Shown here one piece after another: positions 1 through 64,000 of a stretch of 64,000 nucleotides of DNA (position 1 is the stretch's first letter; each line of letters opens with the position of its first letter). Where the stretch lies: contig JAAILG010000567.1 of NCBI GenBank assembly GCA_012026655.1, forward strand, positions 1-64,000, written 5' to 3'. The stretch is from Hydrolagus affinis (lineage: Eukaryota). Position numbers and translations under genes: made by a program. The notes under the pieces were generated by a model that made no database searches, was not told the origin of the DNA, and saw only the letters and a list, made by a program, of their open reading frames with translations.

Positions 1-185
1 GGCGAGGGTGGGGGTTATATGGTCGCGGAGGCGGGTGCGGGATAATACACGGGCTGCAGAGTTTTGGATGACCTGCAGCCTGTGAATGGAGGAACTGGGG
101 AGGCTGACGAGGAGAGAGTTGCCATAGTCCAGCCTTGAGGTGATGTACGCGTGCACGAGTGTTTCGGCAGCATGGGGGGTAAGAT
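1..185 (-). mobile_element. L2 RT C-terminal fragment
   Basis: Minus strand reads ETLVHAYITSRLDYGNSLL. Confidence 0.8.
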
Positions 186-847
186 AATTGCGGATCTACT
201 TATTGTAGTCACTGAGCTTTTTTTGCACACAGGAAACCACCAGCTTTCCAACACACGTAGTATAGTACAATACATATATACCAGCATTGAAGCACAAGTA
301 GCTTAGGTTGTGTTTTGTCATTGCTGCCCATGAACCGAGCACAGGAGTGCATTTGCGGGCATTGACAGGCATTATCTAGATCACGTAGAGTTTGCCCATT
401 TTATAGCACTGGAAACCAGCCATGGATTGACAGGCCAAACGTCTTAAGCAATCCCGCGTTTTATTAGGTTGTATTGGAATGGATTTTTATTCCAATCCAC
501 TCTGAGCCTCACATTTTTCTATATTATAAAGCTAGCACAGCTGGAGACTAACTGTGAGTAAACTGGAAGACTGTAATTCGATCAACAGAGATTCTGCTAA
601 CATCATGAAGTGCATGTGCAAAGCTCAAATGGTTTATGACCATCATTTAAGTCCTAGACGTACATTATAGCTTTGAACTCATTCCCAGGTATCCATTATT
701 TTTCAATGTATACTGTTTCATGGGGAAAGTGGAAGAGCTTAAGTTATGTTATTTGCGTGAACTTCTGCTCTTCATGCTCTATATCAAATGCATTAGTGAC
801 CCTATCACCCCAATCCTCTTGCCTATCTCCACCAGCTCCCCATCCCC

Positions 848-1272
848 CAGAGGATAGAGTTCAAATCCTCGTCCTCAATTTCAAAGCTCTCTATTGATTG
901 GCTCCCCTCTAACTCTGTGACCTACTAATTCCATTTGGACCTTACTCCTCAGCCTGCTGGAGCCTGGTGAGGACCCCAACCTGGCCCACCACACTATTAA
1001 TAGCTGGGCATTTAGCCTCTCCACCCATTCCCTTTCGAAGATCCTACAGTCCCTTTGCCTCGCCCCTTCCTTGCCTCCTTAAAGGCCCTTCTCAAGACCA
1101 TCCTCTTCGACTGCGTCTTGAGTCACCTTCCCTGCCTCCTACCCCACCCCCACCCCACCACCACTGATCTCAACCTCCAGCGGGAGTCCAAATCTCTGAC
1201 TGTCCAGCACTTTGGAACATCCACCTGATGTGAAAGGCACTATACAAATGTACAGTAATTTGTTGTTGTTGG
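848..1272 (+). mobile_element. L2 3-prime fragment
   Basis: RIEFKIL-type start; terminal stem-loop and ttgttgttgtt. Confidence 0.75.
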
Positions 1273-2329
1273 TATACAATGAAATTCAAAGTAATCTATT
1301 AAGAGAACTAATGATTGCATTATGTAAGTACAATATAAGTACAGTATATTGTAGTAGAAATGCCAGGCATTATACTTATTATATTCACAAGCTGTCACGG
1401 GAACATGTAGGTACATTTATTGTAATGCAATCCAATTTATATTCATATAACGCATTCATGTCAGGAGCATGTCTCAAAGCACTTAACATTGGGGAATCAG
1501 AGTGAGGGTGGAAGCCAAAGAGGGTGAGGAGGGGTAGGTTGATCAAAAGTCATGAACTACAGGGGGACGAGTTGGGGAAACTGACAAGCAGGGAGTTTGT
1601 ATAGTTGAACCTTGATGTTATGAATGCATGTATGAGGGTCTCGGCTGCCTGCGTTGTGAGACAGTGGCGGAGCCACACAATGTTGCGGAGGATAATAGGA
1701 TTGCTAGAGCAGGGCACATGAAGGAAGCTGGTACTCGCTGAACAAAGGGAGCGGTGGGGATAGTTGGGTTGAAGGAGGTTGCAGAGTAGGATGCACGTAT
1801 TTAGTGACTAAAATTAGTCATTAATAAAGTGGACACAAACTATGATGTTGGATTGGGGAATTTACCTGCACATACTTCTCATTTGTGTCAATCGAGTAAC
1901 TGAACATCTTTGATTTGATTTTGTATCAAGTTTTTAAAAATATATTCACGAGAAAGCAATGAAGGAGAAAAAAAATGCATTTCATAGGATTTATATCAGG
2001 CTGGATACTTTGCACACATTCTCCTCACTCTTTGACAAGGCGCCTTTAATGCTTTTTGTCACCGTGAACACAATATCAATTACAACTTCCAACATAATCC
2101 AAAAAGGTTTCACAATACCAATGTCAAGGTGTAATCTGTATTTATATTTCTCAATACTATAAGTACAGTACTACCCTTTATTCGCCTGTTCATTGATATC
2201 AGAGAGAACCTTTTGTTTCAGTTAAGTAAAACCATAGAGCATAATAGGTATTAATCGATTATTATTTGGTAGACCTACAATAGTGTAACCAGAACTTTAA
2301 TCTCTAAACACCATGGGGATAAGGAAACT

Positions 2330-2520
2330 GAGTACACTGACCACTCAAGTATAGGACTGAAGGAGGCTGGCTTTGATAGAGGAGCCATTCTTTGAATGAG
2401 ACGTTGAACTAAGTTTTCGTCTGTCCTTCACGTGAATGTTCAAGATCCCATGATATTATTCAAAAAGAGAAGTCAAAAAGACTTGGCCAAGGTTCAGGTC
2501 AACAATCCTGATTAAATTGA
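2330..2520 (+). mobile_element. Deu-domain SINE fragment
   Basis: atgagacgttgaac..aagatcccatgatattattcaaaaagag. Confidence 0.65.
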
Positions 2521-3689
2521 TGTGATAAAATGCCATACAAAGTTATTTATTTCAACTGCTTACAGCCACTGCTGGCAGAAATTTTTTAAGTTTAACTGAA
2601 TAACATCTCCGTTCCTCACAATCTTTATGCTATATGTCAAACAGAAGATGCCCTGAAGTGATTTATGGGTTGTGAGAGATCTCTAGATTAAGATGATGCT
2701 AATGAGCTACTTAAACATTGCTCCCCTGTGGTTTATGATCTCATCTGAACTTACATTACTCCCTTGTAATTGTTCCCAGCTGTTTATTATTTGCTATTTA
2801 TGTATTAAATGTTTCCTAAAACCCTGATAACATCGAGTATAAAGCATGAATTCCTAGATAGTCATCAACACTAATATTTCAAAGCAATGGTGAACTATTT
2901 GCTCTTTACTCTGGTTGTTCAAATACATGTAGCGCTGAATGACAAAGTATATGTGTCACATTCATTACCTAAAAAGGAATAGGTACAGGGATATGGGAAA
3001 AGGGAATAGGAAATGGGACCAAAGTATTGTTCTTAAAAGACAAAGGGCTTCTTATGTGCAGTAGATTTATTTGGTTTTATGGTTAATTAGCATGAATAAT
3101 GCTATTTTGAAGTTTCACTTCACTTTTAGAATGAAAGATTTCCACAAATTATTTTTCATGTATCGCTTCAATCTCATTATTTATTGAAGCAGAATCATGA
3201 TGGTACAAACAATCAATTCATCCTTTCTGATTATCGTTTGAAAAATATAGTAAAAACAATCTTAAAACAAACATTTAAGTATTTACAGACTATTATGCTC
3301 AGACACATGATGGTGCCACATTATTGTAAAGTTTCTATGCACTGTGCAATGCACTTAGAGAATTCAGTTACTTAAGAGAGCACAAGGCAAGAAAAAGTCC
3401 TTCAGCCCATTAACCTTGTTTTAACACAAGCCTGCAGAAATCTATTGTATCATGGACTCCAAGCTGTGGAGAGATCTGTATTATAAATACACCCTGAACA
3501 CCAAAGACAATCAAACTTAAACTTAAAAATATTTATCTCTCTCCACATCCATCAATTCAATCCCGACTGCACTCATAACTTACTTTATGAGTAAGTTCAG
3601 TTACTCATATGAACTTGTATATAGTATGCGTACAGTTGTATGAGCAACTTCATGCATTGTTATGCTAGGATATTGGGAGAATTGGGATT

Positions 3690-4098
3690 GGGATCTTTAA
3701 TGTCCATCTGAACTAGGCAGACAGGACCTCAATAACAACAACAAGAACTTTAATTTATATAGTGCCCTCCATTCCGGACGGTGTCAGAGCGCTTCACAGT
3801 AGCGGATCCCAGGACCGAGCCAGGGGCAGGGGTAGAAAGGTGACCAAAGACTTTAGCTGTGACCTGAAACTGGGAAGAGAGGGGGCAAGGCGAAGGGAGT
3901 GAGGAAGGGAGTTCCAGAGCCTTGGAACCTCAGTTTAATGTCTCATCTTAAAGATGGATTTGTGACAAAGCAGCAATCCCCTAGTACTGCACTGGAGTGA
4001 CAACCTGGACTATGTGAGTACAACGTTCCAATGTGTGTCTTGGACACACAACCGTCTTTCTGAGAGGTACATTTGCTACCAATGGAGCCAGGCTGAAA
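3690..4098 (-). mobile_element. Deu-domain SINE interrupted by an L2 3-prime end (3732-3926; acctca TSD)
   Basis: gggatctttaatgtccatctgaa..gacaggacctca[L2]acctcagtttaatgtctcatc. Confidence 0.7.
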
Positions 4099-4285
4099 CT
4101 TTCACATTCTTGGTATAGTCACACATCATTAAAGACACTACATGTAATGCCAACCACTTTACAATATATTCTATGAAGCAATTTTAGATGTCTCAACATT
4201 GGATATCAAATGCAAGGAGTACTATTAACCAGAATTGAAGCCCAATTATATCTTGAGACATTTTTTCTAGTGCTTATCAACTCAC

Positions 4286-5715
4286 CCAGTTTTAGCAAAA
4301 TTTGTCCAATATGACATAATTTGTTGGTTCAGCACATGTTCTTCCTCTCCTATAAGTGGTCCTGCAAATATTGGTATCCCAAATACAAATGTAAGCTCAT
4401 CACCGTGCCCTGCTCCGATCCACTCAGGCAACACAGATGCATTAGGTCGCCTGGTAAAATAATATACATAAACTTTGCTGGCTTTGGTTATAAAGTCACT
4501 TGTCATAACCAATGGTGCAACAAAGCCGACATCACCAACCGCATCCAGTGTTTGCCTCTGGATGTGGAATGAGCTGTAATTCAGGTCCATCCAATCTCTG
4601 TATTGCCATAATATAGCATCAGACACAGTCTTCATTTTCTCTGTCTCTGCTTGAAGAAACAACATTATGTAATTAGCAAAATCAGCTTGCGATTTGATCT
4701 CCTTTATCCATGGCCAGAAAGTACTTCCTTCATGACTATTGACCCCTGCCATATAGGAGAACCGTCCCACTAAGCTTATATTTTCAAAGAGTTCTAGTGG
4801 TGGTTTGGGAAGAAATGATCCATCTATTGTTGGTACAAATGTAAAGTTAAAGTTTGTCAGTTGAATGGCACCCTCAATGAGCTCCAGAGTTCTTTTTCTT
4901 TGTAGGCAACTGATGAGCTTTAGGCTATCACCAACTGGGCAAGATACAATGGAGGCAAGTTTTTCCACCCAGGGGAGAGGATTGTCCAACTGTGTTGCCC
5001 AGGGTGTGATAGGTACCCCACTATCTAAAATTGCTCGTTTAAAAAGCCCCGAGCTGAGTGGTGATAGACATTGTAATCCAACACTCGCACCTCCTGAAGA
5101 CTGTCCAAATATTGTGATAGCATTTGGATTGCCACCAAAGTTCCTGATATTGGCTTTTACCCACAGAATTGCAAATTGTTGGTCAAGAAGTCCACTGTTG
5201 CCGACTGCAGCACTATCCCCTGTGGAAAGAAAGCCAAGCACTCCTAATCTATAATTGATGGTCACGACAACAACTTGCCCAAAGTCAGCCAGAACGTGAG
5301 CCTTATAGTTTCCAGAACCAAGGACAAAGGCTCCTCCATGGATCCATACCATTACAGAGAATAATTCACTGGTAACATCTGGAATTCTCTCTTTATGGGG
5401 AACATAGATATTCAGCCGAAGACAGTCTTCGTTGCCATACAACTGACCAGAAGATAGAAGTTGTTGAGGACATATTGGACCAAATTTGATTGTATCAAGA
5501 GGCTTCTTCCATCCAGGGTGTGGTTGGGGAGGTTGGAATCGAAGGGATTTCATGGGAGGTGCAGCATATGGTATTCCAAGATAGCATTCCACACCTTTGT
5601 TGTCCCATTGCTCCAATTTCCCCCTAACCAAGCCCAGTGTTGTTTGTCTAGTGAAGTTACTGGACACTGGCAATATATAAAAGCCACAAAGAAGAATGAA
5701 AATTCCACAACTCAT
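4286..5715 (-). CDS. Large first coding exon of a secreted type-B carboxylesterase/cholinesterase-family (alpha/beta hydrolase) enzyme
   Basis: 477-aa ORF with Kozak gccacgATG and a hydrophobic signal peptide. Family motifs: GIPYAAPP, EDCLRLNIY, oxyanion HGGAF, NYRLG, nucleophile GQSSGG, acid NSHEG, His GHGDEL. It ends WTNFAKTG at a GG|GTGAG donor (GT at 4285-4284). Confidence 0.95.
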
Positions 5716-6473
5716 CGTGGCAAAATCCAGTAGACAAATCCCCTCAGAGCATTTGCTGTCCGTTAAAAGGTTTTACCAGTGTTACTTTTCCTTATCAGTT
5801 GAAACTTTAATCTTTGGTCTCATCCATGTGGACTTAAATTGTTTTATAATATACTTTAGAGATTAGATAAGCTTTTGTTTTTTAAAATAAATTCACAATT
5901 GAATCATAAAAATACATAACTTATGTTTTGAACTTTACAAACCTCGTGGTATTTTTTTCCATTGTACTTTTTTTATTGATTGCTATGAAGCATAAAATAA
6001 TTGGTAAAGAAAGAATGTTATAGGTTGAATCAATCATACAATCTGTGCAGAATCTGTGTCTATATATGTGGACACTTCAGTTTTTAAAACTTGTATTTTA
6101 TGATCACAAACCACAGTGACTGCACTTTACAGTTCTGTACTGTATATCCTTTGACCTGCTTTGGGATGTCCTTTTGAAGTGAATGTTGCTATGCCAAATG
6201 TAAAGATTACTGTTATTATCATCACTCAGTTATTGATGTTCAACATTATATCTGAATCCATTAGAGATCACAGGAGAAATTCAAATACTGATGACCCTGA
6301 GAGCCATTTGATCTCATCCTTTCAGAATAACCTAAAATTTTGTTGGTTCCAAGCATTGAAAACACATCAAGGATAGTCTAATTTTCTTCCCATTTACTCA
6401 CCTCTCCTGAAGGAGTTATGGTACAATGCTATACAAATGCATTGGTCCCTCATGTATCCTCCCTCATAATTAA

Positions 6474-6832
6474 TTGGTTGCACTCTTGCCTCTGAGTTAA
6501 AAGGTTCTTGGTTCACACATTACATTGGGATTTTAAAGCCCTATAGTTTATGCTGACATTTCAATGCAGTGCTGGGGGTGTGCTGCGTTGTTAGTGATGC
6601 TGTCCTTCTGATGAGACGTTAAACTGATGTCCCATCTGCCCATTAACTTGGACACTAAAGATACTATTCAAAAACAGAAGAGAATTTCTCCCAGTATCCT
6701 GGCCAACAATCTCCCAAATAAAATGGGTCATTCACTTCGTGTTTATAGAAGATTTACAATGTGCAAACAGGCTACCACCTTTGCCTACAAATACATAGTC
6801 ACTAAACTTTACACTTGTAAATCCTTGTGAAG
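6474..6832 (+). mobile_element. Old Deu-domain SINE (SacSINE1/AmnSINE1-like)
   Basis: tRNA head ctcttgcctctgagt..ggttc followed by Deu motif gatgagacgttaaac..tcctggccaaca. Confidence 0.75.
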
Positions 6833-7074
6833 TATTGTATTTTTAAATGGGATTGAAAGCCAACAATGGGAGGATAAGATAAAGAGGTAGGGAGAGGGAA
6901 TTCCAGAGGGTGAGGGGATCATGGCTAAGCAGTTTCACAATGGCATTTATTGCAAGAAGGATAGAAGCATTAATTTTCCACATGTGGTTTGAGATTCGGT
7001 GTCTTTAGAAGTGCGGTTTTATAGCTTGTGCTATCACTCCAGGCTCCTATGTTGTAACTAGTTATCTCTAATGT

Positions 7075-7545
7075 TATCTCAGAGGATAGAGTTCAAAATC
7101 CTTGTTTCTGTCTTCAAGGCCCTCCACGACCTTGCTCCTTCCTGCCTCTGGGACCTGCTGACCCCATATTTACCTGTCCTCCAAATAGCAAGCTCCGGCC
7201 TTCTCCACATCCCCCAATATCAGTGGTCAAGCATTCCATCCTTTGGAACTCCATCCCACATTCCCTTCACCTCACTCCCTCCCTTGCCTCCTTCAAGGCA
7301 CATCTCAAGACCCCTTTCTTCACCCACGCATTCAACCTACCATCCTACTCCTCCCAATCCCTGATTAAGGGATATGGGGATAAGGTGGATAAATAGAATT
7401 AGAATAGAAGATCAGCCATGATCTTATTAAATGGCGGGGCAAGCTCGAGAATGGCCTACTCCTGCTCCTACTTCTTATATACCCGCCTTGGGACATCCTC
7501 CCAACATGAAAGGTGGTATACAAATGTAATTTTGTATTGTATTAT
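7075..7545 (+). mobile_element. L2 3-prime fragment containing a CR1 (HER1-like) 3-prime UTR insertion at 7365-7480
   Basis: QRIEFKILVSVFKALHDLAP; insert gatcagccatgatcttattaaatggcgg..tggcctactcctgctcc. Confidence 0.75.
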
Positions 7546-7933
7546 TTTTGTTAACAACTTGGCCTCTTGGCTGTGACAGTTTAGAAAGTAAATGGGCACT
7601 ACTGCAGTTACTAAAGCAATACACTTTTTCAGTGTATATATTCCTGCAACAACAGCTAGATCTGAGAAAGCTTGATTGTCACTTGCAATAAGATCTGAAC
7701 TAAATCTGAAATGTAGTGTTTAAACCGTAAAACGGAGCCAAAGAATAATGATTACTCAGGGCGATCCCTGAGAGACACCTAACCAAACAAACCCTAGGTG
7801 GATTTATGGTATTTCGTAGCAAATTTCTTCATTAAAAATATATAACTATTGAAATTCTACAGTATTGATTGTGTTGAAGATATACTTAAATTTTGTATGG
7901 CTAATTCTTCTTTGTAAATTCTCCCCATGGCAA

Positions 7934-8246
7934 ATAATAATAATCCTTGCATTTGATTTAGTGCTTTTCACGTCTTCTAGACAACTTAAAGCACTTCATA
8001 GAGTATAGTGTAAAGTGAACTCACTGTATATTTGTGGGCGAAATGCGGCAGCCAATTGCGCACAGCAATGTCCCACAAACAGTCGTGGATTGAAATGATC
8101 AATTAAAAAATTTTTTTTAGAGGAGTTATTATTAAGCATGTGGCGTAAGGAAACTTGAGCAAGGTTTCGCCCTGACCTGCCTGGATTAGAACACAGGTCT
8201 CATGCTTGTAAGACGAGTGCTCTAATCACTGAGCTACAGGACTCTA
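7934..8246 (-). mobile_element. Young tRNA-derived SINE, short form, full length
   Basis: A box (tagctcagtg.ttag) and B-box-like gttc.aatcc head, aagtttccttac core, L2-like tail ending aaatgcaaggattattatta. Confidence 0.9.
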
Positions 8247-8645
8247 CAAATGAATTGACTGTATGTGGCCGAACTGCGGCAACCAATTGTGCACAGCAGT
8301 GAATTAGCGGTGGATCACTTGACTGGAGTGTAGAGTGTTCAACTTCTTTCGACCAGGTTGTCACACACACACATATCCAGTAGAGGGTATCGAAGAGAGA
8401 CCTTTTTGGGGTCAGCCAGATTTCTGACACATATGGAAACCCATCACCATGCGAAGAGAAACCAGTCAGAGAGTTTCACATGTGTGTGCCGCCTACACAT
8501 GGAAATTTCCCCGTGACTAGAGTGGAAGGTGCATCAACAATGCAGCACACCCTCAATACTGTATTGGAGAGTCAGCCTAGACTTTGTGAGTTCAAAGGAC
8601 TGACATGGGACTTGAACCAGAAAATGTTGAGTCAGAGGTTAGAGT

Positions 8646-8778
8646 TTAAAACAAAAACAAAAGTTGCTGGAGAAACACAGCAGGTCAAACAGCATCCATG
8701 GAGAAAGGAAAAAGAGTCAACGTTTCGGGTCTGTTGTTGTTTCAGATTCCCAGCATCTGTAGTATTTTGTGTTTTGTT
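8646..8778 (-). mobile_element. Penelope-like terminal repeat copy, ribozyme core truncated, with an inverted segment
   Basis: gctggagaaacacagcaggtcaaacagcatccatggagaaaggaaaaagagtcaacgtttcgggtc matches the 39658 copy. Imperfect flanking duplication ttagag(aa)tttaaaac. Confidence 0.6.
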
Positions 8779-9042
8779 AGAGAATTTAAAACTGCGTGAG
8801 CACAGGCTGACCCCAGATCTAACTGAGAGGCTCAAATAAATTCAGATGCATGATGCAGATACTGTGTATGGTTCAGTATTGCAGTATTGACTATGTTTTA
8901 CAATATGCATTGAACAAAAAGGAAACAATTTTAATAACCAGTGGCTCAATTATACAGTACTGTATATACAAATGCAATTCTGTTGTTGATGTATATGATT
9001 GAAACAAATGACTTGGAGATAAATTCACTTACTTTCACCAGA

Positions 9043-9660
9043 TGCAACAACAATTTGCACTTATATAGCACCCTCCTTGCAGGGTAGTACCTCATAGCGC
9101 TAAACACTGGCGGAGTGGGGAAGGGGGGTGAGGGGAGAAAAACCGTAAGCGAACAGGAAGGTTTTCAGGTGGGAGTGAAGGGTGGGTGGAGTGGTGGGGG
9201 CATGGTGAAGGAATTGAGGGAGAGTGTTCCAGAGTTTTGGGGCATAGAGGGTGAAAGCACAACCTCCTAGTGCAACAGAGGGTGCAGGGGACTAGCAGGA
9301 GGCCATTGCCATTTGAGCAGAGGCAACAGGTGGATTGGGGAGTGTGGAGGTCAGAAAAGTAGGGAGGTGAAAGGGAGTGAGTGGATTTGAACACGAGTGT
9401 GAGGATCTTGAAGTCAATCTGTTTGGTTATGGGGAGCCAGTGGAGCCTGGCCAGAAGAGATGAGTTGGGGTACAGAGTTTGGCCTGTGCAAAACGCAGGC
9501 AGCAGAGTTCTGAATGAGCTAGATTTTCTGAATGGTGGAGCTGGGGAGATCGGCAACGAGGGCATTTGAATAATTCAGGCAGGAGGTGACAAATGCATGC
9601 ACAAGGGTTTGGGCTGTATTTGGGGTAAAGTACGGTCAGAGGCGGGCAATGTGGCAGAGG
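9043..9660 (-). mobile_element. L2 3-prime fragment
   Basis: LARLHWLPITKQIDFKILTLVFK; terminal (TTG)n. Confidence 0.85.
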
Positions 9661-9854
9661 TGGAGTTATTACTGGGTTGTAAAGTAGTGGGAGTTTTGTC
9701 ATATTCACACCAAAGCAATTCTCTCTATTTTGCACAATTGCTGCTATCTTGCCTAATCTAGGCAATAAAATCAGTTAATCATGCTGTACAAGGAAGTATC
9801 AATGATTATCACTGTTTATGGCACCTGAACAGAGAGTCAGTTGCTGTTGTTCCA

Positions 9855-10135
9855 ATGCAGTGCTTTGGATGAGCCGTTAAGCCAAGGTCCTATCTGGCTG
9901 TTCACGTGGAAATTAAAGATCCTAGGGCATTATTTGAAAAGAGAAGTTTATTCCGATGTCCTGGACAACAATCCCCCAATAAAATTGGTTGTTTCATTTG
10001 TGGGGGCATAAATTTGGCTGCAGGATCCCCCCACAAAATACACAGTCACACCACTTGACAGTAAATTGTGTGCTGCGCTTTTGGATGTCCTCCTGACATG
10101 ACATCCACTATTTCAAATGCAATAATTATTATTAT
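9855..10135 (+). mobile_element. Deu-domain SINE (Deu domain plus tail)
   Basis: ggatgagccgttaagccaaggtcc..aaagatcctagggcattatttgaa. Confidence 0.7.
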
Positions 10136-10557
10136 ACATGGTGAAACAAACACCGCAAGGTCCTGAAGTGTGCTTAAAGAAAGCAAGACTTGTAAAATAC
10201 ATGATGAGGAAGCAAAGGAAGCCAAAACATAGTGACTTTTAGGAGTAGGAATGGTCATTGGGAATCGAGGGAACAGGGAAACGATGGAGCAAATTGGAGG
10301 ATGTGGAACAATTTTAAACCTACTGAACAATTTGGCAAATTGCAGGACCCACTGGCATCAAATGTAACTTTCCAGATTGCCAACTGATTTCACAATTCTA
10401 TCTGCCGTCCTGTGGCCCCAATGGATAATGGCCTTTCTTTTCCAGAACCTGATTTATCCAGTGTGTTTTTAAACATTTTTATGCCTTGTTTCCAATTTCG
10501 AGTACTGTACCCACAATTGCTTAATTTACTTCTGCACTTGGCCCTATTTGACATATT

Positions 10558-10925
10558 GTGGAGTCCTGTAGCTCAGTGGTTAGAGCATTCACCTTGTATT
10601 CCAGAGGGGTTTGGTTTTCGGCAGTCTAAAATGTTTGGTATGTTGGGTATATTTCTTTACTCTACATGCCTCTATTTGCCTAACAGTAAGTAGGAACCCG
10701 TTTTTTTAGTCGAATGATGGATTGCTTTTCCTGGGGCAATGATGCCTTGAAAAAAACAATAAATTGGACACTTCAATCCATGACTGTTTGTGGGACACTG
10801 CTGTGTGCAATTTTGTGTTTTACCTACAAAATATAGTCAATTCACTTTACAGTATACTGTATGAGGTGCTTTGAGATGTCTCGAAGACGTGATAAGATGC
10901 TATAGCAAATGTAATGATTATTATT
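10558..10925 (+). mobile_element. Long-form SINE with CORE/Meta-like internal segment
   Basis: Same head and tail plus extra cctctatttgcctaacagtaagtaggaacc. Confidence 0.8.
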
Positions 10926-11536
10926 GTTGTATCATCTCAACAATGGTCTTTTGTGCTCTGAGCATTGTTCTTAAATACATCTTTCAGGAGTGATATGAAC
11001 TCATTGATTCCATTGTGACACTTTTGTGCGGCGTTATGAATCTTGTGGGCTTATTTTATTGGTCTTTCCAGACACCAATTTGCAGGAATTGGTGCCTTCA
11101 TTCCAAGTGTTAAATAGGACCAGTTACTTCCAGGATGCTGTGTAAAGAGCTTGAACTCTTCCAACTTGAATTATCATTCATTCCGCTTTCACAGAGTAAG
11201 CTTAAATTACCCAGTGATCTCTTCACAGTACAAACACCAGGTGGCAATATTGTGTCTCAGAAAAGTCAAAGTATCCTTCCAGCTAAACTTCCTCTTCAGT
11301 GTTACAAGGTTTAGTCAGGCACACTTTTATTTAAGATATTTGCTGTTCGTAAGAAAAAATTCGAATGGGGTAGGATTTCTGAATTTTTTTTCACAAATAA
11401 TTTTTTTTAACTTATTACTCAAGAAAGTGTTTATTTTTATTAAGTTATCTGTGCATTTTCTGAACAGTTGTACTGGTTTGGATAAGTTTTACCTTAAATT
11501 ATTTTCTAGTCGTCAATTTTTTTTTTCTCTTTTGGT

Positions 11537-11772
11537 CAGCCCGGTGTCTCACATGCGGAAACCCATGCTAAGGAGTATCCAAACCAAGCTGAGCTTTCCA
11601 TGCACACCACACATGGAAATCGCACAGATAAATGGTTGCAATGGAATGCGCACTTTCGCCCTGGAGGGACTCATCCTGCTTTCCTAATCCCAGAAAGTAT
11701 TAGGCGCAAGTTAGCCAGAGCCAAGGCTTGGGCACCCGAGACTGTATGTTGGGGTAACTGCTGGATTCCAAC
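11537..11772 (+). repeat. Unclassified interspersed repeat family (also 18985-19460 on minus, 53655-53850, 8410-8510, 36120-36172 on minus)
   Basis: Shared blocks gtatccaaaccaa..ccatgcaca..catggaaat..aatggaatgcgcact..ctaat.ccagaaag..ccaaggcttggg. Confidence 0.75.
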
Positions 11773-12465
11773 CACACACACAACCACAAATTTACACTTG
11801 TAGAGCACCTTTCACGTCAGGAGGATGTCCCAAGACGTTGAACAGTTTGGGGTCAGGACCCGAGCACTACATAAATGCAACTGTTGTATTAGCACTACAT
11901 GTTAAACACGGAAAGTTACAAGTGTGATTTAAAACGAAGAATTTCACTGTCACAGTATCTTTATTGAAAGTCTTGTTCACATGAAAAAAATGACATTGGA
12001 ACAGAAAAATACATCAGGGAAAACAATGGCATTTCAATGTGCAGCAGCAGCACTTATTACGATTGTGGGTTGGGGGAGATACACAGCATTCAAATACATC
12101 TTGCAGACACCACCGATTCTGCAAGTGTTTTTGAAAAAAAACTAATCTTTAACCTAGGGCTGGTGTTTGTGAGGGTGATAAAGTTTAGACTCGAAAAATA
12201 ACCAACATGAATGATTCATTATTGCATCGAAACCCTAACTTAGATATGAAGTACATACAATAAAACCAGCTACAACCGCACAGCTTATTATTGCTATTCG
12301 GCAAGATTTCCCATTGCAGGGTGAACCATCTCATGGATAGGGATATGTGTTTGACAGTAACGGTTAGCCAGGCTGAGTTTATTATACCATTCTGTGCCCA
12401 CAATATACCAAAAGAGTCTTTAAAACAGGGATTAAATTTGAATAACAGCTTTAAGTTCCCCATCT

Positions 12466-12892
12466 GTGGTTAGTGCTTGCTTGAGAGGCGAGAGCACGAG
12501 GCTTGCAGGCAAGAGGTTTGATTTCGCTGTGGGGCAAACCAGTGAGCAAATTTCCTTTCTCCATACACCTGTTTACCTAGCAGTAAGCAAAAACCTGCTT
12601 GTTAGTCAATTGGTGGATCACTTTTCCAGCATAATAATTTTTTCAATAAATAAAAAATAATGTGGTCACTCAATTCACAATTGATTGTGGGAAACTGCTG
12701 TGTGCAATTGGCTGCTGCATTTCACCCACAAAATATGCAGTTCATTCACGTTACAGTATATTCTGTGAAGAACTTTGAGATGTCTCAGAAATGGGATAAA
12801 GACAAACAGACAAAATTACACTCGTATAGTGCCTTTCATGTTAGGAGGACTTCCCAAGGCACTGGAGAGGCGCAATGCAAGGATTATTATTA
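12466..12892 (+). mobile_element. Long-form SINE, diverged, with a small antisense L2 end in its tail
   Basis: gtttacctagcagtaag segment followed by body and tail. Confidence 0.7.
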
Positions 12893-13269
12893 ATCAGAGG
12901 TAGGAAACATGTATAGTACTGTGTGCCTCATTGTTTTATTTGAATGCTAGGTTTGAGCTGAGTTTGAAGGCAGACAAATCACCTCAAAATAGTCCATTTG
13001 CTGTTTGAGCATTGCTCTTCAACTGGTCACAAACCAGCCTTTGAAACCACCTTAGATTTAGAATTGGGATATACTGTATATTTCATACTTCATGTCTTTT
13101 TTAAAAATCCAACCATAAGATGAGAAGAGTTAGACTAATTTCATTTGAAAACAAATCTCTTTGAATCCAGCCCAGAATCCAGCCCAGACTCAGGATATTA
13201 GGATCATATCAGAGGTTAGTAAATTATTGCTATCAGGAAAGATTTGATAATTTCGGTCTTTTTTTATTG

Positions 13270-13450
13270 TTGCAGAAGAGAGGAGGTGCTTAAGACAAGA
13301 CCTAATAGAGGTGGTTAAGGTTATAAAGGGTTTCAATAAGATAGCATAAATAGGCTGTTCCCACTTTTTGAGGAGCCTGTAACCAGGAGACACAAGTATA
13401 AGATGATGACTAGTGGATCTAAAATAGAATTTAGGAGGAAATAGTTCATG
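13270..13450 (+). mobile_element. CR1 3-prime ORF2 fragment
   Basis: RRCLRQDLIEVVKVIKGFNKI (cf. RRRLRGDLIEVYKIMKG). Confidence 0.7.
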
Positions 13451-13589
13451 CAACAAAAACCACAACAAAATGATATTTTAAAGCAGCTGTCATTTCAGGA
13501 AAGATGTCCCAAGGTGCTGGACCATTAGTGTTTCAGATCCGAGCTATGGGTCGGGATTGAGGAGAGTGGAAAGCAAAAACAGCAACAAC

Positions 13590-14170
13590 ACAATTTCATT
13601 TATAGAGCAAAGGTACGGAGGGTGATCAAAGGCATGGTCAAAGAGGAATTCACGAGACAGATCTCAAAGGAGGAAAGGGAGGGGGTGAGGTGGAGAGACC
13701 TTTTGCATTTATGAGGGTTTTGGCGGCCTGCTGTGTGAGACAGTGTTGCAGTTGTGATGGGGGCGGCAGGGACAGAGCAGGTCATGGCATGGATGTTGGG
13801 TAGAAAGGATAGTTGAGGGTCAAACAAGCCGACAAGGTTCCAGAGGTGTGGAGGCGCTGACGGGAGCCATTTAGGAGGGCCTCAGTTACGTTGACGCTCA
13901 ACTGTAAAAAGTTAGGTCTCATCCAGGACTTGATGTCTGACAGAGTCGAGGATGAAAGTAGAGAAATAGATTTAAGCATCGCCCGCATACTTGTGGAAGT
14001 TGACACCATTTCTGCGGTTGATGTCACAAGCAGGAGCATATAGATATATTTAAGAGGAGGGGACCAAAGACTGAGCCTTGAGGAATACTGCATGAGATGG
14101 TGTGGGAGCTAGAGGAGAAGTCGTTTGTGGAGATGAAGTAGAGATGGTTTGAGAAGTAGGATCTTGAAGC
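13590..14170 (-). mobile_element. L2 RT fragment
   Basis: LSDIKSWMRPNFLQLSVNVTEALL; decayed PQGS and YADD regions. Confidence 0.8.
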
Positions 14171-15199
14171 ATGCGTGTTTGGAGCCGTTCTCCCCACAGT
14201 GACTTCAGGTAAACAACGCGAACAGCCCGCGGGCCAGAGATTTCATTTATGGTGGGTTTGTAGCGTACAAGGGTCATTGAAGTGCTTACAGACCACGCTT
14301 ACAATGATTTGTAAACAAATCTGTAACAAAATAAAATATTATTATTATAAATAATAATTCTCTTTTTTTAACAAAGACTGAATCAATTCAGCGTTAACTT
14401 TTAGTATGGAAAAAACACAATAATAATTTGGTCACTCAATCCACAAAGTTTCCATACCAAAAGTTAATGCTGAATTGAATCATTAGGGTTTTTGGTATAT
14501 TCTGTCATAACAAAACTCATATTTACACAACAGTTATGTTTCTGTAGAGCACTGACATTTTTCCTCCTTCGTGCAGAAATGTGGTAAATTCTTTAATTTA
14601 GTTCTTTAGTGCCCCTGTAATGCAGTAATCTAATCATAATATATAATCTAATCATAGGGTTTAGTTGATGAATGCTGCACACTTGGGTTCCATTCTCATG
14701 GTTTATCACATCAAGTGAACCCTTCAATTGGATTACTGCTTCACCCACCGATAACCATCACCTTCTATCCAAAAGTACTACCCTGGTAGTAAACATTTGC
14801 AAATCTCAAAGCAAAAATAACCTTGAAACCCTCTTGTACCAGTTTCTGATTGATATCTTGCATTTTTGTTTACATTAAAATAGTTGTAACATGCACTTAA
14901 TGGCATCAGTCTAAAAGATCTAAGGCACTTAGATAAGTTAGTAAGAATTTACAACCTCCATGAATAAAAGTTAGAATTGTGCCTCTTATAGACCGTGGAA
15001 AGTCAAAGGATTAAAGATTTTTGTACAAAGAGACATCACAAAGTGCTTTTCTAATTCATAATCCCAGGGGTTGGCAGTGCAGCAAAAGAAGTTGTCTTCC
15101 TCAAATTAAAGAATAGGAATTTAAAGTTATGGGGACATGAATTACTTGAGCTCACAATCTAGACTGACCCTTGGAGAGCAGAGCACTGGTCTCCATTTT

Positions 15200-15912
15200 G
15201 ACGCCACTAACTGCTTCTCCTCCAACCCCCACACTGTCATGTGTGGCATCCGCAGGGCTTTGATTTGAAAAGGCTCTCTCTTTTTCAACATCTATATGGT
15301 CCCCCTTGGTGACATAATCTGCAGACATGGGGTCAACTTCCATATGTATGTGGATAACACCCAACTCTATCTTTCTGCTTCCACCCTTAATTCCAGGACC
15401 ACTGCTGTCCTGACAGACTGCCAGTGAAGTCTGGCAAGGACTGGGATAATTGGGAAGTGAAGTTTGATTTGGAATGAAGTAACGTTATGAGTGTCTCTGT
15501 GCGAATGTGTGTCTCTATTTGTGTGTACAGTACTCTTTTTCAAAGCCGTCCATGACTTTCATCCTTCCTGGCTCTGCAACATCATAACCCTCTACCAATC
15601 TGTCCACTCCCTCCCCTCAGTGGTCTGTGGCCTCATTCATTTCGCCTGCCCCACCAATGTTGGATGGTCCTTCAGCCACTCTGCCCCCACCCTCTGGAAC
15701 TCCATCCCACAGTCCTTCCACCTCACCCCATCCCTTGTCTCCTTCAAGACTCACCTCAAGGCTCTCCTTTTTGACCATGCTTTTAATCAACCTCCTCACC
15801 CCCCTACCATTCAACCTCCCCAACTCAACCCCCAGCTCTGGTGCAAAATACTATCTGTCCAGCACCTTTGGACATCCTCCTCATGTAAAATGCAAATTTA
15901 AATTTGTTGTTG
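15200..15912 (+). mobile_element. L2 fragments (RT YxDD region 15200-15420; 3-prime end 15530-15912)
   Basis: ttccatatgtatgtggataacacccaactctat (FHMYVDNTQLY); FSHSAPTLWNSIP..FKTHLK. Confidence 0.8.
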
Positions 15913-15937
15913 TTATATCGTTATTTGTTTCTATGAG

Positions 15938-16112
15938 TGTCTCTCTCTCTTTCTCTCTCTGAGAATGTGCCTCTCTGTCACTAAGTGTATATCTGTGTGT
16001 GTGTGTGTGTGTGTTAGTGTATATGTCTCTCTCTGTGTCTGTAAGTGTATGTGTCTCTCTCTGTGTCTGTGAGTCTGTGTTGTGTCTTTCTCTGGATCTC
16101 TGTGTTTGTGTG
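15938..16112. repeat. Compound (TC)n/(TG)n microsatellite
   Basis: Direct inspection. Confidence 0.9.
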
Positions 16113-16429
16113 CGGTCCCGTTCCTGAGAGGCAGGAGTTAGCGAGCTCAGGCAGCCTCGCTGGTGTCCCCCGCCTCTCCCAAAAAAAGCTATCCGGTGTT
16201 TGTTAAGAAGCAATTCGTTATTTTTGCAACAATCTAATATGCGATACTTTCCTATGTTTAATTTTTTAATCAATAAACTGAAAAAATGTAGCAATAAAAT
16301 ATACCTCAATAGCAATGATCAACCCCCACAATTTCCCCTGCAAAATCTAGCAAAGGCCTCTGCAATAACCCGCAAGATTTGCAAAGTGCCCTGTAATTTT
16401 TTTCAAAAACATCCCTATTTTGCATTTGG

Positions 16430-17135
16430 CCCAGCTCATAGCTCATTCCTCTAACATTGGGAATCATCCTCATTGCTCTCCTCTGCACTGTCTTGAGCCT
16501 TATGTTGTGGTGGCTGGAACAGTATACATGATGGAATACTGACAAGCTTGAGTATAATGTCTGGGCATCTGAACTCAACTGATTCTGCAATATAGCCCAG
16601 CATCCTGTTTGCCTTGCTTATCGCAGGTTGATGTGTTAGGTGTTTCGACATCGTGAGTGACGAGACAACTAACAACCATAGATGTCTTTCAGCCTTCCCC
16701 TCGTTCGGATGGATTACTTGTGCTTCCTATTTCTGGATCCTATATGTAGTACCTTGCATTTATCTGTATTAAATGTCATTTGTCGTTTATCAGTCCTTGT
16801 TCACACCCTATCAAGGTCTCTTCGTAGGACCTTTGTGGCTACCTTTGATTCCAAAGTTTCATTCTTCATGGTGTTATCTACAAATGTAATTATCTCATAC
16901 CAGGTGCAAAGAATCCAGAACATTATATATACGAGGAGCGGGAGGTGCAATCCCATGGCACACCCTGCTTAATATCTCTTCCCATTTTGACCCCACTCCC
17001 CTCACAAAAACCCTCTTTTTCCTTCCCTTCAACCAACTCTGAATCCACATCCATGTCTTGTCCTTGACGTCTTTCATGTAACACTTTGTCAAGCTGGCTA
17101 AATAGCCTTTGGAAGGCTAAATATACCATATCATA
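16430..17135 (-). mobile_element. CR1-clade LINE RT fragment, internally deleted
   Basis: VYLAFQRLFSQLDKVLH (cf. VYLDFQKAFDKVPH), WIQSWLKGRKKRVFVRG..SKW, SKANRMLGYI, LKTVQRRAMRMI. Confidence 0.85.
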
Positions 17136-17407
17136 TGGCTTCTGTGAAACGTGCTATATACAAGTTTGATTTTGTTGTTGTTGTTGTTGTTCTCACAGTT
17201 AATTTGGACTGTTACCTCAAAATGTCTATAATCTCTTGAATCAGAATCTATTGCCATAATAGCAGAAATCCAAGACAACAGAACACCCCCCCACCCTCCA
17301 TCACTGACCAATAACCAGTTGTGTCTCACTGCAGATGACAGTATTTTCCCTCCGCCTCAATCGCCAGTCGCAATGCATTGCAATGCACCACATGTAATAA
17401 TGTATTT

Positions 17408-17765
17408 GTCCAATTCAAGATCCTGGTCCTCACATTTAAAACACTCCACAATCGTGCCCCACACTACATCCGTGACGTTCTAACCCCTTATCAACCTGCC
17501 CGGTCCTCCACTCACCAGGCTCTGGTCTGCTCCACGTCCCCCGACCCATCCGCCCCACCATTGGCAGGTGAGCCTTTAGCCACTCTGCCCCCAACCTCGG
17601 GAACTCCGTCCCGCAGTCCTACGCCTCGCCTGGCCTCCATGACCTCCTTCAAGTCCCACATCAAAACTCTCTCTTCGACGGTCTCCCCCCGTAATCACCC
17701 CCTCCCCCTCCCCACCACACAGTGACTCTCCAGCTTTTATGCAAGTGTAATATTGTTGTTGTTGT
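17408..17765 (+). mobile_element. L2 3-prime fragment followed by a SINE body and tail (17770-17942)
   Basis: QFKILVLTFKTLHNRAPHYI. Confidence 0.8.
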
Positions 17766-19847
17766 CAAAAAAAACACAATAATAAAATTGGTCATTTCAA
17801 TCCGGGACTCTGCTGTGCACAATTGGCTGCCACGTTTCGCCCACAAATGTACAGTCAAATCACTTTACAGCATATTCTGTGAAGCGCCTTGAGACGTCGA
17901 TAAGATGTGAAAAGCGCGATATCAAATACAAGGATTATTATTAATATCGTTGTTGAATTTGACATTGTGTGTGTTATGCCAAGGAGACATCTCAAAGCGA
18001 AATGATGTTTTTGTAGGTGAACATGGCAGCCAGTTTGGGTACAGCAACACCCTTCAAACAGTCCACAATCACAATGAGGAAACACCCACAGAGCCAGCTG
18101 TTACCGCAAGAGACAAATAACATGCAGCAAGGCCTCATCTGGTTTTCCAATTTGGTCATGGTTGGCAGGCAGTGATAGGATAAACAATTCAGGCAGCTCA
18201 TTTTTAAGTTATGGTGGGAGAAGGCAAAAGATCAATGAGACAGATCCGTCATCAATAAAGAAACGTTGATAATATGTGCTAATACTGTTTTATTGAATAC
18301 GGTGGTACAGTGTTAGGGTCTTGATCTGTTTCAATAAATTCATACCATAAAACAAATAATAACTTATCTGGAAAGACCTATGTTCAATTTGTTCCAAGAA
18401 TTATAATGCCTTTGATTTCCCTGAAGGGACATAGAGCACATCCATCTTTTTAGCACAATAACAGGAACATTCTCAAATCTGCCTACAGCCTGTAATTAAG
18501 GATTTATGGCTCTGTTCCATATAAGAGATAAAAGGAATGACAGAACTCACGCAACTTTATGCTGGGAATGTCCTCATAGGAGAATAGAGCTTGTGTCTTG
18601 TACACATGATAGCGTCTTCCAAACAAAGCCTGGAGTGATCAGAGGTACTTAGTATTGAATAACAACGCTTTCAATTTTTTTTAAAAAAACTTCAAACATA
18701 CTTGTGAGTTACTACTTTATAATGTACTAGATGTAACTAAGTTTACACATGAAAGAAAGCAACAGTGTAAGGCATGAAGAAATGAATCATGCGATTTTTA
18801 AAAGCTTTTTGTAACGTCATTTATTTTCTAATTGTGTCAAATGCCAACTCCAGACAAATTAGTTGAGAATCAGGTGAGTGAACTGGCCCCATAAGGTTGA
18901 CAGTGTTACCATTGAGGTGACACTGGGAGGTGTGTGGGAATGATAGCAACATCAATGGCAAGTGATGTGGTTTTAGCTAGTTAGACTCTTGCAGTACCCC
19001 AACGCAAACTCTGGGGTCCCCAAGTCTTGGATCCTGCCAACCTGCGCCTAATGCTTTCTGGAATTAGGTAAACAGGATGTGTGCGCCCAGTGAGAGAGTG
19101 CGCATTCCATTAATCTATCTCTGGGATTTCCATGTGTAGGTTCATGGCTGTTTATGGGACATTGCAATGTGCAAATTGGCTGCTCCATTCCGCAATCCCT
19201 CCTCCTCAAGTCCCGCCTCAAAACCCTCCTCTTTGACAGTCCCATCGGTCACCCCCTTCCCCTCCTTTCCCTCCACCCTCCCCAATCCCAACCCCAGCTC
19301 GGGTTTGAAACACTGATTGTCCAGCGCCTTGGGACATCCTCCTGACGTAAAAGGCACTATACAAATGTAATTTTGTTGTTGTTGTAGGTAGTGTGCATGG
19401 AAATCTCAGTTTGGATTGGATACTGTTGAAAATGGTGTTGTGCCAGACACCGGGCTGTTTCCCCAAAACAGTAAATGTACTTTTTGGCGATGTGATAATT
19501 ATCACCGGTGATAATTATGATAATTGAATGTCTTTCTCACCCTCTTGTCTTGACACTTAATAGCGCAGACATTTTGAAAATAATCTTAGTTTCAGAGCCA
19601 GTTACTTACATTTTGTTTTTTTAAAAAGGCCTAAATGTTGGGAGTCTAACCAGCTAAAACCACTTACTCCCAGATCTCATCAATGCCACTAACCCGTAAG
19701 TTGGAGATGTTTAAGAGCACTTAGGATTGTTGATTTTGTTCTTCTCTCTTTGCTGACAATCACCTCAGCTTCAGGCGACTCCTCACCCAGGTGACCTAGC
19801 TTGGGAAGTTTACAATTTGTTTTGTACTTGAGGTTAAGTTGACAAGA

Positions 19848-20000
19848 ACAACAACAACAACAACAACTTCAATTTATATAGCGCCCTCCACGCCAGACGG
19901 TGTCTCAGAGCGCTTCACAATAGCGGATCCCGGGACCGAGCCAGGGGCAGGGGCAGAAAGGTGACCAAAAGCGCAGGCGAAGAGAAAGGTCTTCAGAAGG
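19848..20000 (-). mobile_element. Second L2 subfamily 3-prime end (also at 3732-3926 and 62245-62308)
   Basis: Near-identical to the 3732 copy; (CAA)n tail. Confidence 0.7.
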
Positions 20001-23000
20001 AGTGGAACAAGTAAAATGACATTCATTCCATTAAACCTGCTCATTTCAGTCCATAAATAACTACCTGTGTTTGTGAGGAGAACCCAACTCTTTGGATATC
20101 TGTTGGGAAATTCCCTTTGCCCCCACCCTTAATCCTTCAATGTAACGAAAAAGAGCTCCAGAACATCTTCTCATTCTTTGGCACCTTTAGCCTGGTCAGC
20201 TGTTTCCCTTTGGCCCGACAACGCAGATTATCATGTCCATTTTGTAGGTGGCACAAATGTTTTACATCTGTTATTTTAAAATCTGAATGGACTTGGCAAA
20301 CTTGGATGTGTTCAAACTAACACTTCGTTTGTTTGATGTTTAATTTTTTTATAAAGCTTAATGTTCCATATCAAACTAATTGAAAAATACTACAGCTTGT
20401 GATGCCATGCTTTTTGGCAACTGAACACAAACTGGGGATGGATGGTTGGTTTAAAAAAGCCATATGATCTTTCAATAACATGTGTTAGTTGTTATAATGT
20501 AATATTATACATAATTCACATTTTTTTGATTGAAATCAGGTGGAAATGTGCAACAACATGGAAATATGTAATAACAATAGAGGGGAAAGAATCACAAAGA
20601 GAGTATTGCAGAGTATTCACTGCTTATCTACTTTATGCTCCAGTGCAAATCTATAATTATTACTGGAATTGAATTTGCTGATTCTGTCTGAAATGGGAAT
20701 TCCTGTCAGATGCAAGTTGTGCTGTGTGGAGATCAAAGGAGAAATACTGAATGTGAAGATAAGTTTTTCTAAATGCTATTGGTTCATTGTGACTTCCAAA
20801 TACCCTTCCCCTGCATGCAGTGCACTGTCGTTCTGGTGGGATTTGTGAGTTTAACTCCGTTCAAAGATACAACATTTCTGAGAAGGGAAGAAGTTGGAAG
20901 AGTTTATTTAAAGTATAATAGCACACCCCACTTTCATTGGTGGCTCCATGAGATTCTGTGGTGAAGCTGAGTCCAGCTAGCTAGGGCTCTCGCGTTCTTG
21001 ATAATAGACAATTCTGAAATGACCTTATAAAGGTTATACAACTTTAAGTGGGATTGAGAAACAAAACACAGAACAATATTTTCAGATACACCATGATAGA
21101 AAACAGGAGGGCAGAAGTTCAAGGTTGCAAATGGTGACAATTTCAGAATAAGCAAAGTGAAGGATTTTTAAACACAGAGAATAATTAAAGATTATCAGGA
21201 AGGGTAGTTGAGTTGAAGGGTAGTTGAGTTCAAGAGTCTGAACTAATTTGAATGTATTTTGCTTCTGCTTTCTCCATTTTTTTCATCAGCTCTGGCAAAT
21301 TTTGAAAAAGTAAATCCAGACCAATACTTTAGGATGCTACCAAGAAAATAGAAGAGGACAACGGTTTAGAGTTGTAAAGGGCAATTTAGGGATAGATAGC
21401 AGGAAGCTTTTCCTTTTGCAGAGGGCAACCTTCCCCTCTCTCCCCTCATCCTCTCTTCCCTCACCCACTCTCCCTTCATACTCCCAGGTCTCAGCCAATT
21501 CCTCAGTAGCTCTCACACTCGCTTCCAAGGCGTTTCAATCCACGACTGTTTGTGGGATGCTACTGTGCACAATTGGCTGCCGCGTTTCGCCCATAAATAT
21601 ACAGTCAATTCACTTTACAGTATATTCTGTGAGGCGCTTTGAGATGTCTGGAGGACGTGAAAAGTGCTGTATCAAATGCAAGGATTATTATAATTATTAT
21701 CAAACCTGGAACAGGTTCCCAGGAAAGGTCACAGAGGCAGGACACTCGGCTCATTTAAAAAACAGTTTGATGCAGTTGCGGGTGGAGGGGGGAACGGCAA
21801 GGTGTGTATTTTGGACGGATGATGCTGGATCTGCTGAAGGGTTTTCATCATCCAGACCAATCTTCCAAACTTGTGATCTTGTGAAATTATCAGTTTTATC
21901 ATTATCTCTGTTGTCTTGATACTCCTAATAATAATACTGTAACAATAATAATCATTGCATTTAATATAGCGCTTTTCACATCTTCTAGCTGTCTCAAAGC
22001 GCTACACAGAATATACTGTAAAGTGAATTTACTGTATATTTATGGGTGGGGCCCCGTGTGAAGGGCACTACATAAATACAACTTGTTGTTGTTCTGCATG
22101 CCTAACAGTGGGACACACCACACATTTCCTACAGTTTAGAGAGACCCTTTTCAAAAGATAGTACAGGTTAGTTTGAGGCACAAATGAGTTAAGAAATAAC
22201 TGCATCAAATATATTCTGGGAGTAATTAGGGCCACAATGTTAGTAATATGAAGCAGAAGAGAAATAACTAGTTTATTCTGGGCCAAACCAGAACACTAAG
22301 TTCCTTTTGATGGGGTTGCTGGTTTTGTGGAAAACTACTACTGGGAAATAAATACTTCCTCATGTTGTTACCCTTTACAATCCTGAACCTGTGCTCCCTT
22401 GTCCTGTTTGTTTTGTACACCTAGATATAATGTTCAGGATTTGCTTTCTCAGTCCTATTTACCATCCCATTTTATATTCAGTAGTGTCAGCCTGACTTAG
22501 TGGTAGTCTCTTGCCTCTGAGAGAAAGGTTATGGGTTCAAGTCCCACATTGGGACTGGGACAACAAATTACATTTGTATGACGCCATTCACTTTGGGAGG
22601 ACGTCCCAAGGTGCTTTATAATCCAAAGTGAAGGAGTCCCTGTCAATTTTCCGATAACAGAGAACTTTTTCCAGCATTCAAGACTTGTGAAGGGCTGATT
22701 TAATATCTGAATGAATAGTTCAACCAGAGCACTAAAAGCGGAACATTGCAAAGGCACACTTATTTTGTGAGTTTTAAACTATTCTTCTTCGAGAATGCTG
22801 AAATTCCCCACAGCACAATTAAATAACAACAAGTTGCATTTACATAGCGCACATCGTGCAAAGTGGCATCAGAGCGCTTAACAATGGTGTGGTTTAATGC
22901 TGAGATGGTGAGAAAAGGGAGATGACTTTTGCACAGTCAAGGAGAAAAATCTGAAAACAGGCAAAGCGGGGGCTAGGTGGAGGGGTTGACGCAGGAAGTT

Positions 23001-23094
23001 TCAGAGATGATTGAAATTTGTATATGAGCAAATATGGTCTTTCATATGTCAATTGCTAAAAATAGTGAGTCTTTGTTTATTGTATACAAAGTAA

Positions 23095-24000
23095 TGATTC
23101 TCACCTTTAAAGCCCTCCATGGCCTTACCCCACCCTATCACTGAGATTTCCTAAATCTCTACCAACCTGTCCACTCCCTCTGCTCAGCGGGTTCCGGCCT
23201 GCTCTATGTCCCCTGCTCCTCTTGCCCCCTCCCCCACCCCCACCCACCCCATCGACAGGCGAGCCTTCAGCTACTCTGCCCCTAACCTTTGGAATTCCAT
23301 CCTGCAATCTCTCACCCCCTCCCTAGCCTCATTCAGTCCCACTCAAGAGCCTCCTCTTCGACTATGCCATTGGTTACCCACCTTCCCCTCCCTTCCCTCC
23401 ACCCTCCCTGATCCCACCTTGTGTCCGAAACACTCACTGTCCAGCACCTTGAGACATGCTCCCGACTTGAAAGGTGCTATACAAATGCTATTTGTTGTTG
23501 TTAAAGGCCATCCCATGATAAACCAATCACAAAGGATACATGTATCAGCTTTGATTAAACCCAACTTATTCTAGATAAAGTTATTAGAACCCTGCAACCA
23601 CATCATCAGCTGCAATACATAGTCACTACAGTTTACAAGAACAACAACAAAATGACATTTGTAGAGCGCCTTTCATGTAGGGAGTACGTTCCAAGGCGCT
23701 GAACAGTCAGGTGTCATGACCCGAGCATGGGGTGGAGGTGGGGAAGGGTAGGGATGAGGGTGGGAAGAGAGTTAGGGGGACAGCTGATTGCACGATTGAA
23801 AAGGAGGGTCTTGAGTCGGGCGTTGAAGGAGGCAAGGGAGAGAGCAAGGCAAAGGGATTGTGAGATGGAGAGGATGAAAGCCTGGCCACCAGGCTTGGTA
23901 GGGTGGGTCGGGTGGGAGACATGGAGCAGGGTGGAACCTACTGTACAGAGGGAGCGGACAGGTTGATGTGGGGGTCAGCAGGTAAGAGAGGTAGGAGTAT
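23095..24000. mobile_element. Two convergent L2 3-prime fragments (+ 23095-23502; - 23640-24000)
   Basis: RAFSYSAPNLWNSI; both end in a stem-loop plus (TTG)n. Confidence 0.75.
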
Positions 24001-27000
24001 TACAGTAATAGCCTGTGGGAACTGCTTTGAAATACTTGCATCATCCCGCTGTAAAAGGTGCTAAATGAAATGCAGGGATTTTTTTAATGCATCTGGCATA
24101 AGCGTTAGCAACAACAAAGTACATCTGTCCATTGTGTTCAGCAAAATCAGTAGGAAATCTCTTCCATAGGTTCCTGTTCAATTCTATAGATGGAGCAGAA
24201 CAACAGCAGGAGTGTTTCTGTTTGACTGACACATTTGGCAGCTGTTTACACAGGCTTCAATATCCTCATCTAGTTCAGGCACCTAAAAAGCAGCTTCCAG
24301 CTAACTATTCTTTTATTTCAAATCATGCCAGAACGTTATTCATGGAGCTGAGATACAAAGAGCCTGAGGAATTATCAGACTTAATCCCCATAGAATACAA
24401 TCCAGTTCAAGAGATGTTTCTAGTTGTCCATCAAAATCTGGCTTTAAGTTATCATCAGGGACATTTTGAGGCCAGCCAGGCCAGTATGTTGTAACACCTT
24501 TAACAGTTCTGCGCCTTTTTTTAGTTGCAGCTGTAAGATCTCTTGCCATCGTTGGCAGATTGCCTATAGAGGAAATCTGATCCAGCAAATTGGATTTACT
24601 TTGAGCTTCTACAATTATGAGCAAGTGGGACATAGCAGCACGGTTTGCACACTTCAACAATGCTCTGTACTTCATCACAGTGTGAAGAAGACAACTGCAG
24701 AGACCATCTTCACATCCTCACCGACCCGCCCCACCAACAGAAGAGTGCCTGTTTCTGAGTGCTAAATTCTAAAAACAGATTTACATCAAGAATGAAGCAA
24801 ATATTTTCTAGCTTCCATGCATAAACAGTCATGACGCACAGACTCAGCTACCTCTCTGGTCCCTTATTGATGATGATTATTATTATAAAACTCCAATCTA
24901 ACAGGTCAAAGGATTTCTCTGTTACATTGGAGAGGGCCAGGTTTGGTTGAGTAAGTCTCTGTTTTATTCAGAACTCCCGTTTAGTAACCAATTTGATCTG
25001 GGTGAACAAATCCTGGGACAGGAGGCTGGGAGGTTTTCCTAGGATTTTGCTCACAGATGATTAGGGAATATGGATGTTGTGATCCTGGCTGGTTCTGTGC
25101 ATCAGAGCGACTGTTGTTACGGTCTGTTGTTGGAACAACAATAATAATAAATGACATTTGTATGGGGTCTTTCATGTCGGGAGCACATCGTCCAGTGCTG
25201 GGACAGTGGAGAACCGTTTAGGCAGTAAAATTCAGCTCAGGAGCTTTCATAAAACTGCAGCCTCCAAAACTCTTTGAGGCACTTTGCTTTATACTGATTC
25301 TGAAGGCATAAATGATCAAAATCTTAGAGTCAGTTACATGTGTTATCCACACATAAGCCTTTGGGATATTTCAAGCTATATTCAATGCTGCAGATCATTT
25401 GTTTTCTATGTTACAGTTGCAGAATAATACTGGCCAGCTAGACCTTTCACTCTCTCCTCAGGCTGACTCAACCATTGACATCCCCCCCCACAAATGTGAA
25501 ATCACTCCTCGAGGCTGTTTTGGCTGCTAACTTTCCCCAGAGGTTGCTTCATCCACAGACACCCTTCCCCTGAAATGGCAGCACTCTCTGAAAGATTCTT
25601 AGGCTGTTTACCCCTCTGTGAGTTTCGCTAGCCAAGGGCTCTAGCCTGTTGATCATTGGTTAAGGCTTCCTTAACTGGATCCTGAGGGAATTTAGAGCAC
25701 AATCCTCATGTGGTTACTTTTACTCCTGGAAACAAAATAATATTTCATCATTGCATAGGATGTGTGCTTATTATCTCTGAGCAGTGTTTGTCATACAGTA
25801 ATATTCTGAAAAAAATGACTCTTCAAAATATCTAAACACACGCTGTAAATTACTGGGATTACGTTTGCATTAGAAATACTTGATACAGTAGTCACTTACC
25901 AAAGTCACATTGCTGTTTCAGCTAATGACACGCTTCCAACACAGTTTCCTTCAATAGATCTAAAGATGAATGTTCATTCTATTGTTTAAAAATAAGATTC
26001 GCAAAGTATTTTAGTGAATAATTGATGACCAAAGCATATTACAAAACTACCTGGAATGAATTACCATAACAACATGTATTATTCCAGAGATTATTTGTAT
26101 TTGTCTGGTAGGTTGTTGTAGATTCACCGGTCTTTTTCTCTAACAGTAAAACTAATGTGGATTTAAATACTTTAAAAAGACTAGATTTGTGGTTTATTGG
26201 TAAAAGACTAAAGCTATCACACCAGATTCATTGATTCAGAATCAGCATCTCAGAAGAGTCTGGAGTAGGAGGCAGTCAGGTATCAATTCTCACATATTAA
26301 AAAAGAGTATTTCTCAATAATAGCAATAATAATAATCCTTGCATTTGATATAGTGCTTTTCACATCTTCTAGACATCTCAAAGTGCTTCACAGAATATAC
26401 TGCAAAGTGAATTGACTGTATATATGTGGGTGAATGCGGCAGCCAATTGCGCACAGCAGTGTCCCACAAACAGTCGTGGATTGCAATGACGAATTTATTG
26501 TTTTTTTTATGGTTTATGATAGACAAATTGTTATCTCTATCCCTGGTTGATTTTGCCCTCCCTTCTACCACTCAGTGATCCTATCCAGAATTCCTGTCCT
26601 CATGCCCCTTCACCCTTTCTTGATAAAGTGAGTGCGTGCTTGTGTGCGTGAGAAACACGGCTGGGTAAATTGTTAGGCTCATCAGTGACATGCTCTATAG
26701 TCACATGGTTATTGCCCTGGTTCACTTCACACTGGAACAATGATCGCTTGGTTGGCAGACCATAGTAAACTAGTGCCATCAAACTGAACCTCAGCAAGAG
26801 GAGGCTAGGGACCAGGAACAGAGGTAAATGCAAATTGGGACAAAATTAGAATGCTGCAATTAGATAATCTTTTTACATTTGGATCCCAGGGTTGGCATCC
26901 GCAGACATACATGATTGGAGAAAATTATGTGCTTGTTTAAAAGACTTAAGTGATCTTTTGCTGATTAAGGTGAGGGATGTCAGTGCTGTTAAAATGGAGC

Positions 27001-27892
27001 ACTTTGCTACTTTTGCTGTTCAAAATAGCCTGGGCCAGACATAGAATTAATTGGTGCCGCTCTGATTGTTTAAACCAAACAAGCATAACTTTTTATTTAC
27101 GTTGACTAATTCAACGTAATAACTGTAGTCTTAAAATCCTTTCCTGTTGAGAAAGAATGATCTAGGCAATCTTAAGTTGGACGAAGGTACACATACGTGG
27201 GGCAGTGGGGGATGGGAGAGTTGAAAAAGTGTTCATTGTGAAAACTGTAATGTAATAATAATCGTTACTTTTGGTAAAGTGCCTTTCATGTTGGGAGGGA
27301 GTACGTCCCAAAGCACTTCACAGGATATACTGTAAAATGCAATGAGTGTGGGTTTTGTGAGTGAATGTCATGAGTGAGGAAAAATTGCCCTCAGAATATG
27401 AAGCGCAGGTTATGATGGAACACCATTGCATGACCTACAAGTCACCCAACTCACGAGAATTCTGCTGTGACCAGAGATTGTCTCTGAGCCTTTTTCTCAT
27501 GATTCAGCATGATATTCCCAGCAGGATACATACTTTGTGTCTAGAGATACTTTCGCTGGGATTTGCACCATTTACCCTGTGGTTTTCCTGCCAAGCACTT
27601 TTCTAAACCCAATGGAGGAGCAGAAAGCTTCCGAAACAAGAGAGAGCTGAGAAAGGATGACCGGAATTTGGGCAGGAGATATTCTCAAAGGAGGCTGGGT
27701 GAAATTGGAGAACATTCACATCTTAAACACTCTTGTGCTTAGAATAGATTGGTAAGAGAGGCCCATGGAACAACCTCTCCAACTGAGAACAGTACTCATT
27801 GCAAATACATATGACTTAATGGTAAAGGCATGGAAAGATGATCCTTTTAAACCATTGTGAATGCATCACAAGCAGATATAATACAATTAATA

Positions 27893-28158
27893 TAAATCCT
27901 TGCATTTGATATAGCGCTTTGTCAAAGCACTTCACAGGATATACCGTAAAGGGCATTGCCTGTGTATTTTGTGGGGGAAACGCGACAGCAAAGTTCCACA
28001 AACAGCCATGGAGTGAGTGACCAATTTTATTTGGTGGATTGTTGGTAAGGACACTGGGAAAGAGAAACACTCTTCTCTTTTTGAATAGTGCCATGCGATC
28101 TGTAACATCCTCCTTAACAGGGCGATGGGTTTAACATCTCATCCAAAGGACAGGACGT
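27893..28158 (-). mobile_element. Deu-domain SINE
   Basis: ttgaatagtgccatgcgatc..tttaacatctcatccaaagga. Confidence 0.7.
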
Positions 28159-28192
28159 TAAAGGCTTATCAACTCCCCTTCCTGGCACTGAG

Positions 28193-28507
28193 AATAATAA
28201 TCCTTGCATTTGATATAGCACTTTTCACATCTTCTGGACGTCTCAAAGTGCTTCACAGAATATACTGTAAAGTGAATTGACTGTATATTTGTGGGAGCAA
28301 CGTGGCAGCCAATTGCGCACAGCAGTGTCCCACAAACAGTTGTGGATTGAAGTGACCAATTCTATTATTGCGTTTTTGTTAAGGGATTATTATTCGGCAC
28401 GTGGAGTAAGGAAACTTGCCCACGGTTTTGCCCTGACCTGCCTGAATTTGAACACAGGTCTCACGCTTTTAAGGCGAGTGCTCTAACCACTGAGCTACAG
28501 GACTCTA
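28193..28507 (-). mobile_element. Young tRNA-derived SINE, short form, full length
   Basis: High similarity to the 7934, 38888, 46705 and 55803 copies. Confidence 0.9.
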
Positions 28508-30384
28508 CAAACGAGAGACAAGGCTTCAACTCCCGGCAGGAGTTGAACTTTGACAGGTAGCTTAATTTCATTGTCCAACAGGTCTGAGTTCCTCAGCTCC
28601 TGTGAGATGCGTGTCCTCCCAAAAATTATACTTGTACACAAACTCATTAGAGTCTGAAGCTGGAGAGGAGATTTCCTGACCAGCTTCCAGGAGGTTGCCA
28701 AAGAAACGTATAATATGTGCAGAATTCCCAGGGTCAGCCACAAGTTGACTAGATCCGCACATTTTTGTTCACAAAGAAACAAATGCTGTATTATTTTATG
28801 AGGTAACTTGTGGGAAGAAACAGAATGTTTCAAAAAAAATTTCAAGTCGCTGAAGACCCCCTGGCCCACATCAAACCCTTTTTTATGTCAGAGGAAGAAA
28901 AGGCAGCTCTCTGTTGTGACCTCTTATAGTCTTTATGTTAACAGTTTCAGTCATGAAATCTATTCATCGTGGCCAATATTAGAATTCAGCTACTTTTTAT
29001 CAAAACATAGCACTGTATAAGGCCACGTCCTTTAACCTTCTAGAGCTATACTCTGAGCAAGATAGATACACATTGCTGTTATTCTCTCTCTGTGCCGCTG
29101 TCATGCTGAGAAACTGATTGGAGGGCGGTGGAATCTTTGAGGAGTACTGCATGTTAGAATTTTTCCCTTTCAAATCCAGGCCAAGTGGACAGGTTCAACA
29201 TCTCCTCTTTCTGCTAGCTGTTATTACCTAAGAGAACTGGTGTTTTGTTTTGACAATCTCAACCCAGTGCTTAATACTTGTGAGACGATGACCCAAAATA
29301 CTTCATGAACTGGCATTAGTTAGAGCTCGATTGGCCGTCCAACTCAACAGGCTGTAACAGCTGGTGCAATGCAAATTGTAAAGGGTAAATTGTAATTGTT
29401 CAATCAGATACGTTCTTCTGAGATTCAAGTTCAGGCATTTTGTTAAATCAGAACAGAGGGAACTCTACACGATATCTTCTCAACACTGACTGCATCAGAG
29501 TGTTTGACGGTGACATTGGATACAAAAGTGGAAACTAACCTTCCTCATCTTCACAGCGTGCCTCATCTTCATGGACACAAAATATCTCAACACATGTTTT
29601 ATTTCCCACACAACCTTTTTTGTTCAAATCTAAGTCTGCTAAATGTAAAATGCTGTAATTGCTAACAAAAAAAAACAATTGGAGAGTTCAATCCATGACT
29701 GTTTGTGGGATACTGCGGTGCGCAATTAGCTGCCACATTTAGCCCACATATGTACAGTCAATTCACTTTACAGTATATTCTGTGAAGCGCTTTGAGACCT
29801 CTAGAAGATGTGAAATGCAAGGATTATTATTATTATTGACCCGCTTCCTTTAACCGTGTGTGAATTCTTTATAGAATCTACCCAGATTAATCCAGGTGGA
29901 TAGCATTTATCCAAAAGGCAACAGATGGCCAGATCACTCAAGGTTTTAGTTTACAATCTTAATGCATTTAAACATGAGTGAGCTTCAACCCAAACCGTTA
30001 AATCTCTGACACACTTGGGTCATGGGATTGAATATCTGTACAGGGGGAGCTGTGCTGGAAGGAATTTCAGCTCTGGAACATTTACACAGAGGTCTTTGAA
30101 GTAGGAATTCTTGGCATTTGGGATGTCTGTAAACAGGGCATAATCTGGATTGAACAATCTAATACAAACAAGGCTGTGTGAATAGTTAACTGCAAAACCA
30201 TGTCACTTTATGGTTGTTTGAGGGACATTGTTGGCTACAATTACGAAGTTACTACATTTTACAGTATATTTTGTGAAGTGCTTTGAGATGTCCTTCTGAT
30301 ATGAATGGTGCTATAATCAGGTATAAGGATTATCACATAATCAAAATGACTCAAAGCACATCAGTGGATTTTGCTATACAGGGT

Positions 30385-30778
30385 AGTGTCTGGGTTTTTG
30401 GAGACAAATGTAGCAGTCAATTTTGCACACAGTAATATCCTACAAATAGTAATTGAGTGAATGACCAATTTTAACCAGGGGATTAGTCACCAGGACACCA
30501 GGAAAAACTTTCTTTTCTTTTTGAATAGTGCCAATGGATGTAGGTTTGTCTACAAAATACAGTACACTTTACAGAAAATCCTGTAAAGGACTTTGACACA
30601 TCCTCTCAAAGTGAATGGCATTCCATTACATGTAAAGATTATTAATCTTATTATTTATTTGTAAAATCTAGAATAAACAGGACCTTGATTTAAGGTCTCA
30701 TTTGAAGGAAGTTACCTCTGATAATGCAGTACTCCTCCAGCATTGCACTGGAGTATCAGCCTGGACAATAAGCTCAAG
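30385..30778 (-). mobile_element. Deu-domain SINE with an inserted sense tail fragment
   Basis: caggacaccagga..gaatagtgcca; ggtctcatttgaagg..gcagtactcc. Confidence 0.6.
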
Positions 30779-31557
30779 CAACAACAACAACAAAATTACA
30801 CTTATATAATGTCCTGACATGGGGCTTAAACTAGCGATGGGCCAGTGGGAGAGTCATGACCCTCACCCCTCAACCACTTTGAGGTCGGCCAATCTTGTAC
30901 AACAGTCGGCTAAAACTGACTGCAAATAATTTCCTTGCTTACTTTTTAATTCCTGGTCGTGACTGCATTGCCATTTTGAACCCGATGCAGAAGGTAACAT
31001 GACATTAGAAGATTTGGTGATGGCTGTGCTGTGAGTGCAGTCTGTGAAGCATTAGCTCTCTTGTCCAACTGTCACAGACCCTCACCCTCGCCTCCTGACC
31101 CTGACTGATAGCTCAAACCGCCAATCAAAGCCAAGTTGGGAGGAGATGGAGGATTAGGGAGCCAACTCGTCAACATCTGGATTTCAGCTCAACCACCAGT
31201 CCTTTGATCTTTGCTCCACCTCTGGCTGGAGCCCACAACTTCCATTAGCCCACTTCTTGTCAAACTCCATTGGCACTCTGTCACAGTGGATTTCAAGATG
31301 TTCAATCTTTTGAAATCCTTCGTATCCTGGCACCAATTACTCCTGTCACCCCCCCCCCACCACCCCCACCCATCATCTCTCCAGCCTGCACTCTTCTACA
31401 ATACTACCCGCAGCCTCCACTCCACCAGCTCCAGCTTCCTCCTTGTCCCCTGCATCCTCTGCTCTACCATCAGTGGCCATGCTTTCAGCCACTATGTCCT
31501 GAAGCTGTGAAACTCTCTGCTTCAATTCCTTCACCTTGCCCCCTCTCTCCCCATTTA

Positions 31558-31990
31558 CCAGGCAAGACGAAACCTTGGGCGAGTTTCCTTACACCACACG
31601 CCTAATAATAATCCCTCGAAATAAACAATAATAAATTGGTCATTTTCAATCCATGACTGTTTGTGGGACACTGCTGTGCGTAATTGGCTGCTGTGTTTCA
31701 CCCACATATACAGTCAATTCACTTTACAGTATATCTGTGAAGTGCTTTGAGATGTCTAGAAGATGTGAAAAGAGCTATATGAAATACAACAAAAACAAAT
31801 TGGATTTATATAGTGCCCTTCACGCCGAACGGTGTCTCAGAGCGCTTCAATCGATCGAGCGAGCGAGCAAGCAAGCAAGCAAGCAACCAACCAATCGATC
31901 AAAACTTACATTTATATAGCGCCTTTCACGCCGAGAGGACATCCCAAGGCTCTGTACAGTTTCGCTTTGAATGCAAGGATTATTATTATT
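31558..31990 (+). mobile_element. Young SINE, 5-prime truncated, tail interrupted by two antisense L2 3-prime ends and a tetranucleotide run
   Basis: Core and body at 31560-31785; tail end tgcaaggattattatt resumes at about 31972. Confidence 0.75.
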
Positions 31991-34079
31991 TTGAGGTCAA
32001 GCTCAAAGACCTGCCTCTTCAGCCATGCCTACGGTCACCATCCCCTTCACCCTGACTTGGGATCGGACTCCGCCACAGCTAAGTGCTCCAAGACATAGTC
32101 CAGTGTGAAGGGTGCTATATAAATGCAAGCTGTTGCTGTTGTTACCAATAGAGCCATGTGGATACCTCTGTTCTTCATTTGTTTGCCTTAAACATGAATC
32201 CGAGATTTAACTGGTCATTTACTATACTTGGTTCAGTGCTCTATTTTCATGCCTCTCCAATCATTTGTTCAAGTTTCAGTAGTGACGAACATTTAATTTT
32301 TGCCTGACTGGGGAAAACTTCCACCTGGATCTAATTTACTCTATTTTCTTAACATTACAGAGCGTCTCAAATTTGGCAAATTGTTGAATTCAGACTTAAC
32401 TTTGAAGTCATTTTTGTTTTGTAGTTCTTAGGAGAATTGTATAGAAAATGGGATTCAAAATTAAATCTGCGTTTAAGTGTTTGCCAAGTTTTGGACACTC
32501 TGAAATGATCCATAAATAGATTGATTTAGACCTGGGTGGAGTTTCTACCCTGATGAGTTTTGTCCATTTGTATGTGGGTGGTGATGTTAAGAATCATTGA
32601 TAAAACATTACTCAGGAACCTTTCTGCTAGAAAGAAACAACCTCAAGACATGAGATCTGCATGTGAGTCTGCTCGGGGTAGCAGACTCGCATGCAGATTG
32701 CTTTGTGAGTCAGTGTAGCACAAGGGACTCTACACAGAGTGCCGTTTATGACACAAGATGCTTTTTGCTAATAGTAGCAATGTAACCAGCAGAGCCACTC
32801 CTTACCTGATAAATGCTCCTTTCCTAACCACAACCTGATCACAACAACAACAACAACAACCAAATTACATTTATATAATGCTTTTCAAGGCTGGAGCACG
32901 TCCCAAGGCACTGGACAGAAAGTATTCTGGACCACAAGTTCCATTTTCACAAATTGGATCCATGAACTGCAACTTTCAGCACCTTGGGATGTCCTCCCAA
33001 CGTGAAAGGGCTCTCTATAAATGTCATTTTGTTGCTGTTGTCGAATAGTGAATTGTGGTTTTGCTCACTGGCCTTTTTCTGGAATTTGTTGGTTTGTGAT
33101 TCCGAGTGACCACATTGTGAGTCTCGCTATCCAATATTTGCAAGAATAGCAGCAAGAGGAGACCAATCAGCCCATCATGCCCGTCCACCGGTTTATTAGA
33201 TCTTAGCATTTGTTCCAATATCTTGCCCTTTCATCATATTGCTCACCATTCCCAGTTATCTCAATTAGCTGTCTCTTTCAACCCCAAACTCACATTTTGG
33301 GAAATATAATGCCTTTTATATTATAGCTGGTAAGAAGCTTGCTGATCAAACACACAGCAGCCTTTGCATGGTTATAGATATGTGATTCTGTGGGATATTT
33401 GGCTCCTTGTTATAAGACAATATCAATGTCAGCCCTATCACTGAGGGGGCGGTGGGTGGGGGGGGAAGAGCAATTCAAGAAAAAGTCAGCAAAATAGAAT
33501 TCAACGTTTTGCCGAAAGCATTACATACTTGTAAGAAGCTCAGAGAATAATAAATACAAGCTGTTTCTCTTGAGTTTATGTGACCCTCCTGGGTGCAAAC
33601 TTGGATGTCCGCATAGAATGCCTTTAATCTGTATTCCTAGCAGAGCGATGCTGAGCTAGGAGGCAACAATCACGTGTTCGGGGATCAGTCTTCAAACAGC
33701 ACTATTGTTTGAGGGTATGAAGGACAGTCTTTGTCTGGCAGCTGGGAGGTCAAGCTAAAAGGCCCTACAATTGAGTCAAGGTCAATGGCAATCTCCTAAA
33801 GTTAAGCTGGAAGACTGGCGACCTATTCCGCAAGGTTGAGTGAGAAAGAAGAGAAGGATAAAAGCGAGGAAGAGAAGGTCTGTCTCTTCGGTGTAAACAG
33901 ATGGTTGGCTGATTGTGAATGTACCTGAGTTTACCTTTGTGTGCCTGGCATATCAGAATGGTAAGAGCTGATTTTGTGGCCTAGGAGAATTTCCATCCTA
34001 TACAAAGAAACCTTACACAACTAACATGCGATGAGGCTAACATTATTATCAATAGCATCATCATTATTAAGGAAAGAAA

Positions 34080-34168
34080 AATAGAGGAAAAAGAGATATC
34101 GCTAGGAACACTCAGCAAGTCAGGCAGCATCTATGGAGAAAGGAAAAGTGAGTCAATGTTTTGGGCTT
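34080..34168 (-). mobile_element. Penelope-like terminal repeat fragment
   Basis: ggaacactcagcaagtcaggcagcatctatggagaaaggaaaagtgagtcaatgttttggg. Confidence 0.6.
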
Positions 34169-34447
34169 TAGTACGGTTTAAAATTGACACATAGGAGTTT
34201 GGACAACAGCTTGCTACAGATTCAAAGAAAATAGCAAGACTCAGGCCATGAGTGGAATAAATCACTTAGTCACAGAGTAATGCCACCTGCTGGTGTTTCT
34301 AAAAGAGTAACATAGAAAAATGTAAGCACTGGTTAGGAATCTTATAACTTTCACCCAATAAACACTTGAGATTGAACCAATGAATTAATTTGAACAGCAC
34401 AAGAGGCTGCTTAGTTCATAAATGTAGTCTGAACACAATTTGAGATA

Positions 34448-34677
34448 CAGCTCAGTGGTTAGAGCACTCACCTTACAAGTGGGAGACCTGAGTTCAATTC
34501 CAGGCAAGGCAAAAGCTTGGGCAAGTTTCCTTACTCCACACGCCTAATAATAATCCCTCGAAAATAAATTGGTCATTTCAATCCACGACTGTTTGTGGGA
34601 CACTGCTGAGCACACTTGATTGCTGCGTTTCGCATAAATATATACAGTCAATTCACTTTACAGCATATTATGTGAAG
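34448..34677 (+). mobile_element. Young SINE, 3-prime truncated
   Basis: agctcagtggttagagcactcaccttacaag head plus core and body. Confidence 0.85.
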
Positions 34678-35804
34678 GAACAATCCTGCAATTTGGTCCT
34701 CTCTAAAACATTGCCGGTTCTCTGTGGTTTACTAAATTAGTCAATGTAGATGGATACAAACATTCAATATAGATTCTCTCGGGTGATTAAAGGTATCATC
34801 TGCCTATGCCTTGCTCTGGAAATAAGTGATATTTCCTAACTCCAACACGTTCTGTTAGCCTAGGAGTAACCCAGTTGTTAGTCAATTGACTAATCACTTT
34901 CTGGGGGTAAAAATCCCTCCAAAAATAATGTGGTCACTCAACCCATGACTGCATGTGCACAATTAGTTGCCACGTTTCACCTAAAAGATATACAGTCAAT
35001 TTACTTTACAGTATATTCTGTGAAGCACTTTGAGATGTCTGAACGATGTGACTATATCAAAGACTATTATTATATCAAAGCAAATTTAGCGTAAGAAATA
35101 TCAGCAGTGCATGGGATTGCAGCCAAACAGGTGTGAACCACCTACTCACTATGTCAAAAATTCAAAGAAGCATTTTAAAGAGATGCTGGTCTACTTGATA
35201 AGGAGAGAACAGGAGAGTGTTGCATTGTTGCGACCATGCAGCATTTGAACTGCATTTTAATGATTCCGTAGTTAAGAAACAAAATTGATCACATCACACT
35301 GGAAGTACTCTGGGAGAATCGAGTTTCTCCAACAATGCTCTGGATAAGTTGATCATTCATTTCATGGTCATTATGGGCCTTGCAGTGTATAAATTGGCTG
35401 CTATGTTGCTGTGTCCAAATCCTGGAACTACCCGACCAAAACTAAGTTGGGACCACTGTTACCACAAAGGACTCAGCTACATAGTCCTGCAATAGTACTT
35501 TCCATTGTTAGATAGACCAGCAAGCCTAGCTCATTGACAATACTTGGGAGTAGAAGACCAGACACTGGGAACAGGGATTTTCCTTGGTTCTGATAACCAT
35601 GGAAGCCAAAGCCCTAAAAGGGCAGAGTGGTTCAAGCTGGAAAAATAATGGTAAACTTGTCACACAGTACTATCAATATCTAAAAACGCATGCCTGTTGT
35701 CTGCTGTTGATAGCACTGTCTGCAAAGCTTTCCATTGTTTTTCCAACTTGATTCCCAAGCCTTGATGCATTCCTATTCGCCCATAAATTCTCTTTTCAGG
35801 CAAC

Positions 35805-36110
35805 ATTTTAGGCAAGTTTTCTTACTTCGCACACACGCACACACACGCACACACCTCTGTTTACCTAGCAGTAAGTAAGAACATGCTTATTTGTTGATTG
35901 CTAATTGCTTTCCGGAAGGTAATAATGCCTTTAGAAAAATAATAATTAATTTGGTCACTCAATCCATGACTGTTTGTGGGACACTGCTGTCTACAATTGG
36001 CTGCCACATTTTGCCCCCAAAACACACTTTACAGTATATTGTGTGAAGTGCTTTGATATGTTTCGATGACGTGATAAGGCGCCATATAAAATACAAGGAT
36101 TATTATAATT
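35805..36110 (+). mobile_element. Long-form SINE, head-less, with CA expansion in the core
   Basis: ggcaagttttcttact(cgcacacaca)n-cctctgtttacctagcagtaag. Confidence 0.75.
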
Positions 36111-38887
36111 ATGAATACTCCCCAGAATTAGATAAGCAGGGTGCATCACTCCACGCAAAAAGGGAGCATTCCCTTCCAGACACAAGAACATTTCCATCCA
36201 TAGAAATTTATCTTACAGCACAGAAGAAGGCCATTTGACCCATTACTTGGTAATGTGCATATGTGGAACTCTTAAAAAGCATGGTGGTGGTTTTCTGTAT
36301 GTACAAGGAATATACAGTATAGAAACAGGCCATTTGGCCCAACCAGTCCTTGCTGGTGCTTATATCTCTATCACTTCTATCTTCTAATCTCTTCTTCAGC
36401 TTCTACAAAGTCCTGCTTCTTCTCAAATGCCTCTCTGCAGTCTGATTCAACCATTACTTAAGGCAACGAGTTCCACATTCTCACAACCCTCTGAGTGAAG
36501 TAGTTCCTCCTAAATTCTCTTCTAGATCTGACCAAAAAAAAGGGATTGAAGCAATGTAAACAAAAAGTTGACCACAACCGCCTCAGGACACTCATATCCC
36601 CAGATGAGTTGTAAAAAAAAAGTACCTACAAATATGCACCCATTACACTGGGCAGCCATTTCCTGTTCACTACTTTGAGATATTTTGAAGTTATATGCTA
36701 TGGAAAAGATAAGGATTATTATTCTAATAATTATTGTAACATATTGATATCCAATTGTCCTTACAGAGTAAACTTATCTGCTCTGCAACTTTATCTGGTG
36801 CACTTCCCTCACAGTTGCTAATGTCAGTTCAATCATTTGGCTTGGTTAAACTGGTTACTAACATGGGATAGCCACAGTCAAGTCAAGGGGTTTATTTGTC
36901 AGAAATAATCATGATTTCTATTTCCACAATTGAACGGTTAAAGGTTTGTTGGCAGCCTGTAGGAAATCGAAAACAGATTTAAACACGTGGGCTTTCCATA
37001 TGTTATGATACAAAACAAAAGTTGTTCTTTGAGAGAGTTGGCGCAATACCTGTGAGAATGGCCCAATATATGATTTTATAGAGTTGGAATTGGAAAAGTG
37101 GGAACATGGCTCTGGTGTACAATGCATGTCATGGATAATGAAGTGAAAATCAGACACAGCCTCAGGATATTTCCATTTCTCTGAAACCTAATTTCCACTG
37201 TGGTCCATTCCAATTCTTCAACAATGAACTGCATTTAACATATCCAGTGCTTAAAACAACTCCACGGCCCCTTTTGGGTTTGTTTTAAACTTTAATCTCT
37301 ATATTTGGAGCAACAACAAATATTGACTTGTTCGATTACCATCTGTATTCCAGGGAAAGTAGATTTGCTTTTGCCTTTTCCAAAGCGCTTTGATGGATTT
37401 ATGTCAAGAAATGTTGATTCTTTGAAGATCCCTATTAGAACTTTATTACAGATCTTCAAAACTCTGGATGGCAATATTGAACTTAAACAAACAGGGTATA
37501 TTATAAGCAGAGCTGTGGCAGTGGGACTGTGCACAGGAAGCCCTGAAAGGAAGGTTAAAAATGGGCAGACGGCTTTGGTTGGTTGGAGTTCTGGGAACTG
37601 GTCGGGTGGTCGTGGAGATGGATTGTATGATGGTAGATCTTTAATCCCATGTTTCTACTTTTTCTCACTATACATTAATAATAATATTATACATTAATAC
37701 CCTTATTTCCCAAGTAATTATCTATGTTTTATTAAGGCTGATCTCCACGGGTATCCAGCTAATAGATACAATTTTAACTTTATTTATGTAATGCTGTTGA
37801 AAGACACATCTCCAGAAGGACCTGAATCTTGAACTCTATGCATATCAGTTATTCTCCAGCTACAAGTCTGACCTAACAAGTATAACCTGGACTCATTTCC
37901 TTTGTGTGGTTTGATTAAATATGCAATTCCCATTGTGGGGAGACTATTATTTCATATTAAGGACAGGAGTGGTATAGCCTTTGGGAAGCACACCATTTTC
38001 ATTTCCAGAATAGGAATGTGTGCTGACATGTGGTGTGGGAACTGTGGAAGTATGTTATTTTTCAAATCTTCACTCTGGAGATGTAATGAAAACAACTTTG
38101 TTTAAAATTTACTCACTGGGATTTTTCAGTGGGGGGTGGGGGAGGATCAGTGGTGAAGTTATGGATTTACTACCATTGCAAAATAGTTGCAGTCACCACA
38201 CGGTTATCTTGTTCTGCTGAGAGAACAAAATATTTGAGCAAAGCCATTATTTTCTTTCCCTCCAATCTCTTCCCATCCTTTTCTCAATTTCAAACAGAGA
38301 GATTATTTGTTGCAAGAACAAACAAGATAGATTTTTGTTCGGAAACAATACCTCGGGATACAATATATCCTTTGGGACACAACGTGCCAAGTGATTGCCA
38401 GGATGGTGGAAAACGAACTGGTCTTTCGCCTAGCAAATTCTCTTGTTCTTATGTTTGCTTGGCTGCAAAACACAGTCACTATATGTGACAGTAAATCCTG
38501 TGAAAAGCTTCCACATTGTGGAGGCGCTATAAAAATCCAAGCCCTTTACCCCAGTTCTTTCTTTTTACTGAAGCTGATGTCTCTAGCTGGAACCGATCAG
38601 TTGCCAGTGTTTCTCCATGTAGCTGTACATCATGTCTGAGTCCAGGCAGTGATTGACAATACACTAATTGTCCACAAGATCATCAGTCTATCGCTGCCCT
38701 TTGTGTTGGTTTGCAGGTTCCTGCTGGTTGACTGGAAAGAGAGGGGTTGCCATCTAAAACGTGAGAACTGAACAGCAGGAAATTCTTTCATTATACAACA
38801 TTCATCATGTCAATTAAATCCCTCAAAGCATTTTGCAAAATAAGATTGATTAGAAATAAAGTAAAATGTTGTTATAATAATAATATA

Positions 38888-39190
38888 TTAATCCTTGCAT
38901 TTGATATAGTGTTTTTCACATTTTATCAACGTCTCAAAGCGCTTCACAGAATATACTGTAAAGTGAATTGACTGCGAAACGCGGCAGCCAATTGCGCACA
39001 GCAGTGCCCCACAAACAGTCGTGGATTGAAATGACAATTTTATTATTGTGTTTTTTTTGGAAGGGATTATTATTATTAGGCGTGTGGAGTAAGGAAACGC
39101 CCAAAGTTTTGCTCTGACTTGCCTGGATTCGAACACAGGTCTCAGGCTTGTAAGGCGAGCGCTCTAATCACTGAGCCTCAGGAGCTCCAC
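38888..39190 (-). mobile_element. Young tRNA-derived SINE, short form, full length
   Basis: Same head, core and tail; B box gtgttcgaatcc intact; many CpGs retained. Confidence 0.9.
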
Positions 39191-39657
39191 CTGTAGTATT
39201 CACCTACAGTTATGTAGGTGAATACTATACAATGTCTTGTTCATTTCAATAGCAGCCGTGGAGACCATAGAAAGGAAATTCTGAAATATCCAGAACTTTC
39301 ATTTCATTAATCAACAGTATAGCAGTGCAACATGGAAAAAAATAACAATCCATAATGTGAAATTTGTGAAAAATATGCAAGACATTTCAAAGCAGTGCTG
39401 GGGACCTGCCGTATTGCTGGAGGTGCAGTCCTTCGGATGTTCAGGTGTGTGTGAAAGATCTCATGGCACCGTTCAAGAAGAGAAGAGAATTTCTTCTGGT
39501 GTCCTGGCCAACAATCCCCCAGATAAGGTTGGTCATTCACTTCACACTGTTTGTGGGATGTGGTTGTGTGCAACTTTGCTGACACATTCTACCACAAAAC
39601 ACACAGTCATTACAATGTGTAGTATGTACTGTACTGCAAAACACTTTGGATTGTCTG

Positions 39658-39764
39658 AAACAAAAACAGAATTCGCTGGGAACACTCAGCAGGTCAAGCA
39701 GCATCTATGGAGAAAGGAAAAATGAGTCAACGTTTCGGGTCCACGACCCTTCGTCAGAACTGAC
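39658..39764 (-). mobile_element. 107-bp Penelope-like terminal-repeat insertion with 12-bp TSD, inside a Deu-SINE tail
   Basis: Flanks are ttggattgtctg (39646-39657) and ttggaatgtctg (39765-39776). The same family recurs at 8646, 34080 and 47938. Confidence 0.7.
39725..39761 (-). ncRNA. Minimal hammerhead ribozyme variant (Penelope-like-element type)
   Basis: Minus strand reads AGUU-CUGACGA-A-GGGUC(gug)GACCC-GAAA-CG-UU-GACU. Both core boxes are present, with a 5-bp stem II, stem I AGUU/GACU, and palindromic AACGUU in place of stem III. Confidence 0.65.
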
Positions 39765-39964
39765 TTGGAATGTCTGCCTGATGTGAAAGGTGCTACACCA
39801 AATCCATGGAATATCATTAAGATCTCCTGATAAATATGAATACCAATTACCCAATGCAAAATATTATGTATCTTCTCAACTGTTCATCTTTGCTTAGGTT
39901 ATTCAGTTATGTTATCGCTGTTGATAGAACTTTGTGTTTCATGTTATGAGCAAGTATGATTGAG

Positions 39965-40016
39965 ATATATATACATATATATATATTATATATATATATA
40001 TATGCACATATATATG
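39965..40016. repeat. (TA)n microsatellite
   Basis: Direct inspection. Confidence 0.9.
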
Positions 40017-40865
40017 TGTAGATCTAGATATTTTCAGTATGTTTCCATCAACCCTTCAGAGATCTTTCAATTCCTATCCCATATCTAACCCCCTGTGACT
40101 ATTTCAGAATAGATCAAAACTGTCTTTTTTTTCCTCAAAACTGACATTTTCACACAAACCTGCGACCAGCAACGAAAATAAAGACCTTAAAATATGACAT
40201 GACAGAAATGTGAGGTACTGTCTCTAGAGATGTCACAAATAAACAAACTGTCATAAATAGACAATGTAGCTGCAAAGCTTCGAAATGGTCAACAGTCTGC
40301 AACAGCAGGTTGCATTGATTACACTCTATGCTCTTTTTGAATAGTACCATGGGATTATAACAGGACAGGACTTTAGCTTAGTCTCATCTGAAGGACATGC
40401 TTCAACAATGCCAGTATGGCTCATTGAGTGTCAGTCCTGATATGATTTCACTTCTGGCATCTCAGCCTTGGTATGGTTAAGCAGACATTAATAAGTTGTG
40501 ACAAATAGTAACGCTGATTTGGATGGGTCATTGACTTTGAATACAAGTATACAAAACGTTTGGCAAACAGCAGCGTAAATAGCACCTTCTATTGCGAATC
40601 ACCTTAGAAAGTAAATTACTTTAACTCTAACCCCAATTATTTTACTCTGCCCCATGAGACCTTTGCTTGGCTTCAATGCTCTGAGAGTTATTAGGGTTAT
40701 TGGATCCGCATTGTGGCTTCCCACACCCCTATTCAATTCTACATGGGACCTAAAATGATACACAAAGACTTTGGGAATACTAAAGGCTGACTTTAACACT
40801 GAACCAAGCATCGAGTCTAGAATAACAGTTTGTTACAACAGTCATCCCAAGAATAAGTACTTTTA

Positions 40866-42130
40866 CAATAACAACAAATTACACGTGTATAGCGACGTTC
40901 AAGTCGGAAAGCCTTCCCAGAGCACTGGTCAATCAAGGGTTTTGGACATGAACTGGGAGCTGGTGTCAGAAGGGGAGGATGGTGGTGGGAATAGGGTGGG
41001 GAGGGTGGTTGAAGCCATGATCAAAGAGGAAGGTCTTCAGGTGGGACTTGAAGGAGGCAAGAGAGAGGGTTAAACAGTGGGATTGTGAGATACAGTTGCA
41101 GAATGTGGGGGTAGAAATGCTGAATGCCCGACACCATTGGTGGGGCAGGAACTGTGGGCGAACTGAAGCAGGCTGGTGTCCACCAAGCAGAGGGAGTCGG
41201 CATGGGGTTATGAGGTCAGAGTTTTAGGGGGGAGCAAGACTGTGCGGGGGCCTTGAAGATAAGAACAAGGGTTTTGTACTCAATTCGCTGATGAATGGGG
41301 AGCCAGTGAAGCTGGGGAAGAACAGTGGTAATAGATTCCTGGAGCATGGGGCAGGAGAGGACACAACCTGCATAGATCTGAATAGTCTGCAGCTTCTGGA
41401 GGGAAGATTTGGGAATTCCAATGAGCAGGTAGTTGGCGTAGGCAAGCCAGGATGTAATGAAAGCGTCAATCAGGGTCTCGGCGGCCTGTGGTGAGAGGCA
41501 GTGGTGGAGGTGGGCAATGTTGCAGATGTGGAGAAGTAGAGACCAGGTCACGGCATGAACGTGGAGTTTGAAGGATAACCGAGGTTCGAAAAAGGCACAA
41601 GGTTTCCGATTGGCTGGGTGAGCCATGAATGGTGATAGTGTCAGCGGCTGAGGTAAGGAGGTGCTGCCAGGAGACAAGCTGGAGGGACTCCGTCTTGAAA
41701 ACATTCAGCCGGAGAAATTTGGCTCTCATCCAGGACTTGATGTCAGATAAACAATTAATAATAATAATCCCTTGCATTTCATATAGCACTTTTCACGTCT
41801 TCTAGATGTTTCAAAGCGCTTCACAGAATATACTGTAAAGTGAGTTGACTGTATATTTGAAGACGAAATGCCCATAAGTTAGCCAGGACATCAACTGTTC
41901 CGGAGTTGAGGATGAAGATAGAGAGATAGAGTTGGGTGTCATTCACATACGTGTGTAAATTGACCCCATGCCTGTGGATGACTTCGCAGAGCAGAAGTAT
42001 GTAAGTTTGAAGAGAAGGAGACTGAGGACAGAGCCCTGAAGGAGGCCACACGTAACAGTTTGTTGGCTAGAGGAGAAGCCATTGGTGAGCACGAAGTGCA
42101 GGTGGTGGGAAGGGTAGGATTAGAACCAGC
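40866..42130 (-). mobile_element. L2-clade LINE, RT C-terminal part to 3-prime end, interrupted by a SINE tail (41754-41875)
   Basis: YVNDTQLY (decayed YADD), CLSDIKSWM, ETLIDAFITSWLAYANYLL, LHWLPIHQRIEYK; (TTG)n tail. Confidence 0.9.
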
Positions 42131-42585
42131 TTTGCTAGAAATGAGTCTCTTGGTATACTAGAAGTCCATTAACATAAACTCTATAGGAGCTGTAAGGGGT
42201 AGGTGAATCATGTGAATATTGTATTCTCATACTTACTTTCAGAGTTTGTTGTCAGTGGACAACCTGTAGCTTATTAGGAATGATATGAAAACCATAATGA
42301 ACACTGTCAAGCTGGCAAAACCATTTCAAGGAATCAACTTACCCATCCCTTTGATGTCTCCAATGAACACGCGTTTGGTTTAATTGTTGGGGTGTATTTT
42401 ATCAAGGAACATTCCTAACTAATTCCCCCAAACAAACAATGTGGCATAAAATGGAGTGGGGTGGAGAGGCCTGGGTGGACGGGACCCTCCTGAACATGAT
42501 CATACTAATTATTTATTGTTCTCTCCCTTAATCTAAACTGTAATTAAATAATTAGCTCTTGTTGGACAAAGCCCAGCTGTAGCCA

Positions 42586-42685
42586 NNNNNNNNNNNNNNN
42601 NNNNNNNNNNNNNNNNNNNNNNNNNNNNNNNNNNNNNNNNNNNNNNNNNNNNNNNNNNNNNNNNNNNNNNNNNNNNNNNNNNNNN
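42586..42685. other. Assembly gap (100 N)
   Basis: Run of 100 N; the true size is unknown. Confidence 1.
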
Positions 42686-43059
42686 ATGAGTGATTTTTTT
42701 TTATTGCTATTTGTTCTTTTGCAGCTGTTATTTTCCGCTAGGAAACATGAAGCAAAATATGTTTTTGGGTTGTTCTGCTTTCAACCACAAGAAAACAGTA
42801 CAGTTACGGATTGCAATTATTGCTCTGCCAAATTTGCGGCAAAAGGCAAGTACATTTCACACACACATTTTTTTTAATAAAACTATTATTTCCTTGTTAT
42901 TTTGGCTCTCTCGGTAGACTGCTGCTTAAATGGAGGTGAAGAATGTCGGTGGTGTGGAATGTTTCTCGACTTTTGGTACCCAATGTGTCACTATCACATG
43001 CATCCAAGTCATCTGTGGAGTAAAGCTCCCTCTGCTCTGAACTCACTGTGATTCAAATG

Positions 43060-43345
43060 TAACCGCACCCTGCTCGCTCCACCATCAGCAGTCAGGCATT
43101 CAGTCTTTCTGCCCCCACCCTCTGAAACTTCATGCCGGAGCCCCTCCAAATCGACCCTCTCGTTACACCCTTCGAGGCCCATCTCAAGACCACCTTCTTT
43201 CTTCGATCGTGCCTTCAGTCACCTTCCCTTCTCCAACCCCCTTGCCCTCTTGAACACACCCCTCAACTTGGCTGCAAACCCTTCTCTCCAGTGCCTTGGA
43301 TGTCCTCCTGACGTGAAAGGCGCTACATAAATGCAATTTGTTATT
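43060..43345 (+). mobile_element. L2 3-prime fragment
   Basis: ctcaagaccacc..cagtgccttggatgtcctcctgacgtgaaaggcgctac. Confidence 0.75.
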
Positions 43346-44689
43346 TGTAGACGAACACGCCCTATATGGCAGCAAATCCTCCTGATAGTCGGTGTAGATT
43401 TTATAGCCTACTTTGTAGCCAATTGTGGATAGTTCTGTGCTGGAGATGAATGAATGGTAGGAAATATGTTAACCATTTATACAAATTTCACAAAGGACAA
43501 CCTATATAACAACTAGCAGAGAAAGAATCTCAGAGCAATTGTGAGTACTACCAACTAGAACAATCAGGGATCACATCTGTGGTCTATTTAATATTTTTCA
43601 CAGGAAAATGGGCCAGAGGCAGCTTCCAGATCATTGTATTTGATGGTGAAGTTTCAGGTGTACAGTGTTAGTAGCCCAACTGGTAGATAATAACAATCTG
43701 TGCATTTGATATAGTGTGTTATCTTATGTCTTTGAGACATCTCAAAGCATTTCACAGAAATATATATACTGTATGTATATTTTTGTGAGTGAATTATGGC
43801 AGCCAATTGCACACAGCAGTGTTCCACAAACAGTCACGAATTTAGTGACCATATTATTATATATTGTTGTGGTGTAGCACTTTGAGGACGCTGATTTTGT
43901 TTCTTCGGAGGGAGGGATAGGATAGGATAGGAAAGGATAGGATAAGATGAGAACTCTCACAAGGAATTGTTCAAATATCATATGTGCGGCTTAAGATTTT
44001 GGAACAAATGGCTTTTTGGCTAGCTGGACTGAGAATCAATATGAGATGAAAAAATGAATGTTGAAAACCAAACAGGACTAGTGAAAGTCAGGATTCCATA
44101 AAGACCTATTCCTGGCTTCCTGCTATTTATCTTATTCACCAATGACTAAGTGAAAGTGGTTTTGTTTATTATTATAACATTTGCTGATGTTATGTGACCA
44201 AATCACAAATATAAGTTAGATAAATAGATTTCAGTACGATCTAGCCCATTTGAGCAAATAGCTAAATGTTAGCAGATAAGCATGAATAAATAATGCTGTA
44301 ATGAAACAAGAAACAGACACACACAAGATGTTTTTGTTATTTAGTAACTGGTGAGACGTTCATTCCATGAGCCTAAACTATTATCAAATCTCACAGAGTA
44401 TCTGTGAGCAAACATGAAAATGAGAATAGGTTTGGGTGTAAACACTGTAGATATGGGATAGAAAGCTGGATTTTGTAATATAATAATTGTAAGTAATTGT
44501 AAGATGAATATTATGAAGGTTTGGAAAATGAAAGTGATATTGAATAATAATAATCATCCTTGCATTTGATGTAGCGCCTTATCACGTTGTTGAGATATCT
44601 GAAAGCATGGACTATATTTTGTGGACGAAAACCTTTATACAGCCTTCAGAAATGAAACAGCAGATACCTTCTAGATCCGATCATCGCAG

Positions 44690-45670
44690 CTGAGGAATCC
44701 ATAACATATGTGAACGTGAAGTGAATACTGAAGGAATTAAATTTATGTAGGGCATCTGCAACAGATGATGTACACCCTGAAATCCTGAAGGAAATGAGAA
44801 AGGAATTAACTGAGGCTCAGGTCAGTAGATTTAGGAGTTCAATAAATTCAGGAGACTTAACTAAGCACTGGAGGAATGTTATCTATATCGTCAAATACAT
44901 ATAAAATTAGACATGAACTTGAACATTGTTGCCCAGTGCTCAGAAGAGAGGAAAGTATTCCATACGTTATAACAATAATAATAATCATTTCATTTGATAC
45001 AGCGTCCTCCCGACGTGAAAGGCGCTCTATAAGTGCAATTTGTTGTTGTTATCATATTACTGAGACATTTTAAAGTGCTTCGCAGAATACATTGCAAAGT
45101 GAATTGTGTATTTAGTGGGCAAAATTATTACATTTAGTATATATAATATATAGTACTTAGTATATGAAACATTTATGTGGTAGTCTATATGTACTTATTT
45201 AAAGAGCATAGAAGTTGCAGGCAATAATAAGCATTCGTGTAGAAGCAACAGGTTAAATTTAAAAATTCTGCTTAAAATGCAATTTGGAGGCCACTATATT
45301 TTGGGTGATTCACAAATATTCCAGCTGTTAAACATTTTGTAATCTTTTATGGAAAAGAAAGTACTGTACAGTATTTGATTAATGGGTGATGAGTGCAAGA
45401 GACATTGTTAGCATTCAAAGGAATCTAGAGCAGTTAAGTGGATGAGCTGAAGAATGTGAGATGGGTTTTAATGTAGATAAATGCACCATTATGAGCACTG
45501 GAGCAGGAAACATGGAACATATGTGGTCAATGAAGGAGCATCCATTAGCAAAAGTGGAAAAGGAAAATATTTCAGTGATTGTGGATCATTAAATGAATGG
45601 TTTTCTGTCAATGTGAAGCTGTGTTGTTGACAAGGAGAATCATATGCTGGGATACATCTCAAGCAAATTT
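44690..45670 (+). mobile_element. Highly decayed CR1 ORF2 fragments with SINE and L2 inserts
   Basis: DDVHPEILKEMRKELTE..SGDLTKHWR; QRNLEQL..FNVDKCTIM. Confidence 0.7.
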
Positions 45671-46704
45671 GTTGGAAGTTGAGTCATTCTTCAGTTTAGG
45701 CCACCCAACATTCAAAATATCACTAACAATAATCTTTTCATTTGATATAGCGCCGTATCATGTATTAGAGACATCTCAAAGAGCATCGTGGAATATACAG
45801 TAAAGTGAATTGACTGCATCTTGTGCGGGCAAAATGTGGCAGCCAATTGTGCATAGTGTCGCACAACCAATTGTGGCAAATTGTTTTTGAAGGAATTATT
45901 AACCTGGAAAAGTGATTCTCTAATCGACTAACAGCTGTATGTCGTCACAACATTTCCAAGTGCTTCACAGGATTTTTGCTGTAAAGTGAACTGAACATAA
46001 ATGTTTCTAGGTCGTACGGTTCTATGGTGTGGGGAGAGGTTCATGGAGCTGAACTTGTTTTTAGATGAGGAATAAAGACCGAGACACATTCTCAGTCCTA
46101 CAGCACAAACAGGGTGCCAGTCGTTATGCTAAACACCATAATCCAATGGTTTCCAAACTGTGGGGCCTACCTCCCTTGGGGGGTGCGTACCGTTGGCAGG
46201 GGGTGGGGGGGGAGGGAGGGGGGTGCGGGAGGGGGGTGCATGGAGCTTTAGAGTCTCATGCCCCTGACTGCTGTGGACATGACTGCGTGTGGAGCCGAGG
46301 ACCCGAGTGTGTGGAGCCAAGTGTGAAGGGGGGGGGAGAACGGGGGTTACTGAGTTAGGGGTGGCACCATTATTTAAAGTTTGGAAGGTCACTAAATTGA
46401 CGGCAAACAACAACTTGTATTTATATAGCCTCACGCAGGGTAGCATCCAAGAGCGCTCAACAGGGGAGGACCACAGCCATAGGCCAGCTAACACAACTAG
46501 TTAACACAACTGCTGATGCCTGAATTTCCAGGCCTGACCAAGCAGTTTATTGTCCTGCTCACTGCTTGAGAACCTCACAGCTCCCTTTGCTTCATGAGGC
46601 TCTTTGTGCCTGTGATCTTATGAAAGGACTTAAACCATTTCTAAAAAATGACTGTTTGTGGGACAACTGCTATGCGCAATTGGCTCCCGCGTTTTACCCA
46701 CATA

Positions 46705-47028
46705 TAATAATAATAATCTTTGCATTTGATATAGAGCTTTTCATGATTTCTAGATGTCTCAAAGCGCTTCACAGAATATACTGTAAAGTGAATTGATTGT
46801 ATATTTGTAGGTGAAACACGGCAGCCAATTGCGCACAGCAGTGTCCCACAAACAGTCGTGGATTGAAATGGCCAATTTATTGTAAGTTTTTGTTTTTTGG
46901 ACTGATTATTATTAGGCATGTGGAGTAAGGATACTTATCTAAGGTTTTGCCCTGACCTACCTGGATTCGAAACACAGATCTCACGCTTCTAAGGCAATTG
47001 CTCCAACCACTGAGCTATAGGATTCCAC
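46705..47028 (-). mobile_element. Young SINE nested antisense within another copy (host 46648-46704 plus 47029-47125, + strand)
   Basis: The host tail resumes exactly after the insert; ccacatat is duplicated at the junctions. Confidence 0.85.
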
Positions 47029-47559
47029 ATATGTAGTCAATTCAATTTACAGTATATTCTGTGAAGCGCTTTGAGATGTCTAGAAGACATGTAAAGTGCT
47101 ATATCAAATGCAAGGATTATTATTAGTAGTAGTAAGAGAGGTTGATGTTTTTGGCAAGGCAAAACATTTTGCATCATTTTGCATTGCCTGATAGGAGAAA
47201 ATTATAAACGACTTTTTCCTGTAGATTTATGCAATGCTGATTTTAGTTAAAAAGTGATTACACTTCTGATCAAGTGTTTATGCTGTTCTGTGATGACTCT
47301 GCCCTGGTCTTTGTTTGCTGTTGGTCCTGTTTTAATAAGACACTGGCTGATCTCGGAAACTCACCACACTCACTGTCCATAGATCAAGATGAATCACACA
47401 CATCTGAACTGCAATGAAAAAGCCATCAAGTAGTTCAATCTGTTTGTATAATAGGACATTACACTGGATAACGGAACATGGGGAACATTATCAAGATGTT
47501 AGGATATATGCTGGCTTCAGGCTGGGTAGTTCAGTGACCTAACATTAAACTGGAATCAC

Positions 47560-47815
47560 AATCCACTTCAATCCCATCATCATTGCACTTCAGTTCCAGT
47601 TTCATTAGCTTTTAATCCGGGGGGATCATTCCGCCTCATTCCTGGGAACACTCCGCTTCAACACTCCGGGATCACCGCAGCTCAATCCCAGGATTACTGC
47701 AGCTCAATTGCGGGATCACTCCAACTCAATGGCGGGTTCAATCCGCTTCAATCCCAGAATTATTCCACAGTAATCCCAGGTTCACTCCACACTTCAATCC
47801 CAAAATAACTCTAAT
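47560..47815 (+). repeat. Degenerate 22-bp minisatellite, about 11 units
   Basis: Units ctcaatcccaggattactgcag, ctcaattgcgggatcactccaa, ctcaatggcgggttcaatccgc, ttcaatcccagaattattccac. Confidence 0.8.
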
Positions 47816-47937
47816 TTGTTCTCAAAATTACAACCATTCCAGTCCTGGGACGTCATCTGCTTATGTCATGGGATTACAAACGTCCAGTCCCTGAATCACA
47901 CTTTCCCCCAAAGGTTGAACACTACAAAAACGCAGTG

Positions 47938-48023
47938 TTAACAAAGGGTCATGTACCCGAAATGTTGACTCACTTTCCTTGCTCCATACCTGCTGTGTGT
48001 TCCCAATGATTTCTGTTTTTATT
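47938..48023 (+). mobile_element. Penelope-like terminal repeat with CpG-decayed ribozyme core
   Basis: ttaacaaagggtcatgtacccgaaatgttgactc aligns to ctgacgaagggtcgtggacccgaaacgttgactc. Confidence 0.6.
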
Positions 48024-50481
48024 ACAAAAACACATAAATTTTCTGCTCAGCACATCTAGATTCACAGCACATGGTTGTGTTCTTTCAATTAGCTGCTAAT
48101 TCAGGCCATTAAAATGTGTGACAAAATCATTACAAGAGATAAATGCGCATTGCCTGTTAATTCCGAATAGTATGCCAAGTGGAATGAACACACAGATCAC
48201 AAGAGATGTTAACAAAACAACTCATGTTATTGAAGCCTATTTAATTGAAACATTGAAGAATGACTGGAATATCACCCTCTAGTCCGTAATGACATTTGTA
48301 GTATTTGTTCATGTTTCTTGCTGTTGGCAGAACAAGCGATCAACTTCTCCCTATGGGGCATCTTCACACATCTGCCACCGCAGTGCAGACCACCCTCTTC
48401 AGAGATTTGGAAGCTCCATTGCCAGGACAAGTGAGCACAATTGTGAAATAACTGTACGTTGGAGTTTAGTCGTCGCTGTCAGACTTGTTAAATTCATCTC
48501 ACAATCTGAAAAGCCTGAATCCCATAGAACCAGCAGAGCTGCTCCTAACTAAGATAACTCTGCAACACCCTTGCAATATCAACACAACATAAAGACTTCA
48601 GTCGCTACCACACTTAGCAAAATCACCACGTGAAATGCCTGATTTTCATTCAAGTAGCTATATTTTTTCAGCAAAGTGTTTTATGTTGCACAGAATGATA
48701 ACATTAAACAGACCAGGGATAATTGGAAGGTTCAATTTTCTTTTGATAATACAGCTCCGATTCAGCTTTATTCCCACCCGTGTTACATTATGTATTTTAC
48801 TTGCGCTCTGCACAGGACATCTTACCGGGCAGAGAACTTCGAGTGAAATGCCATACTTGGAGAATTTATGTATGGTAGGATGATCAGGCAGAGGCCTGCT
48901 GGAACTTCGTGTGAATGAAAAGCAGTTCTGTTAATTGAAGAAACGATGGAATGTGCAGACCTCCAGTAATTGAATGTAATTGAAGACAGCAGCCTGTTTA
49001 AGAGAGAATGGTTCTCACAGCAAGGCATATATACTAACTGCATGCCAGTCATCGTCCCCTGGTCAACCACAAAGTGATTGGACTGACAAAGCCTAGAGGC
49101 AGTGCTGAGGAGGGCTGCTCAGGTTTGAGAGAGAATGTCTCATTGTACCTTTTAGAGATGTATAACACTTTAAATATGATTTTAAACAAGGTACTTGCCC
49201 AACATTTCACCCAGCCCGGGTATTGAACCCTGGTCCTCCTGTTTGTGAGGTGAGTACTCTGACCAATTTGTTACAGGACTCCACACTTCAGATTAGCAGA
49301 ACTCTTTTGTGATTCTTAACAGACATCAGAGGAAAAATATTGCATCCTTTCTGTGTAGGGCTCACTTTCAACTTGTGTTCAGCAGGCAGTAGCACTGTAC
49401 TACTGAATAGATCCCCAAATGTACTCGGGCACATGATTCTGAAATTCCCATACAAGACATAGTCACTGCACTTGCCAGTAAAATTCTGTGAAACGCTTTG
49501 AGACATCTTTCCTGGAAGAAGGACACAATATCAAGCACAAGGTTATTGTTTTATTACAGATATTCCAATTCAGTTTTCCATGAATGTAATTTATTTTTAT
49601 TGCAAGAATTTGTGTGAGCTGCAAACAAAACAAATTATAAACACGTCAAACTTTGTGCTATAAAGCTATGAAGTCAATGGAAAAACTCGTTTGAAAACTG
49701 AAAGATGATTAAATGCTGATTTTTTTAAAAAAAGAGTAACATAGAATAAAAAGCTTAACACACGCTGTATATTAAAACAAAATATGCATTTCCATTTTTT
49801 ACCTAATTATAAATCTCTGTTTCACATTATTATAGAGAAAACAATTTAATACTTAGCAACTCAACCATGTACGATTTAAATGATACATAACTACTGTTTC
49901 CCAAAGACCGTTATTAGTTAAGAAACTGGAACTAAAGACTTTAATTAAAATGGTAATATTGGCTCCCATGACATATTTAAAATTCATTTTCTCTCCAAAC
50001 ATTGTACTAGTATAGTAATTAGGAAGCAGCTTAGCGAACGTGGTGATTCAGAGAGACGTTATAATTTAAAAGTTGAGTCCGTGAAGTAAATTGCTATTCT
50101 AACTTGGTGCGGATTTGTCTCACACAATCCACAATGTGTCTTTGGTGCAAAATGCATCTTAGTTGAAAGATTTAAGCCATAATTTGAGACTCAAGAAAGT
50201 AAAATGAAAATCAACATTCCAATCAACACAGACGTTGCCTGTTTTAAAAAGATGACATTTTGATAAAAGGGGCTGCATGTAGTGAAGAATCTATGCGTAA
50301 TCTATCTGAAGGCTGTTTGGTTGAAATTTAACTTCTGTGGTAGGCATTTATTGTGGTGAATGTAGAAAGTGCCCAAGACAGATACAACTGTGAGAATCAG
50401 GTGATATGTTATTTCTTAACCTCCACTCTTGGTTTTTCAGTGGCATATGATTTTTCTGTTCTGCCACTAAAGCGGGATGTA

Positions 50482-50796
50482 ACAATAATAATCCTTGCAT
50501 TTGATATAGTGCCTTATCACGTCTCAAAGCGCTTCAGAGAATATACTGTGAAGTGAATTGATTGTACATTTGTGGACGATCCCTGGCAGCCAATTGTGCA
50601 CAGCAGTGTCCCATAAACAGTCATGGATTGAAGCGACCATTTTTTTAAATATGCAAACCAATTAACAACTGGTTCCTACCCACCTTCTAGGTAAACAGAG
50701 GCATGTGGAGTAAGGAAACTTGCCCAATGTTTCGCCCTGCCGGGAATCAAACTCGCATGTCTAGATTGTGAGGCGAGTGCTCTAACCACTGAGCTA
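50482..50796 (-). mobile_element. Long-form SINE
   Basis: ctaggtaaacagaggcatgtggagtaaggaaacttgcccaa plus tRNA head. Confidence 0.8.
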
Positions 50797-50846
50797 TATA
50801 TTATATATAGATATAGATATATATAGATATAGATATATATATATAG
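50796..50846. repeat. (ATATAG)n/(TA)n microsatellite at a SINE 5-prime end
   Basis: Direct inspection. Confidence 0.9.
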
Positions 50847-53800
50847 CTCCATAGTCGGAGGGAAAAAGAGTCCTGCCTCTGGCACTCTCTGGGGTGAAAA
50901 CTTATGACCTGTAGAACGTTAATTATCCACTGGTCTATAAATGAGACCTCGGACATTATTGGTTTTGAAACTAAGCAATACTGTGGAAAAAAAAATGACA
51001 AATTCTGGCAGCACTTAATCCTATATCATACACCAAACAGACAATTGTGATATGGTGAGCCTGGAATTGTGCAACAACAAATAGATATTGAGATCAAAGC
51101 CAATACCAATACTAGTGCAGACACAGAATTCTGTCTATCCAATTTCACACGGGCTTTTGTGGGTCTCACTGAGTGGCCTGCATGATGGATTTCATCTTGG
51201 CAATCACAACCACTCTCACTGTACCACTGTGTCCTTAATATAGCTAGATTTAACATTAGCGTACCATGGATCAGTGATTTATTTATGAATATAATCATGC
51301 ATTAATTCTCTTTGACATTTTCTGAACTCTGCCTTGCCTCACACATAGTGTCTCTCAGCAAGAGTGCAAATGCTCTGTGAATAAGACTTGAAACAGATTC
51401 TTCTGATGTCTCCCAATTAACATTGTACACCAGATTCTGGCACCAGCACAGACTAAAATCCAACTTTGTAATGAGGTTCTGTACATGACTGTTCTGCTTT
51501 GTGTCACTTGAGGGGAGAGCAGCTTCCTGGAAGAGGCCTTTGAATTACAGATCAAACATTTGTTTCCCTCAAGGCTGGCAGCCCAGCAAGAGCTTCTTTT
51601 TTTTCTTTTTCTTTTTGTACACCGGGCTCAAAAGATCAAGCTGCTGTGATTTTGAAAGTGACACTATCCTATGATCTTCACTAGTGTTTCTGAATGACTT
51701 CCAGTGCCAGTCAGTCCCCCCACCCCCTCAAACAAAAAGGGAATGAAAACTGCTTGTCGAGCATATTGTGGACTCTCAAGACGAGGCTTCTCTCTGCTTG
51801 CTACCTCTGCACTCTGTGACTCATCACTTTAGCCTCGGCAAGTCATCCGGGGAGACGTTTCGTCACGGAATACAGCGCGTGTCGTTTTGCAACTAAAATA
51901 AAAAGCATTCAGCGTAACGAAAAGCAACGCACATGTATTGATTAGACTGGACCAAAATTCACCATTGTGAATTGATTGGAGTACACTGACTATTCATCAA
52001 TGCAATACATTCGTCATTAATACACCGAGCATGCTGCTGAATGTCTTTCTCTATACTGTATAATGAAATGCCTCTAATCTGACATATGTCTTGGCTAAGG
52101 GACAGTTAAATTCATGCTGAAGGCTGATAGTGAGCTCTAAAATGCATTTTCAAAGCACTTTAGATACAATTTGAAAGTTGTTATCAAGATATTAGCCCCA
52201 AATGACAACTTTTTAAATATTTATAAACAGAATTACAAAATTGAAAGCTAAAATTTGTTCTTATTGCTTCCCCCTGACGTGAAAGGCGCTATACAAGTGT
52301 AATTTTGTTCTTAATACATAAGCCTACCAAGCTGAAGAGAGGGAAATATTTCCTGGGTATCCTCGTCAACAATCCCCCAGACGAAAATTACATTCATTGT
52401 TTGTAAGTAATTAGTAGGCACAAATTGGCCGTGACATTCGCCTGCAAAATTCACAGTGACTATACCTTAAAGAAAAATTCAGTGAAATGCTTTGAGACAC
52501 CCTGATGTGAACTGCACTATATCAAATGCAAGGATTAATATTATCTGCTGACAATTTGTGACCTTCTGTCTTGCTCGATGACATCTGCGGCATTGCCAGA
52601 TTTGACAGATAGTCTACCAATGTTTGCTGGTTGTTAGACTGGAACTTCACCTCAGATTTTTAAACATTTCGGACCATCAATATGTCTCAACATCCATCTG
52701 TTCAATATCATATAATCTATCTGATATTCAGCACTTTGTGTTTGCTGCCAATAGCAAACTGCTCCTCTGAAAGTCCATGAGATTCATACAAGTAGAGGTC
52801 AGAAGCATTCTATCGTGATACTTTCCAAGCTTTCTTCCAAGTGCTGGAATGAATGTGCGTTGATTAGTGATCTGGGCCCATTGCTTGAACAGATCATGAC
52901 TTTGCCGTGTTCGGGAAGAACAAATATTTTGCCCAGACTCACTTTGTTTTTGGTAGTTTGCCCATTTTCCAAGGCTCATTTAAAAACCCTTACTGTGTGA
53001 GTAAAGCAATATTCTTAGTAGAGAAGTAGAAGAATAAAACACTTGGAGAGCAAACTGCTATCCAGGCATTGACCTCTTCCATGAAACTGATCTACCTGAA
53101 GCACTTTAGGTGCATCATTACATAATTAGAAAGCAACCTCCAGGTAACATTACTGATTACACTCAAGGAGGGTTAGTCAAATTAATCCACTGCGAGTGAG
53201 CACTCGGATATCCCTAAATGTGTAGGATTTCAGAATTTACCATCACATCATCGGCAAATTTGGATTTGCAAAAATACGGGAGATGCTGATCAATGAAAAC
53301 TTTAAAGATCATTTCCACTGGAGAACTCCATACAAGTACAGTAGATAGCTATTCTATTGGTCAGCCAAGCACCTGACATGTGCAAACTGAACCCTATGCA
53401 TAATAATAATTGTTGTGTTTGATATAGCGCCTTACCACATCGTTAATCACAAGGGCTTTGGAGGATATAGTGTAAAATGGATTAACTGTTTATTTTGTGG
53501 CTAAATCAGATAAGAGTATCCATTTGTGGGCAGATTTCACCCACATATATATAGTCAATTCACTTTACAGTATATCCTGTGAAGCACTTTGAGACGTCCA
53601 GAAGACATGAAAAGCGCTATATCAAATGCAAGGATTACTATTTATTATTATAAGGGTATCCAAACCAAACAGAGTTTTTTGCATCCCATCTACCTGTGGA
53701 AATGCTCATGTTTGGAATGGAATGTACACTTTTTCCCTGGAACGTGGTATCTGTTTATCTAATTCCAGAGAGCGTTAGATGCAGGTTAGCAAGAACCAAG

Positions 53801-54614
53801 GCTTGGGGACCCCGGAGTGTGAATTGAGCAACCGCTAAAACCAGCTAACCCTGCCTAGCTTGCAATTGAAAGCGCTGACTAGTGAGCTTGTCCAGCTAGG
53901 ACCATCCTATCTGTTAGGGCTTGCAGGATTAACAGGAGCTGATTCAGTGTCCTGAGAGGTGATGGGTAAAATATCATTCCCTAGTAAACAACAACAGCAA
54001 AATTACATTTGTATAGCAAGCACTGTGGCCTGAAAATCGACATGGTCTCATTCTTAAAATATTCTTAAAATAAAGCACTCCAAGATCTTATCCTGCATGA
54101 AGGGTACTCTATGAATGTCAGCTATTGTTGATGCGCTTGTAAAACCATGCAGAATTTTAGAAAAAGCTTAAATTCCATCATATAATTAGGATGATGGTTT
54201 TCTGTAGGCCTGGATCTGACTTCTAAATTAAGGAAGAATGTGAAATATTTTGCCAATTTATGCATCATCTTACATTTTACAACCATGATCTAAATAAAGG
54301 CTAAGACCATATCAAATTACAGGACTCAATTGTGAAACAAGCCCCTCATTTGCCTGGAAATTTACCACACTTCACAATAATTCCTGTGATGCACTTTGAG
54401 AAGTTTTGAAGACATAAGGCACGATATCAAATGATAAGATGAATTTTTATTATGAATTTGCTGTGTCCAGCAACTCAAATAACATCTTGCCTGAGGCCGT
54501 TGGAACAATTTATCAGTTAAGCAAGGGAATCATAACACAATTAAGGGCAGCCGTTACAGCTCTCTCAACTACTGGAAAATGAATCAAGACTATTGCCACT
54601 AAATATACCCACTT

Positions 54615-54987
54615 ATAATAATAATAATAATACAGTACTTGCATTTTTATATAGAGCCTTGTTGAGATGTTTCAAAGTAGTTCACAGAATACATTGTAAA
54701 GCAGATTGACTGAGTATTTTGTGGCAAACAACGCAGCAGCCAATTGCGCACAGTAGAATCCCACGAACAGTTGTGGATTGAGTAACCCAAATTATATTTT
54801 TGGAGGGAATATTGCCACTGGAAAGTAATCATCCAATCAACCATCAACCAGGTTCCTACTTACTGCTAGGTAAACAGAGACACGTGGTGTAAGGAAACTT
54901 GCCTAAGGTTTTTCCTTGCCCGGGAATCAAACCTATGGTTCTCTCACTTGCAAGATGAACGCACTAACCACTACGCTACAGGACTCA
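54615..54987 (-). mobile_element. Long-form SINE, full length
   Basis: ggttcctacttactgctaggtaaacagag plus head tctaaccact..ctacaggactc. Confidence 0.8.
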
Positions 54988-55802
54988 ACTTGTGAATGTG
55001 AATCTTAACCCTAAACTTTGAAGTGCTCAATGTCTTCATGTAGAGAAGTATACCCCTCCACTGTAGATTATCAATGCAGCAGATTGTTGGGGAAAAGGCA
55101 GGTAAATTGCTTGTAAAGGATCGTTCTTAAAAGAGCCAGCTCAGATACGATGGGTTGATAAAATGGCCTTCTTCTGTGTTGTAGTTCACAAGCTAAACAT
55201 ACAACAACATTTTTTTTGTCAGCATTTAGTTTAGAATGAGAGTCAGAATAAAGGAAGGTTAGAGAGAGAGAGAAAGAGGTAGAATTTTAAAGAGAATGAG
55301 AGAGATTAGCACCCTCACCAATTTACATTCGTGCAATGATCTAAACTACTTTAGTACTCATGATGGAGCCTGTCTCAATTAGTAGAGATAATTTCCTCTC
55401 CACTACATACCAATTCTCGGCTCTGAGTGAAATGTCCAGTGACGTGGAAGCATCCAATCCAATGTAACTCCAGTGTCCCAATGTGACTAAATCACCACTA
55501 TTACAAGTGTAAAAAAAATTGATCTTTCCCCCAAGTGTGCTTATAACAGACACAAATCATCAACTTTATTAAGTATAACACAGATTTTTATCATGCCCTT
55601 TCTTTGTCAAGAAATTGCCCAAAAGGAAAACATCATCCAGGTTTGCGATGTATGGTTTGCAAATGCCACGTTTAATGTCACTCTGATGAATGACACTCAA
55701 ATATTGGGGTGCACTTTATTGTGGGAGATGCCATCCTTTAAATGAGATGTTAAGTTGAGGTCCCCTTTGCCTGTTTAGATGGAAATTAAAGATCCTATGG
55801 CA

Positions 55803-56110
55803 GTGGTCCTTCAGCTCAGTGGTTAGAGCATTTGCCTTGCAAGCGAGAGATCTGGGTTCAATTCCAGGCAGGGTGAAACCTTGGGCAAGTTTCCTTACTC
55901 CACAAGCCTGATAATAATCTCTTGAAAAAATTTAATAAATTGATTATTTCAATCCACGACTGTTTGTGGGACGCTGCTGTACACAATTGGCTGCCGCATT
56001 TCACCCACCAAATATACAATCAATTAATTTTGCAGTATAATCTGTAAAGCTCTTTGAGACGTGTAGAAGCTGTGAAAACGCTATATTAAATGCAAGGATT
56101 ATTATTACTA
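55803..56110 (+). mobile_element. Young SINE, full length, inserted into a Deu-domain SINE
   Basis: Interrupts the Deu motif gatcctatggca|..ttgaa; the host continues to about 56335. Confidence 0.85.
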
Positions 56111-56976
56111 TTACTTGAAAAGGGAAAGGAAATTCTTCTGCTATCCTGGCCAACAATCCCCCGGATAAAATTGGTCAATAATTTCATGGCTGATTTGTGG
56201 GACATTACTGGAAAAAAAAATTGGCTGCTTGTTTGCTTACAAAATATGCAGTCACTATGCTTCACAGTAAAAATCTTGAGATGATTTCACAATGTTATAA
56301 AGCATTATATCAATTTCCAATGCAAGGATTATAATACAGTACTATTGTAACCCTCCTGCATACTTTCTCATCCATCTCTCCAAATCCTTCAACTATGGAA
56401 TTCCTTAGTTCCCTAAATCTTCCCTTCTTCCTGCGATCTACTGGCCCTTGAAACTCAACCTTGGCATCACCACTTCTTGATGTATTACATTGTTCTCCCC
56501 ATCTCCTTTCATCCTTACGAATGTTGTTAACCTTGGGCTTTAGCCCTTCACATTTCTTTTTCACAAAAATATACATATATTGAGAGACTGCCAAGGCCAT
56601 AATTCATAAAATATTTCTGTCTGTTTCTCGGAAGAAGGAAATACTTGTTTCCCAGAATAGTCTGGACGATAGGAATTCAGTATATGGAATACTTTCATTT
56701 AGGCAGGCAGGATGGACAAAATTGAGTCTCTGATTCAGGTCACAGAGCAGTAGAACATACAAAGTAATACCTGACCAGATTTACAAATGTTTCATATCAT
56801 AAGTAAACAAACTAGGTCACCTCACTAGGTGAGGTGTCTCTTATCTCTTGACAAGTCAGTGGCAGCAAGTGAGTTACTACCTCACCTAGCGAGCATTGCC
56901 AGACACTGCGGAAGATAGCGAGGCCATTAGGTGAGTAGAACTAGTGCAGGAGAGAGCCAAGGCCAGTAGTAGAGAA

Positions 56977-57340
56977 CAGCAACCACAAAATTACATTTGT
57001 AGAGCACCGTTTACGTCGGGAGGACTTCCCAAGGCGCTGAATAGTGAGGGGTCGGGCCTGAGCAGCGGGGGGTGAAAGTAGGGTTGCGATGAGGGTCGGC
57101 AGAGATGTAGGAGGGCGATTGAAGACACGGTAGAAGAGGAGGGTCTTGAGACCAGCCTTGAATGAGGCAAGGGAGGGAGCAAGGCGAAGGGATTGTGGGA
57201 TGGAGTTCCAAAGTGTGGAGGCATTGAGGCTGTAGGCCCAGCCACCGATGGTAGGGCAGGTCGAGCGGGAGACATGGAACAGGCCACAGCCTGCTGAACG
57301 GAGGCAGCAGGCAGGTTGATAGGGGGTTAGCAGGTCAGAA
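56977..57340 (-). mobile_element. L2 3-prime fragment
   Basis: Terminal cagcgccttgggaagtcctcccgacgtaaacggtgc stem-loop. Confidence 0.8.
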
Positions 57341-59261
57341 AAGCCAAGTCATTGCACATGTGCGAAAGGCTTGATGCCATGATAAAAAGATAACTTGTTT
57401 CTGTAAACTCAGATTGCTTTATTTGTCAAAAGGTCATCAGTCACCACTGCCACCTTGCTTACATTTTATCAAATGCACCAAAATAATCAAAATATCTAAA
57501 GGGCCTACATCTTGGGGCTGGAATCTAAGCTTATTGGGGACATTCTGTTCAACTTTCTGTAAATCAGAAATAATCATCTCTCCCATATTTGACAGAGCTC
57601 TGCTCAGCAATCCCATCTCCTAAATAATATTCTTTGTATTTAATCAACTCACATTCACCTACAATGACACAGTCACTCCACTTTTACAGTAAATCCTGGG
57701 AGGTGCTTTGAGACATCCTCAACATGAAAAGTGCTATTCCAAATGTAATAATAAATATTATTATGGTGCCAATCACATCATAACTTCTCAAAAACACTTC
57801 ACAGCTAATTACCATAAGGTGTGATATAATCCGATAAATTGATAATACCTGCACCTGAGCTCAAGTCCAATTATAGACAGACAAATAGCTCATAGGTTCA
57901 AGGCAGACAACAAAATTCCTTGCGTCTCACACCCTTCTTCAAATGTTGAGTGCTACCACTGGTATACAGCAGAATTTAGAGGAGAAACCCAGACTATATG
58001 GGTTCAATGTCTCGACATGGGACTTGAATCCGCAAAAACCTTCTTACTCAGAGACTAGAGTGTTACCAATACCAACTGGGCCAGGCTGACACACAAGATT
58101 GGTAAAAAATTAAGCACCAGACTTCATTCCAGTATAATAGTACGCATTACATCATAGCCACGGTGACACACAGGCTTATTCGCACTGCAGGGGATCCACA
58201 ATTCACTCTGGAAACTCAGAATATAATTCACATCCGAGTCACAGAAACCGATTGCACTGTAATTCAATAAAGGCCAGGTAGCATTTATATAACAAGCACC
58301 ATATGTGCATATTTGTTTTTTTAATAACACAGGGCCCAACACATAAATCTACCAAGGAACCCTTAGCTGAGTCAATTAAATCCCAGTTTATTGTTTAACA
58401 CACTAACTTACTGAATACTATATTTCTTATATAAGCGAGTCTCCGTATCTTCTTTACAAGTGGAATAACCATATTCAACAACCTCATAGTATACCGTGTA
58501 GGCTTCATATCCAATGTTTGTGCAACGTTTGTGTTGAATGAATAAAAAGATTAATTACAGACTTGTCGTGAAGGTTTGGTCCATCCCAGCAATCTCATCA
58601 CAACAGTTTATGCTAAGTTGCTCACATTCGGTTATAAAAGAGGATGCAGTACAGTAATTGAATGCATACGCTAGCTAGTTATTCGGACTTGCCCTTGGCC
58701 AGGAGGTTGAATTGGTTTAGATCAAGGTTGTGTGCATTGGTTACATGTTTTCTCCAGGTCAACCTGGCATTTTACTGCAGCTGAATCCCAATGTATTTTT
58801 AAACTATAACCAATGTAAAAATCCTTCAGCAGTGTTGTGCATTTACACTTAGACATTTCAATACATCAGAAAACTGGTTTCAGATCCTTAACAACTTTAA
58901 AAGAAAACTAACCAGGATTTAACGTGCCTGAGGAGAGTTCTGCACACGCAGTTAAATTGATCATATTGTATCGCTTCCAGTTTTATGAAAGGAATTCCAA
59001 AATGGTTTGTACCTGGTTTCTAGACGGAATGGCATGATAAAATGGATGAGCTTTTCTTATTCCATGCTCTTCATTTCCTTCTAAGTTAATGGCACTATTA
59101 CTAAAGTAACTGGAATACAGAAACATTCAGTCCCATCACTTTCGAAGATCATGGGTGATTCACAAAATCCTTGTCATTCAAAATAAAGTAGCTCTGACAA
59201 GCCACAGTACAGTGTAGTTGGAAGATTACATAGTCAGTCTGGCCATTTCACCAGCATAGAG

Positions 59262-59581
59262 TAATAGTAATCTTAGCATTTCATATAGCGCCTTTTCATG
59301 TCATCGAGACATCTCAAAGCATATACTGTGAAGTGATTTGACTGTATATATTGTGGGTGAAACATGGCAGTCAATTGCACACAGGAGTGTCCCACAAACA
59401 GTCATGGATTAAGTGACCAATTTTTTTGAAGAGATTATTACCCCCTGGAAAGTGATCCGCCGATCGACTAACAACTGGGTTCCTACTTATTTCTAGGTAA
59501 GCAGAAGAGTGTTGAGTAAGGAAACATGAAAAGGTTTTGTCCTTCTCAGCAATGCTCTAACCACTGCACTGCAAGACTCCA
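59262..59581 (-). mobile_element. Long-form SINE with internally deleted head
   Basis: Tail, body and ggttcctacttatttctaggtaa segment. Confidence 0.75.
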
Positions 59582-61215
59582 TGTGCTACAATTTGGACCC
59601 CAGCATTTTAAAAGGTGGGTCACTGTGTAGTTTTCACTGAGTTACTATCTTCACTGAGCTATTGTCTTAAAAATGATTCCCTCAAAACATATTTTGCTCG
59701 TACCACTGCACATACTTAAGGTTACATATTCCCCACTACCATGCATAGCATTGAGAGGTAAACAGTAAAATCGTTAAGTAAAATGTCCCTTACCTTTCCT
59801 TCCAGCAAATCCGGGCCTAATAAATCCTGATCATCTCAGAGGGTATAGGAAAAATGGATCACCTTAATGATAAAAGACCTGTTTTTATCTTAATGTATCA
59901 ATAAAACATCCCTATCTGCTCTTCCAGTGGATCTTGGTCTAGCAAACTTTCAGAGGGTTCCGAAAAAATGGACCATCTTATTTCTCTTTCCATAAAAGAT
60001 CTGTGTATAACTTTAAATGGGTAAATACAGTCAAGCGTGAAGTGTCTGAATTATAGCAAATTTAGATATTCAGAAAAGAAGCTAAAGTCTACCAACTTTG
60101 GGTCACTTTGGGTTCAGAATCTTGTTTTTCACTCATCCCTATTCAAAATACCCCTAGGTAATAGAGGCAATGAAATGCATCCTGGCAATCATTAAAATCA
60201 GTTGGCTACAGTTTCAGAGCTACTTAGCATCTGTCTGAACCCATACTGTACATTAGGATTGCAAAACTAGTACTTATTTCCATTAGAATACCCATAACTA
60301 ATGACACCAGCTATGGGATGCATTCTGCAGGTTAAAGCAAAGAGATGACAGACATAATAAGGTGATTTGATAAGATAGACCTTTCCAGCCTCAAAAATAG
60401 ATGTCTCAGATGGAACTTTATAGAGGGGCATACTGTACAAGATGTTTCACTTGATTGAGAAACCAAATTTAAAAAATATACTCTCATATTTTTCTATGTA
60501 CTCTATCAAAGGCATTCATCTTCTTTGACAGCCTTTATTATAGTCACCCTTAACCTTTTCTATTTCCTGCAGAAATAGTTCCTAACTTTTTAGGTCTTTG
60601 CATGTAACTGTAACCTCTCATTCCTTCCTGGAGATTTGGAGTTGGAGATAGTAACCAGCTAACAGATACATCAATTGCAAGTTTGCCAACAGAGCTCTTG
60701 CTTTTCAATGCATTGTACCAAAAAAAAAGTACTGCGGAACATCTTTCTTATTAATATCTTTAAAACCAGCAAAACATCTAGTGTATCATTCTAAGAAATG
60801 TTTTCAGGCAACAGAAAGCAAGTGAAGAGAAGGATTTAAGAGAAGGATTTTCCCGAGAGGAATGTCCTTCAATCTGGGGATGGAGGATAAGGTCATTACT
60901 ACATTGAACATATACTTGTACTGCTCATTTGCAAGTAATGTTTACAATAAAATACAAATTTACATTTATAGAGCATCTTTCAAGACAAGAGGATGTCCCA
61001 ATAATAATCCTTGCATTTAATATAGCACTTTGTCCCATTAGTTAGACTCCTCAAAGTGTTTCACAGAATATATCGTAAGGTGAATTGATTGTGTATTTCG
61101 AGTGAAAAACTCAGAAATTAACAGAACTGGCTGAGAACCTGAACTAGTGCTACGTGCCGAGGGGGCTGGCGAGGGGAGAGGCAGTCAAGATCACAGTCAA
61201 TAAGGTAGTTATTAC

Positions 61216-61452
61216 CATAATAATCATAATAATCCTTGTATTTATACAATGCTTTTCATGTCTTCTGGACGTCTCAAAGCAATTTATAGAATATACTATA
61301 AAGTGAATTAACTGTATATTTGTGGGCAAAATTCGGCAGCCAATTGCGCACAGCACCGTCCCACAAACAGTCGTGGCTTGAAATGACCAATTTATTATTG
61401 TGTTTTTTTCTTTAGGGATTATTATCAGGTGTGTGTGGAGTGAGGAAAGTTG
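61216..61452 (-). mobile_element. Young SINE, head-less
   Basis: Body and tail match the family. Confidence 0.8.
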
Positions 61453-62681
61453 CTGTGTATTGCGGTATCAGCCTAGACTTTAAGGTCAAAATCCGATGTG
61501 GGCTTGAACTCAACGACAACAATTTATATTTATACAGTGCCTCCAGGCCGAGAGGTGTCTCAAAGCTACACCCTTCTGACTGAGAGACAAGAGTGCTACC
61601 GACGAAGCGAGGCTGCTTTGTTTAGAATCATGAGGCAATTCAGTAGATCGTTCTCTCGTAATGAAGCAGCATGTTGTTGTAGGGCTCCCATTTACTCTTT
61701 TGCTCCACTGACTGAGAGCTTGCCGAGCCAGCAAACTGCTGTTTTACAAGAAATTCAGGAGACATTGCACTGACAGCTGAGGCGAGGTGGGGTTGAGGTT
61801 TTCCAAATGTCTGGCAGGCTATGCAAAGTGATGTTAGAACTGGTGCAGAACAAAGACTCAAAAGTAGTCAGGTATAAGGCAATGCAAATGGCATCTTGTG
61901 TGTAAAATATGCTTCACTACATAACGTGTGACTCCTGCAGGGAACCTCAACATTCGTCAGTATTGGGGCAGCGTTCTCATGGGTTGGTGTCATGTACAAG
62001 GGGGATCCTGTGGAGATACTTCATGTCCTGAGACATTCTTTCCAGCGTGAGGCTCCATTTACTATGTCGTTTTCACGATAAGCGGTTTCTGTGTAACAGG
62101 AGAGCCTGCCTTTCATCCGCGTCACTTCAGGTGGCAGGCTCACCACTGTGGAAACCTGATATGGACGAGTTGGTTTGAACTCTGCGGAAAGGTTTCAGCT
62201 CCCTCTACATACAATTGATAACATGATTTACAGGCACTGCCATTGTTAAGCGCTCTGAGACGCTACACTGCGTGGAGGGCACTGCTTATGTGCAAGTTGT
62301 TGTTGTTGAAGTCGTTGTTGCATTTTCTGTTAAGCTGGGTGCACACAGAGTTCTCGCAGGGTAGATATCAGTGTTGCGCGGTCTTGACTGTTCGGCACCT
62401 TGGGACATTCTCCCGACATGAAAGGCGCTCTACAAATGCCATTTTGTTGTTGTTGTTGTTGTTGTTAGTCCATAGACATGTTTGTCCTTACATTAGTCAT
62501 CATTATTCCAGATTTTTAATCTCATAAATAATATGGGGTCAATTTAACACTACCGTGTATACGTATCACACTAAGTGAAGCTGAACATGCACATTCCCTG
62601 TTACAAGTCCCAAAAGTTATATTAGCAATAATAATAATAACACTTCTTGCATTTGCTATAGCACCTTATTGCATCATTAAG

Positions 62682-62995
62682 ATAATAATAATCATTGCAT
62701 TTGATATAGCGCTTTTGAATGAATTGACCATATACTGTATGTCTCAAAGTGCTTCATATAATATTTTGTGAATTGCTTAACTGTATACAGTATTTTGTGG
62801 GTGAAAGGCCACTGCCAATTGTGTAAAGCAGCTTTCCACAAACAATCGTGGATCGAGTCACCCAATTTTTTGGAAGAGATTATTACTCCCACCAAAAAAT
62901 GATCCACCAATCGACCAACAACCAGGTTCCTACTTACTGCTAGCTAAAGAGAGACGTATTGAGTAAGAAAATTTGCCTAAGGTTTTGCTCTGCTC
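62682..62995 (-). mobile_element. Long-form SINE, head-less
   Basis: accaggttcctacttactgctag segment, body and tail. Confidence 0.75.
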
Positions 62996-64000
62996 AAAAA
63001 TTTAATCCAGGCAGTGAATCTGGGAGCATAGCATCGCCTACAAAATACACAAACACTACACTCTATAGTGAGGAATTTGAGATACCTTTCTGAAATGAAA
63101 GGCACAATAACAAAAAAAGGATATTTATTATTATTATTTATTGGATTTGCCATTCACATTCTTGCTGGTTAAATCTGACTTGAACATGCTTTTTGTTCAG
63201 GAACAAACCCTGAGTCCGTACGTCTGTCTGAGGTGGGCGTTGCAGAGTAGATGGGCGTAGCGGGTAGGTGGGTGATGGGGCAGTTGGGATGGTTTATCTG
63301 GAACAATATTTGCATTTATATAGCTCCACAAAGCAGGCAGCATCTCTGAGTGCTTAATCGTGGTGGAAACTGGTGCCGAGCTGTGGGGTGGGAGGAGGTG
63401 ACCAGAGCACGGTCGAAGATGTAGATTTTCAGTCGGGATATAAAAGAGGGGAAGGAGGAGGCAAGACGGAGGGATTGCTCAACTGAATTTTTACTCAAAT
63501 ACCTCATGCAGTGAAGCAAAAGCTACTACTATGATACTGCAATAAATATTCCTTTAGCATTCAGAACTCCAAATCTTGTTACATTAATATTTCTAATGCT
63601 GAGCACTGATCACAAATAATTAAGGATTTTTCCTCAAATATGTTTGATTTCTTAAAACAATGTGTGTAGATTGCCAGTGAAAGTCAAAGACATAGTAAAT
63701 TGTTCTACAGATTTTCACATGAATTATATATTTTCTTTTGGTGATATTCCTATTATTTGAGCACAATTCAAACTGCAAAATACTTCAAGCTTTACAGTGC
63801 CTTTGAACAAATTATGCTGATGTAGCAGATTCCTCCCTCTCCCCATCCCCCCACCACCACTCCCAAAAATCAGGGCAAGAAAGTGACCAATATGTTTCTT
63901 TGCCAAAATGTGGCCTTGAACACTTTAAAAATCTAACGGATAAACCCGTATCTGTTCCTCCATTCGTCACGTCACATTCTTAGACACTAATAACTGCTGA

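What the first reader, a model, noticed from the sequence alone, without database searches (positions are those of the whole stretch)
39658..39764. Intact minimal hammerhead ribozyme in a 107-bp TSD-flanked mini-retroelement
Seen: the minus strand folds as stem I AGUU/GACU, core CUGACGA plus an extra A, stem II GGGUC/GACCC and GAAA, with palindromic AACGUU replacing stem III. The insert has a 12-bp TSD with one mismatch and begins right at the ribozyme. Three more copies (8646, 34080, 47938) are truncated or CpG-decayed in the same motif. Known: Penelope-like elements carry minimal hammerheads that cleave as dimers via a palindromic stem III. Inference: this is a short non-autonomous ribozyme-bearing unit mobilised by a Penelope element.
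Basis: partly seen in the sequence, partly recalled or inferred. Interest (0 to 1): 0.7.

Follow-up and report, generated by a model that had tools for sequence, protein, structure and literature searches.

The report
Penelope retrotransposon stub with minimal hammerhead
The 107-base insert is a short stub of an abundant, protein-coding jumping gene of a known type (Penelope-like), carrying that element's usual minimal ribozyme motif; it is not a separate mobile family, and it was likely copied from the uncut front end of the element's RNA.

Summary
The motif, the 12-bp TSD and the three other window copies are real. The insert is 97% identical to the hammerhead-bearing end repeat (pLTR) of a Neptune-type Penelope-like element (PLE) in this genome, and longer copies link the same unit to GIY-YIG and RT coding sequence. 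Short and long copies share one consensus, so there is no separate non-autonomous family. In 90 copies picked by an internal motif, 3' ends fall at two sites about 32 nt apart (the PLE 'tail'), 44 have an adjacent inverted copy, and none has a tandem hammerhead partner. 5' ends pile up at the start of stem I (49 of 90), not at the predicted cleavage site (1 of 90). An excess G precedes that start (88 of 200 vs 25% expected), which suggests copying to a capped RNA end. 'Intact' means only little decayed: 227 identical motifs exist, and core CpGs decay like other CpGs. Cleavage was not tested. Minimal hammerheads in PLEs and scattered single motifs are published, and this scan has noted the same stubs and the cap idea in other genomes. 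Low interest.

The parts
39658..39764 (-). PLE stub: hammerhead plus 5' leader of subfamily A, ending at the first (tail-less) 3' end site; 39763-39764 are two extra bases or part of a longer TSD
   Evidence: 106 of 109 bases match the subfamily A consensus, 89.9% to subfamily B; end distribution
39725..39761 (-). Minimal type I hammerhead motif: stem I 4 bp, core, extra A, stem II 5 bp, GAAA, ACGU palindrome, U17; predicted cut between 39729 and 39728
   Evidence: Sequence; descriptor scan; folding; numbering inferred from the hammerhead consensus
39757..39763 (-). Likely transcription start region: the A at 39761 lies in an initiator-like context in the parent element (consensus recalled)
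   Evidence: 5' ends of 49 of 90 copies fall here; G excess before this A
39646..39657 (.). Target-site duplication, left copy; its last four bases also match the element (3' microhomology)
39765..39776 (.). Target-site duplication, right copy (1 mismatch)
39541..39820 (+). Older SINE copy interrupted by the insert (approximate limits)
   Evidence: Empty-site alignment; repeat families D5 and D11
8649..8775 (.). Subfamily B stub lacking the first core half (8649-8731, minus strand), joined head-to-head to an inverted tail piece (8732-8775, plus strand)
34088..34165 (-). Subfamily A stub starting inside stem II; no CUGANGA
47933..48026 (+). Decayed stub starting at the usual 5' site; broken core and a 12-nt deletion

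Best explanation
The insert is a stub of an endonuclease-bearing, Neptune-type Penelope-like retrotransposon, made of the element's minimal hammerhead and the leader behind it, and it was likely written in by the element's own RT and endonuclease from the uncut 5' end of the element's RNA. Shown: sequence identity with the pLTR end of ORF-bearing copies, the TSD, two 3' end sites, adjacent inversions and the 5' pile-up. Inferred: the GIY-YIG domain nicks the target; RT starts internally about 100 or about 132 nt past the core; it runs to the RNA's 5' end at the start of stem I, often adding a G opposite the cap; repair leaves a 10-15-bp TSD. The ribozyme is a passenger. It probably needs a second copy or the protein to cut, and stubs decay neutrally.
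For: 26 of 30 loci holding the endonuclease 3' end carry the unit about 440 nt downstream on the same strand (one is the query locus). GIY-YIG passes the Pfam cut-off in 1 of 5 peptides, with a second just under. RVT_1 hits 2 of 4 peptides, one above cut-off. An RT Y(I/V)DD motif lies upstream of an A-type unit in 8 of 30 loci. A CX4CxxC linker is present, which marks Neptune per PMC8557442. 3' ends: 44 of 90 at +91..+107, 44 at +117..+140, 0 between. Inversions: 44 of 90. TSD in 9 of 45 simple copies vs 0.7% null. 5' ends: 49 of 90 at -7..+2, 1 of 90 at +28..+30. G before the start A: 47 of 100 (A) and 41 of 100 (B) vs 25%. L171 shows the leader running on into the ORF. In the anole PLE, RT starts internally at two sites that define the tail, and uncut RNA is the dominant template (PMC11167929).
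Against: No transcription start was mapped: one search found no pile-up of read ends, in libraries that cannot show one. The window copy has the parental C, not the extra G. Among the 30 loci examined with flanks, only 9 had G. The G could be a one-base fold-back on stem I. 36 of 45 simple copies show no TSD at the threshold used.
Confidence: 0.75

Rival explanations
1. A separate non-autonomous SINE-like or retrozyme family: short units are transcribed on their own and mobilised in trans by a PLE.
For: Short copies outnumber long ones (only 15 of 90 extend 10 nt or more upstream) and have defined ends. A stub keeps the presumed start site, so it could be re-copied. PLE pLTR sequences can act in trans (PMC3846280), and animal retrozymes are proposed to derive from pLTRs (bioRxiv 10.64898/2026.07.22.740005).
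Against: No diagnostic changes separate short from long copies, and their divergence is similar. 0 of 90 loci have a same-strand second hammerhead within 600 nt. Each PLE subfamily (A, B) has matching stubs.
Confidence: 0.12
2. Stubs are ordinary 5' truncations: RT stalls or folds back at the hammerhead hairpin, and the pile-up has nothing to do with a transcription start or cap.
For: Stem II is stable (pair probability 0.82). Head-to-head inversions are common (44 of 90), and some join through stem I complementarity (L006). Self-priming has been proposed for PLE inversions (PMC3846280).
Against: RT meets stem II first, yet ends pile up beyond it: 49 at -7..+2, 6 at +3..+12, 1 at -17..-8. Fold-back predicts A before the extra G in subfamily B, but the counts are T 31, A 7, C 3 of 41 (hand count).
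Confidence: 0.1
3. Ribozyme self-cleavage sets the ends of the unit.
For: The motif matches the min-HHR description, and PLE hammerheads cleave weakly as dimers (PMC4209133) or with the protein (PMC11167929). 6 of 90 5' ends lie at +24..+33.
Against: Cleavage after U17 would remove the core from the downstream RNA, yet most copies keep it. Only 1 of 90 starts at +28..+30.
Confidence: 0.03

Closest known systems
Minimal hammerheads (min-HHR) in pLTRs of metazoan PLEs (Cervera and de la Pena 2014, PMC4209133; parts 1-2 of 4 read)
   Same: Type I, short helix I, extra base between positions 9 and 10.1, G10.1-C11.1, palindromic 15.2-16.2; mostly single scattered motifs that the paper ties to truncated PLEs; reported in fish Xena, Poseidon and Neptune.
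   Different: Helix II is 5 bp here (4 canonical, 7-8 in Schistosoma); the triplet is GUU; this genome's family was not seen in the text read (supplements not read).
Poseidon element of Anolis carolinensis, PAc (Frangieh et al. 2024, PMC11167929; parts 1-2 of 4 read)
   Same: Hammerhead near the pLTR-ORF junction; two internal RT start sites defining a 30-40-nt tail; uncut RNA as template.
   Different: This family has the CX4CxxC linker (Neptune type). Its 3' ends lie in T-rich leader, not an AC-rich stem-loop, and the long ORF starts further downstream in L171. The 5' pile-up and extra G are not in the text read.
Neptune-clade EN+ PLEs (Craig et al. 2021, PMC8557442; passages read)
   Same: RT, CX2-5CxxC linker, C-terminal GIY-YIG; pLTR with HHR; adjacent inverted 5'-truncated copy; 30-40-bp tail.
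   Different: Clade not tested by a tree; Nematis also carries a linker motif.
Non-LTR retrozymes (bioRxiv 10.64898/2026.07.22.740005; part 1 of 5 and passages read)
   Same: Type I HHR, pLTR-related, non-coding, many monomers.
   Different: Defined there as tandem repeats with an HHR in at least two consecutive units; 0 of 90 loci here have that.

Membership tests
Minimal hammerhead of PLEs | CUGANGA and GAAA boxes around helix II, with a short helix I | tested here: met
Minimal hammerhead of PLEs | Extra base between 9 and 10.1; G10.1-C11.1; palindromic 15.2-16.2 | tested here: met
   A at 39750; G39749-C39737; ACGU at 39733-39730
Minimal hammerhead of PLEs | Covariation across families | tested here: inconclusive
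   A third subfamily has A-U for G-C at 10.1-11.1 and U-A for U-G in stem I; B has U-G for C-G closing stem II. That is one two-sided change, both transitions, and selected for it. The 27 hits were mostly mutated A/B copies, some duplicated, many unpaired.
Minimal hammerhead of PLEs | Self-cleavage as a dimer or with the protein | not testable with these tools
   Folding only: the monomer's best fold buries the core (-11.4 vs -8.8 kcal/mol); ACGU duplex -1.7; the best co-fold does not use it
EN+ Penelope-like element | RT followed by C-terminal GIY-YIG, then pLTR with HHR | tested here: met
   (in longer copies; the window copy has no ORF)
EN+ Penelope-like element | Optional 30-40-bp tail; adjacent inverted truncated copy; TSD | tested here: met
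Neptune clade | CX2-5CxxC linker between RT and EN | tested here: met
   CX4CxxC in L039, L047, L171 and others
Neptune clade | RT tree placement | not tested
   No reference PLE proteins were fetched
Non-LTR retrozyme | Tandem units, at least two consecutive with HHR | tested here: not met
   0 of 90 loci; solo in the window
Separate non-autonomous family | Own consensus, distinct from the autonomous partner | tested here: not met
   One CpG difference between short and long consensus

The most novel reading that the evidence does not exclude
Most insertions of this PLE are complete cDNAs of the capped, uncut first 105-140 nt of its own mRNA. The genome thus records both the transcription start (the A at the head of stem I) and the two RT start sites, and shows in vivo that the hammerhead does not cut the template used for insertion.
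Probability: 0.55. Interest if true: 0.4.

Novelty: new member of a known kind. Interest (0 to 1): 0.2.

Why it matters
The locus itself is ordinary. The family's end statistics bear modestly on an open point, what PLE hammerheads do: they agree with the in vitro result that uncut RNA is the template, and they point to a transcription start that can be tested directly. They also explain why vertebrate genomes hold thousands of lone minimal hammerheads without needing a separate mobile RNA.

Tried and rejected
Rfam scan: no hammerhead family at E<=1. Fold z-score 0.0: no support from energy. Pattern search for other stem II pairs: 27 hits vs 4 control, mostly mutated A/B copies, several duplicated loci; rejected as covariation evidence. 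Two-base fold-back as the source of the extra G: the subfamily B prediction failed. Read-through past the tail into the element body: no hit in 90 loci, tested only with a subfamily B body. Sequencing runs: no RNA holder listed. Three runs laid show a depth step at the stub start on both strands and no pile-up of read ends; they cannot show a start site. Sequence look-up in earlier findings: nothing. Lunse et al. 2017 (PMC5785218) is not held; it is known here only through PMC6765202. Selection on this copy: not supported; 227 identical 32-mers exist, and core CpG bases G8 and G12 vary at 25% and 19% vs 27% for all CpG sites.

Full report
Observation. Below, position 0 is C3 at 39757. The TSD is 12 bp with one mismatch. 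It is real: removing the insert and one copy restores an older SINE, and 67 of 72 hits in a 798,739-base sample of 80 genome stretches bridge the junction. The other three window copies exist. Folding energy (z 0.0) and Rfam add no support. The helix III palindrome is ACGU, and the predicted cut lies after U17 (+28), at the 3' side of the motif.

What it belongs to. A search of the own genome gave 2,105 candidates, 40 scored, at 93-96% identity for the best. Some extend upstream into a shared pyrimidine-rich stretch and an ORF end. Of 30 loci fetched with that ORF end, 26 carry the unit downstream on the same strand, usually about 440 nt on; 3 have no unit and 1 has it only upstream. The ORF has a CX4CxxC linker and a GIY-YIG domain (Pfam above cut-off in 1 of 5 peptides, one more at E 0.0017). 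Longer copies hold RT (RVT_1 in 2 of 4 peptides; Atlas best score 0.97 to clusters with RVT_1, HTH_animal and GIY-YIG). L171 runs leader, ORF, RT, EN, pLTR, hammerhead, tail. There are two main subfamilies, A and B, and a rarer variant, C. The window copy matches A at 106 of 109 bases and B at 89.9%; 8 of 30 loci show an RT motif upstream of an A-type unit. By the linker this is Neptune type (PMC8557442, passages); no tree was built. The host looks like a cartilaginous fish (recalled resemblance, not tested).

Abundance. An internal 34-mer occurs exactly 1,133 times and the intact 32-nt hammerhead 227 times, with 0 in the reversed controls. The sample held 19 profile hits in 799 kb, roughly 25,000 fragments if scaled; this is rough, since large contigs were sampled.

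End statistics. I took 90 loci from the 100 listed of the 1,133 matches (one already held, one second match in a fetched region and the last 8 were left out). 5' ends: 49 at -7..+2, 15 at -10 or further upstream, 26 at +7 or further in; only 1 at +28..+30 and 6 at +24..+33. 3' ends: 44 at +91..+107, 44 at +117..+140, none between, 2 shorter; the reference reached only about +140. 44 have an inverted copy adjacent upstream. None has a same-strand second hammerhead within 600 nt. Of 46 simple copies, one was dropped for Ns; 9 of 45 have a TSD of score 8 or more, 10-15 bp long, against 0.7% of 450 mismatched pairs (7 of 45 with tighter spacing). The tail, inversions and TSDs are published PLE traits (PMC8557442 and PMC3846280, passages). 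The window copy is the simple, tail-less class.

Not a separate family. The consensus of 48 short rows and that of 22 ORF-linked rows differ at one CpG position; divergence over 0..+48 is 8.7% and 9.6%.

Ribozyme state. Among 107 rows spanning the motif, 47 keep the core and 16 keep core, stem II and palindrome (these rows include inverted partners). CpG sites vary at 27%, core G8 and G12 at 25% and 19%. Non-CpG core bases vary somewhat less than non-core ones, but the non-core set includes sub-lineage and homopolymer sites. The window copy is therefore a little-decayed member. Between subfamilies the core is unchanged, with one two-sided change (10.1-11.1 G-C to A-U in C, also seen unselected in loose ends of two public runs) and two one-sided changes: weak covariation. 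The monomer's best fold pairs the core with the palindrome. Published min-HHRs are inactive as monomers and weak as dimers (PMC4209133, parts 1-2 of 4; review PMC6765202, passages).

Why the insert starts at the ribozyme. Cleavage would give copies starting at +29 without the core; they are rare. In the parent, the A at -4 lies in an initiator-like context (consensus recalled), and D. virilis Penelope has an internal promoter with Inr and DPE (PMC2377424, passages). Among copies starting at that A with a non-parental base before it, the base is G in 47 of the first 100 of 275 (A) and 41 of the first 100 of 124 (B), by hand count, against 25.2% expected (P 1.6e-6 and 3e-4). In one search it was 45 of 100 (overlapping set), but only 9 of its first 30. 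Untemplated 5' G is taken as a mark of cap copying in LINE-1 and SVA (PMC4859970, passages). A one-base fold-back on stem I would also give G; its two-base prediction fails in B. With internal RT initiation and uncut template shown for the anole element (PMC11167929, parts 1-2 of 4), the simplest model is internal start, run-off at the capped 5' end, insertion of a 105-140-nt stub. The start site itself is inferred; could not show it.

Novelty. Lone minimal hammerheads tied to truncated PLEs are in print (PMC4209133). In paper searches I saw no title or abstract start on cap-marked PLE stubs, but most hits were seen only as listings. Supplements were not read; those of PMC4209133 and PMC11167929 (Fig. 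S2) may already show related motifs or the 5' pile-up. The retrozyme preprint (part 1 of 5 and passages) defines its class by tandems, absent here. I noted the cap idea before seeing that the scan holds 253 word-matched findings in at least 28 genomes, several with the same reading; those notes are not counted as support. Verdict: new member of a known kind; interest 0.2.

Noticed in passing
window 4282-5772 (-): 496-aa open frame with a near-complete carboxylesterase domain (PF00135, E 6e-134, profile 5-472 of 515). Probably one large exon of a cholinesterase-like gene; a retrocopy is not excluded.
   Followed up: partly
window 8172-8243, 28433-28504, 34449-34503, 39123-39177, 46956-47021, 55813-55867 and repeat families D1-D20: tRNA-like heads and many copies of an abundant SINE; the insert sits in one copy. 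It resembles the DeuSINE group (recalled, untested).
   Followed up: partly
L171, about 4265-4275 (-): A pyrimidine tract ending in AG lies just before an ATG at the head of the long ORF, a possible 5' intron acceptor as in other PLEs. The first 3' end site also ends in a T-tract plus CAG.
   Followed up: no
L368-L387: Rarer subfamily C with A-U at the normally G-C 10.1-11.1 pair; 68 pattern matches, some of them mutated A/B copies.
   Followed up: partly
L213, L216, L241, L344, L361: Several extra bases lie between the TSD and the element's 5' start, suggesting untemplated addition by the RT.
   Followed up: partly
L332, L333, L335, L336; L004: Copies whose pLTR appears internally deleted, joining sequence near the ORF end or the leader to the hammerhead region; they could be true non-autonomous derivatives.
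   Followed up: no
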